In this document: positions 1 to 64,000 of the stretch, piece by piece
Numbering within the stretch: the stretch's first letter is position 1
Layout: every line of letters starts with the position of its first letter
Assembly (NCBI RefSeq): GCF_052425735.1
Contig: NC_135771.1
Coordinates: 9,486,001 to 9,550,000 of the forward strand
Reading direction: 5' to 3'
DNA length: 64,000 nucleotides
Origin: Oculina patagonica
Taxonomy: Eukaryota
Position numbers and translations under genes: made by a program
The notes under the pieces: generated by a model
Database searches by the model: none
What the model was told of the DNA's origin: nothing
What the model saw: the letters and a program-made list of their open reading frames with translations, nothing else

Positions 1-362
1 ATATATGAAGAAGTTTTCAGCCATTTTCCGACGATTTCCGATCAGTTTGGAGGATTTCCAAAGACAAACGAATATTCCCAAAGACTGCCGAAGATTTTCG
101 AAGACTACCGAAGATGTCCGAAAACTACCGAAGATTTCCAAGGGGAAATCCGAAAATTTTCTCTAAGTTCATGTGTGACTTTATCCAGTTTTGGAAGAGC
201 AGATAAAAATTTACAATGCTAAATTTTTTCACGTAAAACCCTCCAAACACTTAACAGTATTTTCTCCGGAAACAGAAAACTTTAAAAAATTGGCCAATGT
301 AACAGCAAACACTAAAATTTATGGGCAAATAACACTTAACACTAAGCCCCATTCAGACCCTC
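1..362. repeat. Intronic interspersed repeat with CCGAAGA-type short repeats (partial)
   Basis: Repeated (C)CGAAGA(T/C) motifs at about 25-140; lies upstream of the splice acceptor at 457-459. Confidence 0.55.
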
Positions 363-459
363 TTAGAACCATCTTGTACAACATTAGTCTGACTTTGGGA
401 GTCATGACTTTAATTTGTATGTATTTAAACCAATTTTCTAACCATACACCTGTTTTCAG

Positions 460-2830
460 ATTAAAGCAAGTCCTTACTCAAGTGGAACACAAACTTGGAC
501 GGGTTCGAGACCTAAACAACAAAAACGGTCTCATTCCAATTGACCTGGACATTTCGTTTTGGGGTAACATGACGTGTGAATACAAACTGAACGACGGCTG
601 TGCAGTAAAATCGTGGTCAATCCCTGATCCAGACACGTGCACGCATGCGCACGTGATCATACCTCTAGCTGACGTCACACCGGAGTTCATTCACCCATCG
701 GCGAAAAAAACGTTAAAGGTGATCGCGACGGAAGTGTGTGGTAAAGATGACTTCCGGTCTTTCTTTCCTGTCAGTCAAGTGTGTTTAGCCAATGAAATTC
801 ATTCAAATGAAGTAGAAAACGGCATGATACTTCCGGGAGTTTTGAAAAGTAAAGATCTTATCGTCAAGAAACCGTTCGCTCACATGGTACATTTAAATGG
901 GTGTTCTGAGCAGGCCTCTAGTCCAGTTGCTTTGGTAACGGGCGCGGCAAGGCGAATTGGGGCTAGTATTGCCAAACGATTGCATGAAGCAGGATATAAT
1001 GTATTGGTTCATTACAACACATCTGTCATAGAGGCTACGGAACTTGTAAAGCAAATGAATAGGTAACTACTTTTCTTTTACAACTTTGTACCAGTAAACC
1101 AAACCTTTATAATTTCGAAAAGTACCGGTTCAAGCCTAAGCCCTTAGTTCATTTGCTACTATACCATGCCATAGGCCCCATAAAGCATTTGGCTTGCTGC
1201 CTTACTGGTTTTAACGAAAACAGGGGCAAGTAAACGAAAGCTATACTGAGGGTCCTAAAGGGGTAAATGTGGTGGACGAAGGAGGAGGGGGGGGGGGGGG
1301 GGGGGGGTGGAGTTGATCAAATTCCATTTCCCACCCTCGTTCTCGTTTTGCCCAAGGTCCAGTTCCATTCCCAGTTTTTTGTTTTTGTTTCTTATCCCAG
1401 TTACCCAAATTCCTCTTTCCAAGTGAAACTAGGCAAATCTCAGTTCCCATTCAGATCAGGCCCCTATGTACTAAGCTAAATATTCCTTTGTACATTATTG
1501 CAGTGTACGTTTAAATTCAGCCCGGCAAATCCAAGGAGACTTGAAACACGACACCCGGAAAACTTCAGAGAGGATTATCGAAGAATCGTTGGAGGCCTGG
1601 GGACGACTGGACCTGTTAGTAAACAATGCGTCTCAGTTCCATTCAACAGATGTTGGAAAAATAACACAAGAAGATTGGAATGGACTCTTGGACGCAAACT
1701 TAAGTGCTCCATTCTTCTTGTCACAGGTACAGTTACGCATTCCTTTGTTACAATTTTGGTTTTTTCTTTGACTAATTTCAGTTTTTGGTTAACAAAATAA
1801 AATAAAAAAATAATAGTTTTCTTCGATCTTCAATCAACCTCTTTGGAAAGACATTTGCAATTCATTATTGAACTCAAGATCAACGGATCGGTATGTTTTG
1901 GTTTAAGAACTATTAAATTAGAAACATTAAGCTGCGAAAAGGCGCTCTATTTTTTTCTGGTTAGGTATCAATCGTTGATTTGCGTGTCCGTTCTGGGAGG
2001 CAGCGTCGCCGAGTGGTGAGGGTGCGGGCTTGAAGTGGGGAGGTCCCGGGTTGAAGTCCCCGCCTTTCTGTTCACTACCTCAGTGGAGTTGTCACACGGT
2101 AGACCCAAGATGAACTTCTCTGCCACGTTTGTAAATAGCCAACTGGTTCACCTCCTGCCAGTTGGGATTTTTAACCTTGCTATGTTAAATTTGTAATATT
2201 TGTTTCTGATGTTTGAATGTTCGGCCCCATCAGCACTTGATTTGCTACTTGTTTATCGAGGGTAAATTATATAATTTTTATTTATTCATTTATTTATTTG
2301 CGAGCGAAATGAAAAAGGGCAACATTCAAGATTTTCAGTTTGCCTTGACCAAACCAAATTAATTCCTCTGCAAGTTGTTTTTATCATATTATTACTGACC
2401 GCACTTTGAGCATCATTTTATGGACAAATAATTTTTATACTGTATTTCTTAGGCCGCCTTTCCTAGCTTAAAGACTTCACGTGGATGCATCATAAACCTG
2501 GTGGATATCCACGGTGACCGACCGCTGAACAATCACTCTGTGTATTGCATTTCAAAGGCGGGACTGCGCATGTGCACTATGGCGCTTGCCAAGGAATTCG
2601 CGCCTTTTGTCAGAGTCAACGGCGTGAGCCCGGGCGCTATCTTGTGGCCCGAGCAGTGGAAGGGTGTAACCGTGGAAACAAAAAAGGCAGAAATTCTCAA
2701 AAAGATTCCTTTGAGTCGAAGGGGTGAGCCTGGTGACATCGCCGAGGCAGTGCAGTTCCTTGCTTGTTCGGCTGGGTACATAACCGGGCAAGTGATAAAT
2801 GTCGATGGAGGCAGATCCTTGAATCAGTAG
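460..2830 (+). CDS. HPPK(FolK)-like / pteridine reductase (PTR1/FolM-type SDR) fusion protein, 5'-partial, spliced
   Basis: Exons 460-1062, 1504-1726 and 2453-2830 have GT-AG junctions with consistent phases (2, 2, 0) and end at TAG 2828-2830. HPPK C-terminal motifs: EHKLGRVR...IDLDI and IPDP...VIIPLADVTPEFIHP. SDR motifs: VALVTGAARRIG, VLVHYN, LDLLVNNAS, NLVDIHGDRPL, YCISK, VRVNGVSPG, YITGQVINVDGGRS. Upstream exon(s) lie outside the window. Confidence 0.9.
1995..2260 (+). mobile_element. tRNA-derived SINE-like element in intron
   Basis: tRNA-like head with A/B-box-like GCCGAGTGG...GGGTTGAAGTCC. The body GTAAATAGCCAACTGG recurs inverted at about 29743-29900. Confidence 0.65.
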
Positions 2831-2851
2831 TGAAGACTTCTAAGAAGATTA

Positions 2852-3375
2852 CCTTATTATAGGGAATTAAGGCTTGTGTTAATTAAGGTATTTGAAATTA
2901 ACGCGACTTAAATTAACGCGAATCGAAGGAAAAAATAACGCGAAATAGAGGTTAACATTTCAAAATGAGGGAAATTAACGCGACGTACATAAAGATAGAA
3001 ACTTTTTGAGACAACAGGAACAAGTTGATTTCAACACTAGGCGTTTAATCCGAGACAGAAGCAATGTTCCTGATACTTTACCCAAACGTATGGGTTTAGC
3101 GGAGGAATCCGACCTCTTGGAGCCTTCTTCGCAATTTTAGTGATACCGGTAGATTTCCGCCCTGATGAAATTTTGCTTTTTCTTAAGAGATAAGAACGAC
3201 TCGACTGTATCGAGAAATTGGTGCCAAACTAATGGGAATTAAGGTCGCGGAAATTAACGCTCCACTCAGTTGACGGTGCTGAAATTAACGTTAACAAAAA
3301 TTAACGCGACTTAAATTAACGCGAATTTTTGAAATTTGCGTTAATTTCATGAAGCGTAAATTTCCTATAATAAAG
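2852..3375. mobile_element. MITE with TA flanks just downstream of the fusion-gene stop
   Basis: TIRs CCTTATTATAGG / CCTATAATAAAG, TA on both sides, and subterminal AAATTAACGCG repeats. Confidence 0.7.
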
Positions 3376-4040
3376 TATTTAGCAAACCCAAAGCAAATGC
3401 TGATTTCTTTTGACACTCAAGTGAAAACTGCTCTAACATCGACGTGTTGTTTTACTAACTATATTTATCTAGTGTATGATTTTAAATGATTTTCTTTCGA
3501 GATTTCTTCACAAGGTTCACTTGGAGCAGCATAGTACGTACTAGAATTTTTGCCCAGTATGGGCTGCTATAGTCAATTGCATTACAAAATTATAGTATTC
3601 GCGTATTTTCGAGTCAAATTAGGTTATCAGAGGCTTACGGAATGTAGCTGACGTACTCAGAACAAATCAAATTAATTTTAGTTGACTTTTGAGATCAGCT
3701 TTCCGATCCAGGAGGATTTTATTCTGTTCACAGACTTTCTATTTTGTCTAAAATCATCGCGGCGCGAAAAAATGAATAAGGCGTACCCCGAAGGGGTGGA
3801 ACGTACAAAAGATCGTAAAAAAATTGAAAAAGACTCCAAAGGCTGTTAAGAGAATAAGAGTTTACCACAGGATTTCATTTACAATAGGAATTTATACTCG
3901 ATATACTGATTTTCGCAACACGCAAGATAGCTTCAGTGCACGGTGATACTACTACAATACTATATAGTTATAACCTTAATAAAACGAACATCATTTGTGA
4001 ACTATTTTGGTGAAGTGTTTGCGTATTTAAGTCATAGTTC

Positions 4041-5579
4041 TCATAAGGCGACACTGCGAAACCGGGTCACCCACTTTTGCAGTCCTGTCATCCTGGTTTT
4101 TGGCCTTTTCGGTTTCTTTGGCTTCGCCTTGTGCTTCAAATAAAAGAAATTGAAATTTGTCACAATAATTGTCGATGGAATCGCTAGAACACAACAAACT
4201 CCAAATACTGCGCATAGCGCGCTGAAAATTTTTCCCGCCACTGTGGCGGGCGTCATGTCACCATACCCGACCGTTGTCATGGTAACGATAATGAACCAAA
4301 AGGTTGCTGGGATGCTAGTGAAAGTTGTTGATTCGTCAGTACTCTCGCAGTAGTATATCACGGATGAAAATAACACCAGGCTGATAGCTACACACACTAA
4401 TAACAGCATTAATTCCTGGAGGCTTGTTTGAATCGTCTTTAAGAGTACTTGTAGCCCTAAAGAGTAGCGGGTCAGTTTGAAGACCGAAAAGAACGTCAAA
4501 AACACAAGAATGCGTTGCAAAGGGATTGTTTCTGTTCCTGGTATCACCACCTGGATAATGATCATCATTACATAAGGGAAAAACGACAACATGTCAAAAA
4601 TACCTTGTGCAGAAAATAAGTAAACTGTTTTGTCCGTTGCACTGAACGCGCGAAGAACGTACTCGAGAGTGAACCACGATATGCAGAATTTCTCGCTAAA
4701 AGACCAGAAAAAACCCAGTTCACGACGCTTCGCTGAAGTGTCGGTTTTGTTTTGGTCGCAGCATTGGTCCAAAACAAACACCTCTTTTAGTGAAGGTAAC
4801 GTCTTGCCGCAGAGCAAAATGATGAAGAAGATTGTTATAAAAATCGTCCAGATATCTATGACTCTACGCAGAGGTGATGTTTCACGTGGTTTGGTCTGTT
4901 CGAAAAGCTTTCTGATTTTCATTGCGCACGTTTCACAATTTGAAACATCCGCCGACACAACATCACAACAGGGGCCATGTTCATTCCATGCTTCAACGTC
5001 AAGCCCAAGTTTGCACTCTGCGTCTTTTCCCAGTTGATAAAATCTGACTTCCTCCATGAATTCCCCCTCGGCTATTCCGTCCGGTTTCACAAGCACCCCA
5101 CCGGCAGGTCCCCCTGACTGATAGTAAAACAGAATGCTGTCAAAGACATATTTGTTTCTGTTGAAGTAAAATTCGTTGTGAATTGAGTCATAGTAAGGCG
5201 CTCTCTTAATCGGTGACCCAAGTAGTGAATCAGGCAGCCTTGCCAGTGTGCTTTCGTAAGTTTCGAACCTCATCCCAGAGACATTGATAGTAACTCGATT
5301 ATCAATGCTAGTAACTGTTAGATTTGGCACAATTTTCCTCACATCTGCGCCCGTTTTGCGTTTGGACCACACATCTTCTCTATTATTGTTATTGACGCTA
5401 TGTTCTTTCAGGTTCTTTCCCTGTTGTTGCGGTTTGCCATTTGTAACCGCGGACAGGAGAGGCCTGTCATCACTGGAGCATGAGCTTCTACAGCCATCAC
5501 AGTCTGCGATTATGTCTTCGCCTTGAGTGGGGACAGCTTGATAATTTACTCGTACTTTCCAAACTGGACTAGATGCCAT
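4041..5579 (-). CDS. Shaker-family voltage-gated K+ channel subunit, intronless CDS, probably regulatory/silent type (512 aa)
   Basis: T1 domain (RVTINVSGMRFETY...EFYFNRN...ILFYYQSGG), six TM segments, pore FWFIIVTMTTVGYGDMTP. First in-frame ATG is at 5579 (MASSPV). S4 is charge-poor and S6 reads IPST instead of PVP. Confidence 0.93.
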   Translation of the reverse strand: MASSPVWKVRVNYQAVPTQGEDIIADCDGCRSSCSSDDRPLLSAVTNGKPQQQGKNLKEHSVNNNNREDVWSKRKTGADVRKIVPNLTVTSIDNRVTINVSGMRFETYESTLARLPDSLLGSPIKRAPYYDSIHNEFYFNRNKYVFDSILFYYQSGGPAGGVLVKPDGIAEGEFMEEVRFYQLGKDAECKLGLDVEAWNEHGPCCDVVSADVSNCETCAMKIRKLFEQTKPRETSPLRRVIDIWTIFITIFFIILLCGKTLPSLKEVFVLDQCCDQNKTDTSAKRRELGFFWSFSEKFCISWFTLEYVLRAFSATDKTVYLFSAQGIFDMLSFFPYVMMIIIQVVIPGTETIPLQRILVFLTFFSVFKLTRYSLGLQVLLKTIQTSLQELMLLLVCVAISLVLFSSVIYYCESTDESTTFTSIPATFWFIIVTMTTVGYGDMTPATVAGKIFSALCAVFGVCCVLAIPSTIIVTNFNFFYLKHKAKPKKPKRPKTRMTGLQKWVTRFRSVAL

Positions 5580-6342
5580 CCTTGTTTCTAAGAGATGATA
5601 ATCCTTTGGATTTCCAGGGTCGCTAAGAAGGTGCACAGATCGAACCCCGGGCACAAAAGCAGTTCTGGACAATTCTTGTTTTCTTCTTTGTAGAACAAAT
5701 CTCGGTGACGTGACACAACCAAATTGCGTACGTACAAACCTCTCCAATTTAACGCTTTTTGCACTCTATACTCTGCTGCGCTTTAACCAGATCTGTTCCA
5801 TCGTTGGGACCTCGAGACATAGCATCAATTTTTTCCTGTAAGCCAGTTTTTCCGTCAATTCCTTCCCAGACTTACAATAACAAACACACATGAAAATCAT
5901 TGCTATAAAAAGAGCATTTGAACCCCGTGTGGTTCTAAGCTTTCTTTTCTATTTATGTTAATCATGACGATGTCAATAACTCCTGCTCGAAGTCCTTAAT
6001 GTTTTTCGGTGCTCAACAACCAAGTGTTCCTTTAGCAAAGTATTTGCTCACCTACAATAGCGACGAAAATCGGGACAATTTTGAGCGTTTGACAAATCCT
6101 GATTGTAAATGTGTAGGTATAAAATAAGAAACAGATATGCTGTTGTTTTTCTAACCTAAAAAACAGTGTCACAGAATAAACTCAACCACTGCATGATGTC
6201 AGCTCACTCACGCGTGTCAGTCACGCGAGAAAAATAAACAATTCAAGAGGTTCATGTCAGTCAAAGAGCGATCGTATTATGATCTTATTATCTATGAATG
6301 TCCATCCCAAGGATGATTCTTCAGCAGGCATCAGAAAGTTAA

Positions 6343-8469
6343 TTGTGTGACTACGGCACCCCCGATCGAGGTCGAGACACTAGCGATCGACACCCGATCG
6401 ACCCGCGATCGACCCGCGACGACATGTCGACGCCACTCGATTCATGTCGAGAACTGATCGACCGACCAACAACGGGCGATAGTCGTCGAGTGTCGACGAC
6501 TCATGTGTCGGCGAGATCCTCAGTCGGTCGACCTCGGCGATACTCGGTCGAACCATCGACGCTCTGCTGACACACGGTCGAGTGTGATCGAACCAACATC
6601 GTCATAGCGGTCGCCAGCAGTCGAAGCCAACCGACGAAGCCCGCGAAGGAGTTGGGTGGGCAAAGGAGGGGGGGGGGAAGGAGGCACAAACCAGACAGAA
6701 ACCCACAAATGCAATGGTGGACCTGACCAACGCGATCAGGCGCCGTTCAATCAGTAGTAGGGAGGAGGGCCGAAGGCGAGAAGCCCGAAGCGAAGCCGAG
6801 GGAAAACGAGAAAGGGACAACCGAAGTCGAGACAGAACCATGTCGCACAAACGGCAACACGCACGAAAACGCGCCGCGTGCCAGGGGAATTTGGGCCGAA
6901 GAAAGAAACGAGAACAACGGAAAGAATGCTGCGAAAATACCAAAAGAGTGGATAGAGTCTAGTGTGCGTTATAAAAATATAGAAAAAGGAAGCCTATATG
7001 GAAGAATAGTCGAATGAGACTACCGCCTGTCTGAGAAAAGTCGTAATGTCGCAGTAATGAAGTAAATGTGTAAATGAGGGGCTAGGATCTTAGCGAGTAG
7101 AGTAGTAGAGATAGACAGTATGATGGGTGAGATATGATAGGTAAAGGGAGATAGAGACTATCTGTGAGGACGTACCTCCTATTATGAGGGTTCTGACTAT
7201 GTGGAAGTAGGTGGAGTACAGTGAGAAAGAGAGAGAGAAATTGGAGAAAGGGAGAGAGTGGGAGGGAGAGGGAGGTAGGGGGTCTTCTTTGGGGGGTTAG
7301 AGTAAAGAAGAAGGAAAGGGGATGTGGAGGAGTAGAAGTCACTAGTACACTATTACACCTCACTTAGTGGAAGTAGGAGGGTAAAGAAATGTGTAGGTTA
7401 GAGAGGTGGATAGAGAAGAGGGGGAGAGTTGGTGGGAGAGGGTAGGATTGGGAGTAGGAGGAAGAGGTAAGAAATGGTAAATGAATGAGAGGAGAGTTGA
7501 TTTAGAAGAAATAATGTGGAGATGGTGTAATGGGGTTGTAAGAGAAGAGACATGTAAGATAACTGTATGGGAGGGATAGCAAAAGATAAGTGATAAGTAT
7601 TGAGAGGAGGGAGTGAGGGGAGGGGGTGGATAAAAAAAAGAATAGTGATAGTAAAGTGATAGAGAGTTAATTGAGGAGGTAAGGAGTAAATGAGGGAAAG
7701 TGGGGGGGAATGGAGAGGTAAGGGTACGGACCCTAGACTGATGAGACGTGTCGACCGGTGTCCCCTGAGGACGCCCCCCCGGATACATGCGAGAGGGGTA
7801 GAAGGGTTATTTGAGAGAAGGAGGGAGAAAGAGGGAGAGGGGGAGTTAGCGGGAGGAGCCCCCCCCCCGGAAAAAGAGAGAAAAAGATAGAGGGAAAAAG
7901 TGGGAGAGAGAGTAAAGAAAATTAGGAAGGAATGAAAAATGTAGGAGAAAAAGGAAGATGAGGAAAGAAGACTAGAGAAGTAAGAGGAGAAGAGGTGAGG
8001 GGAAAAAGAGGGGGGGAGAAGAATAGGGTAAGAGAGGATTTAAGGAAGGAAAAAGGAGTGTAATAATATAGAAGGAGAAATAAGGAGAGAAAAAGGGAAA
8101 AGAAAGGAGAGGATGATGAGGAGAAGAGAGATGGAGGAGGAGGAGAAGAATGTAAAAAATAGAATAGGATATTAAAGTGTGGAGAGGAGAAAAAGGATTG
8201 AGAGAAAGTGAAGATGAGAATGTTGGGGTAAGTATTTTTGTTAATAAAAGGGTGAGAAGAAGAAAGAAAAGAGAGGTGAGAAAAGGAAAAAGGTAGGAAG
8301 GAGAGGGAGGTAATGAGAGTGAAGAGGAAGATGAAGAGGAGGGGAGGAGGGAAGGAGAGGGGAAGAAGTAGGTGGAGGGGGAGAGAGTGTGATGTGGGGA
8401 TGAGTGTCGATCGAAGTGTCGATGATGGTCGATGGGTCGATCGACAGAGGGGGGCGGACACATGATCCG
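6343..8469. other. TCGATCGA-rich TIR-type repeat enclosing ~1.4 kb of purine-only low-complexity sequence (probably low-quality consensus)
   Basis: TCGA-rich arms at about 6343-6630 and 8400-8469. The interior 7080-8400 is almost C-free on the + strand, aperiodic and without coding signal. Confidence 0.5.
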
Positions 8470-9342
8470 TTAATTTTTCCTTTCTTTGTTAGCGAGAAAG
8501 TTTATCGGTTTGTTTTAGTAAGGAAAACGTGTGGCAGGCTTGCGTGACATGATATTGTCACAGCCGCTTTGACTGACACTACGTCATTTTAAGTCACTTA
8601 AAAAACCCGACAGCTGAACAATTCGTTGTCATTGGAACATTTTTCATAGGATATGGCTAATTATCACACGATTGTTCAGCTGCTTTAAGAGTTGTGTTCT
8701 TAAAACTTCGTTTCAAGCTCATTGTTTTTCTGTAGTCATTAAACCAGGAATGCTGCTTCGAATAAGCGGATTAAATTCATTTCAAATGGAAACAGTGAAA
8801 CTCCGTTTGTTCATGATTGTTTTCTTTGTTTTTAGTACAGTTAAGCAGTTAATGTGCATTCAAATTTTTTACTATTTATGATACATTATTTATTTATACC
8901 GAAATAAATTGAATGTGTATTGCACCAAAAATCATTCCCGAAACACGAATGCAAAATGACCGCCGGACAGCAACTGATGACGTGACACAGCAAGGAATGG
9001 CATGGACTCTGGTCGTTGGATCATGGTTTCTAAATCGATTATCGACTGTACCATAGTTACAAAACGATGTTAGGGCCAAATGAGGATTGTTGGGGTTTCA
9101 CTCTACAGGAGTAAACAATTTTAATTTGTCGTTGTTGTTAGCACATTTCAGGTGTAAACCGTATCGTTTCCAAACCAATTGTAAGAGATCGTAAAGCGAA
9201 TTTTTTTTCTCTACATAATTAAAATTATACCTCACTTTTAACTGCCCAAATTTAGTATATTTTGCTTTATCCACAAGTCACCGTTATGTTTTATACGCGA
9301 AGTTCTTTGCAGATCAAATGATTTTTTTTTCTCTCCTTTTGA

Positions 9343-9893
9343 GGTGATTCCTCAGTATTGCATTGCGCATCCTTACTGCTCAGAATTATTTTATGCGTGA
9401 TTAGCGCGCGCACATAAACAAAATGACGACTTCTTCTATACGGCTTGGCCCGCGAGGGAGATAAATCATCGTTTTCTTGTAAACGAGCACGGTGACCAGT
9501 ATTTTTTATTGAATAATTTTTGTGTAAAAAGACGCAAATTATGACCTTGAAATAAACGACTCGAGGAACGCTTTGATTCGATCTCGTTTGGATTTTTGTG
9601 ATTTTTTCGATAAGTTATATATTACGTTGTTCCGTATGGTCTTTCAAGTCAAGTGATCAAGTTTTTGTTTAAGTACTTCTTTTAAAAACTGCTACTGAAA
9701 AATGTAATGTGGACCGATGAAACAACGCGCGTTGTTAGGTCAGGTTAGAACCAGAACAGGCACGGAAGGTGTAAGATTGGGCCATCATATCTCTTTTGCG
9801 AGCATGGTGACCCATCTTTTTTTTTAAACAGTGGAACATTCAGGGAAAGTTTCAAAAAATTTTTTCGACAACTTTTACTTCTGAAGAATCACC
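9343..9893. mobile_element. Non-autonomous TIR element, possibly Kolobok-like
   Basis: Termini GGTGATTC...GAATCACC; right flank TTAA, left flank TTGA. Confidence 0.45.
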
Positions 9894-10713
9894 TTAAGAC
9901 ATACGCAAATTGCCTCGTGCGCAAATATATGTTATTCACCAGGGGGTCGGCGCAGCGAGCGAAAGCCCAAACAACCACAACCAAGAAACATGACAGAACA
10001 CAACGATTGCGAAAAGAAAAAACCGCCTAGAGACGAGGCCAACACCACTCTGCCACAAAAGTGGTGAGCGCAGAGCAGCGCAAACCATGTGCGCGACAAC
10101 GCGCAAAATGATCGCGCGGAAAGGCCCGACGACATCCGCAACGGAACCGCCGGGAGCGGGCCGGATTGAGAAACCGCCCGCCCCGGAACCAACAGGAGGA
10201 TTTGTAGAATACCGCCCGCTCACGAACAAAGAAAAAAATAAATAGATAATATGTCAAACAGTATATCGGGATTGATCCGACGTGGAGAAAAGTGTTGAAA
10301 ACTACCAAGATCTATCTTAAGCGTCTCTCGAGGTAGTCAAGTAGTTTGTACAAAACGGCGAAGAAATGTTCCGAGTTGTGTAACCCATTGTACTACTCAT
10401 TAAACCTTTTGTTTAGTGACATTCTTGCTCCCTTCAATGTCTTCGTTTCGTATGGCATTTAAAAATGGCGTCAATTGTGATGTGTCAAGAAGCTCTACTT
10501 GAAGAAGCTCTAGCTCTCCGCGTCTTTTTTAGCCACAGTTTTGATATCCGTAAAAGTCAAACGGTCATGATCAAGAACAAAAGGAAATAACAAATATCAT
10601 TCTTGAAAAAGCTTTAATGTTTTATTTTAACTTGACACTTAGTCCGGATTAGAACTGGCCAAAGCACTAACTGACATAGATGACTACTTTTTTCTTCTTA
10701 GTGGTATTATCTA

Positions 10714-11018
10714 TGGGAGGCGCTGTGACCTTACGGTTAGCGCGCTAGACTCCGGAACGAGCGGTCCGGATTCGAGCCCTGGTCTGGGTCCCTGCGTTGT
10801 ATTCTTGGGCAAGACACTTTTCTTTCATAGTGCTTCTCTCAACCCGGTTTATACACGAGAATTTGGGAATTAAATGCTGGGGGTAACCCTGTGATGGACT
10901 AGCATCCCTCCAAGGGGGTAGTGGAAATACTCCTAGCTAGTCGCTTAATGCTTTGGAAATCGGGATAAGCTCCGGTCTGATGCGCCTCTAGCCCAGAACG
11001 CAGACGTTACCTTACCTA
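10714..11018 (+). mobile_element. tRNA-derived SINE
   Basis: tRNA-like head (GGTTAGCGCG...GGATTCGAGCCC), CTTGGGCAAGACACTT central block, short TTACC tail repeats. Confidence 0.7.
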
Positions 11019-11107
11019 TAAGTGGTTAGTATCTACATGTACTTCATCGCATTCTTTACATGATATTTTATATACACGTGTTTGTTCAGTTATCAAGGTT
11101 TGCATGG

Positions 11108-12070
11108 TTACACCACAGAGGTTTGCATCACGCTGTTGGTCTCCTTGCCTCTGGACTGAACATCAACTTTGTTACGATGGCATCTTTTCAACAGGGCTGC
11201 CATATGTTGACGAAACCGATGACTCTGCAAACTGTATATGATTGGGTTTATGGCAGAATTCAGTGAAACCATCAGCACGGAAGCCGTGTGAATCTCACCG
11301 AACAACTGCTTCGCGGAAAAGGCGACGTAGATGTAGGCAAAACAGTTGGGAAACCAGCATATGCAGTAGATAAGGCTGACTGTGATGACCATTTTGGTGG
11401 AGTGCCGGCGATGTTTGAGTACTGCCTGTTGGGCCACTGTTGCCTGAGTGGCAGTATTGCTTTTGAACCACAGTTGATGGACCAACAGTGCGTACAGCAC
11501 TCCCATGATCAGGGCTGGAAAAACGAAGAATATCTGGCCGTTGATGACGCTGTGATACTTGATGAAATTCGACGTGGGCCAAAATGGAACGCAGCTTCCA
11601 GAGGTTTTGTCGTATTTTAGGTACATGAAGGCAGGCAGGTTAACACCAATTGCAAACACCCAGCATGCTGGAATGACATACTTGAGCTTCTTGGTAGTAA
11701 GCCTCTTCTTGTCGCTGTACGGATAGTTGATGGCCAGATACCGCTCCACAGCTATACAGACCAGGGTGAAGTCTGAAGCTAGGGCGCCGGTCCAAGTGAA
11801 GGAGTCTCCCGTCAGGATTTTGCAGAGGTAGTCGCCGAGAGTCCCGCTGGGGTGATTCAAGGTTTGGCTGAAGACGAACCTTGGAGACATGAAGACGGCA
11901 ACCATCATATCACAGACAGCGAGATTCACCAGAAGATAATTCATCGGGATGCGCATATCTCGGAACGACACTACAACCAGGCACACGAGGATATTGCCAA
12001 ATAAATTCGTGACCATCGAGAAGGTAAATGCGATGATGAAACCATCTTTGGTGAAGCTGTCCTCGGCCAT
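11108..12070 (-). CDS. Class A GPCR, neuropeptide-receptor-like (320 aa, single coding exon)
   Basis: 7TM with GN (TM1), NLAVCD (TM2), ERY, CWFP and NPIIY. A splice acceptor TTTAATTCAG sits 2 nt upstream of the ATG, implying an upstream exon. Confidence 0.93.
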   Translation of the reverse strand: MAEDSFTKDGFIIAFTFSMVTNLFGNILVCLVVVSFRDMRIPMNYLLVNLAVCDMMVAVFMSPRFVFSQTLNHPSGTLGDYLCKILTGDSFTWTGALASDFTLVCIAVERYLAINYPYSDKKRLTTKKLKYVIPACWVFAIGVNLPAFMYLKYDKTSGSCVPFWPTSNFIKYHSVINGQIFFVFPALIMGVLYALLVHQLWFKSNTATQATVAQQAVLKHRRHSTKMVITVSLIYCICWFPNCFAYIYVAFSAKQLFGEIHTASVLMVSLNSAINPIIYSLQSHRFRQHMAALLKRCHRNKVDVQSRGKETNSVMQTSVV

Positions 12071-15000
12071 GTCTGAATTAAACCTTAAATGGAATCGTCA
12101 TTATACTGTGAGCATACCAAAAATATGTGCTCATTGAAAAGCTCAACACAGAATCAGGGTTGAACACAGTTTGGAAAGTTGTCACACAGCCATTGAGTGT
12201 GACGTCATAAGGACGCGTCATAATGCTTAGTGACGTCTTTAATGACAGTCGCAGGAGACGGGACAATAGAGAAAAGTACTTTGAAGGAAGTCCTAAACTT
12301 CCTTTTTTCCTATCTAACAGGTCAGTCAACTCAATGCTTTATTACATGGTTCATTAAAGAAAGAAGAGCTTATCTCTGGAAGAGAAGCGTGCGTCACTCT
12401 TGTTATTACCCAGTACAAATGTAAACATGGGTAAACTAATATTGTGGGAATTGCAGATAATGTATAGGCAGCCAAACGTTCTAATCTGTAGGGGAATCAA
12501 TATAATCTAACACAGCTCATCACTGATTACAATTGTTGGCATAATGTACACAAATGTTTTCAATAGGTGTTTCTGACAGTCGATGTGATGACACAAAAGT
12601 TTACAAATATATACTGTACAAATTCTATTAAAAATGAAATGCCAATATTGTCTCTATTGGCAATAACCTATACGTAGTAATTTCCCATCAAATTCGTTGC
12701 TTTGGCAAAAAATGAAACAAATATTTAATGGGTAATTGTGACAACGTACCGAGCCAAATTTCTTGTTTCTATCTCAAAACGGAAAGCATAATGATAAAAT
12801 TGCATTTTATCTGCAGAAAATTATGAAAATTAAAACCAAAGCTACATGTAAGGTAGATTTTTAAACTAATAAAGTCTATTAAAAACATTGAGGGAGACAA
12901 GTGAACATGCGTCATCATCTTGGCACAGAAGCAACCGAGAACAAACAATGTCCAGTCAATTGATGTAAGCTCACAAAAAGTCTGGGTCTTCAAAGTGAAC
13001 CTTCCGTTTTTGCAAGTACAGTTCACATGCTTTACCATTTTAGTTTTGAAGGTGTTGCGACCAACTTAATAACGAGTACAATCGTCTTATTATCGACTCT
13101 TAGTGAACTCCCATCATAATAAACCCATCTTGATCGATTCGTATCGCAAAAATGTCATGATACCAATAATAATCGTTAATTTCTCGAAACAGAGAATGAA
13201 AACACACCACTTTTTGCTAATATAAATTTATACAGGCAAATGTCTTTATTAAGCGTATCGAATTCGACAATTGGTGGCTAATTTTTTCGTATACATTTTC
13301 AAGCGAATAGGTGACGCCGGAAACGAAACACCAAAACAGTCTCGATAAAAAAGTCATTTTTTTTTTAAAAAAAATAAGTTATCTGCAAGAATGCCTCATA
13401 TTTTAACTCTGAACTGGAAAGATTAAACCGGGTTCAACACAAAGCTCCCTTGAAACCAATTTTCCCCCCACGCCATCCTTTTGGATCAACTGCGCAAACA
13501 ACGTTCTTCATCTCCGGTAGTACTTGAAGCAGAAATTTGATCAATTTATGCAATTAGCGAAATTGTTTGGGAAGCACTTTTAATTTGACATACAGCTTAT
13601 GAATCAATTCACTTTGGAAAAGAGTGTTCTGACAGCTAGTACGTTGAAAATTACAGTTTAGTCTAGCTCAGATCCTGAATATGAACTTTTTTCTTAGCTT
13701 TCTTGAAGCTGTATTTGGTGTCTTTTTCGTTTTTAACATTTTATGTAAATGATTTTATTCGATAGAGCTTCTCGATCAGGTTATTTTGTTTCAAATCGCC
13801 AAAAAAAGATAAGCTGCTGATTTATCGTCGGATGAAAGTTCAAGTTCTTCAGAAACAGCACGAAACCTTCTCCAGTTAAAAACTAAAACGTTAAAAAAAA
13901 TAAATAACTGTGATTTTGTATCCCCATCTTTGTTTTATGTTATCTTGCCTAGCAGATCTGAATTGCCGTTTTTGAACTAAAAAAGACTTTTTTTAATTAG
14001 TATTAAGCCGGATCAAGCCATACTTATTTTACTCATAGTCAAACGCATCCACGTTGCGAAATCGCATTAAAGTTTTAAATTATTACCGCATGTATCTTCT
14101 CTCGAGCTCACACGTCAAAGCAAAAATTGAAAGCGGAAAATTTGTTCGGTGATGAAATCTTAGCTTTAAAGCAGACAGTATCTAAGCGTTCCAACTGCAA
14201 ATTTCGTTAAGGTAGACATCATTTACATGTAAACTCAATATTTTCGTTCGTCGAAAAATATACAAATGATAAGTTCCAAAACTCGTTTCAACCTTCATTG
14301 TTCAATAGGGATTCTCCTGCGATTCTTTTCACAATTTTTGCAGTATTTTTTTGCACGGTTCAGACTGTTGCTTTCAGGTTGTACTTCATCTTAAGACAAT
14401 TTTTTACGAAACAAAAAGTCGCCTTTAGCAGCATACCACAACCCCTCTAACCAAACCTACCCAGCACACAAATTCTTAATATCTTTTGTGTTCCTAATAA
14501 AAGCTCTGCTTACCTCGTTTTCTTCTGTCGCAGTTCTTCTGTGCGAAAGACAAGTTGTAAACTAGTTGGTAGCTATCTCCAAGCAAGTAGGTGTCCCGCT
14601 TATATCAGCTGCAAGTGTTTACTGAAGCACCAGTGAAATTGTTATTGAAACACAAGCAGTTGTATTTACCTTTTATATTCTCCTGTTGATGAACCAGTAA
14701 CAACTAATTTTCATCAGACTTCCTTGCAACGGATGTCTGTCATTGGTTTTGTAAAAGACGTCGTAAAGCTGTCAATCTTGTAGTCGTCAGCAGCCTAGAT
14801 GATTCTTGATTAACGTCATAAAAATAGCCCAGGATTGTTAATCAAATTGTCAGTTTCCTTAAAAAGTGTAATTTACGGTCCACACACTGCACAAAAACGT
14901 TTTTGAAATTAGAGATGTGTGGAGGTTAAAAAAAGTTTTTTTTTTTTTCGGGGGGGGGGGTGCCTTTATCTATCCATTGTTCAACTTCGTACGCGAGAAA

Positions 15001-15462
15001 ATATCAATTTTAATTAAAAATCGGACGATTTATATCGTTAGACATTATTGTTCACATTCAACCCTTACAATATGGTTGACAGGTATCACCTTTAGCTAAG
15101 ATAAGGCGTGTGTCTTATCAAAAAATGGGTTGGCGCGTCTTAACTTTAGCTGCTCAATTATGGAGCGTGTGACCTTTACAATTTGGTTAGGATGTATAGC
15201 TCTAAGCTAAAATTTGGCTTTTTAATATGGTTTGTGGTTATCGCATTTAGCTCAATTAAGGTTATGTCGATTTTAAAGTTTGGCTGCAAGTATCGCATTC
15301 GGGCTAACGTCGAAATTTGGGTTTGGATGTGTTGCCCTTACTCAACCTCTGGGAACGAGGTTAGCCCTTACCGTTCTGACCAGTTTGATTGGCAGGAGTC
15401 ACCTTTGTCTAAATTTGTGCGTCGCCTTTTCAGTTTAGAACTTGTGTATTACCCTTACAGTC

Positions 15463-15479
15463 AGACAGACAGACAGACC

Positions 15480-15529
<50 letters not shown>

Positions 15530-15530
15530 T
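15463..15530 (+). repeat. (GACA)n microsatellite
   Basis: Direct tetranucleotide run with one interruption. Confidence 0.95.
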
Positions 15531-15879
15531 GACTTTATTTATCCACGGTAGTTCCTCTCAGCAAAAATTCTATTAACAAATATAAGAATTAAAACTATTA
15601 TGATATAAAAGTAAATTACAAGAGAAATGACTCAAAACTAAACTAACTACCTACCTATTCAAGAATGGTAATAAAAACAAAGAAACAAAAAGGTACTGCT
15701 CTTCAGGGATGCCGTGTCTCACTCACTAACTGTGATTGACCCGTGTCGTATTTACCTTAGTTTAGTTGTCTAGTGTCCTTTTGTAACATTTTAACATGTA
15801 GTTACACATGGTCATGTAAATTGAGTTTTGAGTATGTTTGGTGCGTACAAGTTTGTTGGTTACATATGGTCAGGGTCGT

Positions 15880-16200
15880 ATTGTTTTTTATACCATGCCA
15901 TAGAAAATACAGCCAATCAGAATACAGGAAAGCCGTTGTATATTCGACGGTATTCAACCCAACCTTCCCATAGTGCGCTGCGACTGTATTCTCGACGAAA
16001 TTTAGTAAGCGTATTTTCTATGGCATGGTATAAAATAGTTACACAACACTTTCTCGTGGTATACTATGGAATATCCCACTTGTCACTTGCATTTTCTTGG
16101 CATACACACTCGCCTAAAGGCTCGTGTGTACACCGAGAAAATACAAGTGACTCGTGGGATATTCCATAGTATACCACTCGAAAGCGTTGCATAACTAGTA
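15880..16200. mobile_element. MITE-like element with internal inverted repeats
   Basis: TTTTATACCATGCCATAGAAAATAC / GTATTTTCTATGGCATGGTATAAAA pair, and a second GTGGTATACTATGGAATATCCCAC inverted pair. Confidence 0.6.
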
Positions 16201-17084
16201 TGTACGTGATGCCGTGATAAGCACAAAAGGTCGTGTACAACCCTTGCGCTTGGGTTAGGGCGGTTACTGTTGTACTGCCCTTATAGTTTGCTTGGCGTGT
16301 GTTTCCTTGGGTACACATTATCGTGTGCCCTTAAATGGATTTGGGCGGTTCACCTTGCTTACCAATGGGTGTGTACTACCGTATGTTGCCTTGGTTACAT
16401 GTAATTGGGTTTTACACTAAAATCTTGGATCGCGCTTAACGCCTTGGTTACGTATAATAGTGTACTCCTTCAGTATTAATGGCGCGTGTTCCCTTGTTAC
16501 ATATGGTTGTGCGATTCCCTGGAAGTTTGATTTGAGTGTTTCGCATTGATAACATATGAACAAGTATCACCCTTGATCGGCGCTTGTTTCCTGGCATGGT
16601 TACACATGGTCATGTAAATTCCTTTAAGTTTGACTTGAGCGTTTCTCTTTGTTTGCATGTGAGCTTGTATCGCCCTTCAAGTTTGATTGGCTTGCATCAC
16701 CTCAGTTACATACTGTTTGAGTTTGGGTGGCACACGCCACCTTAGTTACAAATGGTCGTGTATAACCAGAAGAAGAGAAAACCTATTTTCAATTGGATAA
16801 GGGCGTTCTCCTTGAGAAGATACGGTCGTTTGATTGGCGTATGCTACCTTGAATACTTTATCGTGTATGTTATCTATGTTACAATAGCCAGACCACTACC
16901 CGTGTATTGAAACTTTGAAATGCGGTATGTGAAACACATGCACAATTGTTTTAACGACAAGTCATTTAGAAGCGGGCAGCGTGAAACGCGCGCAAACTAC
17001 AGACAGTTTCTTTTCCTTCTTCAAATATTATTTTGGAAAATTACTGCAGAAGGGCAACACTGGTCAACAGTACCAAAACTATGA

Positions 17085-17440
17085 AATGAATATATGAAAT
17101 TCATATATTTGTATTGCAGATATACATTTTAAGCAAATGAAGGATCATCGAGTAATGTACTCAACTTAAGCAGTTTAGAAAAGCAAGCCTGAAAAAAAAT
17201 TCAGGCTTGAACGGTCGAACCCATGACCTCTGCGATACTAGTGCAGCGCTCTAACCAACTGAGCTATCAAGCCACTGGGAGCTGGTCACTGTGAGTTCGT
17301 AATATACCCGTGGATGGAGAAGATAGAAATATATAGAAATTCATATATTTGTATTGCGGATATACATTTTAAGCAAATGAAGGATCATCGCAGTAATGTA
17401 CTCAACTTAAGCAGTTGAGAAAAGCAAGCCTGAAAAAAAA
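17085..17440 (-). repeat. tRNA-derived repeat with ~110-bp direct duplication
   Basis: The minus strand reads GGCTTGATAGCTCAGTTGGTTAGAGCGCTGCACTAGTATCGCAGAGGTCATGGGTTCGA, with a damaged T-arm. The segment 17095-17200 is repeated at 17335-17440. Confidence 0.7.
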
Positions 17441-20400
17441 AACTACTCTTCATTTTAAAACTAAAAACTACTCTTCATTTTAAACTGACCATGACTGCAG
17501 GCTATTGTTAGTCGTTCCCCAATCCGTTGTCTTGTGAGAAGACAACAATGACGAGAGGGTTGGGGGCATGCTCCCCGGGAAAATTTTAAAATTTGGGCCT
17601 CTGGAGGAAGAATTAGTTATTTCAACAGAACCGTACATTGTCATTTTATACAGCTAGAATACGTAAGTGCTCTTAAACGTTTTTCATATATTTGATTCTA
17701 GCCGATAGTGGTAAATCACGAACAACCCTTTTACCAGCGATGGCCAGTTTTCTGGCCAAGCAGAAAAGACCCCATTCCATCACCAATGGCCGGAAAACTG
17801 GCCAAACAAAACAAACTATCTTTCTTTTGGAAAAAACTGGGCACTACTTGGAAAAGCACATGCTTTGAAAAACTGAAGGGTAATGAAAGCGTTGTGAAAC
17901 GAGGAAGAAATTTTAGGTCTTTTTTCAAACCATGCGTTGTCCATGTTATGTTTGTTGCCACTATTTATGTTTGTAACCCTCCCCCTCCTGTGAAAAAAAC
18001 AGGTTTGGCCCTCCCCGATTTGTAAAAATTTTACTGATGACCCTCCCCTCTGAGGCCCCGGCCCACCCCTCCCCCCCCCAATAAAAAACGTACCTTCCCT
18101 TAGTAAAGCGAAATAAGTCAGCGCGCGATAGCAAGATTTAAGCACCCCAAGCTGATTATTATAGCAGCGCTTGACATAAGCGATCATTGTGGAACTGAAA
18201 ACCCAAGTTAAATTTTATATTCCACAAATAAAAAAAATATAACTTACCATTTGCGGTTTTGTCTTGCTTCTATTTGAACTGGAACGGCGGGCCGCGCTGT
18301 TTGCGAATTGCGTTACCATATTATTTCCCGCCAGAATAAATTAACCCGGTAACAGTAATCTTTCGACGAAAATGCCGAATCTCTTTTCGTTTATTAGACA
18401 AAACCTTGCACAATCTTACAGGGCTTTCTTTTTGCATTCATCTATACGAGTTTTGAAGTAGCGAGGAAAATGTAGCAAAAAAATGAAATAAAAATATTCT
18501 TAAATTGGTAACAATGCTACTCAATTCATGTCGTGAAGACTAGCTACAACAATCGACTCCTTGAAAGCCCCAATCTTCACACATCAATTGTTTCCGCGTG
18601 CAGAATTACTGTTGATCTCGCTCTAACCGAATCATTTTCGTCGACTCGCTTTTACATTTATAACTTACCAAAGTCGACTCATACTTGCGGCTGTCCGTCG
18701 GATATCCAATGTCGTATAGCTGATACAAAAACACCAAAACGCCGCCTCAAACTTGACCGTGTTGCAAAGAAAACTTATGAAACAGGACTGAATCATTTAA
18801 GGTCGCAAACATTTCCGATATCGACAGTTTAGCAAAGAATATTCTTAAAGAAGATACACCGGTACGTTTCGAAACTGCAAAAGCAGAAATGAGTGACACA
18901 AGAAACATCACGTACACATAGCTTGGACCGGTTTCATTTCACATTTCCTGGCATGCGGTGACAAGTCATGTACAAGATTAAAAGACCTCCTGGACATAAT
19001 TTTTTTCAATCTGTAGTCGCAAACAATGGTCTGCCTCCACAGACTGTTAAATTTAATTTGTGTCTCGCAAGAAAAACTAGTGACAGGATATTTGGCCATG
19101 GACTACTCTTCCATTCAGCTTTTCACACTGCTTAAATCTCGGAATGTACAAAATGATTAACCGAATAAATGCAACAATATTATAAAACCAAATACCTTAA
19201 TCAGCTTCTGTTCGACTTCATAGCTCGCGTCTTGCTGCAACATTGTACACCAATGTGGTTTACCGTTTTCCCGCTCCATAATTCGCGCTAAAAGGTCCTT
19301 AAACTCTGCGTTCATTTGAGCTTTCTTCAGCTAAATACAGTCGGAATTATAACACTGTTTTTATCCCTCGCTTTCCTCGTGGTAAACAGCATAATGAATT
19401 GGTTATGATGATTCATTTGCAATTCAAATAACAGACAACGGTCACGTGCGTTTAGGCGCATTTCGATGTTATTTGTGTACCAGGTTGTGCATTACTTTTC
19501 GATCTGAAAGAAGGACAATGCGCATTTTTTCCTTTTTTTCATTATCTACATTAGTTAATTTATTTGTATAATTTCTTTTAAATTTATATTTTTATCTACA
19601 CATTTTTTTAAAAATAAATTAAGAGGTAAGGTGAGGTGACGGGTCTAACTCATCCCATCTTGCACATTCGACCGTTAACTAACTTTTTTGTCCTATATTT
19701 TGCACAAGCCTTTCAGCCTGTAAATTCTGTCCCAAGAATGATGATTTCCAGTGCTTTAATCCCTCATTGTTGGAATCCCCTGTTAACCTGTGATGATCAC
19801 TCCACGCAAATACAATTCTAGTCTTCTGATCAAGCTATTGCTATTGATGCTTTTATTAGTAACTAGACAGAAAATATAGAATGAATGACAGAAATAAGTT
19901 ATTGCTTTACAACTTCTGACAATTTTTCACATGTAAAGAACAATTACCACCTAATGTGAAATGAGTTTTACTTTGTTTTATTATTTAAAATTTATTTCTA
20001 AAGCTATTCTCAGTGCTATACACCTTTATAAAATAACACAAATATTTTATTCACAGTCTTTCATTTTAGGCAAAGGATATAAAATCAAATCAATCTTTGG
20101 GATACCAACAGTTGTCTATGCATGCACGTGGAACGTTTGAAATTTATATATTACGGATAGATTATCTTTAAAAGTTTAGCCTACGTGTTTTGAAGTTTAT
20201 TTGCAATCTGTTTCAGTTGACCCTACTCTTAGTCACCCTGGTTCTCTTTGCTTTGTTCTTGTTTGTGGAATTCTATAAAACTATTAAACTATGTTGGCGA
20301 TTTTTCCGAGTAATTCTGTATCTCGTGGCGTGGCTAAAAATATTGTAAAGTCACTTTGCTAATGGATAGTCAATTTAATTATATCATGATGCAAAGTGAA

Positions 20401-20593
20401 AGAACTAGAATCCTTGCTATACCAGCTACAACAATTGCTATTTAAAGCTTGCTGGGATAAAATTTAATGTTGTTAGTGATTTTGTAACTGCAAAGTGAAT
20501 CCTGATAACTGTTTTGTTGACCTCTCATGCACGTCGTTGCGGTAACGACGATGACGATGACGATGATGACGAAGACGGTGGCATGGCATAGAT

Positions 20594-20741
20594 NNNNNNN
20601 NNNNNNNNNNNNNNNNNNNNNNNNNNNNNNNNNNNNNNNNNNNNNNNNNNNNNNNNNNNNNNNNNNNNNNNNNNNNNNNNNNNNNNNNNNNNNNNNNNNN
20701 NNNNNNNNNNNNNNNNNNNNNNNNNNNNNNNNNNNNNNNNN
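20594..20741. other. Assembly gap (148 N) flanked by (GAT/GAC)n-like microsatellite
   Basis: N run in the sequence. Confidence 1.
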
Positions 20742-20937
20742 TTATCGTTGTTACTGTTGTGTTTATGAAAATGTGATGACATTGTTTTTGATGTTGTTGG
20801 TGATTGTAATTATGAATGCATCGGCGATAAATGATGACGATGACGGTGAAGATATCGATGACAAAGATTAATGTGCCAACGATTGCTAAGGTAATCTGCG
20901 CGAAGAAATTTTTTTTAGCAAGCCTTGGATCAGTCGA

Positions 20938-23900
20938 CTAATCATCATTGCCTTCATCAGCTTCATGCTCAATGACTGGCAATCCTTCCGGTTCCACAAG
21001 CCACGCGAATTCTGTAAAATGATACAAATACAAATTCTTAAGAAACGTCTATAATCTAAAGACGTTGTACGAATCTGTGGTAAGAATTGTGGTAACCCCG
21101 CACCTCTTCCAGACCTCTATTTTCATTGGCCTCGATAAACTGTAGCTGCTGTTGTTTTTAGGGCTATGGACATTGATTGCAACATTAAGTCTTTTGTTTT
21201 TGTTAGCCAATAACGGATCTCGTTTAGACAGCTACTGGACGGCCCAAGAATGGCTACGTGAGCTATTTGAAACTTGACGTCAATAGATATAAAATGCATT
21301 GAATAAAGTGAGCTTTCACATGCTCCCCGGGGAATCCCATATTAAAAAGGGGCGGGGATGCTTGTCGGTAATTTTGAAAAGAGCCCCCGAAAGAGACCAA
21401 TCTGGGCGTGGCTCAAGCACTCTTGACCCCTAAACTATACCAAAATACTAAACCGGCAAAATAGAATTTATATTTGTATATTTCTTCGTGTGCAAACCCT
21501 AAACGAGACCTCGACGGCTAAAATATGAGCCCGGAACACCCTAAGTGAGACCAAAAATCCAAAATTTACACCCCTAAGCAAGACGACGAGCATCCCACCC
21601 CTTTCATTTGGGTCTCCCCCCGGGACACTCGTTTTTTTCAATCTTTGCATGGTAACTAATTTTGTTTGGTTTTTCTACTAGTAATATCTGTTTGATGAAT
21701 GCGTAGATTTTAAAATCAAGATGTAAACAATGGCGTCAGCAAGAGGGGCCTGTAACGAGAGTCCTGAAGGGAGGGAGGAGGAGGAGGGGGATATAAATCT
21801 CACTTTAAAACACCCCTCTGTAACAGACCCAGTGGAATCTTCATTCTCACCGGGTTTTCGAAACAAACGTCACTGGGTTGGCCAATTTCCCACTGGGTCG
21901 GCTTATTTGGGCTCGTTTTTAAAAAGGTCTATTCGACAAAAGTCACACTGTACAGTCACTGGGGAAGCATAAAAATAGGCGGGTAAAATCAAAATATCTG
22001 CTGGGTACCGGGGAGACTAAATTTTCACTGGGTAGGGGAAAATAATCCACTGGGTCGGGTTCCACTGGGTCTGTTACAGAGGGGTATTTTAAATTTCCTA
22101 GCCTATTGTTTCCCAACTTTTCCCAAATCCCATTCCCAGTTCCATTATTTTTTGTTTGTGATGACCCAAATCCCATTTTCCCATTGAAAATTTGCCCAAA
22201 TCCCATTTCCCATTTTACACATTCAGGCCTCTCTGTTATGCTCTGTTATCTGTCGATCGAGCTTCATACCTTCCATACTTATCCTTCTGTCTTGGTGCAG
22301 ATTAGCGGCTGTAATCAGATCTTTAAGGTCTTCTGCGGAGACTTTCCAATCCATGTTTTCCAACAGCTCTCTCAATTCAGCAGACTCGATATACCCTCTG
22401 TTATCCGGGTCAAAAACGCGAAAAGCTTGAATGATGTCTTCTTCTCTATCTTCAGGTTTTTTCTGTTGTTCCATGAGTTGTATATACTCCTCAAAGTTTA
22501 ACCTCCCGTCCCCTGGTTAAAAAAACAATTGAAAACTGAATGGAGTACCAATAACCAAAAACACAAGGATATTTGAATGGAAATTCCCAGCGATATTTCA
22601 CACTAGAATGTCTGATAACATAATTATATTCATAGGTACTGAAGAGGTCATTGAATTATATTTAAAACTCTGTTTTTTTATATTAATAAGACATTCGACA
22701 ACACGAAGGATATATGATGCTCCTCCAGGGGTTGCAAGGAACAAAGGAACATGGCCGTAAACGTTTTGGGAACATGTGGTTTTGGGTAAAAAAAAAAAAA
22801 AAGAAAATGAAACTGGGAACACGGGGGCAAATAGTTAGGGAGGGACCAGGGAACATCAAAATCAAAGAAATACTTTTAGGGAACATAAGCTGATGAGAAC
22901 AAAAGGAAAATTTTGTTGGGAACAGGGGAACATGGACCCCCCCGGGGGCCCCTCACATATAAGGCTCGATACTGGGCCTCTGAATCTGGTTAACTGATAA
23001 GGCCATCAATCCAACCACTGCTGAGAGGAGAAAGCCCTAGGCTGTACAAGCAAAGTCATCCACCCACGAACGTTTAAACATTAAAAGGGTAAATTCCTTT
23101 TTTAAATTTGTGACAAAACCTTCAGTAACCCATAAAAGTAATACAGTGGAACCGCGATGTAACGAACCCATTTACAACGAAGTCCCGCTATATAACGAAC
23201 AGTTATCTCTAATCCGGCAAAAGTTACTAACAGCGAAATGTCCGACCAGAAGCCCGGTTTAACAAGCTGCCCCGGGCTTCACTGTCTTGCATTCACTTAC
23301 CATCGTAATCCACAGTGAAAATCATTTGTTGCAAGTCTTCTTCTGTCGGGTTAAAACCCAGAGTTTTCATGATGGAATTCAGTTCTTTCGTAGTGATGTA
23401 CCCATTGTTATCTCGGTCAAACATGTAGAAGGCATCCCGGTATTCTACGAAAAAATGTTTTGTTGTTATAGCAGTTATTTTAAAGTTGTTGTTTATCCAA
23501 AATAGCTGCATTTTAATTGTTGACATCACTGTATGATTTGATTTGTCAATGGTTCTAAGATTATCAAAAAGTCCTGTTTTTTACATGATGGCTTACGATC
23601 GCAACGATTTCTAAGAAAACATCAAACATCAACAAAGCAAGCTTAGCTGAGTATGACAAATGCATTGACTTAGCCTACGTTTACACGGGGCCGGTCCGGA
23701 ACCGTTCCGAACCGAACCGGACCTGTTTACATGGAACCATTTGGAACCGATCCAGGTGTTTACACGGGACCGTTCTGGAACCGGTCCGCAACGGATCCAT
23801 AACTGGACCTGCAAAATAGCAGGTCCAGTTTTGGATCCGTTACGGACAGGTTCCAGAACGGTCCCGTGTAAACAGAAGGCCTATCCGGTTCGAAAATCGG

Positions 23901-26900
23901 ACCGGATCCGTTCCGGACCGGTCCCGTGTAAACATAGCCTTACTCAACTAGGAGGATTTACTGTATTGCATTAAGAGCAAAGGAAACCTCAGGACGATAT
24001 TGGTTACATTGGTTACTCATGAAGGAACAATATGAATGTTCAAAGATAAATGTAGATTAACTAAAATATGAGTAAAACCTCACTTTTTGCGTTTATTCCG
24101 TCGAAAAACAAATAAAGTGTAGGAAACATTTTCGTAAAACCTGACAAATACTTAGAAACTAATAAGGCCCGGTTCAGAGGCCGTACTTTTCATGAGACGA
24201 ACTCAAGGCGCGTTTACACGACTGAAAAATTTGGGTACGGACCCGTCAAAAAATTGGTCCGGACCACACCACTTTTGTAGAGAAACAGTCAAATCAAAAC
24301 GGGGCCATAGGCGCCTATGGCCCCGTTTTGATTTGACTGTTTCTCTACAAAAGTGGTGAGGTCCGGACCAATTTTTTGACGGGTCCGTACCCAATCTTCT
24401 CGCTCGTGTAAACGCGCTTTCAATTCGAATTTGGACCGACCCAAATTGACAAAAGTACGCCTCTTGATTCAGAGGCCGTACTTTTTGGCCGTTCCGAGGC
24501 CTTTCCTAATACAATTCCAATAAAAACATGCAAAATACATTATAATAATTTATGAATTAGGATCGGCACATGAAAAGTACGGCGTCTGAATCAAAGTCGT
24601 TCCAAAGGCGTTCCACAGGCGAAATTCTCGGCCAAGCCAGGCGGGAAGAACGGGTGAGCCGTTCCAAATTAAAATAGCCGTTCTAATTTGATTCAGACGC
24701 CGATCTTTTCATGTACTTAATTCAAGGAATTAGGTTTGGCTCATAAAAAGATCGGCGTCTGAACCGGGCCTAACTTATGTTTAATGGTCGCCAAACAAAA
24801 ATATGACAGTGGCTTCTGGCTTCTATAGAAAACGTTCCCATGTTTTGGGATAAGTCGATCAATAACTGTTAGTGATAAATGGAAAAATAAATTTCCTTGT
24901 GCTGCGTGGCACTTGTAAAAGTACAAAAGTATAATAAAGTTCTCACTAAATGAGTTGAAAGTGCCTTTAAAATAGTTAAAAGTTCCAGACGTTTCGGGCT
25001 AAGCCCTTCTTCAGTGGAAAGTCAGGATTTCAGTCAGTTACTGTTAGGCCCGGGCAAAACTTCGAACTTCACGTAAAACGAACTTACTGAGCGTATTAAG
25101 TTCATGATAAGTTCGACGTTTGACTCGGTTGAGTTCGTCCGACTGAATTAAATGTGAATTAAGATCGACCAACACGTTCTATCCGTCTGCGTCAAACGGA
25201 TAGTACGTGTGAAGATCGACTGTAGGACAAACGTCGATCTTTTCATGAAACGAACTTAATAAATAAAGTTTAAATTTGTATGTTATTGTATTTTTTAGCT
25301 TGGAAATATAATTTCTTGCTGCTCTGAATTTGGTTCGACGAATAATGTTCGACGTTTGACCCAACGGTCGAGCTTTACCTGTTTGGGTCGACCAAAACTG
25401 CAATTTAAATTGTCTCATGTGAAGTTCGACGTTTAGTCTGGGCCTTGCAGAACAAAATGCTCCTTGAAGGCAGTATCGCATTCAAATTTGAACACGTTTA
25501 TAGGAACATTGAGATAAAAACGTACCTTCGATTTGCTCATCAGACAACGTTAACCCTTCCTGTGTTTAACAAAAATAAGATATTTGTTATAATAAACCAT
25601 CTGAATGCAAATGATAACCCAACACAGCTAGTACCCTTGGGGTTGGCTTAATTTTACCACTAATTGTCATTTCAAGAAAACGTAAGAGCTGTTGGTTATT
25701 CTTTGCAAAAAGGTTTAAACCTTATGTCTGCAAATGACATGTAAAAATCCAGTATTGCTAAAAGCAAATACTATTACAAATACGTAGAATTAAATGGCTC
25801 CCCAGTAGTTAATTGAGAAAAGGAGAATTTTTAAAGCAACGACAACTACAACGGAACCGAGAAAGAATAGTTCAATCAAAAGACTTTACACGTGCTTTAT
25901 ACAACTTGCCGTTTTTTGCAAAACAACAAAGTGCAAAGGTGGAATTCTGCGTATTTTGGGAACGCTTATGAGATACGATGGCGATTTCTTTCGTTTTGAC
26001 GGGGGGCTTTAATTTCTGAAACCAGTTGACATACTCAATGTATGATAGGTAAAATACAATATATTATTGGCGTTGTCTGCGTCATCGCCGTCGCTATTGC
26101 CTAGGGCACTAAAATATGACATAAAAGACTGAGTTGGAGAAAAATTAAAAATACCTAATCGTTTTAGACTTAGTATGGATTTTCCAGATTACAAGCAATT
26201 AAAGAGAAAAGCCAATTACAAGATAACTTATAAAACATAATATAAAAAGGACTCGAAATTTGATGTGTTAATTTACACTTTTGTTTACGATTGAGGAGGG
26301 TCACTCTGTCATGCAGTCAAAGTAATTTGAATTGATTTCTAATGGGAATTCTTCTGGTAAATAGGATAAAAGGGCTACAGACGATTTTTCGTACTTTGGT
26401 CTAGAAAGTATGCTTATTTGCTAGCGAATCTGTCAGTTACAACGTCTATATCAACGCTGAATTTAGCGACCTGTTAAGGCAATCAATTATTAATAACTAG
26501 CTCGTCTGAAACTTAATGAGAATGTAAAATGCCAAGCACGAACGAGCGTGGTGATATTTAGTTTTTAAAGATGCATAACAAATACGCCCAGAAATGAACT
26601 TTAAATCTTCTTTACTGAAAAAAATAACCCCTAAACCTTAGCAAAGTCTGTAGCAAGTCCGTTAATAACAAAAATAGTATACAATGTAATCAGTTTCGCC
26701 ATGTTTTTAGTGCCTTAATTCACTAGTTTGAACGCACAAATCTGGTGTCTCACTAAGTCGTTCAGCAGGTGGCGAGCGTTGTTTACTAAAACCAAGGTAA
26801 CTTTTAAAATTGCAAAATAAAAATTAATGGCTACTAAATATGGCTGTCGTAGTCGAAAATCATTAGAATTAAACGAAAATCCTGAAACTTTATTTTTAAA

Positions 26901-27236
26901 TACTACAAGCTAAAGTGCTTAATGGGGCTCATTCATTTACACATCGAAACACCACGAAATTGTTATAAAAAACACATTGATGCATATTGTTTAGTTCTCT
27001 TTTCTGATGCAATTGCAAATTACTACTACTAAAAAATGTAAATACTACACGGACATAAAACTAATGAGTGAAGCTTAGCCTTCGAGCTTCTTTCCTTCCC
27101 CATTTAACTGCTAACTTTCTCGCTGATTTCTAAACGACATTAAGGCAGGTTCGACGTAATAACGACCAACTGTATTTAACGCATCATTTTGGTGCTATTA
27201 GTCCGTTAAATTTACCACAAGCCAGTCACCTACCAT
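20938..27236 (-). CDS. Calmodulin-like EF-hand protein A (165 aa, 5 exons)
   Basis: Exons 27234-27236 (ATG only), 25526-25559, 23301-23444 (144 bp), 22270-22512 and 20938-21011, all GT-AG and in frame. Protein: [33 protein letters not shown]...[12 protein letters not shown]...[12 protein letters not shown]...[10 protein letters not shown]. Confidence 0.88.
21325..21625. mobile_element. MITE-like element with CCCGGG termini
   Basis: CCCCGGGGAATCCCAT ... GGGTCTCCCCCCGGG ends; intronic. Confidence 0.5.
21813..22084. mobile_element. MITE
   Basis: TIRs CCCCTCTGTAACAGACCCAGTGGAA / TTCCACTGGGTCTGTTACAGAGGGG. Confidence 0.75.
23673..23939. mobile_element. PIF/Harbinger-type MITE
   Basis: TIRs GCCTACGTTTACACGGG / CCCGTGTAAACATAGCC with TTA TSD. 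Confidence 0.75.
24166..24770. mobile_element. PIF/Harbinger-type MITE containing a nested palindromic MITE
   Basis: TIRs GGCCCGGTTCAGA / TCTGAACCGGGCC with TAA TSD. Confidence 0.78.
24206..24419. mobile_element. Nested 214-bp near-perfect palindromic (foldback) MITE
   Basis: Hairpin centred on ATAGGCGCCTAT; TCA duplicated at 24203-24205 and 24420-24422. Confidence 0.85.
25047..25444. mobile_element. MITE related to the 24166-24770 element
   Basis: Imperfect TIRs GGCCCGGGCAAAACTTCGAACTTCAC / GTGAAGTTCGACGTTTAGTCTGGGCC. Confidence 0.65.
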
Positions 27237-27656
27237 TTTGTGTCGACTCCAGCTAACAGTTACTCCACGGATGTCACGATTTTAACTCTGCGCAGTCCAA
27301 GATCTACAGACGCAGCGTCGATTATTATTACGGTAAACTGCAAAATTGAGCAATGCAAGCTCTTCAAAGTTATTTCTCATACGCGTGTGTTTTCGCGCTT
27401 GTGATTGGTCAGCAACTTGATACCTGCACAGGATATCAAGCATGCGCAGAATATTGAAAAGTCAGCTCAATTGACAAAATAAACCGAAATAGACAGAACC
27501 CATAAATTTTATGTTGTCAGTATTGGCTATTATATCAAGTGAAATCTTTTTCGATAATTTCAATTTTGACAAACGTAACATTTTAGGCATAATTCCAAAG
27601 TTTAAAAAATTGCAGGAGCGGGGGATTACCCTTTTCAAGGTATAGAAGTTGAGATA

Positions 27657-27989
27657 CCGTAAAATTGCGGTTATAAGCCCTCCCGCTTATAAGCCCCCCT
27701 GGTTATAGGCCCATCTATCTGGAAAACAAAAAAATACATCCGATTATAAGCCCCCCCGGATATAAGCCCCCCTCTGCTTGATGACAGTAATGAACAGAGC
27801 TAATTGTTGCTTTATTATGCGTTTTTTACTTAAAAACATATTTCGTTGAACACTACCGTGGCTCATTTCAAAACGTTCTTTTTATTCCACTTATAAGCCC
27901 TCCCGGATATAAGCCCGTCCGTTTATAAGCCCACCCAAAACCTCTTACGAACTTGTATAAGCCCAGGGCTTATAACCGGAATTTTACGG
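27657..27989. mobile_element. MITE (TA flanks) between the two calmodulin-like genes
   Basis: TIRs CCGTAAAATT...TATAAGCCC / GGGCTTATA...AATTTTACGG, TA flanks, many internal TATAAGCCC copies. Confidence 0.8.
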
Positions 27990-28020
27990 TATATTGCTAG
28001 TCGCGGCAACAATACCACCG

Positions 28021-28092
28021 TGACGTCACCCACGAATGACGCAAATTGCGAACAAGACACCCTCTGATGTCTTCTGTTTCGCCTTTATATAA
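28021..28092 (+). promoter_or_regulatory. Candidate CRE + TATA promoter for calmodulin-like gene B
   Basis: TGACGTCA at 28021-28028, TGACGCAA at about 28037 and TATATAA at 28086-28092. The CRE motif also occurs elsewhere in the window, so support is weak. Confidence 0.3.
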
Positions 28093-28705
28093 TAGTGAGC
28101 TGCTTCAAAACTATTTCATCGTTTAGACACTGACAGCATCCACATCTGAAGGAAAACCTTCTTAGTGATAAGAGCATAAACAAGCTGTGTTTCCAACATG
28201 TCACAGCAGGGGATTTGGCACTATTTGTCCCTTTCCAATTTTTTTAAGAATTAAAATTTAACCATGTCAGTAACAGAAGTACATTGTGTGGAGAACTTTT
28301 AAGCTTGTAAAATACCCGACAATAAATAATAGAACACAACATCGCCATTTGACCTCACTTACGACTTCATCAGTTAACTTAGTTAAAACCTTAGTATTTT
28401 GTATTTCCATGGGAAACAAACTCTTACCTTAATTGAGCTGAAACATATTCCGAGATATTTTACCATCGCAATTCGCATTTTTGTACTCGACTATTGGTTA
28501 ACTATGCTGAAAACCAAAGTGTATCATTTTATTAATGCACTTTACAAAAAAGCGCTTTTATGATTGATGACAGCATTATGTCAGAAGCATAAGAAGTATC
28601 TTCTCAGAAGTACACTACATATAATAATTTGAAGAGCGGCCGCAGTAAAGCAAGGAGGCTACTAGCTGTCGGCATAATTGCGGTCAATATTTTTACAAGG
28701 AACTC

Positions 28706-31700
28706 ATGGTACGTTATTCTGTTTTTCTTTTTATGTTACGTTTGAATTCTGTATTATCATTTTCTAACCGAAATATAGGCTCTGCGCTTCAATATTTCCG
28801 TCTCGACTCGCTTATGAGGCACTGCCGGTTGAAACGGAATTAATGCAAATTTTTTAAAGGCATCCCTCAATTTTTCTGCCGTGTAAGTTAAATTATTGTA
28901 CAAAGTTGAAAAACACGTTGAACTTAACAAACCGACTGTACGAAACAAGTAACTCTATGTGATCTAGCTAAGCCATATTTAATATATTCTTTCTTTTTCC
29001 TTGCAATTAAAAAATAATATTAACAAAATCGATTATCTTTTCTCCTGGCTTCACTAAACACAATAACAAGGTTTTCAGCTTTTCCTAGTTATAAAAAATT
29101 AAAGTAACTATTTTGTATTCATAAAAATTTCATCGGTGTGTAAAAATGTCGGCTTTTAGTTGAATTTCACTTCTTGCTCATTAGAACTTCCAATCATATA
29201 GACGTGTGGTACATTGCAGTCAACTATATAGTTAGTATGCAGCAATTGTATAAAAAGCGCATAAGAATTTAAGCATGCTGTTTCAAAGCTTTAAACAGTC
29301 TTTTGCGGGAAGCTTCTGTAAACTGACTCAAAATAGAAGCGACTTTCTTAACAAAATGAGAGCTGCTATATTAACAAATAAAACTCCCAGTCATTTGTTC
29401 CGGGTTTTCTCTAAAATGTTACTGAAATAACACATTTAAAAAGGAGAGACACTGCACAAAACACGTTCTCATAGTGTATTGTAGGTTATGGCAAAACATT
29501 GTTGCATTTTGTAATTCATCGAGCAGTCCTTATTATAATACTACAATGTCACATTTTGAAATAAAATCCCCTAAAGTAACTTACAAGGCAGAAATTCCTT
29601 TCCTTTTGCCTGGCGTTGTATCGCGGCTCCTGCCAATTTGTACAAATTGATCAATTGCTTTTTCCCCCGGTACATTTACAGTTCGAATGCGCTCTAGGTG
29701 TCATATAGACATTGAATATTATAAAAATAAAATAAAATCACTCTATTTATGTGTCAGTGTATTAAGCATTGTTGTGCTAACTGAGGAAACTGTAAATAGA
29801 TAAACACATATTACAAATCGAACAAAAAACTTGTTAAAAAAACCAACTGTCAGGATGCTGACCAGTTGGCTATTTACAAAGCGTAGAGGAGTTGAATTCG
29901 GTACCCTGATGCACTGTTTCGTTTGCCTATTTTTATTCACAGGAAAAACTATCGCGTGAAGAAGTACAAGGTTGGTATTATTTTAGCGTTATTTGGTCCG
30001 TTCGCAGGCTCTCCTGCTCGCAGGTTAAGCGTGATTCTAAAAAAAAAGCCGACACACATACATCGATACTACTGTCTTTGAAAATAATTAGAAGTGAAGA
30101 TGCAATACGTACATTGATCAGAATACATATGTCCTTTAGGAATAGTAACAGGAGACTAACTGATAACGTGATAGTAACAGGAGGCAAACTGTATATATGG
30201 ACATTCCAGCTTTGTCTTGGATTACTTCGACCCAATCATGTCAACTACCTTTTATATTATGTCACGTTCCTTTATCAATTTTTTTTCACAGCATGAAAAC
30301 ATAACTTTACTGTGGTAAAACGCGCAAGTAAAGCTGGCGTAAATTTGGAATTTAATAAGCTTTACGGTAACCTTTTCATTTTTTGAAGCTGACCTTTATG
30401 CCAACTTTACACTCAAGTTTAAAGGCAGTTAAAAAACTCATTAATAATTCATAAAGAAAATACAAAAGAAATTAATGTTTAATGAGTGTCTTTATATCTG
30501 ATAAAGACACGGCTAAACTTTACGTCCAATTTTCTAGGCCAAAATAACCCCTAATCTAAATATTAGTGCAAGAACGAGTTGATCTACATCAGAAGATTTT
30601 TAAGCCGTTCAATAAATTCGCAGTTCGTGTTTTATCAAGTCTAAAACACTCGGCTGCGCCTCGTGTTTTAAACTTGATAAAACACTGCTGCTCATTTATT
30701 AAACATTACATAAAGAAACACTTTACACCAACTTTAAATCACATTTACACGCGGTAGCGTAAAGGTCGTTTTAACCACCTTTAACAACATTTAATTTATG
30801 GTGTGAAGTTGGATAACCAACTTTACACCAGATTTAACCACCCGGCTTTAATTTCACGTAAATCCCAATTTCCATGCTGCGTTTATTTGTTGTTATTTAG
30901 CATGCGATCGTTCATATTCTCAGAATACCTTGAGGTCTTTGAATACTTTGGCCAGGACAAGAATGGAAAGATATCAACAAAGCAACTCAGGCAGGCAATG
31001 CGCATGGTCGGCCTCAACCCAACTGACCAGCAGATACAGGCTCTTATTAATGAAAAGGAATACGATGGTAAGTTTAATGCACAACCACTTATTTAATGTT
31101 ACTGACTGTTATTCACTTATTTAATGTTCATTGACACTGCAATGCCTTTATCCTGGCTTGCGTCTCCGTTTGGCCAGGACTTGCGTGCACTTGCGTTGAC
31201 TTGCGTTCACTTTCGACGAGATAAAATTTGCACTTAAGTAAACACAAGGTTTTCACCGTTTGGCCACCGATCGCAAGTCAACGTTTTATTGTAGTTTAGT
31301 TCAAATGCTGAAGCACCTCGTAGCATTTTTTATGATCATGACTTTTTGCAAACTTGTCTACACTTGCGTTTCCGTTTGGCCACCCTACACAAGTCTGTAC
31401 GCAAGTTTAATTTGCAATTACTTGCGTTAACCTGCGTTACCGGATCCATGGCTAATGGTTAAAAAGAAAAATCATGACGAGCGCGCCAACGACAAAGGTT
31501 TAATAAGCCGTGCATTAGCTCTCTATCATTTGCAAAACAACAACGCGAATTGACCATATTCTGTTTTTTTAATTTTGTCTGTTTCATCTTTTTCTGACAT
31601 TTTTTTTATTTTTGTTTCCTTTGTTTTTTTTTTCCTTCTCTTTAATCTATCAGAACGGAGCAAAAACCAGTCTTAAAGGACCCTAGTCGGCCATCCCTTT

Positions 31701-33662
31701 GTTTTTGTTGACAAACGGGATTTGCGATATTGGCTGCGGTCACATCTACGACGTAACTGAAGTTTAACTATAGTTAGTCTCAAGTTACGTGACGTCATAC
31801 CTAACTATAGTTAGTGCTTTCTGTCGTCTTTGCGGTCACACCAATGCAGTTAACTAGTTAGTTATGATTAGCTTTCGAATAATTTCGAATTTAAATTAGT
31901 TTATGACAACCCTTGTTGTTGATCTGTGTCTAGTTGTTCCTCTATTTGTTTCTATTTTTGCACGGCATCTCGGCGTTGAAGAAAATAAAATGAAGTAAGG
32001 ATGCTAGACGCCGAAGAATTCAAGCTTTACTTTTGCTAACATTAGTGATATGCAATTTTTTGGCATGTTGTTTTTCTTTGCATATTTATGTTCATCTCGC
32101 ACGTGCGAAAAGAATTGTCGCATTCTGATTGGTTTTTCGTTTGTAAACTTAAGACTAACCCATGAAACCTGCTTGGGTATAACTATAGTTAGTGTGTATT
32201 GTTTTGGATCAGCGAGGCGTAAATTTTCTAACTATAGTTAGGGTGAACGAAGAGGCGGTCACATTAGCGAAATAGCTAACTATAGTTAACGTCGTCTTAA
32301 CTATAGTTAGCAGTCTAGATGTGACCGCAGCCATTATGTCTAAACGAAAGAGATCACAGTGAAATTGCTTAAGGTAATTTAACAGACTTCCACTAAAACA
32401 ACCTGAGGCGATGCAATAGGATTTCTTTTCATACTGTATATAACATCGTTGGCATCGAAAATGGCGGATTCACGGATTTTAAGGAGTTATCCTTTGTGAC
32501 CATATGACTTACGTACGGGCCTAGCCCCAGCATTGGCCGTTTTCACACTAGAAACGGACAAATCGTTGACGGACAAGTCGTCTGAAGATTTGTTCGTCTA
32601 GTGTGAATTTAAGACGGCTTTTTTGACGACTTGTCCGTCTAGGCGACCAATTTGTCCTTGAAAAATCGTCTTCCTAGACGGCCAAATCGACGGACAAATT
32701 CAGACGACTTGTACGTTTTCACACTAAGACGATTTGTCCGTCGAGACGATTTGTCCGTCTCTAGTGTGAAAACGGCCATTGCTTTGTTGGTCATGTATTC
32801 GAGCGTCGCTTTATTAAAGCTTGCCTGTTTTATAATCGACATCGTATTTTATTTGTTTTCGTCAGGTGATGGTTTCCTAGTCTTTTCTGATTTTATCAAA
32901 ACCACGGAGGAGTACAAGAAACCTGATACTGAAAACGACCTTATCATGGCCTTCAGGGTATTTGATCCTGATAATAAAGGATTCGTTGAAGCAAAGGAGT
33001 TAAAGAAAGCTTTCCTGAGACTCAAAGATATCGCAAAAGAAAAAATCGAAGACGTTTTGGAGGCAGTAAATCTTGTAGATGATAGGCGGCACATTTATTT
33101 TGACGGTGCGTTTATAACAAAAAGCATTTGAACTTAATTTTGCGAGGTCTTTGCTTATGCGCCTTGAATGTAAAAAAGAAACAATCACTTTAGTTTATTG
33201 TTTTAGTTTTTATCGGGTAGTAAGTGCATTGGTTTAATTTGTAAAAGGCTAATGAGCTATAAAAAAGAGCGTTCACAGCGAAATTACTTAAGTATTGCCA
33301 ACCGAGGTGGCCTTCCCTATAAGCCTGGTGGTTTCCTCAGGGTCTCCTCGTCTTATCTACTATAGTTATTGTTGTAATAATTCATTTCAAAAGTGGCTAA
33401 TAAATGATGATGACGATGATGATGATGATAATGATGATAAAAAAGTAGTGACTTTTGAAATAAAATTTTCCTTTTTTGCATCATTTCATGACCAAGTATA
33501 AGTAGTTCACAAAGGTATAAAACAATATGCTGCATGTCAAATGTTGTAAACAAAAATTAAACCCATTTTCCTTATTTTTTGTATGTTTTTTTTTTCTCTT
33601 CAGAATTTTCAAGGCTTTTGGTTCCTCTGATCAACAGAGATCTGGACATAATCTGCTTGTAA
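28706..33662 (+). CDS. Calmodulin-like EF-hand protein B (157 aa, 5 exons), mostly degenerate EF loops
   Basis: Exons 28706-28708 (ATG, least certain), 29943-29970, 30924-31067 (144 bp), 32866-33105 and 33604-33662. Protein: MEKLSREEVQEYLEVFEYFGQDKNGKISTKQ...[17 protein letters not shown]...RDLDIICL*. Confidence 0.82.
31732..32332. mobile_element. MITE with ATT TSD
   Basis: TIRs GGCTGCGGTCACATCTA / TAGATGTGACCGCAGCC; internal TAACTATAGTTA palindromes. Confidence 0.8.
32535..32777. mobile_element. MITE with ATT TSD
   Basis: TIRs GGCCGTTTTCACACTAGA / TCTAGTGTGAAAACGGCC. Confidence 0.82.
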
Positions 33663-34472
33663 CGAACATATTTAAAAGGTGGACAACATTATTCACTGAA
33701 TATTGACATAATTCGAATCACAGGGGACCGAAAATACAGAATTACAACGAAAGGCTGGCAACTGATTGACTGCGTTTTTTCTCATTTATTTTGTTGTGGG
33801 CATCATTATTTTGGTAATTCCCGATTGATTAAACATTGCTAGTAACTTATATCGATATTATAAGTTCTGAGAATTCGATAAAAGGTCTCTTGCATTACTG
33901 TAAAGTTAGATCGCAAAAAGAAGATCCTCTAAGCGACCCTCTTATCCTAAACAGAGACCCAAAAGGGCTTAGGGTTCCATGCAAGGGCTTCAGGCACCCC
34001 CAAAAATCAACGCTTCGGCTCAGGCTCTGCGACGAACGTTTTTCATGTCTCCAATTTCTGTGGCAAAATAATGTAGGGCTCTAAGCAGCAACACTGACGA
34101 CGGGGCTTCAGGCTCCCGGATCCCCCCCCCCCCCCCCTTTCAGGAGCCTGTCTAGAGAGTCGGTCAAAATAAAGGCGAGGATAAATATGCGACATTACGT
34201 TAGTCTTAAATAAAACCTATAAAAGTAGATCTCAGCTTGGTTTACAAAGGGAAACGTGAACTTGGAAACAAGTGCCAATCGAGGAATTGTATTTACGCGG
34301 ACTTCAGCTATTGATCGTTTATTTCCCACAAGTAAACTTGACATACAATAAAGGCGGTAGATCTGGCTAGTACAAAAGATCCCGCTTTATGTGTTTAAAA
34401 AAAAGGAACTTAAGAAAAGGCCAGAATGCTGCTTGCAGTGGGATTGTTAAGGCAACTTTCGGCCTAAAAATA

Positions 34473-34966
34473 CAGTCGAAGCTCTCGTAAGCGGACACCC
34501 TCGGGACGCGAAAAAAGTGTCCGTAACTGGAGTTGGCCGCTTACGAAAATGGTTCTCGTACGCGGCCAGTAGAGGTGTACGGGATAGAGGGCTTCTTACG
34601 GGAGCTTGCCCAGCTAACAATAACTGACCAGACGGACGTGGATGACGAAAAAACAAGCACTGAAATATGGTACTGTAATTTTTGTTAAATCATTGTGACG
34701 AACGGCGATGAGAAGTTGATTGATAAAAACAAAAAACAGAGGTTTTTGTAGGATTTTCATCGGGGTGTCCGCTTATTGGAGCTTAAAAACAAAGAAAAAG
34801 TCTAAGTCGTAATCTTTGAAAGTATCCGCGGCCGCTTACGGGAATGTCCGCTTACGAAAAAGTAAAAATACAGAGTTTGTATGGGAGTTAAAACGGGGTT
34901 TCAAACAAGGTGGCCGTAAGTAGAGCTGTCCGCTTACGAGAGTGTCCGTTAAGAGAGCTTTGACTG
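34473..34966. mobile_element. Tc1/mariner-type MITE
   Basis: TA flanks; TIRs CAGTCGAAGCTCTCGTAAGCGGACAC / GTGTCCGTTAAGAGAGCTTTGACTG. Confidence 0.78.
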
Positions 34967-36343
34967 TAGCACATGACTGGGCTAGGAAAGCGAGGCAAGT
35001 GAAGTGTTGTAGTAAAGTAAAGCAGGTGAACTGAAGTGTGGTTATTTTAATTTGTTTTTGTTGTTTGCCTATTCTTGTACAAAGAAACTGATACCTTTTT
35101 GTTTTTGACAAGATTTGAAAGATTTAAAATAATATGATTTTTTAGTAGAAGCCGGTTAAATGAAATCGGTCGTTCCGTGAGTGCTGCTCGACTTCAAATT
35201 TGCATCACTGAATGCCAAGCTACATTTTCGTAAGGCAAAAAAGTTAGGGACTTCATTAGTCAAAAGAAAAAATAACGACAGAAAAAATTCAAATTGCTAA
35301 AATAAATGACATATGAACAAACATATTTCCTGAAATCGGCTTTAATTACAGCCAAAATTGCATCAATGACGTATGTTCAGATGGACTTCGCGGTTATGAA
35401 GTAACCGATGCTTTCAAGATTTACTTTGAAGACAAGCGTAAAAACAAACAAATTTAAAGCAATTATTGTGGCAAGAATCGAAAACCTTGCTTGCTATGGT
35501 ACATTATGAGTCGAAACGAAACGAGAGAGCGGGGAATATTGACAAGAATTTGACAGCGCTCAGCAAGTGCAACAAGCTGATACAATAAGCTTTCAAAAGC
35601 TTTCAAAATTTATCTCGCAATAAAACAAAAGTAACATTATTGTTTTTGACCAAACAAGGAAAATTTCCAGTCGGCTTGGGTGAAATTCGCATTTTTGGAC
35701 AAAATGAAGCTATACCAAGGTAAATTTAATAAACCAAGGTTAAATTCGCGGCATTTTTTGGCCTTTGCCGGCTTTACAAGTTAAGTCAAGTCAAGTGGCG
35801 ATGTTATGACGCACAACACTGAAAAATAATTAAAACGAACTGTCTGTGTTGACTTCGGAGTAAGCGGTTAAATTACAAAGCTCTTTGCGCTTTTCGTTTT
35901 TGAATGACGCAGTGTTTAGGAAAAATTGTTTTCAGTGGAGTGTTGTACTGGTACGGTTCTAGTCACACTTTAGAGACTTAAGGGGTTTACAATTGTCTAC
36001 AATGACAAAGTCCAAAATTTACAAGACAGTTACTTTGGAGTTAACATGGTACACTCATTCGTCAAAGTTGATAAATCTGCCATTCTAAAAGAAACGATAT
36101 AGGGTTCATATTAAAGAGGATGCTGAGGGCTTAATCGTCGGCAATGAAGTGACGTTTCCCATGCAAATAATAATTACTTGTGGAAAATGATCTGGAACGC
36201 CTCCAAAAGGTTGTCAATATTTCAATTTCAAGGCCAACTGAACCATCTGTTAAAAAGCAACAGCAAAAAAATCATTTGTTGAAGCAAGTGTTGAGTTTAT
36301 ACTTCTATAGGCGCGTTGTGGAAAGAAGAGTTATTCCTGATTG

Positions 36344-37366
36344 ATGGCTAATAACACCTCGACTCAAGATCTCCCTCATGTCCAATCATGTTTTCATTTA
36401 TCAGATCCAAATTTCGACAAAGTTTCAGAACGTTTTATTATAAACCTTGCAACGGCCATTATCAACATTATTGCCTCTCCTTTTGCAGTGATATCCAACT
36501 CTTTAATTGTCATTACTATCTTTAGCAGTTCGCGTCTACGGACGCCTTCAAATCTCTTCATAGGATGCCTGGCGCTCTCTGATGTCTTTGTTGGCCTTGC
36601 AGTACAACCAGGTTACATTTGTTTTAGACTCATGGAAAACCAGCATCGTTCGGTTCCCTGTTTTGTAAGGGTTACATATGCCAATGCATTTTTCGTTTGT
36701 TGCGGAGTGTCATTTATGACTCTAAGTGCTGTAACCTACGAACGTTTAGTAGCGGTGCGACTTCGGGCAAGATACAATGATGTGTTTACAGCAAAACGTG
36801 TCCTCAAGTTTATGGCGGCTATTTGGATCGTGAACATTATATTAACAAGCTTGCAATGGGTAGGAATAAGCCAAATAATAAAAGGCATACATTACATTAT
36901 ATGGTTTCTCTGTCTTCTGGGTTCTGTGCTTGCAAATATTGGAATCAGTTTGATTCTGCGTCGACATCATCGCCAATTACAGCCTCACAGCACGATCCCA
37001 GAAGATATCCGAAGACAAAGAGAACTGAGGCTAACAAGAAACATCTCAATCATTGTTGGAGTGTATTTGTTGCTTAACATGCCTCTTTTGTTTATAAAAA
37101 TGTATCGGCACATTTTCAGGCAAGCCATTAATTCTTACAACCACTATAGTTGGACAGAAACTCTTGCATTTCTGAACTCATGCACAAATCCATTACTCTG
37201 CTACTGGAAGAATCGGCAAATTCGTCACTGCATTAAAACGATTCCAGAAAGAATAGCTTGTCACTTGGTGGACAGTGAAGAAAACATGCACAGTCCTAAA
37301 TATAACAGTAGTAGTGTTACTAAATATACGGCGAATACAGCAGAAGTGTCAGTCGGTTTACAATGA
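36344..37366 (+). CDS. Orphan class A GPCR, copy 1 (340 aa, single coding exon)
   Basis: 7TM; LRTPSNLFIGCLALSD, YERL, LNMP, LNSCTNPLLCYW. Splice acceptor at about 36310 upstream of the ATG. Confidence 0.9.
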   Translation: MANNTSTQDLPHVQSCFHLSDPNFDKVSERFIINLATAIINIIASPFAVISNSLIVITIFSSSRLRTPSNLFIGCLALSDVFVGLAVQPGYICFRLMENQHRSVPCFVRVTYANAFFVCCGVSFMTLSAVTYERLVAVRLRARYNDVFTAKRVLKFMAAIWIVNIILTSLQWVGISQIIKGIHYIIWFLCLLGSVLANIGISLILRRHHRQLQPHSTIPEDIRRQRELRLTRNISIIVGVYLLLNMPLLFIKMYRHIFRQAINSYNHYSWTETLAFLNSCTNPLLCYWKNRQIRHCIKTIPERIACHLVDSEENMHSPKYNSSSVTKYTANTAEVSVGLQ

Positions 37367-39186
37367 ATGTCAACACAGGTAAAAAATGGTTTCGAGTGCC
37401 ATTTGGAAACAAATACATATCCCAAATGGCAGCCATGTCTGAGAAACTTCCTGACGCTTTACACGTCCAAATTTCATAGAAAGGAACCTTGATATCAAAA
37501 CATCCTTAGAGAATCTACAAAATACTAGTTATCTGAGACGTTCGAAATCGTCGAAATCCTCGGCAATTTTCGGTCGCTTTGACAATCTTGGAAGTCTTCG
37601 AGTGACACTCGGTCAACATTAAAAGCCTTGGAGTCATGTTATCGGGCGATCGTCGACATCCGTTAAGCCTTTAGGTTTCATATCTTAGGACTTTCTTTAA
37701 AAATATCTACGTTGTAATTTACATTTATAGACTTTTCACTCTTATCTCCAAATAATTAAAATAATGATCTTGTCATGCACTGGACAATTTTACAGTACAC
37801 CATTTAAAAAAGTAGCTTTGTTACGACAGTGAGTATAATAGTGTAGAAAAATAAAACCCAGAAACATCGTTTTTTTCGATTTAAGCCAATCTAGCTCATT
37901 TTATTAATGTGTTGAGAACTTGTCAGAGAGATAGCGAAACCAAACGCAACGCAATGTTATTAAATTCATTAAAAGATGAAATGGACCGCCAAAAGCTATA
38001 TATGCTGTTTATTTTTTGCCAGACTCTTAAATATCACGCGATATTAATCTTCAGAGAAAACAATATAGAAGAAAAACCGCGAGAGAGTTGAATTTTCTGA
38101 CAACGTACTATAGACTAAATATAAATGAGTAGACCTTGTCGCCTGATGTTCCAGGCGATAAAGAAGCAGAAAAAAATTGTTTTCTAGCGGTGCTCATCCA
38201 CGAATCTGAAAAATGTTCTCGAAAGTGTCAATTATAAACTCACACTGCGCCAAAATGACGTCAATAATTTTAAAATGCGCCATCTTGGATTCGCCATCTC
38301 GAAAAATCGATTTGAAGATTTTTTCACAAATTCCAACACCAAATTTGATCAAATTAAATAATTAATCAAATTAAATCAAATAAAATTATGTATATTAATA
38401 TTATAAATTTATTCAGGTGTATATAGATTTTATCTAAGAATTAAATTATTATTATCATTATTATTATTATTATTATTATTATTAATTTTCTTAGGGGTCA
38501 GCTTTACAAGAGGATTTGTTCCTCCCTACTGACATCCTTTTGTATTTCTTTTTCTCTATATTGCAATAAAGTTGTTGTAAATAAGAAAAATGAAATAATG
38601 TCATTGTAGCGAACGGAACCATATTTTCTGACAATAAGATCAACTTTAAAAGTGCGCCAGTGTACGACGGGTTTTATTTTCGGATGACAGGAACTTTCTC
38701 CGGAAATCTCTTTTGAAACAAAATACACAACACAAGAGTTCAATTCACTAACTGACGGATGAAGTTTCTGGGAATCGACTTACAGCGCGATAGAATAAAT
38801 AACCGGCGGATAACTATTGCAATTTTAAATTAACAATCAAAAATTTGTTTACTTTGAAGAAAAGCACAGAAGAGGGAGAAGAGTTCAATTTCCTTCATGA
38901 CGGATAAAGTGAATCAAGCTATGGCCACGATAGAACTAATGACTTATAGACAAATTCTGGCAATTTGATTAAACAGCGTACAAAAAAGAAACAAAAACAC
39001 AAAGGGGAGTTACATAAAAGAGAACTTAAGACAAATAAATTTAAAACTGTTATCTCCACTTAGAACCAGAAAAACTCGCTTGGTGTGCTAAAGACACTTG
39101 GCGAGTTTCATAATGACTTTCATTTCATATTGACAAAAGGTGACAAAGCTCAGCAACTGAAGTGAAAGCTGACACGATAATTAAAC

Positions 39187-39363
39187 TACTACTGGAAGAA
39201 CCGGCAAATTCGTCAGTGCATAAAAGCGATACGAGAAAGAATAACTCAGTCAGTCACTTGGTACACAGTGAAAAAACATGCACAGTCCTAACTATAACAG
39301 TAGTATAGTTTTACTAAATATACGGCGAATACAGCAGAAGTGTCAGTGGGGAGTCTACAATGA
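39187..39363 (+). pseudogene. 3'-end remnant of the orphan GPCR (frameshifted)
   Basis: Matches the YWKNRQIRQCIK...TKYTANTAEVSV coding end and the following 3' flank, with indels. Confidence 0.8.
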
Positions 39364-41544
39364 ATGTAAACATGAATTTAACACAGTCGTTTGAGTTCCA
39401 TTTGGAAAACAAAATATTTATTCCAAATAACCAAAATGTGTGAAAAACGTTCTAACGCTTTGCTCATATCATCAAATTGCATTAGAAGGAAACCTTGATA
39501 TAAAAAAGATTCTTTAAAAATCTACAAAACACTTTTTATCCGACATGTAAATCTTTAAAATCTTCGGCAATTTTATGTAGTTTAAGCAATCATATCTCAA
39601 AAGTCTTCGAGTGACCCTCGGTTAACATTGGAAGTCTTGAAAATATATCTGACATCCGCAAAGGCTCTTTATTGTATATTGTTTGGACTTTCTTTGCAAA
39701 TATCGACGTTTGTGGCTGCGCAGCAGTTTTCATTAGTTTAACCATAATGCCTTGCGTTCTATCGTTTTTTTTTTCACAATGCTTTGCGGCAAGCAGGAGC
39801 AAGAACAAAAATCGATCGACATACGAAGAATCACATATGTTCACTTCCGAGGCATTATTTTTCATCCGCGGACAGACAACTCACTGCTTTGATGGTACAG
39901 CTGAAAAAGAAAAACTTCATAGAATATGAAGTGTCACAAAACTCTATTCTTGAAGGGCAGAATAAAGAATAGTTTATTGAACAAGAAAATGTGGCAAGGA
40001 AACTAACTTCGACAAGGTACAAGACAACTTTGACACGTTTTTAACCGAATTTTAACGACGTTAACGCATATGAGTTATTAATGGCTTACGTGGACTTGAC
40101 ACATTAAGTTTACCTGTAAAAGCACATTCACAACTTCTTTGTTATTTCGTTTTAAAGACTATATGTGAAGTTAAAAGAGCTTATTAAGACTTAAGCTATG
40201 CGTAAGGGTAATTCTATTTTATTTTCTTTGCAGAAATTATAAATAACACACTGTAAATTCCTTTCTCCGAAACTGAAATAAAGTTCGGTGTACTTCTTAC
40301 TCAGAAAGGGTGGATGTAAATTTTTAAACGTTCATATAAAGACAGCGGCAAATTTGTTGTTTCAACACTTTTAGCGGATGTGTTTATCCAGTATCTCAAA
40401 TGCACTATTAACATGACTGTAGCTGTTAATCAAAGAATATATTGAAATATAAGTTTTATCAAAAGCATATCACCTTGGTGATATGCTTTTGATAAACACT
40501 CAATGATGAGAGCTTTCGGTTGCCGGTTTTAAGCTTGGTTTACAACCATGTTATTTCAGTCAAGAAGAGTTCGGGGTGGTGTCATGATCATTTATATTTA
40601 AAGCTTCACGGCCACATAAAGCACACACTTTCAGATTTAAATGTGCGTTAGTTTTTTTTGTATTTCAAGAATAGCTGATAATTGGTGTTGTGCAGTATCG
40701 CTTTTACACTCACTCGCGTGCCACTTTAATTTAGAGACTCTCAATTAAATTAAGAGAATTTACAAAAGTTCTCGAGATAATTAAAACTCACGGCAGGCGT
40801 TTGCATAAATCTTTCGGCACTTGATCGATTCAGCTGTCAAGTTGGTCACTCTTGCTTAGGCTCCTAGCCAAAATATCTTAAAAACAGTTGGGCGCTAGTG
40901 GTAGTTTTGAAACGTTTGGCTATTGCTAAAGTTTATTTTCACTGAGATCACCAAATTCAGCAAAACACGGCGAAATGATGTCAAGAAGCTGCGTTCGCGT
41001 TCTTGTAATTAAATTAAATGTAATCATTAATCTTTCAAACGTTTTCCTTAATTTCGCTTTGTTTTGTTTATTCACATGGCATCAACGGTTGATCCTGAAA
41101 GCATAATTTAAATCGCATGGCCTAGTTCCATCTTGAAGAAGAGAAGACTATGAACCATGTAACATTCTGTCAGCACAATACGAGAACAATTTAAAAAACG
41201 CAAGCCGCCGGCAAAAACGTCCAAAACAGATAACTGATTTTCAACCAGTTTAGCAGATAAAAGCTGAGTAACTGAACAATGGGCGAAAAAAACGTATTAA
41301 CAGCAGGGGAAAGCTGTAGTGTCCACTATCCCTGTATTTAAAAAAATGTTGAGGGCATAATCGTGGGAAACGAACCGATGTTTCCGATGCAAATAATAAT
41401 TTCTTATGAAAATGATCTGGAACCCCCCCCAAAAGGTTATCAATATTACAATTTCAAGTTCCAGCTGAACCATATCTTGAAAATCCTCCGTAGGAGGAAG
41501 TGTTGCGTTTATACTTTTGTAGGCCCCTCGAAGAACGAACATTG

Positions 41545-42567
41545 ATGGCTTACAACACGTCGACTCAAGATCTTTCTCATGCCCAATCGTGTTTTCATTT
41601 ACCAGATCCCAATTTCGACAAAGTTTCAGAACGTTTTATTATGAACCTTGTTACAGCCATTATCAACATTATTGCCTCTCCTTTGGCAGTGTTATCCAAT
41701 TCTTTAATTGTCATCGCTATCTTTAGCAGTTCTCGTCTACGAACGCCTTCAAATCTTTTTATTGGATGCCTGGCGCTCTCTGATGTCTTTGTTGGCCTTG
41801 CAGTACAACCAGGTTACATATGTTTTAGACTCATGGAAAACCAGCATCGTTCGGTTCCTTGCTTTGTAAGAATTACATATTCTAGTGCATTTTTCGTTTG
41901 TTGCGGAGTGTCATTTATGACTCTCAGTGCTGTAACCTACGAACGTTTGGTAGCGGTGCGACTTCGGGCAAGATACAATGATGTGTTTACAGCAAAACGT
42001 GTCCTCAAGTTTATGGCGGCTATTTGGATCGTGAACATTATATTAACAAGCTTGCAATGGGTAGGAATAAGCCAAATAATAAAAGGCACACATTACATTA
42101 TATGGTTTCTCTGTCTTCTGGGTTCTGTGCTTGCAAACATTGGAATCGGTTTGATTCTGCGTCGACATCATCGCCAATTACAGCCTCACAGCACGATCCC
42201 GGAAGATATCCGAAAACAAAGAGAACTGAGGCTAACAAGAAACATCTCAATCATTGTTGGAGTGTATTTGTTGCTTAACATGCCTCTTTTGTTTATAAAA
42301 ATGTATCGGCACATTTTCAGGCAAGCCATTAATTCTTACAACCACTATAGTTGGACAGAAACTCTTGCATTTCTAAACTCATGCACAAATCCATTACTCT
42401 GCTACTGGAAGAACCGGCAAATTCGTCAGTGCATTAAAACTATTCCAGAAAGAATAGCTTGCCACTTGGTACACAGTGAAGAAAACATACACAGTCCTAA
42501 CTATAACAGTAGTAGCGTTACTAAATATACGGCGAATACAGCAGAAGTGTCAGTGGGTCTGCAATAA
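41545..42567 (+). CDS. Orphan class A GPCR, copy 2 (340 aa, tandem paralog)
   Basis: About 19 aa differences from copy 1 by eye; same upstream acceptor context; flanks are also duplicated. Confidence 0.9.
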   Translation: MAYNTSTQDLSHAQSCFHLPDPNFDKVSERFIMNLVTAIINIIASPLAVLSNSLIVIAIFSSSRLRTPSNLFIGCLALSDVFVGLAVQPGYICFRLMENQHRSVPCFVRITYSSAFFVCCGVSFMTLSAVTYERLVAVRLRARYNDVFTAKRVLKFMAAIWIVNIILTSLQWVGISQIIKGTHYIIWFLCLLGSVLANIGIGLILRRHHRQLQPHSTIPEDIRKQRELRLTRNISIIVGVYLLLNMPLLFIKMYRHIFRQAINSYNHYSWTETLAFLNSCTNPLLCYWKNRQIRQCIKTIPERIACHLVHSEENIHSPNYNSSSVTKYTANTAEVSVGLQ

Positions 42568-43245
42568 ATGTAAACACAGGTAAAAAGTGGTTTCGAGTTC
42601 CATTTCGAAAAAGATTTTTATCCCAAATGGCAGAAATGCCTGAAAAACTTCCTAATGCTTTTCTCGTCCAAATGTCATTGAAAGGAACCTTGATATAAAA
42701 ACATCCTTAGAGAATCTACAAAATACTAGTTATCTGAGACGTTGGAAATCGTCGAAATCCTGGACAATTTTCGGTCGCTTTGACAATCTTGAAAGTCTTC
42801 GAGTGACTCTGTAAACATTAAAAGTCATTATCGGGCGATCTTTGACATCCGTTAAGTCTTTAGGTTTCATTTCTTAGGATTTTTTTTTAAAATATCTTCG
42901 TTGTAATTTACATTTATACACTTTTTACTCTTGTCTCCACATAAAATACTGATCTCGTCCGACAAGATCAGTATAACAGTAATGTAAATAGTCGCTTGAA
43001 TGTAACAGTGTTGGAAAAAACCAAGAAGCATGTATTTTTGTACTCAGTAAAATACACCACTTCAGAATGTCACAGAGATGGTGAAACCAAACGCAACAAT
43101 GTCATGAAATTCATTAAAAGATAAAATGGACCGCCGGAAGGTATATATACTGTTTACCTTTCGCAGAATCTTTAATATCACGATATATTAATCTTCAGAG
43201 TAACAATACTTTTACGTTGTCAAAAACATTTCTGACAACGTACTA

Positions 43246-43527
43246 GAGCGGTTTTCACTTGAGTGTCGAAAGTAATTTGCGTTTGCTTTGGTTTTGCGTT
43301 CACTACGCTTAGTGATTGGTTTAAAAATTTCGCGCCACTTTCTCGGCCAATCAGGAGTAAAACCAAAACCAATTGTTACTCGCTCGCGCACGTTTTCCCG
43401 CGCTTCGTGTCAACTACATGTATTTGCTTCGAGTTTTGATTGGTTCACTCGATTGTCTGTGTCCTTTGTGATTGGCCGGAGTAATTACTTTGGTTTTGGT
43501 TTAACGATACTCAATTGAAAACTGCTC
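43246..43527. mobile_element. MITE present only in duplicate copy 2
   Basis: TIRs GAGCGGTTTTCA / TGAAAACTGCTC with TA duplication. The empty site CAACGTACTATA is at about 38101-38112. Confidence 0.8.
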
Positions 43528-44562
43528 TATACACCAATCGCTGGATTTATTGCACTCAGCAGCAAGCTATTCTCTAGCGGTGCCACGTTATCCACCTGTT
43601 ATCAGTAAAAACGTCCACGAATGTTCGCGAAAGTGTTGATCTTGTGTCAATTATGAACTCACATCGTGCCAAAATGACGTCAATAATTTTAAAATACGTC
43701 ATTATGACATCTTGGAAAATCGATATGAAGATTTTTCACAAATTCCAGCGCCAAATTTAAAATAATGTCATTGTAGCGAACGGAACCATACTTTACGACA
43801 ATAAGAACAGCTTTAAAAGAACACCAACGTACGACAAGCTTTATTTTTGGATGACAGGAACTTTTTCCGGAAATCTCTTTTGAAATAAAATACATCAACA
43901 GAAGAGTTCAATTTACTAGCTGACGGATGAAGCATTTTGAAATAGAATCCATAACCTTCAGAAAGATACCGCAATTTTAAATAAACAATGCAAGAATTTG
44001 TTTAACTTGAAGAAAAGAGCAAAGGTAAAAGAGTTCAATTTCCTTCACGACGGATGCAACAGTGATGAAGTGAATTGATTTATGGCCACGATGGAATCAT
44101 TGACGTACAGACAGATAGTGCCAATTTGATTACACGGACAAAAAAGCAATAAAATAACCTCCCCCCCCCCCCCCCCCCTTCCAAAAGAAGACAAAAATGT
44201 TAACGTTCAAGAAAACCACAAAAAAGACTATTATCACACTTAAAAGGTTTGTTAATCGTGAGCCGAAAAGGAACGTGAAAACTGAAGACACGCAGTGAGT
44301 TTCATAATGACTTTCATTTCACATTAATCAAGATGGTTTACAGAAATTATCCCTGACTTCTGAAGTATGATAAATCAGCTAGTAAAAATTGTTTTTAATT
44401 GTTTTGGTACGGTTTGTTTTACCTAAAAGATCATATATAATTAATTTTGTAGTTAACAGAAGAAACGATCTCGTTACCCTCCATTCTAAATGACTGAGTT
44501 ATGATCAGTATGATACGACTGTTTGCAAACTTAAGTTGAAAATGAATACGAAGCAGTTTGAA

Positions 44563-44665
44563 AGCATTTGTCGTTTGTTGCGTAGTGTCTTTCGTGACTT
44601 TAAGTGTTGTAACCTACGACTTCGAGCAAGGGACAAAAAATGAATTAACAGAAACACGTGTCCTT
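44563..44665 (+). pseudogene. Internal (TM3/ICL2) remnant of the orphan GPCR
   Basis: GCATTTGTCGTTTGTTGCGTAGTGTCTTTCGTGACTTTAAGTGTTGTAACCTACGA...CTTCGAGCAAG aligns to the AFFVCCGVSFMTLSAVTYE...LRAR coding sequence. Confidence 0.65.
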
Positions 44666-45377
44666 TTAAGGTAAGTACTTTATGACTAATTTTATTTCAC
44701 ATAATTTGAAAAGCAATAAGAATGTTTACTTAGGCTGATCACGATGGAAAACTTCAAGCTGTTCTTGCCTTGTTTGTTGGGAATAATATAGTTTAAACGC
44801 AAATCAGGTGATACGCTCTCATTCTTTTGCGGGGTATAACAAACGAATTTGTGTGTAAACCGAAAGAAGATATGTGCTTAGCAGTCTCAGTATTTAGGAG
44901 TTAGCTGGTGTCTTGCTGGTGGGGGTTAAAATCAAATTAACTATCTGTATCATTATAAACTTACCTGACTGTGTAATTATGTTGTCCCAAGTGTTTTTTT
45001 GTCTGCCGTCTTGTGCTTAGGAATTTCTCTAAGAAAAGAAGAAAAAACAAAAGCAAGAACACCCCCCCCCCCCCTCTTCCCTAAAAAAAACTCAAGAATC
45101 CGTTAACACCTGTAAAGAGCGACTTAAAAGCGACATGAAATAATTCACTACATGCTTATAGTAGAACAGGAGAAACTGCGACAAGCAAGCTTAAGGTTTA
45201 CAACCCTTATGACGTCACAAGGTTTAATTTCGGCACCAGTCCCTGGAAAACGAAAAGCTAATTGTGGGGCTATCTAAGATCTCGCCCTGAAATGTTGCTA
45301 AGATTGGAAAATTACGAATCAGTGGATCATAGGCTATGTTTTCCAGGAATAAAAACGAGGTCAGCAAATTCATTTCA

Positions 45378-46042
45378 TTGGCACTTAAAGTGGGCACTTT
45401 AAGGTCTTTAAAGCCAGACTTAAAGTGGGCACAATAAGGTAATTCTAGTTGAAGTGGGCACTTTAAGTGTCAGACTTAAAGTAACCACTTAAATGAGTCT
45501 TGCATGAAGTGACCACTTAAATGAGTATTACAGTGGGCACTTCAAGGCCTTAAAAGTCAGACTTAAAGTGGGCACAATATGGTTAGTCTAATAAAAGTGG
45601 CCACTTTAAGGTCAGTCTTAAAGTAACCACTTTAAAGAGTCTTAAAGTGGCCACTTTATTGAGTCTTAAAGTGACCACTTAAATGAAGTTTACAGTGGGC
45701 TCTTTAAGGTCAGTCTTACAGTAGCCACTTTAAAGAGCCTGGGAGTGGCCACTTAAAGGCTCTCATAAAGTGACCACTTAAATGAGTTTTACAGTGGGCA
45801 CTTTAAGGTCTTAAAAGTCAGACTTAAAGTGGGCACAATATGGTTAGTCAAGAGAGGATGAGGGTCCCCTCATCCTCTCTTGGGTTAGTCTAATTAAAGT
45901 GGGCACTTTAAGGTCAGTCTTAATGTAACCACTTTAAAGAGCTTTGAAGTGGCCACTTTAAGACTTCCTTAAAGTGGCCACTTATATGAATATTAAAGTA
46001 GCCACTTAAATGAGTATTAAGGTGACCACTTTAAGGCTTAAA
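45378..46042. repeat. Minisatellite of ~21-bp units with palindromic core AAGTGGCCACTT and higher-order blocks
   Basis: About 25-30 degenerate AAAGTG(G/A)(G/C)CACTT(T)AA units; blocks repeat at about 45388, 45529 and 45789. Confidence 0.85.
45849..45882. mobile_element. 34-bp hairpin micro-insertion with 7-bp TSD
   Basis: CAAGAGAGGATGAGGG-TC-CCCTCATCCTCTCTTG flanked by GGTTAGT on both sides. The empty site is visible in the sister unit at about 45581. Confidence 0.85.
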
Positions 46043-46168
46043 AGGAACAAAAAACAAGTTAACTTAACAAAAGAAATGTCTTTATCTGTCCTGATTTTAC
46101 GAGAAACAGAACGAGATCGATTAAACTGAACCGGTACCAATTCTGTGGTAAAAGAAAGTGAAACGTAC

Positions 46169-49100
46169 CAGCAACTTCCACTATTGTAGCTGTACGGCTT
46201 TCTCCAAACATGTTAAATGCCCTGCATTCATAAACACCACTGTCTTGAGTAAGGACATTTTGAATAACAAGAAGTCGTGAATCATTCTTGAACTGAGCCC
46301 GCGGTATGCTGGTACTTCCATTTTTAGTCCATGTTACAGAAGGATTTGGATCTCCGCTGACCTCACATGCCAATATTGCTAGTTCACCGACTGACAAGGT
46401 GGTTCTTATTGGCAGTTTCTTGACAACAGGCCTCTCTGAGAGAGTTAAAGAGTATGGGTTTCAATTCTTGTTTCACAACGATATTTGTAACACAGGTATT
46501 AAGACATACACTGACCAACTGGAAAGCAGTTTGGCTACAGAAGTAACCCAGCCTTCTTTTGTATGAACAACAAAAATATGGCAATGTTAATTGATGATGA
46601 AGACATAGCAGTTTTATTATTCATGCTACGTTTTTGTTTAAACAGGAATTTGTCTTTGAAAGCAAGATTACTGACCACGTTTTTATATAGACATCATACA
46701 ACAACCAGAAATTTAACAATAATTTGAGCATCTATTAACGAAGACAAATTAACGTGCCTCGCAGGACCTCAAGAAACGAGTGATACAAACGCACTTGCGA
46801 AGGGTAAAGGTTTTCAGCTTCCTGCTTTAGCAACTGACCAACCGACAAATTAGGAATATTATGCATTTTTATGTTCTTTAAAGTAAACATGTGAGAATAG
46901 TATTACAAATCTCTAATATGGTTAGTTTTGACTGGCCTTAACGTTTAGGCAAAAACGCACACTTAAAAAAAAAAACGCATATTTTAAATCGACTATTTTT
47001 CATGTTTATCGCCGTTCTGTGTAACTATGTTAGTAAAGAATTGGACCATGCTTAGGCGGCGTGTTAATCGAGTTATAGACGTACTGGAAAGTTCACAGAC
47101 CATTCCTGAAATTTGTCGTCACCGCATGCCCATTCCAACTTCTCATGAAGCATGCATTCGCATTAATCTTAATCTCTCAGCAGTATTATGCCGTTGTAAA
47201 ATTGAATCCTACTTTGAACACCGGATTAGCGTGAATTTGGATTCCTACCTTATAACGTTTCAGTGAGATTTTTTTAATTATGTATTTGTCCTTCATCTTT
47301 GACGTCGAGTTAGTGTTAATGTTAATCTCCTTTTGAACAATCGAGCCCAGGTGGATTGGGACCTAAGCGCGGGCCCATTAGATTTAAAAACAAGCACATA
47401 CACCACTTTGCGTTGAGTGCATCGTTAGTTGTCATTTTTTGTGCTGGAGACCGTCGCCAGAAAATATAATGAATATGACTGTAATCTACATAAAACTTGA
47501 TCTCAATTGAGAAACAAGCTGGGCTTATTACATCACAACTATCGTATTCATGCAACAATTACAATATCGTTCAGTACCTTTGGTTCCAATCTCTATGAAG
47601 TCACTGGAAATATAAATCATCTGAAATATGAACACATAACGAAAACATAATTCAGCGTTTAGATAATTTCAAGCATCACAGTAACATTGTACTTGTACAT
47701 GTATGTATAGTTTTACAATAAAAGATTAAAAGCAGGCCATGGACTATAACAACTACTACATTACGGGTATAGGGCAGTTGTGAGCATATTTTAAACGCGT
47801 TTTTTAACTTGTCCGCCAGTCAGTCTGCTCTGCCATAAAAAAAAAAAAATATTGGTCGTTATGGATTAGAACAAGTTGATTACAATACCTCAGTGACAAA
47901 AGCCCTGAGAAACACTCTGTAGCTGGTGTTTGGCTGAAGAGGTTTGTTGTAATAGCTCTCGACATCACTGCTTCTCTTACTTCTTGTTTTACTGTTTGAT
48001 TGCGCTCCATTCCCGATAACAAATTCCTGGTACTTATTAAAATCATTCCCTCCAAACTGAAAAGAGACATAAGCTGCAGGAGTTGAAGACTCGTGAGCCT
48101 TTTCGTATGTCAACAGATATTGAGGTGTAAAACTTTCCGGTGAGTTTACCACACCAGAATAGTTCGATGAAAATGTTATGATGATAACCTGAAAAAACCT
48201 GCAAGATTGAAACAATAATTTGATAGCTTAGCTAAGTGAAAACAATTTAAGTGACAGTGAGACAACATGATGTTGTTTTGGCATGGAACGAAGTCTGGTG
48301 CAGGGTTCATGTAAATGTGCAGAGCTTGAATGGAAAGTATATGAGACAATTACGGCTATCAATCTGCACGTACCTATAGAACGTAACAAGTTGGCGTGGG
48401 AATTATTATTTGTGTAGGGATGGTAAAACCATATTTAATACAATCAAACGCACAAATCGTAATCTTAAAAAAAAACTGTCAAAGAGCCGTTGAGCCCTGT
48501 GAAAAAATAAAGCTTGACTCAAAATGACCCAATAAAATGGTTCGTTCATTTATGCGCTTGAGTAGAAAGAGGCACTGTGAGAACATACATTTACATGTGC
48601 CACAAAGAAAACAAACAGGCCCAAATATTAGAACGCAGAATCCAGAGTCCAACGTATTATTTGGCAGAAAACACCCAGTTCATCTCTCTGCATCCTTAAA
48701 TCTCCTCTGGGAGAATAGGGCCTTTATATATACACACACCCAGTTACAAAACTATAAAACGAGCAAATAAGACTCAAATTCTACTTGAACACTTGGTCTT
48801 GGAAAGGTAACGCTCAGACGCAAGTAACCTAGCCTCCCCTGACTATTGACAAATGTTAAAAGTACCCTAATTACTCCAAGAAAGGATAGTACATGTAGGA
48901 CGACAGCGCATCTCTGCACTGTTTGTCCACTTGAGTCATTTATTCATAATATACATTCCCAACCCGGCATGTTAAATAATAACTCATCCACGTAAAGTAA
49001 AGTAACCAGCTCTTGCCGTTGTGCAAGAAATGAACAGTGAATGAACAAAACAGACACAATTAAAACTTGTACCAAACATACTTTGCATTTCGAGGAAAGC

Positions 49101-52100
49101 GCGGCAATGTTACTTTTGCTGTAATTCCTGTTTCACTTAAAATTGGAGAAAATGAAAGTGCATATGGCATTTCTTTGGACCATTTCACACCTGCAAAAAA
49201 CAAAGCAAGGTTCAGCCTGATTAGTTATAAAGTTCCAAGAGTACAAAAAACTTGGAGAAATTGTGCCATGTCCGTAACGCCTCCGGAACCCGGAAGATTA
49301 AAGAATATCAGATAAAAGGTTACATAACATTGCCTACTAGGTCCTAATAATAGTTTTCCATATTGACGAATCTGTGAAATTTCTGCGGCTCTTCCACGCG
49401 AACGCCTGAATTACCTCTCTGACACCATAACCCAAAGGTATTTTGAAATTATGGAGGTCTCATAGTTTTCTTATTTTCGGGCGGAGGGGAGACGTAAAAC
49501 GTAACTGATTATAACAAAAGCTCTATTGTCACGGACTCAAAACTCTCTTTGCTATGAAACAACAAATAGAGTTGGGAGCTTACATGTAAACAGGTAGCCT
49601 AACGTGTAGAGCCTCACCTCGCGTCATTGCTTAACATTATTTTCTGTCCTGGTACAGTAAGAAAACCCCTGGGAAAATTAGGAATCGAAAAAATCCTACC
49701 GGTAAATCTGACGTCGCTTTATCTCATTCCAACTCAATCTATCACGGAACACATCTGACTTTCGCTAATACGCCAACATCTGACAAGGCAAAGGTTGCAT
49801 TTTATTTCACTTACCTACTGTCTGAAACACTACAGGTTTGCTGTAGGGCCCAGGTCCCGCCCCGGTGTAGCCTCTAACAGACACTTCATACTTTGCGCAC
49901 ACTGAGAGACCAGTTAAGAGCACTTCTGTTGTGGTCGTGTTAAATGTTGAATAAAATATAGGTTGAACCAGGGTACAATTTTCCTTCAAAGTTATACCGA
50001 CTTCATAAAGTTTGACGATGCCATTCGCCAACTCTTTTGACAGTCCCGTCCAAGTTATCTGATACGCTGTGATATTCACTTCAACAGTAGACACAGTTTC
50101 TGGCCCACGGCTGGGCTCTGAAAGAGAAAATCAAGTATATTTTTCACAAAATATTTCTCAGCATAAAAATAAACGATTGATGTATACAAATCCAAAGAAA
50201 ACCGATAGTAATCTAATAACTTCACAAAAGTAAGCAAATTGGACAAAGCAACAAATTTAAAACAGTAGTTGCTGCATTTCAGAGTTTCTGAATGACTGAA
50301 ACAAACATGGTATCAACTGGAACATACTTAAGTGAGACATGCGCAAAAACCCTTAGCTGCAAAGAATTATTTTTATTATTTTTTTTTACAACGAGCAACT
50401 TTTGGGAGCTTTTGCTTACTGCAATTACATTGTCAATACTGTGCATTATATAAAGGTTCTGTTAAATCACGATGAGAATAAATGGATGAGCAAAGTTTTT
50501 TAACAGCAGGACTAAAAAGTTTAAAGTGGCCAGTACTAGTGATGTTTAAAGAGGGAACAATTTGTATCTTCACTGTTATGATAGTTTGGTAAGATACCAG
50601 GATTGTGGTACACACAAATTAAACATCCTTTAAAGGTAAATTGCAACTAAAACCAGACGGATGATGATGATGATGATGATGATGATAAAGATGGTGTAAG
50701 TTTTGTCGTTTTTAAAACACTGATTAATATAGTTGTTCTACCAAAGGTTGCGCAACCTACCATACTCCGGGATATTTACAGTTAAAGTAGCATTTGGTCC
50801 AGGTTTGATAGTCACAGCTCTGACATGAAACTGATAGGTGACTCCACCCAACACATCAACTAAGTAACTTAATGCATCTATTCCAGAGATCTCTTTCTGT
50901 GTATCTCCTTCGTAGCTATAAAACAAAGTATAACTCCGGATAATTCCATTTGCTTCTGTAGGTCTACTCCAGGTCAGGTTAACTCTTGGGCCATGAAACT
51001 TGCTTGGGGCTACATCAATATGGCTGAGGGTCCCTGGAGCACCAGGTGCTGATGAAGAAAATAAGAACTAAAGGATAACAAACTATTTGATTGAAAAACG
51101 TCTTTGCACTGACACATTCGGTAGCACAGTCAACAAATTATGAATAGCATTCTCTTCTTAGCTTACAAAACAAAGCATATATATGGCAACTTCAACGCTA
51201 TTAAATAATTTGTTTGGCGTATTTAATAAAAGTGAAGACTTAAACATCTTGCGTTTTTATTTATAAATGTAAATTGAATAAAATTAAACCAACAAACATT
51301 AAACAGTGTATGTATGTCGAGAGAAAAATCACCTCAAAGAATGATACATTGCAAAACACAAATTAATGCAATATGTTAATTGAGTATTAATTTTATTTTT
51401 CTCAGCATGTCTCTTTTCGCTCTTACCATCACATTTTACCGGTGTAATAGCGTACTAACAGTGACTCAATGTTGAGTTTGAGTCGTTTGTACGATTTGTA
51501 AACTTACATTAACAAGAGACAGATATCAAGTAATATACAAATAAAGGTCATGTAAGTTTGAATTTGTTATCATTATTATTGATCGATTTCTTTTTATAAC
51601 CTTGTGCATTGATGTTTTTTTTGTTGACGAATGATATACTTGTAACATATATTGACTTTTAAGCATAACAGTGCAGGGTTTCTACTTTAAAGTGTACTGA
51701 AATTTGAACACAAAAAGGCAGAATATTAAATTATCTGTAAGAAGAATTATGTTGCAGGTACTTCAGTTGTATGCAAACTTTTACATTTGATCAGCTTTAA
51801 CATAATTAAATTATCTACTGCTTCATTGTACTTTTATGTACTTTTAGAGACTATTATAGTAAGACTGACTACTTGAACCGAGCCACTTGGGAGAAGTTGC
51901 CCAATCAAAACGTTAATGGATAACAAAGGATGGTGACCTTTTTTTTTTGCAACGAACCAATAACGTAGAAGAATACAAACAATATTTTAACCACAAAATG
52001 TCAGAAAACCCAACAAAGTTGTGGAAGATCCGGACCTCTCAGGAAGCATTGGAATTTAGGTTTGATTGGTTAGTCTCTATCCTAAATTATAAGCGGTTTT

Positions 52101-55100
52101 CAACAGTTTTGGTTTTGCAGTCACAAAACGAGTCAAACTAAGTTTGTCGAGTAAAATTTAATATATGATACTTTGCCGCAAAGAATTGGGTCGCTAGAGT
52201 CGATCAGGTATGCAAATTCAGGTAAACAGACTTATATTAGCCTTCACTTGGTTACAAACAGGTTACAAATTTTTTTGTAGAGTTGTTGTCTGGATGCTTT
52301 TTTAGTTTAATGTCATTGGTCTGCTTACGAACAAAATAATAAGCCATCCATTGTTCTCAATTAACGTTTTGATTGGCCAACGTTTTTCCAGGTGGCCCAG
52401 TTCGAGTAGCCTCACTGTAACATTGGTGTCAAAAAGCCTACAAGGGAACATCTAATGCAGTATTTACTGTAAGTATACATTTGACCACTTAGGGTGCGTT
52501 TCTTTGGGAAAATCCAAAATTGGATCATCGATCTCAGATCACACGGATACTTTGCTCCCAAAGAAACGAAGAATCCGAAAACGGATTTTTTGCCATGACA
52601 ACCCCGTAAACACATTTCGCACAGAACATAAAATATCAGCACAAATTTATTTTTCGTCGAATGTATCCTAACTAAAATAATTTAAGCATACAAAAACCAC
52701 ACGTCGAAGTAGATCTTCTTTAGCGTTAAGCACAATGTGGCGAGAAAGCATCTGAGAGCGAAGAATGATTGCGAAATGATCAGTGCAAATTTCACTCGTG
52801 ACAATTTCAAAAGGATACAACTTCCGTAGGCACACAGTGGCTGTTTTAGAAAACCCGTTTTTCGTTTAAAATGATACTACATACCTATCTAAAGCTACCG
52901 TTTCCTTTTATCGTGAAATATTTTTGTATTTTGATCGAAATAACCGCCTAAAACTTTCCGTATGGCAGTGTTTACAAAGAGCGAACCTGTATTTTCACAG
53001 CAAAGACCGCTGGGCCAAGGTACTTTTTTCGAATCCTTTCCCAAAGAAACGCACGGATCATGAATCCTAAAAATCCGGATTCAGATATGATCTGATGTAT
53101 CCACTCGAAGTGTGGATTCTTCAGATCATTGATCCGAGCTTAATCCATTTTCGGATATAGGTAAAGAAACGCAAAATCCGTTTTTGGATCAAGAATCCGG
53201 ATTTGGATTTTTTCCAAAGAAACGCACCCTTACTGTATTTGAAAATCAATAGTTAGAGTCAGTAAATTTTTTACCTGCAGATATAAGTATTCCAAACACT
53301 TCTACTCTGAGGGCTTTGCGAGTGCTATAAGCTGTTGGCTGCAAACGGATGAACCTTGCAATTGCATATTCCTTCAGACTGTGTTTGACAATATCATCTC
53401 TTCCAGAATTGCCATTGAACACCTGCAACACGAGTTGGCACGCAAACAGAACAATGCAAACAATCTCAAGCTTCTTCTCGAAAATGCTTTACCTTTCAAA
53501 AACATACCATGATGTTTAACTTGCTTAAAGGGCCTGTTTACATGGAAGGCGGGTGCCCCGGCTAACCGAGTTACCCGGCTAACCGAGCTACCCTGGGCGA
53601 GCCAACTTTTCATACGTTTCTTAAGAAAACGTATTGAAGCCTTTACATGCTAGAAGGGTAACCCGCCTTGCCGGGGCACTCGGTCTACTTGCCTGGGGCA
53701 CTCTTCTAGGCGGGATAGCTTTTTGCCCCGTAAACGGTTATGCCCGAGCTATCCCGGCTTGCCGGGATAAGTTTTCGCGCGTGTTTTTAAACTAAATTTG
53801 AAGTTAACAGTCATTGACTGAGAAAACCAGGCAATTTTACAAAAAACCGAAAGATGGGGGTCGGCCAATTTGCTTCATACTAACACCATAAATAGGTTAG
53901 GTGGACTTATGAATAAATATACTAAACTTGGCTCCTCAATCGTTTTTGTATAGGAGATATGAGGTCCACTATTTTTCACCCCCATCAGGGCCTAGATTTA
54001 CCAGTAAATTTGACCCAAATTTGAAAACCACTATAAACTACAAAATTAAACGAACGGAATTTTTATTTTCTGTGTGGCATAAACAGACATAGAACTACTT
54101 GTAAAAATCCAGAAATGTACGAAATAATTACAGGCAAGTCCACACCGTTCACGTTTTGAACACCTACTTTTTACATTTTCGAATGAGCAAGATTTTGCCC
54201 ATTTTCGAGTTCCCGTAGAACACACAACTATAACTGCAGAAATCATTGGATACCACAGATAAGTGCTCTTACCTTTCCTCTATCATAAACAGCAATAATC
54301 TTTTTGGGCCATTGAAACAGCAAGATTTTAGAGCACCTCAATGTAGTTCATGTAGGCGATATCGTCTTCAACAACACACGAAGCAACCAATGTGTTTTTA
54401 AACCACTCCTCGAGTCCACTTTGAGTTTTTCCGAGGTTAAATAAATGCAATTGACTGAATTCCTTCCGAAATATATCTCAACCCGTCGATTATTCGTTAA
54501 ACAGTGAAGAAAACGTGAAAAACACGAAAATAACAGAGCGACGCCATTTTGAATTTGACAACTCCCAGGGGCCTGGAATCCAGCTTTTCTCCAGGAGGGT
54601 AGGGTGGGTGACATTTTTATTGTAAATACCTTCAACAAGCGTTTCACAATGCAATACAATACAAAAATGTATTTTTTATTATTATTTTACGTTAACTTCC
54701 TTACGATAATGCTTGTAATAACAACAGTTGCATACCCAATAACCCCGCCGTACAAAACTGAAGAACAAACAAAGCTTATTACCGTAATTCCGCCCTTTTA
54801 GATTGCTTTCATGTAGTTAACTGCTCCTACATAAATAAACGCCAACTTTGAGCGATCGTTTCGTAGACTGCAGTCTGAGTAAATGACCATGCATGAAGTA
54901 AGGGCAATCGACAATTATGCTACGTTTTTACTGGCGCAAATTTAATAATTAGAATTTAACTTTGACTGACTGAAGCTTAAATAATTCTACAGTCAAAACG
55001 TGCTCTTTATCAGACCTAATCAAGCAATTTATATCGTATATATATCCCAAAAGTTTGGGACAGTCCGTTCAGTATTAATTAAAATTAGTTTAGTTTGTTT

Positions 55101-58100
55101 AAATTGGTTTTCCACCTCAGCTCATCTGTTTATGAGTAAAGTATTGCAAGAAAAGTACCCCCCCCCCCCCCAAAAAAAAAAAAAAAATCATCACTTTTAA
55201 TTTGCTTTGACTGCTTGATCTTTTATGTACACGATGAAAAGCACTGCCGTTCTGCTCCATTTTCAATTTTTCATGTTGTTGATATTAAACGCATGCGCTC
55301 GAAGAAGGTGGTCTTCGACCGTCCATTTTATTTACTGATCTGTAACGTTAGAGAAAGTCATTCCTTGGAACAACTGCAGGTTTTTACGAGATGTTCGATT
55401 GGTCTCACATAGGAGTCCTTTCGGGCAAGGGACCCATCAATCTCTATTCCATAGAGGTCACAAAGTTCTTTTAACTGTGCAATCTTAAACTTTGACTTTA
55501 ACATGCCACGTTTAACTAGACCACAGATATCCTGACCTTTATATTCGATTGGATGTCGCAGGTCGACCTCTTCGTACACTGCTGTCTGCAATTCTTGCAG
55601 ATGTTTCTCTGCCTCCCAGGCTTCAAGATCATTCTCATCGATATTTTCAGCTTCTTCAATTAGCGCGGTGGGTGCTTTACTCTGACGCTGCGCTGCTGCC
55701 AGTCTTGAGAAATAACTGCTTATTTGTTTGGCAGTTCGCCATTCTTCTGGAGCAAAGCGAAGTTTGCCATCACCGTCCCTTGCGATTCTCATTTCTTTTG
55801 CCACCTTTGTTGGATCTTCTTTGTTCCCTATATCAAATAAAACATATCGTAATGACATAGTACAAACACAGTCATTTACAGTGTGATAAAAAAGAGGTCA
55901 CGGTAGTATTGTAAAGTCGTCGGCCTTCAGTGAGTGTGAGCAGCTGACAAAACGTCAAAAAGCAATTGATCTTTCTTTCACTTGAAAATAAACTTTTAAA
56001 TAGTGTTGAAAAGATAGGAAAAGCAGGATAATTAGGGGGTTTAGGAATAAGGGATAATTCACCAAATTATTTTAGGCATTTAATAATTAGATAAGGTATT
56101 ACAACATAATTTTGCGGGTAATGAAAATCAAAATAATATGGATAACAGCCTCGGTTATTTCATGGTTAATAAAAAATTAAACTGCCCCTTGACAAGAAAT
56201 GTGCGAGGCGATTTGAACTACTCTATAAGTCATGGAACTTTCTTCCTTTTAAGCCCGGAATGAAGTAATCGCTTCAGCTACTCAAGATCGCTGCAAAGAT
56301 CACTCATTACTGTTAATTGCTAACTAGACATACCTAGGTGTGAACTTATTACCTGTTTCGACCCCTCTATTGAACTTTTCCACTAGAAACGTCTTAACGC
56401 CTTCGGTTGCTCTCTGACCCTTTCGTTGGGCTTTCAAAGCCCAACCCTGGAGTGGTTCTTTTCTTGTTGTTACGTGGGTACTTGCTCGTAGGTGCACTGC
56501 CTCTCTGGCGACGTGGGACGACTGTATTCCTGTGACCTTTTCTGCCCACTCTTTCCGTGCCAAGTCGTAAACAGTCTCCCTCTCAGTTACCCTTATATGC
56601 CGCCCAGTATCCATGTGTGCATAAAGATCCGCTTGTGTCTGAAATGTGGCCACGCAACCTTCCTCTTCGCACACAAAAATGTCTTGGAAACTGTTAGAAG
56701 GCTGCTTTTTTACCATAAGTCCTGGCTTTGACAATGGCGTTAGAGACGTAAGTGACATGACAATACAGAGATCTGTCGGACCTTGGAGGGATAGACCCAA
56801 TTCATCGTATAGAAACATCTGACCTTCCCCCACAGCATAAGCTTTCCAAGCCCTTATCCCGGAGACAAGAAACTCAAAACTGAACAGAGCGCTAATTCCT
56901 TTCCATTCCATCGTTTTAGCCGCCTTTGCTAAATCCACTTCAGCAACTGCGTTCCTACACCCACGTACACCACCGTACGATTCCAAAGCCTCTTTCATGT
57001 CAGCTGCTGTGACAACATCGTGCTTTTCGTTTACCCATCTTTGTATGTGACCTTTCATTGGCGCGATCTTTCTATCACATACGTCCTTCCCTGACTGTGG
57101 ATCTGAGAAGTCATACCTTCGAATGCTGATGCCTGTCCTCTCTCCAATGGATTTCAGCGAAAGAAGCAGCGAGGCGTTATGGTAACATCCAGCATTGCCA
57201 GATTTTAGATAAGCCGTCTCTACATCAGGGTGCTCTTGTTTGACTGAAACAAGAAGGTGCTCTAGAATGGATGCCACGGAAAACCAATCCTGTGTGCAGC
57301 TGTCAAATATGTGCACAACTGTTTCCACGTTGTATTCGTTCTCATCAGATTTGAGTATAACACAAGCAACATGCCAGCTCTTGCCTCGTTTTCCGTAAAA
57401 GTCACTCATTTGCTCTCTATATCGCTGGGGCAGATATTTCATTGCCCAGTCCATCGTTACGAGAACGCTTTTATCGTTAAGTGCACCAAGAGCGTCTTCC
57501 TTGGCTTGCTCTTGGTTAACAGTGCGAAGCATATGGGCTTTCCAACTACCGATTGCATGCACGGCATGAGCCATATCAAACTTGACTTGACTTTGCTGTA
57601 GGTCGGAAAGAGTCAGGTTTGGAGAATTGATCTTGTTTGTGATGTCAGATAAAACTTCATCTAGTTGACAGCATGAGATACAAGATGTATCATGAGTGTG
57701 ATCACATTGATGGGCGAAGACGTCGTTTTGAGGATCGCTAAGACTGTACCTAGTGCAGTGGTCTGCACATCTTTCATCGGGTCCGACGTGGCTCTTAAAG
57801 TCCGTTTTGAGGTAGCGCTTGGCTTCTTTCAAGATACCCTTCGCCTCTTTTCCCCATATCGGGAAGGCACCACCTTCTTCAAGTGTGGTAACTACACTAT
57901 GGAGAATTTCGAATGCTTGTGCCCCTTCCGTTAAGAAATAATCTAATCCCTGTAGCGACTTCTGCGTTGACGCAGCACACACTTCGATGATCCTATATAG
58001 TGTTCTTTCGCTGGCTGGCTCAAACACTGTTTCTTGACAATAAGCAATGTATTGCTTGATTATTCTTGAGGGCACCATTGTTCTTATCACATTTGGAATG

Positions 58101-61100
58101 GTGATTTTCTCACCAGAGTCAAGCTTCAGCACCTTAGTTCCGTACGCTACGTCCTGTAAAAAGTTTGGTCTTGCAATAAAGTTGACGAAGTGGCTTGTTT
58201 TGGCTGGATCAAGGCGTGTCCTTTTAATAGGTACTGGTACCACTGGTTGACCTGGTCCTTTTTCAGTAGCATGGCTGCGGGCTTGATCTATTTGCCAATT
58301 ACTTAGACCAGGAATCATCTCTCTGAGCTCCTTCTTTGAAAAATGCTTAGCAAACATCGACAGAATTTGCAATCGAGTTTGACGACTTTCCGCTTCATTA
58401 TACACCCCCAGCAAAATTGACAGTTCGACTTTGCTTACTTCTTGTCTGTCGTCATATTTGCCGTTTTCGTCCCGGTCTGAAGAATACTTCAGTGCATCAA
58501 ATACTTTCTCTTCTTGATCTGGTGCAATGGTTGTCAAAACAGCACTGAGAACTTGACGGACTTTCCGCAAATAGTAGACTTTTTGTGTACTTGATATACT
58601 TTCCCAATTCGAATTGAGTGTCGATGCTATCGGACTAACCCTTCCATCTGATATATTTCCTACTGCTTCATTTAAGACTGCGCGTCTTTCATGCTGACGC
58701 TGTTCTTCATCGATCCAAAAACTGACATCTTCATCGTCTCCTTCATTGTCGGCAACAGTACTGTCCAATGTGTATTCAAACTCGGAGGGGTTAGGAAATG
58801 ACAAGTTAATGTTCTCTTCAAAGTCCAAATCATTTGAGTCGAACACACTATATACCTTTACCGGAGTCTCGTCTTTCTTCACTGTACTGCCTTCATTTCT
58901 AGCGTTCTCTTCTTTACCCTGGATAGACACGAATAAAAAACTGTAATATTCAATAGAAAGTATAAACAGTGTGCGCGGCGCGCGTTACTAGAAAACGTTT
59001 TATACGGGGAGGCACCACGCCCTGAAATCCAACCCCTTACCCTAGCGGGGAGCAAGGGTGGCGCAGTGGTGAGAGCACTCGCCTCCCACCAATGTGGCCC
59101 GGGTTCGATTCCGGCCCGGTACCATATGTGGGTTGAGTTTGAAGAAGAAATATCGTTTATTATTAAAAAACTTTTACACTTGTAAATGAATAAAAACTAT
59201 ATATATTACAAGATTTAATGATTTTGTTGTTGATTTTGTTGTTGGTTCTCGTCCTTGCTCCGAGGGTTTTTCTCCGGGTTCTCCGGTTTTCCTCCCTCCA
59301 CAAAAACCAACACTTCCAAATTCCAATTCGATCTGGAATCAGTGGGATCAAGAAGAGCCACCTAGTGGAAGATCCCACTGTAAATTCCCTTTTTTTTTTA
59401 TTTTTTATTTTATTTATATAACATTTTGAAAGAAAAGGCACCTCTTTCGTAAACCTTTTTATTGAAAAAATGTACCCGTTCTATATACCTACATGACATG
59501 ACATATAATTAAAACAGGGAGTTTTCGTGTCATTTTCATATAGCGCATAGTAAATACAGCCAGTTGCGTCTGTTCGAAATATTTTATAAAAGGCAAATTT
59601 TAATGCCTAAACGTCAGATTTCCCTACCCTTTCAGACTTTTCAGGCGGAGTCTCGCCATATAGGTCTTTACAGGAAGTACCCCCATTCCCCCGGGGACTG
59701 GACGCTCGATTTTATTCTTTTCCTTATTTAGTCTTCAAAGTCTAAATCAGTTGATATGAAACTTCTATACTAAACTACAAAACGTTTTATAAGGGGAGGC
59801 ACCGCGCCCTGAAATCCAACCTCTTACCCTTTTATATACCGTTTTGAAAGAAAAGGCACCTCTTTCGTAAACCTTTTATTGAAAAATGTACCCGTTCTAT
59901 ATACCTACATGACATGACATATAATAAAAACCGGGAGTTTTCGTGTCATTTTCATACAGCGCTTAGTAAATTAAAATGATACAGCCAGTTGCGTCAGTTC
60001 GAAATATTTTATAAAAGGCAAATTTTAATGCCTTAACGTAAGATTTCCCTACCCTTTCAGACCTTCGGGCGGAGCCTCGCCGTATAGGTCTTAACAGGAA
60101 GTACCCCAATTCCCCCGGGGACAAGACGCTCGATTTAATTCATTTCCTTATTTACTCTTTAAAGTCTTAATCAGTAGAGATGAAACTACCATTAACCTTT
60201 ATTGAAAACTCATTCTTCCTTAGAGCACTGCCTTCATTTTCATCGTTCTCCACTTTACCCTGAAAGAAACGAATAGCAATGTAATATTCAGATTATTTTA
60301 ACTATTTACGCGTGCAGTTCGGCATCGAATGCACTCTTATCCATAAATACTCTGCTGTTTTTTGCAAGTGAAGAATTATAAAGGATTAGGTATGAAGGGC
60401 GTGGCATTTTCGATCGCCGGCAACTAAAATGTTAGTAGTGTAAGAGTCATTGTCGACGAGACCTCCCAAACAACTCTAGATGTTACTTACCAAGCTTTAG
60501 GAAAAAATGTAAAACATGCGCACATTGACACAGCATTTTTTGCTTCTGCTGACGAAGAAGAAACCTGGAGGCTTGTGTTACTAAAAGGGGAATAATTACC
60601 CACTCCTCTATTCTGACTGAGGGAGGGAAGCAGCAAAACCCACCCTGACCACAAATTAATTCAGTTAAAGGCTAAGTGGAGCCGAGGAGCTTCGCTTTTA
60701 TGTTTGGCAAAATCTATTTATATTGCCGAGTGCTATCAAACTTTATATATTATGCAGGGGAATTAGCGATGTCATTTTAATTCAAAATATTCACCTTGGT
60801 CTCTTCATCACTTTTTGAATGGCCTTTTCGGCATGTGTTACATAGGGCTGAAACAAGAAAGATGTAAAGGTATTGATAAGGTTTTCTGAAAAACACGACG
60901 GCAAGCTAAACGTGTTGGTTTCAATTGGAATGCTACACTTTCCACACTGTAATTAGCAAAGATTTTCAAACTGATAAACAGCTAAATATGGAAACACACT
61001 AAAAGAATGAAATAATTAGCACGAATATAATAATAGTATTCATTATTTCTCTTGTGAATCTTTCATGAAAAATCCAACATGTGAAAAGCTGTACTAAATA

Positions 61101-64000
61101 ATAATTTTATTGTACTGTTGTACTTACCGGAACCGATTGGCACTGAAACATGATACACCTCATAGATTTCCTCTGACACCTGCTTGTTTACCCGACGAGG
61201 ATTTTTCAATTTTTTCGCTTCGCCTCTATGAGATGGGTAACAGCAACTGGATGACAACTTTTGGTAATGTGTTGTCAGTTCGTATCGGTGCTTTGGACAC
61301 ACAGTAATCCTTCCTCTCTCTTTCTTTGACAGGGAATGTAATCCAGCGCGATTGAGAATAACTTCACTCTCTGTGATCTGTGTACCAACACCACCGCTTC
61401 CACTGACACCCAATTTAGTTAGATATTGGGTTAAATCCTTGCTACATGCTTCTAAAGGAATTACATGAAGCTCGGTTGGAGCGTATGGTGTTGCACCGCA
61501 CACACTGTTTTCATTTGAGAATGAGCAACTCATTTTCCATCGTACATTATATTTCAAGCCGGCTATGTAGATAACATCGCAAAACCTGGTGCCTGTATGA
61601 CGCGTTGGCATAAAAATATATGTACACGGTATATATAAAGGCCGAAACAGTACTGTCTGCAGTTAAATATAAATATATATATTTATTTAACCGGCTTTAT
61701 CAATATAAAATAAGTAGCTGTAAAAAATATAATTGGCACTGGAGAATCTGCAGAGCAGACGGATGGAGTGATGGACAGAAAAAAAACAAAAACAAAAAGG
61801 CAACATATACTTTATTCAAACTCGTTCGTAATTTTATTATTTTATTAAAATATATTTTTTAATTGCTGTCATAGTATAAAACTAAATAAACAAGCTACTC
61901 CCTTTGTAAATAGCATAAAAATTGATTCGGCCCAATGCTAGCCCCTCTAACCCACCTGTGATACACCTGTTGAAACAATCACCCACCCTACCCTCCTTGG
62001 GAAAAGCTGAATTCCAGGCCCCTGCGAGTTGTCAAATTCAAAATGGCGTCGCTCTGTTATTTTCGTGTTTTCCACGTTTTCTTCACTGTTTAATGAATTA
62101 TCGACGGGTTGAGATATATTTCGGAAGGAATTCAGTCAATTGCATTTATTTAACCTCGGAAAAACTCAAAGTGGACTCGAGGAGTGGTTTAAAAACACAT
62201 TGGTTGCTTCGTGTGTTGTTGAAGACGATATCGCCTACATGAACTACATTGAGGTGCTCTAAAATCTTGCTGTTTCAATGGCCCAAAAAGATTATTGCTG
62301 TTTATGATAGAGGAAAGGTAAGAGCACTTATCTGTGGTATCCAATGATTTCTGCAGTTATAGTTGTGTGTTCTACGGGAACTCGAAAATGGGCAAAATCT
62401 TGCTCATTCGAAAATGTAAAAAGTAGGTGTTCAAAACGTGGACGGTGTAAACTCACCTGTGCTTATTTCGTACATTTCTGGATTTTTACAAGTAGTTCTA
62501 TGTCTGTTTATGCCACACAGAAAATAAAAATTCCGTTCGTTTAATTTTGTAGTTTATAGTGGTTTTCAAATTTGGGTCAAATTTACTGGTAAATCTAGGC
62601 CCTGATGGGGTGATAAATAGTGGACCTCATATCTCCTATACAAAAACGATTGAGGAGCCAAGTTTAGTATATTTATTCATAAGTCCACCTAACCTATTTA
62701 TGGTGTTAGTATGAAGCAAATCGGCCGACCCCCATCTTTGACTGCCTGCCTGGATTTCTCAGTCAGTGACTGTTAATGGCATAAAATGTGTAAATTCTGG
62801 ACCCAAACAGTGCTATTTGACCAAAATTAGATCAAATTAGTTTTATCTGTAGGTTGGAAAATTTTTTCTTTGAGAAAGAGCTAATTAATTCGAAATTTTC
62901 GTAGGAATGATTATCCTAGCTCACGAAACAACAAATTTAATTTCAATTTGGCGGCCAAAGACTGTTGAATTTCGATTGAATTTCCCCATAAATGGACGTA
63001 CTAAAGTTCTAAGAGCTTGCACATCAAAATAAAATAGGTTTGAAGACGGCTAGTCTGATTATTTAGTAAAACTGTCATATTTTTCTAAAATCATTTGGAG
63101 CTACATGGTTTTCCCACGCTGTGACACGCTTATATGGCGCTGTTTCAGCTCGGGTAGAAGGGCTGTGAATTCTGCATGTAAAGGCGGGCTATGTCTCATC
63201 CCTTCTAGCCGGGTAACTCGGTTAGCCGGGGCACCCTACCTCCATGTAAACAGGTCCGACAAAGTAAGCGCACTGCAGACAATACATCATGGAAATAAGG
63301 AAGGGGGGGGGGGGGGGGGGGGGGGGGACAAGGAAAGGCACTTTCATTTAAGAAGTTTCTAGTATTCCTGTTTCCTGAGACATAATTATCATAGATTGCA
63401 TTATCAACCGTGATCACTATTAAGCGATGTGATGTTAGATGTTTCACAGCTTTTGCTTGGGCCGCCCGTTGTTGACAGTACCAAAATAATGCACGTCGTG
63501 AAAACACATCAGAGTTGCCACACAATCAATCAAAACGTATGTCAATATTCCAATCCGTATATCTTATCTTTAGTTTATGATAACTGTTTAGTAATAAGAT
63601 AAATTTCTAAATTCGGTACGTATCATTAACATAAGGAAAGACTGGCCAATACATTTATACAATGCATATATAATTTATATAAAGACTGAAGTAAAAACAC
63701 CGGCTGTTTATTATTATCACTGTTAAAAACCACATACATGATTTATGAACAAGAAAAGTCAATACAGACAAGGCAGCAATATTTACATGTCGGTTTTTCC
63801 TTTACCACGATGAATAAGAATTCTGGTTATCAAAATCCCATGGATGATTTTTTTCACGTCTTGGTGTATGTGGACTAGACTATTTAGCTGACCACCTTAA
63901 ATATAACTCAAACCAACCTTGTCAACATTGTTTTCTTGATAGGTAACCCAATCATTGCCATTTAGAGACAAATGGAGATTGTACTCTATTGTCCAGTGAT
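46169..64000 (-). CDS. Multi-exon extracellular protein: F5/8C (discoidin)-FN3-FN3-RPTP juxtamembrane-like domain-Ig; partial at both ends
   Basis: In-frame GT-AG exons: >64000-63918 (WTIEYNLHLSLNGNDWVTYQE), 53275-53422 (VFNGN...ARFIRLQP...LRVEVFG), 50761-51048 and 49815-50117 (FN3), 49082-49190, 47889-48198 (YYNKPLQPNTSYRVFLRAF), 47578-47620, 46169-46435 (Ig; C...W...DSGVYEC). A further exon at about 44965-45026 is possible. Confidence 0.85.
52492..53229. mobile_element. PIF/Harbinger-type MITE
   Basis: TIRs GGGTGCGTTTCTTTGG(G)AAAATCCAAA / TTTGGATTTTTTCCAAAGAAACGCACCC with TTA TSD. Confidence 0.82.
55358..61533 (-). CDS. Sola3-like transposase (~1185 aa, spliced), second catalytic Asp changed to Gly
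   Basis: Exons 61128-61533, 60795-60847, 60197-60259, 56353-58918 and 55358-55827 join in frame (3558 nt). Motifs: DWAMKYLP..RE..YGKRGKSWH, YLKSGNAGCYH, QSGKDVCDR; N-terminal Cys/His cluster; C2H2 CEEEGC...HMDTGRH. Confidence 0.8.
58990..60190. repeat. Two ~400-bp tandem intronic units inside the transposon (first one interrupted by a SINE)
   Basis: AAAACGTTTTATA.GGGGAGGCACC.CGCCCTGAAATCCAAC starts at about 58992 and 59779; the downstream sequence is near-identical. Confidence 0.8.
59047..59395 (+). mobile_element. tRNA-derived SINE with V-domain-like block, interrupted by ~95 bp AT-rich sequence
   Basis: A box TGGCGCAGTGG, B box GGTTCGATTCC, and GGTTTTTCTCCGGGTTCTCCGGTTTTCCTCCC. Confidence 0.75.

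Follow-up and report, generated by a model that had tools for sequence, protein, structure and literature searches.

By the textbook account, animals are auxotrophic for folate and for the pterin branch, BH4 synthesis excepted. A selectively maintained animal gene joining FolX/FolB-type, HPPK-type and PTR1-type enzymes is at odds with this picture. Positions 460–2830 of a 64,000-nucleotide stretch of the Oculina patagonica genome (the window) raise the question of whether a cnidarian carries such a gene, where it came from and which pathway it would serve.

Gene structure

Three exons on the forward strand (460–1062, 1504–1726 and 2453–2830) are found where they had been proposed, with AG/GT borders throughout (ctgttttcag/ATTAAA...GAATAG/gtaactac, attattgcag/TGTACG...TCACAG/gtacagtt and tatttcttag/GCCGCC...TAG, respectively). 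Their spliced product is an open 400-residue C-terminal part, ending in a stop codon at 2828–2830. In it, the C-terminal half of an HPPK-type domain is followed by a rapidly evolving linker and by a full PTR1/FolM-type SDR. Only the last three exons, the C-terminal/3′ two thirds of the gene, fall within the window, and positions 1–459 are the 3′ part of the preceding intron.

Exon 460–1062 opens with the third position of a Gly codon that the preceding intron interrupts (base 460); it encodes the HPPK-type C-half (residues 1–95 of the 400-residue product), followed by the linker and the N-terminus of the SDR. The C-half alone matches Pfam HPPK (PF01288, profile positions 63–116) at 26.4 bits, above the gathering score of 25.7, and the same exon matches the first 45–50 positions of SDR models. 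The fusion within a single exon, as claimed in an earlier note on this DNA, is borne out by both matches, and the HPPK profile check proposed there comes out positive. The exon has 36 orthologous exon products, at 45–80% identity.

Two full-length contiguous ORFs from related species, P0385 and P0386 (587–588 aa), contain the same junctions as the window, onto which they map by tblastn as residues 187–387, 388–462 and 458–587. These related-species transcripts confirm the junctions independently of splice prediction. Residues 1–186 of both match nowhere in the window, which places the upstream exon beyond the window start and rules out one inside it. In ortholog locus L001, the exon encoding the FolX-type domain and the HPPK N-half (8724–9284) ends approximately 694 bp ahead of the next exon. 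The search for upstream exons and a FolB domain suggested earlier was thus successful in orthologs, and the protein does not join HPPK to a reductase in the place of DHNA, since a FolB-family domain is present upstream. No annotated full-length cnidarian protein was named; only a 169-aa fragment from Desmophyllum pertusum was returned.

Both introns in the window (1063–1503, with a G-run at 1283–1310, and 1727–2452) are of the GT...AG type, and intron positions, that of 1063–1503 among them, are common to ortholog loci L001 and L002. A K+ channel gene lies downstream in synteny, with the same neighbour on a 1.08-Mb contig of a relative. The conserved intron positions, this synteny and the spanning transcripts from related species agree with the earlier claim of a genuine intron-containing animal gene. 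The argument against contamination from host-type intron repeats has little basis, as the introns offer one 95-nt piece (2113–2205; a dispersed repeat with a 78% copy at 29893–29802) and the G-run; the conclusion itself stands on introns, synteny and transcripts. Neither a tRNA-derived SINE nor any known RNA was recovered from the introns: ARAGORN gave no tRNA there, and the sole Rfam match was below threshold. By these features, the locus is predicted to be a functional nuclear gene of an anthozoan-type cnidarian, of which the 3′ two thirds are present.

The FolX-type domain

The full product, as seen in orthologs from related species, is a protein of approximately 587 aa that consists of a FolB-family domain of the FolX type, an HPPK-type domain and a PTR1/FolM-type SDR, with the first domain and the HPPK N-half encoded on the exon just upstream of the window. 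P0385 scores 94.4 bits against Pfam FolB, and the full-length orthologs score 94.7 (P0385) and 93.8 bits against Pfam HPPK. The best PDB match of the N-terminal domain is E. coli FolX (1B9L, 7e-20), while the best FolB reaches 1e-12. Among NCBIfam models, FolX (NF008418) gives 98 bits and folB (TIGR00525) 64 bits, both below their equivalog cutoffs (152 and 72, respectively), and the generic FolB-domain model is the sole pass (85.8 against a cutoff of 45). E. coli FolX falls with the clade and the folP-linked FolBs split off at 98, in a tree that is short and gives E. coli FolX a long branch. The FolB Glu/Tyr/Glu/Lys residues are kept in the family. The N-terminal domain, at sub-cutoff HMM scores, scores as nearer to FolX, the 7,8-dihydroneopterin(-triphosphate) epimerase/aldolase, than to FolB.

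The HPPK-type domain

The HPPK loop-3/Mg-site motif, GRVRDLNNKNGLIPIDLD, is found at 497–550 by alignment with orthologs. Almost every family member retains E77, R82, R84, R92, D95 and D97, the Mg/phosphate residues, as well as N55, the pterin residue (E. coli numbering). Of the Mg/phosphate set, the window copy has E, R, R, D and D, but GLIP (527–538) stands in place of the family APRT, so that Ile aligns to R92 and the equivalent Arg is lost. The change from APRT to GLIP comprises five substitutions in 12 nt without an indel, which excludes a compensated frameshift, and amounts to four consecutive replacements in the catalytic loop. An R92-type Arg is also absent from P0014, P0022, P0036 and P0383, and P0389 is without the IDLD segment. 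The loss in the window copy casts doubt over catalysis by the HPPK-type domain in O. patagonica.

A second segment, IPDPDTCTHAHVIIPLAD (620–673), carries the signature of a subfamily: by column counts against E. coli FolK, Asp stands at canonical His115 and His at canonical Phe123. At pocket positions His115, Arg121 and Phe123 the window copy has Asp, His and His, which differs from the pocket of a folate HPPK, and substitutions at these residues extend throughout the subfamily. Of the 56 alignable sequences from loci without folP, 52 have D/E at position 115 and 41 have His at position 123, whereas all six alignable folP-linked controls have H/R/F at 115/121/123. Bacterial members of the subfamily score above the NCBI folK cutoff (96 against 54 bits); given this and the kept Mg/phosphate residues, the domain could be a genuine HPPK that feeds a folate-like route. 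Judged by its residues and gene neighbours, the HPPK-type domain belongs to a distinct subfamily that is not folP-linked.

The linker and the pteridine reductase domain

The HPPK-type and SDR domains are separated by a variable linker (746–919), whose length differs among orthologs. Its presence had been recognised correctly; its length is approximately 57 residues rather than the 50 given earlier. Ratios of dN/dS are 0.64/0.45 in the linker, 0.15/0.14 in the HPPK C-half and 0.18/0.11 in the SDR.

The SDR begins with TGAARRIG (938–961), an instance of the TGX3RXG motif of pteridine reductases (PMC1971073, PMC13259868), and the best PDB matches here are PTR1 chains. The motif has Arg where Gly is usual, and 32 orthologs carry this Arg without exception. 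NNAS is found at 1622–1633 in exon 1504–1726 (residues 388–462 of P0385), and the Asp/Tyr/Lys triad lies in VDIHGDRPLNNHSVYCISK (2501–2557; VDIH...YCISK) in exon 2453–2830. The NCBIfam model NF006598, “pteridine reductase” (PRK09135), is covered end to end by the three exon products (profile positions 3–52, 55–125 and 126–248) at 57.6, 72.6 and 173.4 bits, a sum of approximately 304 when scored as pieces. P0385 and P0386 score 331.4 and 293.7 bits, respectively, against a cutoff of 288. The proposal that two further GT-AG exons complete a PTR1/FolM-type SDR agrees with this coverage and with the motifs. The best PDB match is T. brucei PTR1 (159 bits), to whose DAMVD...YNMGK segment the triad of P0385 aligns. 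The domain is a PTR1/FolM-type, predicted NADPH-dependent pteridine reductase of the NCBIfam PRK09135 type.

The bacterial gene cluster

The bacterial counterpart of the animal gene is a cluster of folE, a PTR-type SDR gene, a FolX-type gene and an HPPK-type gene. Among 81 bacterial loci, 11 have folP within 2.5 kb and carry canonical-type folK, whereas the HPPK-type subfamily genes of the other 70 have none within that distance. A PTR-type SDR gene lies directly upstream on the same strand in 34 of these 70 loci and folE within 2.5 kb in 41, while none of the 11 folP-linked HPPK genes has a PTR-type SDR beside it. The eukaryote members are likewise without a DHPS domain. Independent FolX-HPPK, HPPK-FolE and HPPK-SDR fusions are found in bacteria. 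A hydroxylase, carbinolamine dehydratase or DHPS-like gene does not recur as an operon partner. In gammaproteobacteria, a PTR gene is found near canonical folB-folK, at a distance of 3 kb in Amphritea. Sugar-nucleotide and methyltransferase genes occur near the cluster only in one Anaerolineae subclade. As far as domain content and neighbourhoods tell, the animal gene is a eukaryotic, fused form of this widespread cluster.

Distribution and origin

The earlier note proposed a pathway in cnidarians, but the family extends further: the FolX-HPPK module is also found, besides other cnidarians, in Sphaeroforma, marine protists, amphioxus and Lingula, a patchy distribution among animals, and Sphaeroforma has the tri-domain protein (XP_014155004.1). 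The amphioxus and Lingula copies, named “FOL1-like” in RefSeq, sit among animal genes; SDR exons downstream of them were ruled out within 10 kb.

The nearest relatives of all three domains are bacterial. Ten eukaryote sequences, amphioxus P0381 included, are monophyletic (98/97), and this FolX-HPPK clade lies inside a 100/99 clade with 15 Anaerolineae (Chloroflexota) sequences. The SDRs of eukaryotes form a single clade (94) within stand-alone PTRs and nest among pteridine reductases of proteobacterial type. The horizontal acquisition suggested earlier agrees with both placements, and by these trees the origin is bacterial, with the FolX-HPPK module nesting in a Chloroflexota-Anaerolineae clade. 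The module passed into eukaryotes from a Chloroflexota-like donor, acquired introns and became fused to a reductase of different bacterial affinity. Gene model, architecture and bacterial origin are, taken jointly, very likely correct.

Possible function and alternative readings

The best overall explanation, and on balance a probable one, is a fused bacterial-type pterin gene that would serve a non-folate, reduced-pterin branch. The protein would act downstream of GTP cyclohydrolase I: the FolX-type and HPPK-type steps would process the side chain of 7,8-dihydroneopterin or its triphosphate, after which the SDR would bring the 7,8-dihydropterin ring to the tetrahydro state. What results would be not folate but an unconjugated pterin in reduced form, of the monapterin or 6-hydroxymethylpterin kind. 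That the branch is separate from folate has, taken by itself, a chance slightly short of even. A more specific version, in which cnidarians, amphioxus, brachiopods and unicellular relatives use a module of bacterial descent to make a second tetrahydropterin besides BH4, of the monapterin or 6-hydroxymethylpterin type, and the D115/H123 “HPPK” performs a phosphate-handling step on the side chain of dihydroneopterin or dihydromonapterin triphosphate, rather than acting as a folate pyrophosphokinase, is speculative and unlikely; if true, it would give the same role to the folE/SDR/FolX-type/HPPK-type cluster across Chloroflexota, Actinomycetota and Planctomycetota.

The main alternative is a partial de novo folate pathway with a working DHNA aldolase, a true HPPK and the SDR as an alternative dihydrofolate/dihydropteroate reductase (FolM as “DHFR1”), the DHPS step being supplied by an unrecognised host enzyme or by symbionts. 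This would suit the strong Pfam FolB and HPPK scores of the full-length orthologs, the kept HPPK Mg/phosphate and FolB residues, the “FOL1-like” names in amphioxus and Lingula and the Amphritea locus; moreover, dihydrofolate can serve as a FolM substrate, and genes of the pterin branch are found in clusters with folM-like genes (PMC1971073). However, folP is absent from all 70 subfamily loci while adjoining canonical folK in 11, and His115, Arg121 and Phe123 are altered subfamily-wide. As the HPPK-type subfamily is never folP-linked and its pocket residues are altered, a folate role is less likely than a separate pterin branch; of the pterin/folate pathway proposed earlier, the pterin part is favoured. 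DHPS is also held to be absent from animals, and Sphaeroforma has canonical folate genes too (folB-folB and folK-folP; PMC4224340), which coexist there with the tri-domain protein. The N-terminal domain is nearer to FolX, whose aldolase rate is <1% of that of FolB, and dihydropterins are substrates of the Xylella PRK09135-type enzyme and of PruA, for which dihydrofolate is a poor substrate (PMC1971073, PMC13259868). A folate pathway is, on this evidence, unlikely.

The four consecutive catalytic-loop replacements in the window copy, R92 equivalent included, the missing Arg in P0014, P0022, P0036 and P0383, the missing IDLD segment of P0389 and the patchy animal distribution could mark a decaying relic of an old transfer, transcribed in some species and functionless at least in the HPPK-type domain of O. 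patagonica. Against this, the ORF is intact over three exons with good splice sites, dN/dS is 0.14–0.15 in the HPPK C-half and 0.11–0.18 in the SDR compared with 0.45–0.64 in the linker, and dozens of orthologs are conserved at 45–80% identity, so that decay is very improbable. Bacterial contamination or a chimeric misassembly as the source of the sequence, a reading that the bacterial relatives of all three domains might invite, is already contradicted and has next to no probability: several species share the positions of the spliceosomal introns, the junctions lie inside contiguous ORFs, a relative's contig has the same K+ channel neighbour, animal genes surround the amphioxus and Lingula copies (also PMC4224340) and the eukaryote copies are monophyletic.

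Under the favoured reading, a reduced-pterin gene of bacterial origin, the locus points to a pterin pathway in some animals, probably one other than folate synthesis. The fusion ties together three parts of a widespread bacterial cluster that is cleanly apart from folP-linked folate genes; one recombinant protein could therefore assign function both to the animal gene and to a large subfamily of bacterial genes that carry a FolK annotation today. The gene is further relevant to the effects of HPPK and PTR1 inhibitors in non-target marine animals, to how “folate biosynthesis” calls in coral holobiont metagenomes are read and to the record of ancient bacterium-to-eukaryote gene transfer.

Comparison with known systems

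A full-text literature search found no description of the tri-domain protein; the “hppks” of PMC4604110, a false lead, are sea-urchin polyketide synthase genes. The folB-folK part of the fusion has been reported in Branchiostoma, as a likely prokaryote-derived HGT placed with Planctomyces, and doubtfully in Nematostella (Maguire et al., 2014; PMC4224340). The Branchiostoma gene belongs to the same family, with amphioxus P0381 in the same eukaryote clade, but the amphioxus and Lingula genes lack a nearby SDR. That study does not mention a fusion to an SDR, the assignment to FolX, the link to an operon or the Chloroflexota affinity.

The FolB-FolK(-FolP) fusions, such as S. pneumoniae SulD (2CG8) and fungal FOL1, share the order of a FolB-family domain followed by HPPK, and 2CG8 aligns over residues 1–182. 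Unlike them, the cnidarian protein has no DHPS domain or folP linkage, its N-terminal domain is of the FolX type, Asp115/His123 replace His/Phe in HPPK, and a pteridine reductase is added at the C-terminus. Bacterial HPPK-SDR fusions from Planctomycetota and others (P0255, P0348; ESM Atlas clusters of 172 and 89 members) have the same two domains in the same order, but no FolX-type domain. Their HPPK parts fall outside the eukaryote clade, which indicates that the fusion arose independently and rules out descent of the eukaryote architecture from them.

Among solved structures, trypanosomatid PTR1 matches the SDR best, with the TGX3RXG Arg and the Asp/Tyr/Lys triad in register. It is, however, a stand-alone salvage enzyme with longer loops that also reduces oxidised pterins, and the Leishmania model gives 180 bits where 322 are needed. 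Bacterial PTR relatives tested so far reduce only dihydropterins (PMC1971073, PMC13259868). FolX, previously thought to be limited to gammaproteobacteria (PMC3405516), makes tetrahydromonapterin together with FolM in E. coli and P. aeruginosa, according to Pribat (2010) as cited in PMC3405516 and PMC13259868. Compared with E. coli FolM, the SDR belongs to the PRK09135 type (331 bits); the FolM model NF005066 reaches only 114.5 bits on the related P0247. As in the FolX and FolM pathway, a FolB-family epimerase would follow GTP cyclohydrolase I and a TGX3RXG SDR would reduce 7,8-dihydropterin; unlike in that pathway, the cnidarian parts are fused and are accompanied by an HPPK-type domain.

Gene structure and orthologs

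The gene that the earlier note read as an intron-containing fusion of a FolK/HPPK-like domain to a PTR1/FolM pteridine reductase is borne out at the sequence level. Splice borders are present at all three proposed exons on the forward strand: exon 1 at 460-1062 (ctgttttcag before ATTAAA, GAATAG before gtaactac), exon 2 at 1504-1726 (attattgcag before TGTACG, TCACAG before gtacagtt) and exon 3 at 2453-2830 (tatttcttag before GCCGCC, ending in TAG). Splicing of the three yields an open product of 400 residues. Exon 1 by itself matches positions 63-116 of the Pfam HPPK profile (26.4 bits, cutoff 25.7), the profile check that the note had proposed, as well as the first 45-50 positions of SDR models. 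Since both matches lie within a single exon, the domain junction is independent of splicing, as had been argued. The exon products match consecutive parts of the NCBIfam model NF006598 ‘pteridine reductase’ (PRK09135), at profile positions 3-52, 55-125 and 126-248 (57.6, 72.6 and 173.4 bits), and the PTR1/FolM hallmark motifs are located at 938-961 (TGAARRIG), 1622-1633 (NNAS) and 2501-2557 (VDIH...YCISK).

Just downstream of the stop codon, a AATTAACGCGA-rich stretch (2870-3340) contains a perfect 29-nt direct repeat, with copies at 2895-2923 and 3298-3326, and may be a small element inserted in the 3′ UTR. An AATAAA is found at 3369. Loosely tandem CCGAAGAnTTCC-like units occupy positions 1-170, and long G-runs occur at 1283-1310, inside intron 1, and at 63297-63327.

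A search with the exon product returned 36 orthologous exon-sized ORFs (45-80% identity) on eukaryote-like contigs. In the closest ortholog locus (L001, on a 1.08-Mb contig), a Met-initiated ORF ~700 bp upstream encodes Pfam FolB and the N-terminal half of HPPK, the upstream part whose recovery the earlier note had recommended. A profile search identified two contiguous ORFs from related species, P0385 and P0386 (587 and 588 aa), of which residues 187-387, 388-462 and 458-587 map to the window and whose sequences span the predicted junctions exactly (...PAG/LKQV..., ...LNS/VRR... and ...FFLSQ/AAFPSLK...). The 2.7-kb contig that P0385 occupies in full, an assembly of public sequencing-run data, looks like a transcript that joins the domains, the kind of evidence that the note had asked for, although from a related species and not from O. 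patagonica. Residues 1-186 have no match anywhere in the window; the gene therefore extends past it, with its first coding exon just beyond the window start.

The window gene and L001 have their introns at common positions, and so does L002, a distant ortholog from a TARA scaffold. The dN/dS of the window gene against L001 and the P0385 transcript is 0.149 and 0.142 for the HPPK-type half, 0.175 and 0.108 for the SDR, and 0.64 and 0.45 for the linker. A 568-aa ORF of the voltage-gated K+ channel type lies at 4041-5747 on the minus strand, and its L001 counterpart (14696-16219, Pfam BTB_2/Ion_trans) is likewise downstream on the opposite strand, so that the two species share synteny around the gene. 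Bacterial contamination or a pseudogene is unlikely given the orthologs, the junction-spanning ORFs, the common introns, the K+ channel neighbour and the low dN/dS of the enzyme parts.

Domain affinities

Full-length orthologs score 94.4 bits with Pfam FolB, 94.7 with Pfam HPPK and 331.4 with NF006598, the last exceeding the NCBI curated cutoff of 288. The best solved-structure match of the SDR is T. brucei PTR1 (159 bits, with FabG behind at 125), with which its catalytic Asp, Tyr and Lys are in register.

The N-terminal domain, which retains the Glu/Tyr/Glu/Lys common to FolB and FolX, appears nearer to FolX. It matches the structures of E. coli FolX (1B9L, 7e-20) and P. aeruginosa FolX (1e-16) ahead of the best FolB (1e-12), shares the C-terminal motif KPHALRFSES with FolX, and scores 98 bits with the NCBIfam FolX model and 64 with folB, both below equivalog cutoffs. 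In the N-domain tree, a quick search like that for the SDR, folP-linked FolBs branch away (SH-aLRT 98), and E. coli FolX groups with the present clade, but on a long branch and a short alignment.

Aligned to E. coli FolK (from NC_000913.3), the HPPK-type domain retains T42, N55, E77, R82, R84, R92, D95 and D97 family-wide. Its substitutions are His115 to Asp/Glu, Arg121 to Phe/Tyr/His and Phe123 to His. From the structural literature, we take E77, R82, R84, R92, D95 and D97 to be Mg/phosphate residues and positions 115, 121 and 123 to belong to the HPPK pocket. In the window copy, five substitutions within 12 nt, with no indels, give GLIP in place of APRT immediately ahead of IDLD and remove the equivalent of R92, an Arg also missing from a few other copies. 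The HPPK-type domain of P0389, a tri-domain relative of 521 aa, is without the IDLD Mg-site segment; the sequence could be an isoform, a misassembly or a copy in decay.

Bacterial gene clusters

For the bacterial scan, each species was represented by a single genome. The 80 loci retained from it, together with two bacterial FolB-HPPK loci already in the data set (L003 and L006), were queried with E. coli FolE, FolP, FolB, FolX, FolK and FolM and a pteridine reductase, and an HPPK-type gene was present in 81. Eleven had folP within 2.5 kb; none of these had a PTR-type SDR nearby, four had folE within 2.5 kb, and residues 115/121/123 were H/R/F in all six alignable cases. Among the 70 loci with no folP nearby, the FolX-type gene either neighbours the HPPK-type gene or is fused to it, a PTR-type SDR lies directly upstream on the same strand in 34, folE is within 2.5 kb in 41, and one or the other is nearby in 56. 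Position 115 is Asp or Glu in 52 of their 56 alignable HPPK-type proteins, and 41 have His at 123. From these contexts and signatures, the folE, PTR-type SDR, FolX-type and HPPK-type genes thus behave as one unit separate from folate operons. The animal protein fuses three of the four.

Other fusions also occur. HPPK-FolE (GTP cyclohydrolase I) proteins of ~380 aa are found in Acidimicrobiia and relatives (L028, L035, L052, L058, L063, L082, L083 and L094; protein P0430) and add another fusion to this gene cluster. HPPK-SDR fusions are found in Planctomycetota and others; their HPPK parts fall outside the eukaryote clade, and they arose independently of the eukaryote fusion.

Eukaryotic distribution and origin

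Sphaeroforma arctica has the tri-domain architecture too (XP_014155004.1, 828 aa, named ‘hypothetical protein’), as do MMETSP transcripts (597 aa), a 580-aa gene without introns on TARA scaffolds and additional eukaryote contigs. Branchiostoma belcheri and Lingula anatina carry the FolX-HPPK part only (RefSeq name ‘FOL1-like’), located among animal genes, and no SDR exon was found within 10 kb of either. At the Lingula locus L101 (10001-10909 and 18974-19708), the intronless P0392 gene is followed ~9 kb downstream by another FolX-HPPK-like stretch. A Lingula paralog on another scaffold, P0383, has lost conserved FolB-family residues, and its branch in the N-domain tree is very long. Most relatives' sequences come from metagenomic or run-level assemblies, and we therefore infer the range within Cnidaria from one named match (Desmophyllum pertusum) and the literature (Nematostella).

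The FolX+HPPK module was placed with a careful tree of 73 rows. All ten rows from eukaryotes group together (UFBoot 98/SH-aLRT 97), and this group falls within a larger clade (100/99) that it shares with 15 Chloroflexota-Anaerolineae rows; the tree does not order the branches of the larger clade. Eukaryote SDR domains also form one clade (94), nested among stand-alone, proteobacterial-type pteridine reductases and not among the SDRs of Chloroflexota-type clusters. The simplest history would be one old FolX-HPPK transfer into eukaryotes, later junction to a reductase whose bacterial affinity differs, and frequent loss; transfer from one eukaryote to another may also have played a part.

In the Anaerolineae closest to the eukaryote clade (L003, L016-L020 and L042), the folE/FolX-HPPK pair is flanked by sugar-1-phosphate nucleotidyltransferase and HAD phosphatase genes, with a GDP-mannose-dehydratase-like epimerase, a methyltransferase, SAM synthetase and glycosyltransferases. 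These genes may make up a pterin-glycoside cluster or be neighbours by chance; the species are closely related, and recurrence is therefore weak evidence.

Proposed function and relation to known systems

Sequence comparison shows the architecture, constraint, origin and operon link to GTP cyclohydrolase I. The tri-domain protein would act on 7,8-dihydroneopterin or its triphosphate, altering the side chain through FolX-type and HPPK-type steps and reducing the ring to the tetrahydro state with the SDR, to give an unconjugated reduced pterin. A serious rival is a true pyrophosphokinase that serves another acceptor, or else folate synthesis for which DHPS comes from elsewhere, because HPPK's residues for Mg and phosphate are conserved and the bacterial proteins score above the NCBI folK cutoff. 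Against it, and in favour of a non-folate role, which we prefer on comparative grounds, are the lack of a folP link within 2.5 kb in the 70 loci of this subfamily, the changed HPPK pocket, the affinity to FolX, which together with FolM makes tetrahydromonapterin (Pribat et al., 2010, cited in PMC3405516 and PMC13259868), and the canonical folB-folB and folK-folP that Sphaeroforma also holds (PMC4224340). A recent review lists the monapterin-route phosphatase as still to be identified (PMC13259868); speculatively, the HPPK-type domain could be this enzyme.

Parts of this picture have precedents. A prokaryote-like, transcribed folB-folK fusion on a native contig of Branchiostoma floridae was considered a likely horizontal transfer, a ‘putative folB-folK fusion’ in Nematostella could not be aligned, and retention of this part alone, without folP, was judged odd (Maguire et al., 2014; PMC4224340). 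That study makes no mention of the SDR, the FolX-type identity or the gene clusters. Clustering of folM-like genes with pterin-branch genes was reported by de Crecy-Lagard et al. (2007; PMC1971073). No description of the tri-domain protein was found in the full-text literature, for which journal coverage is partial. The enzyme families are thus known and the animal transfer partly reported; the architecture and its context are new.
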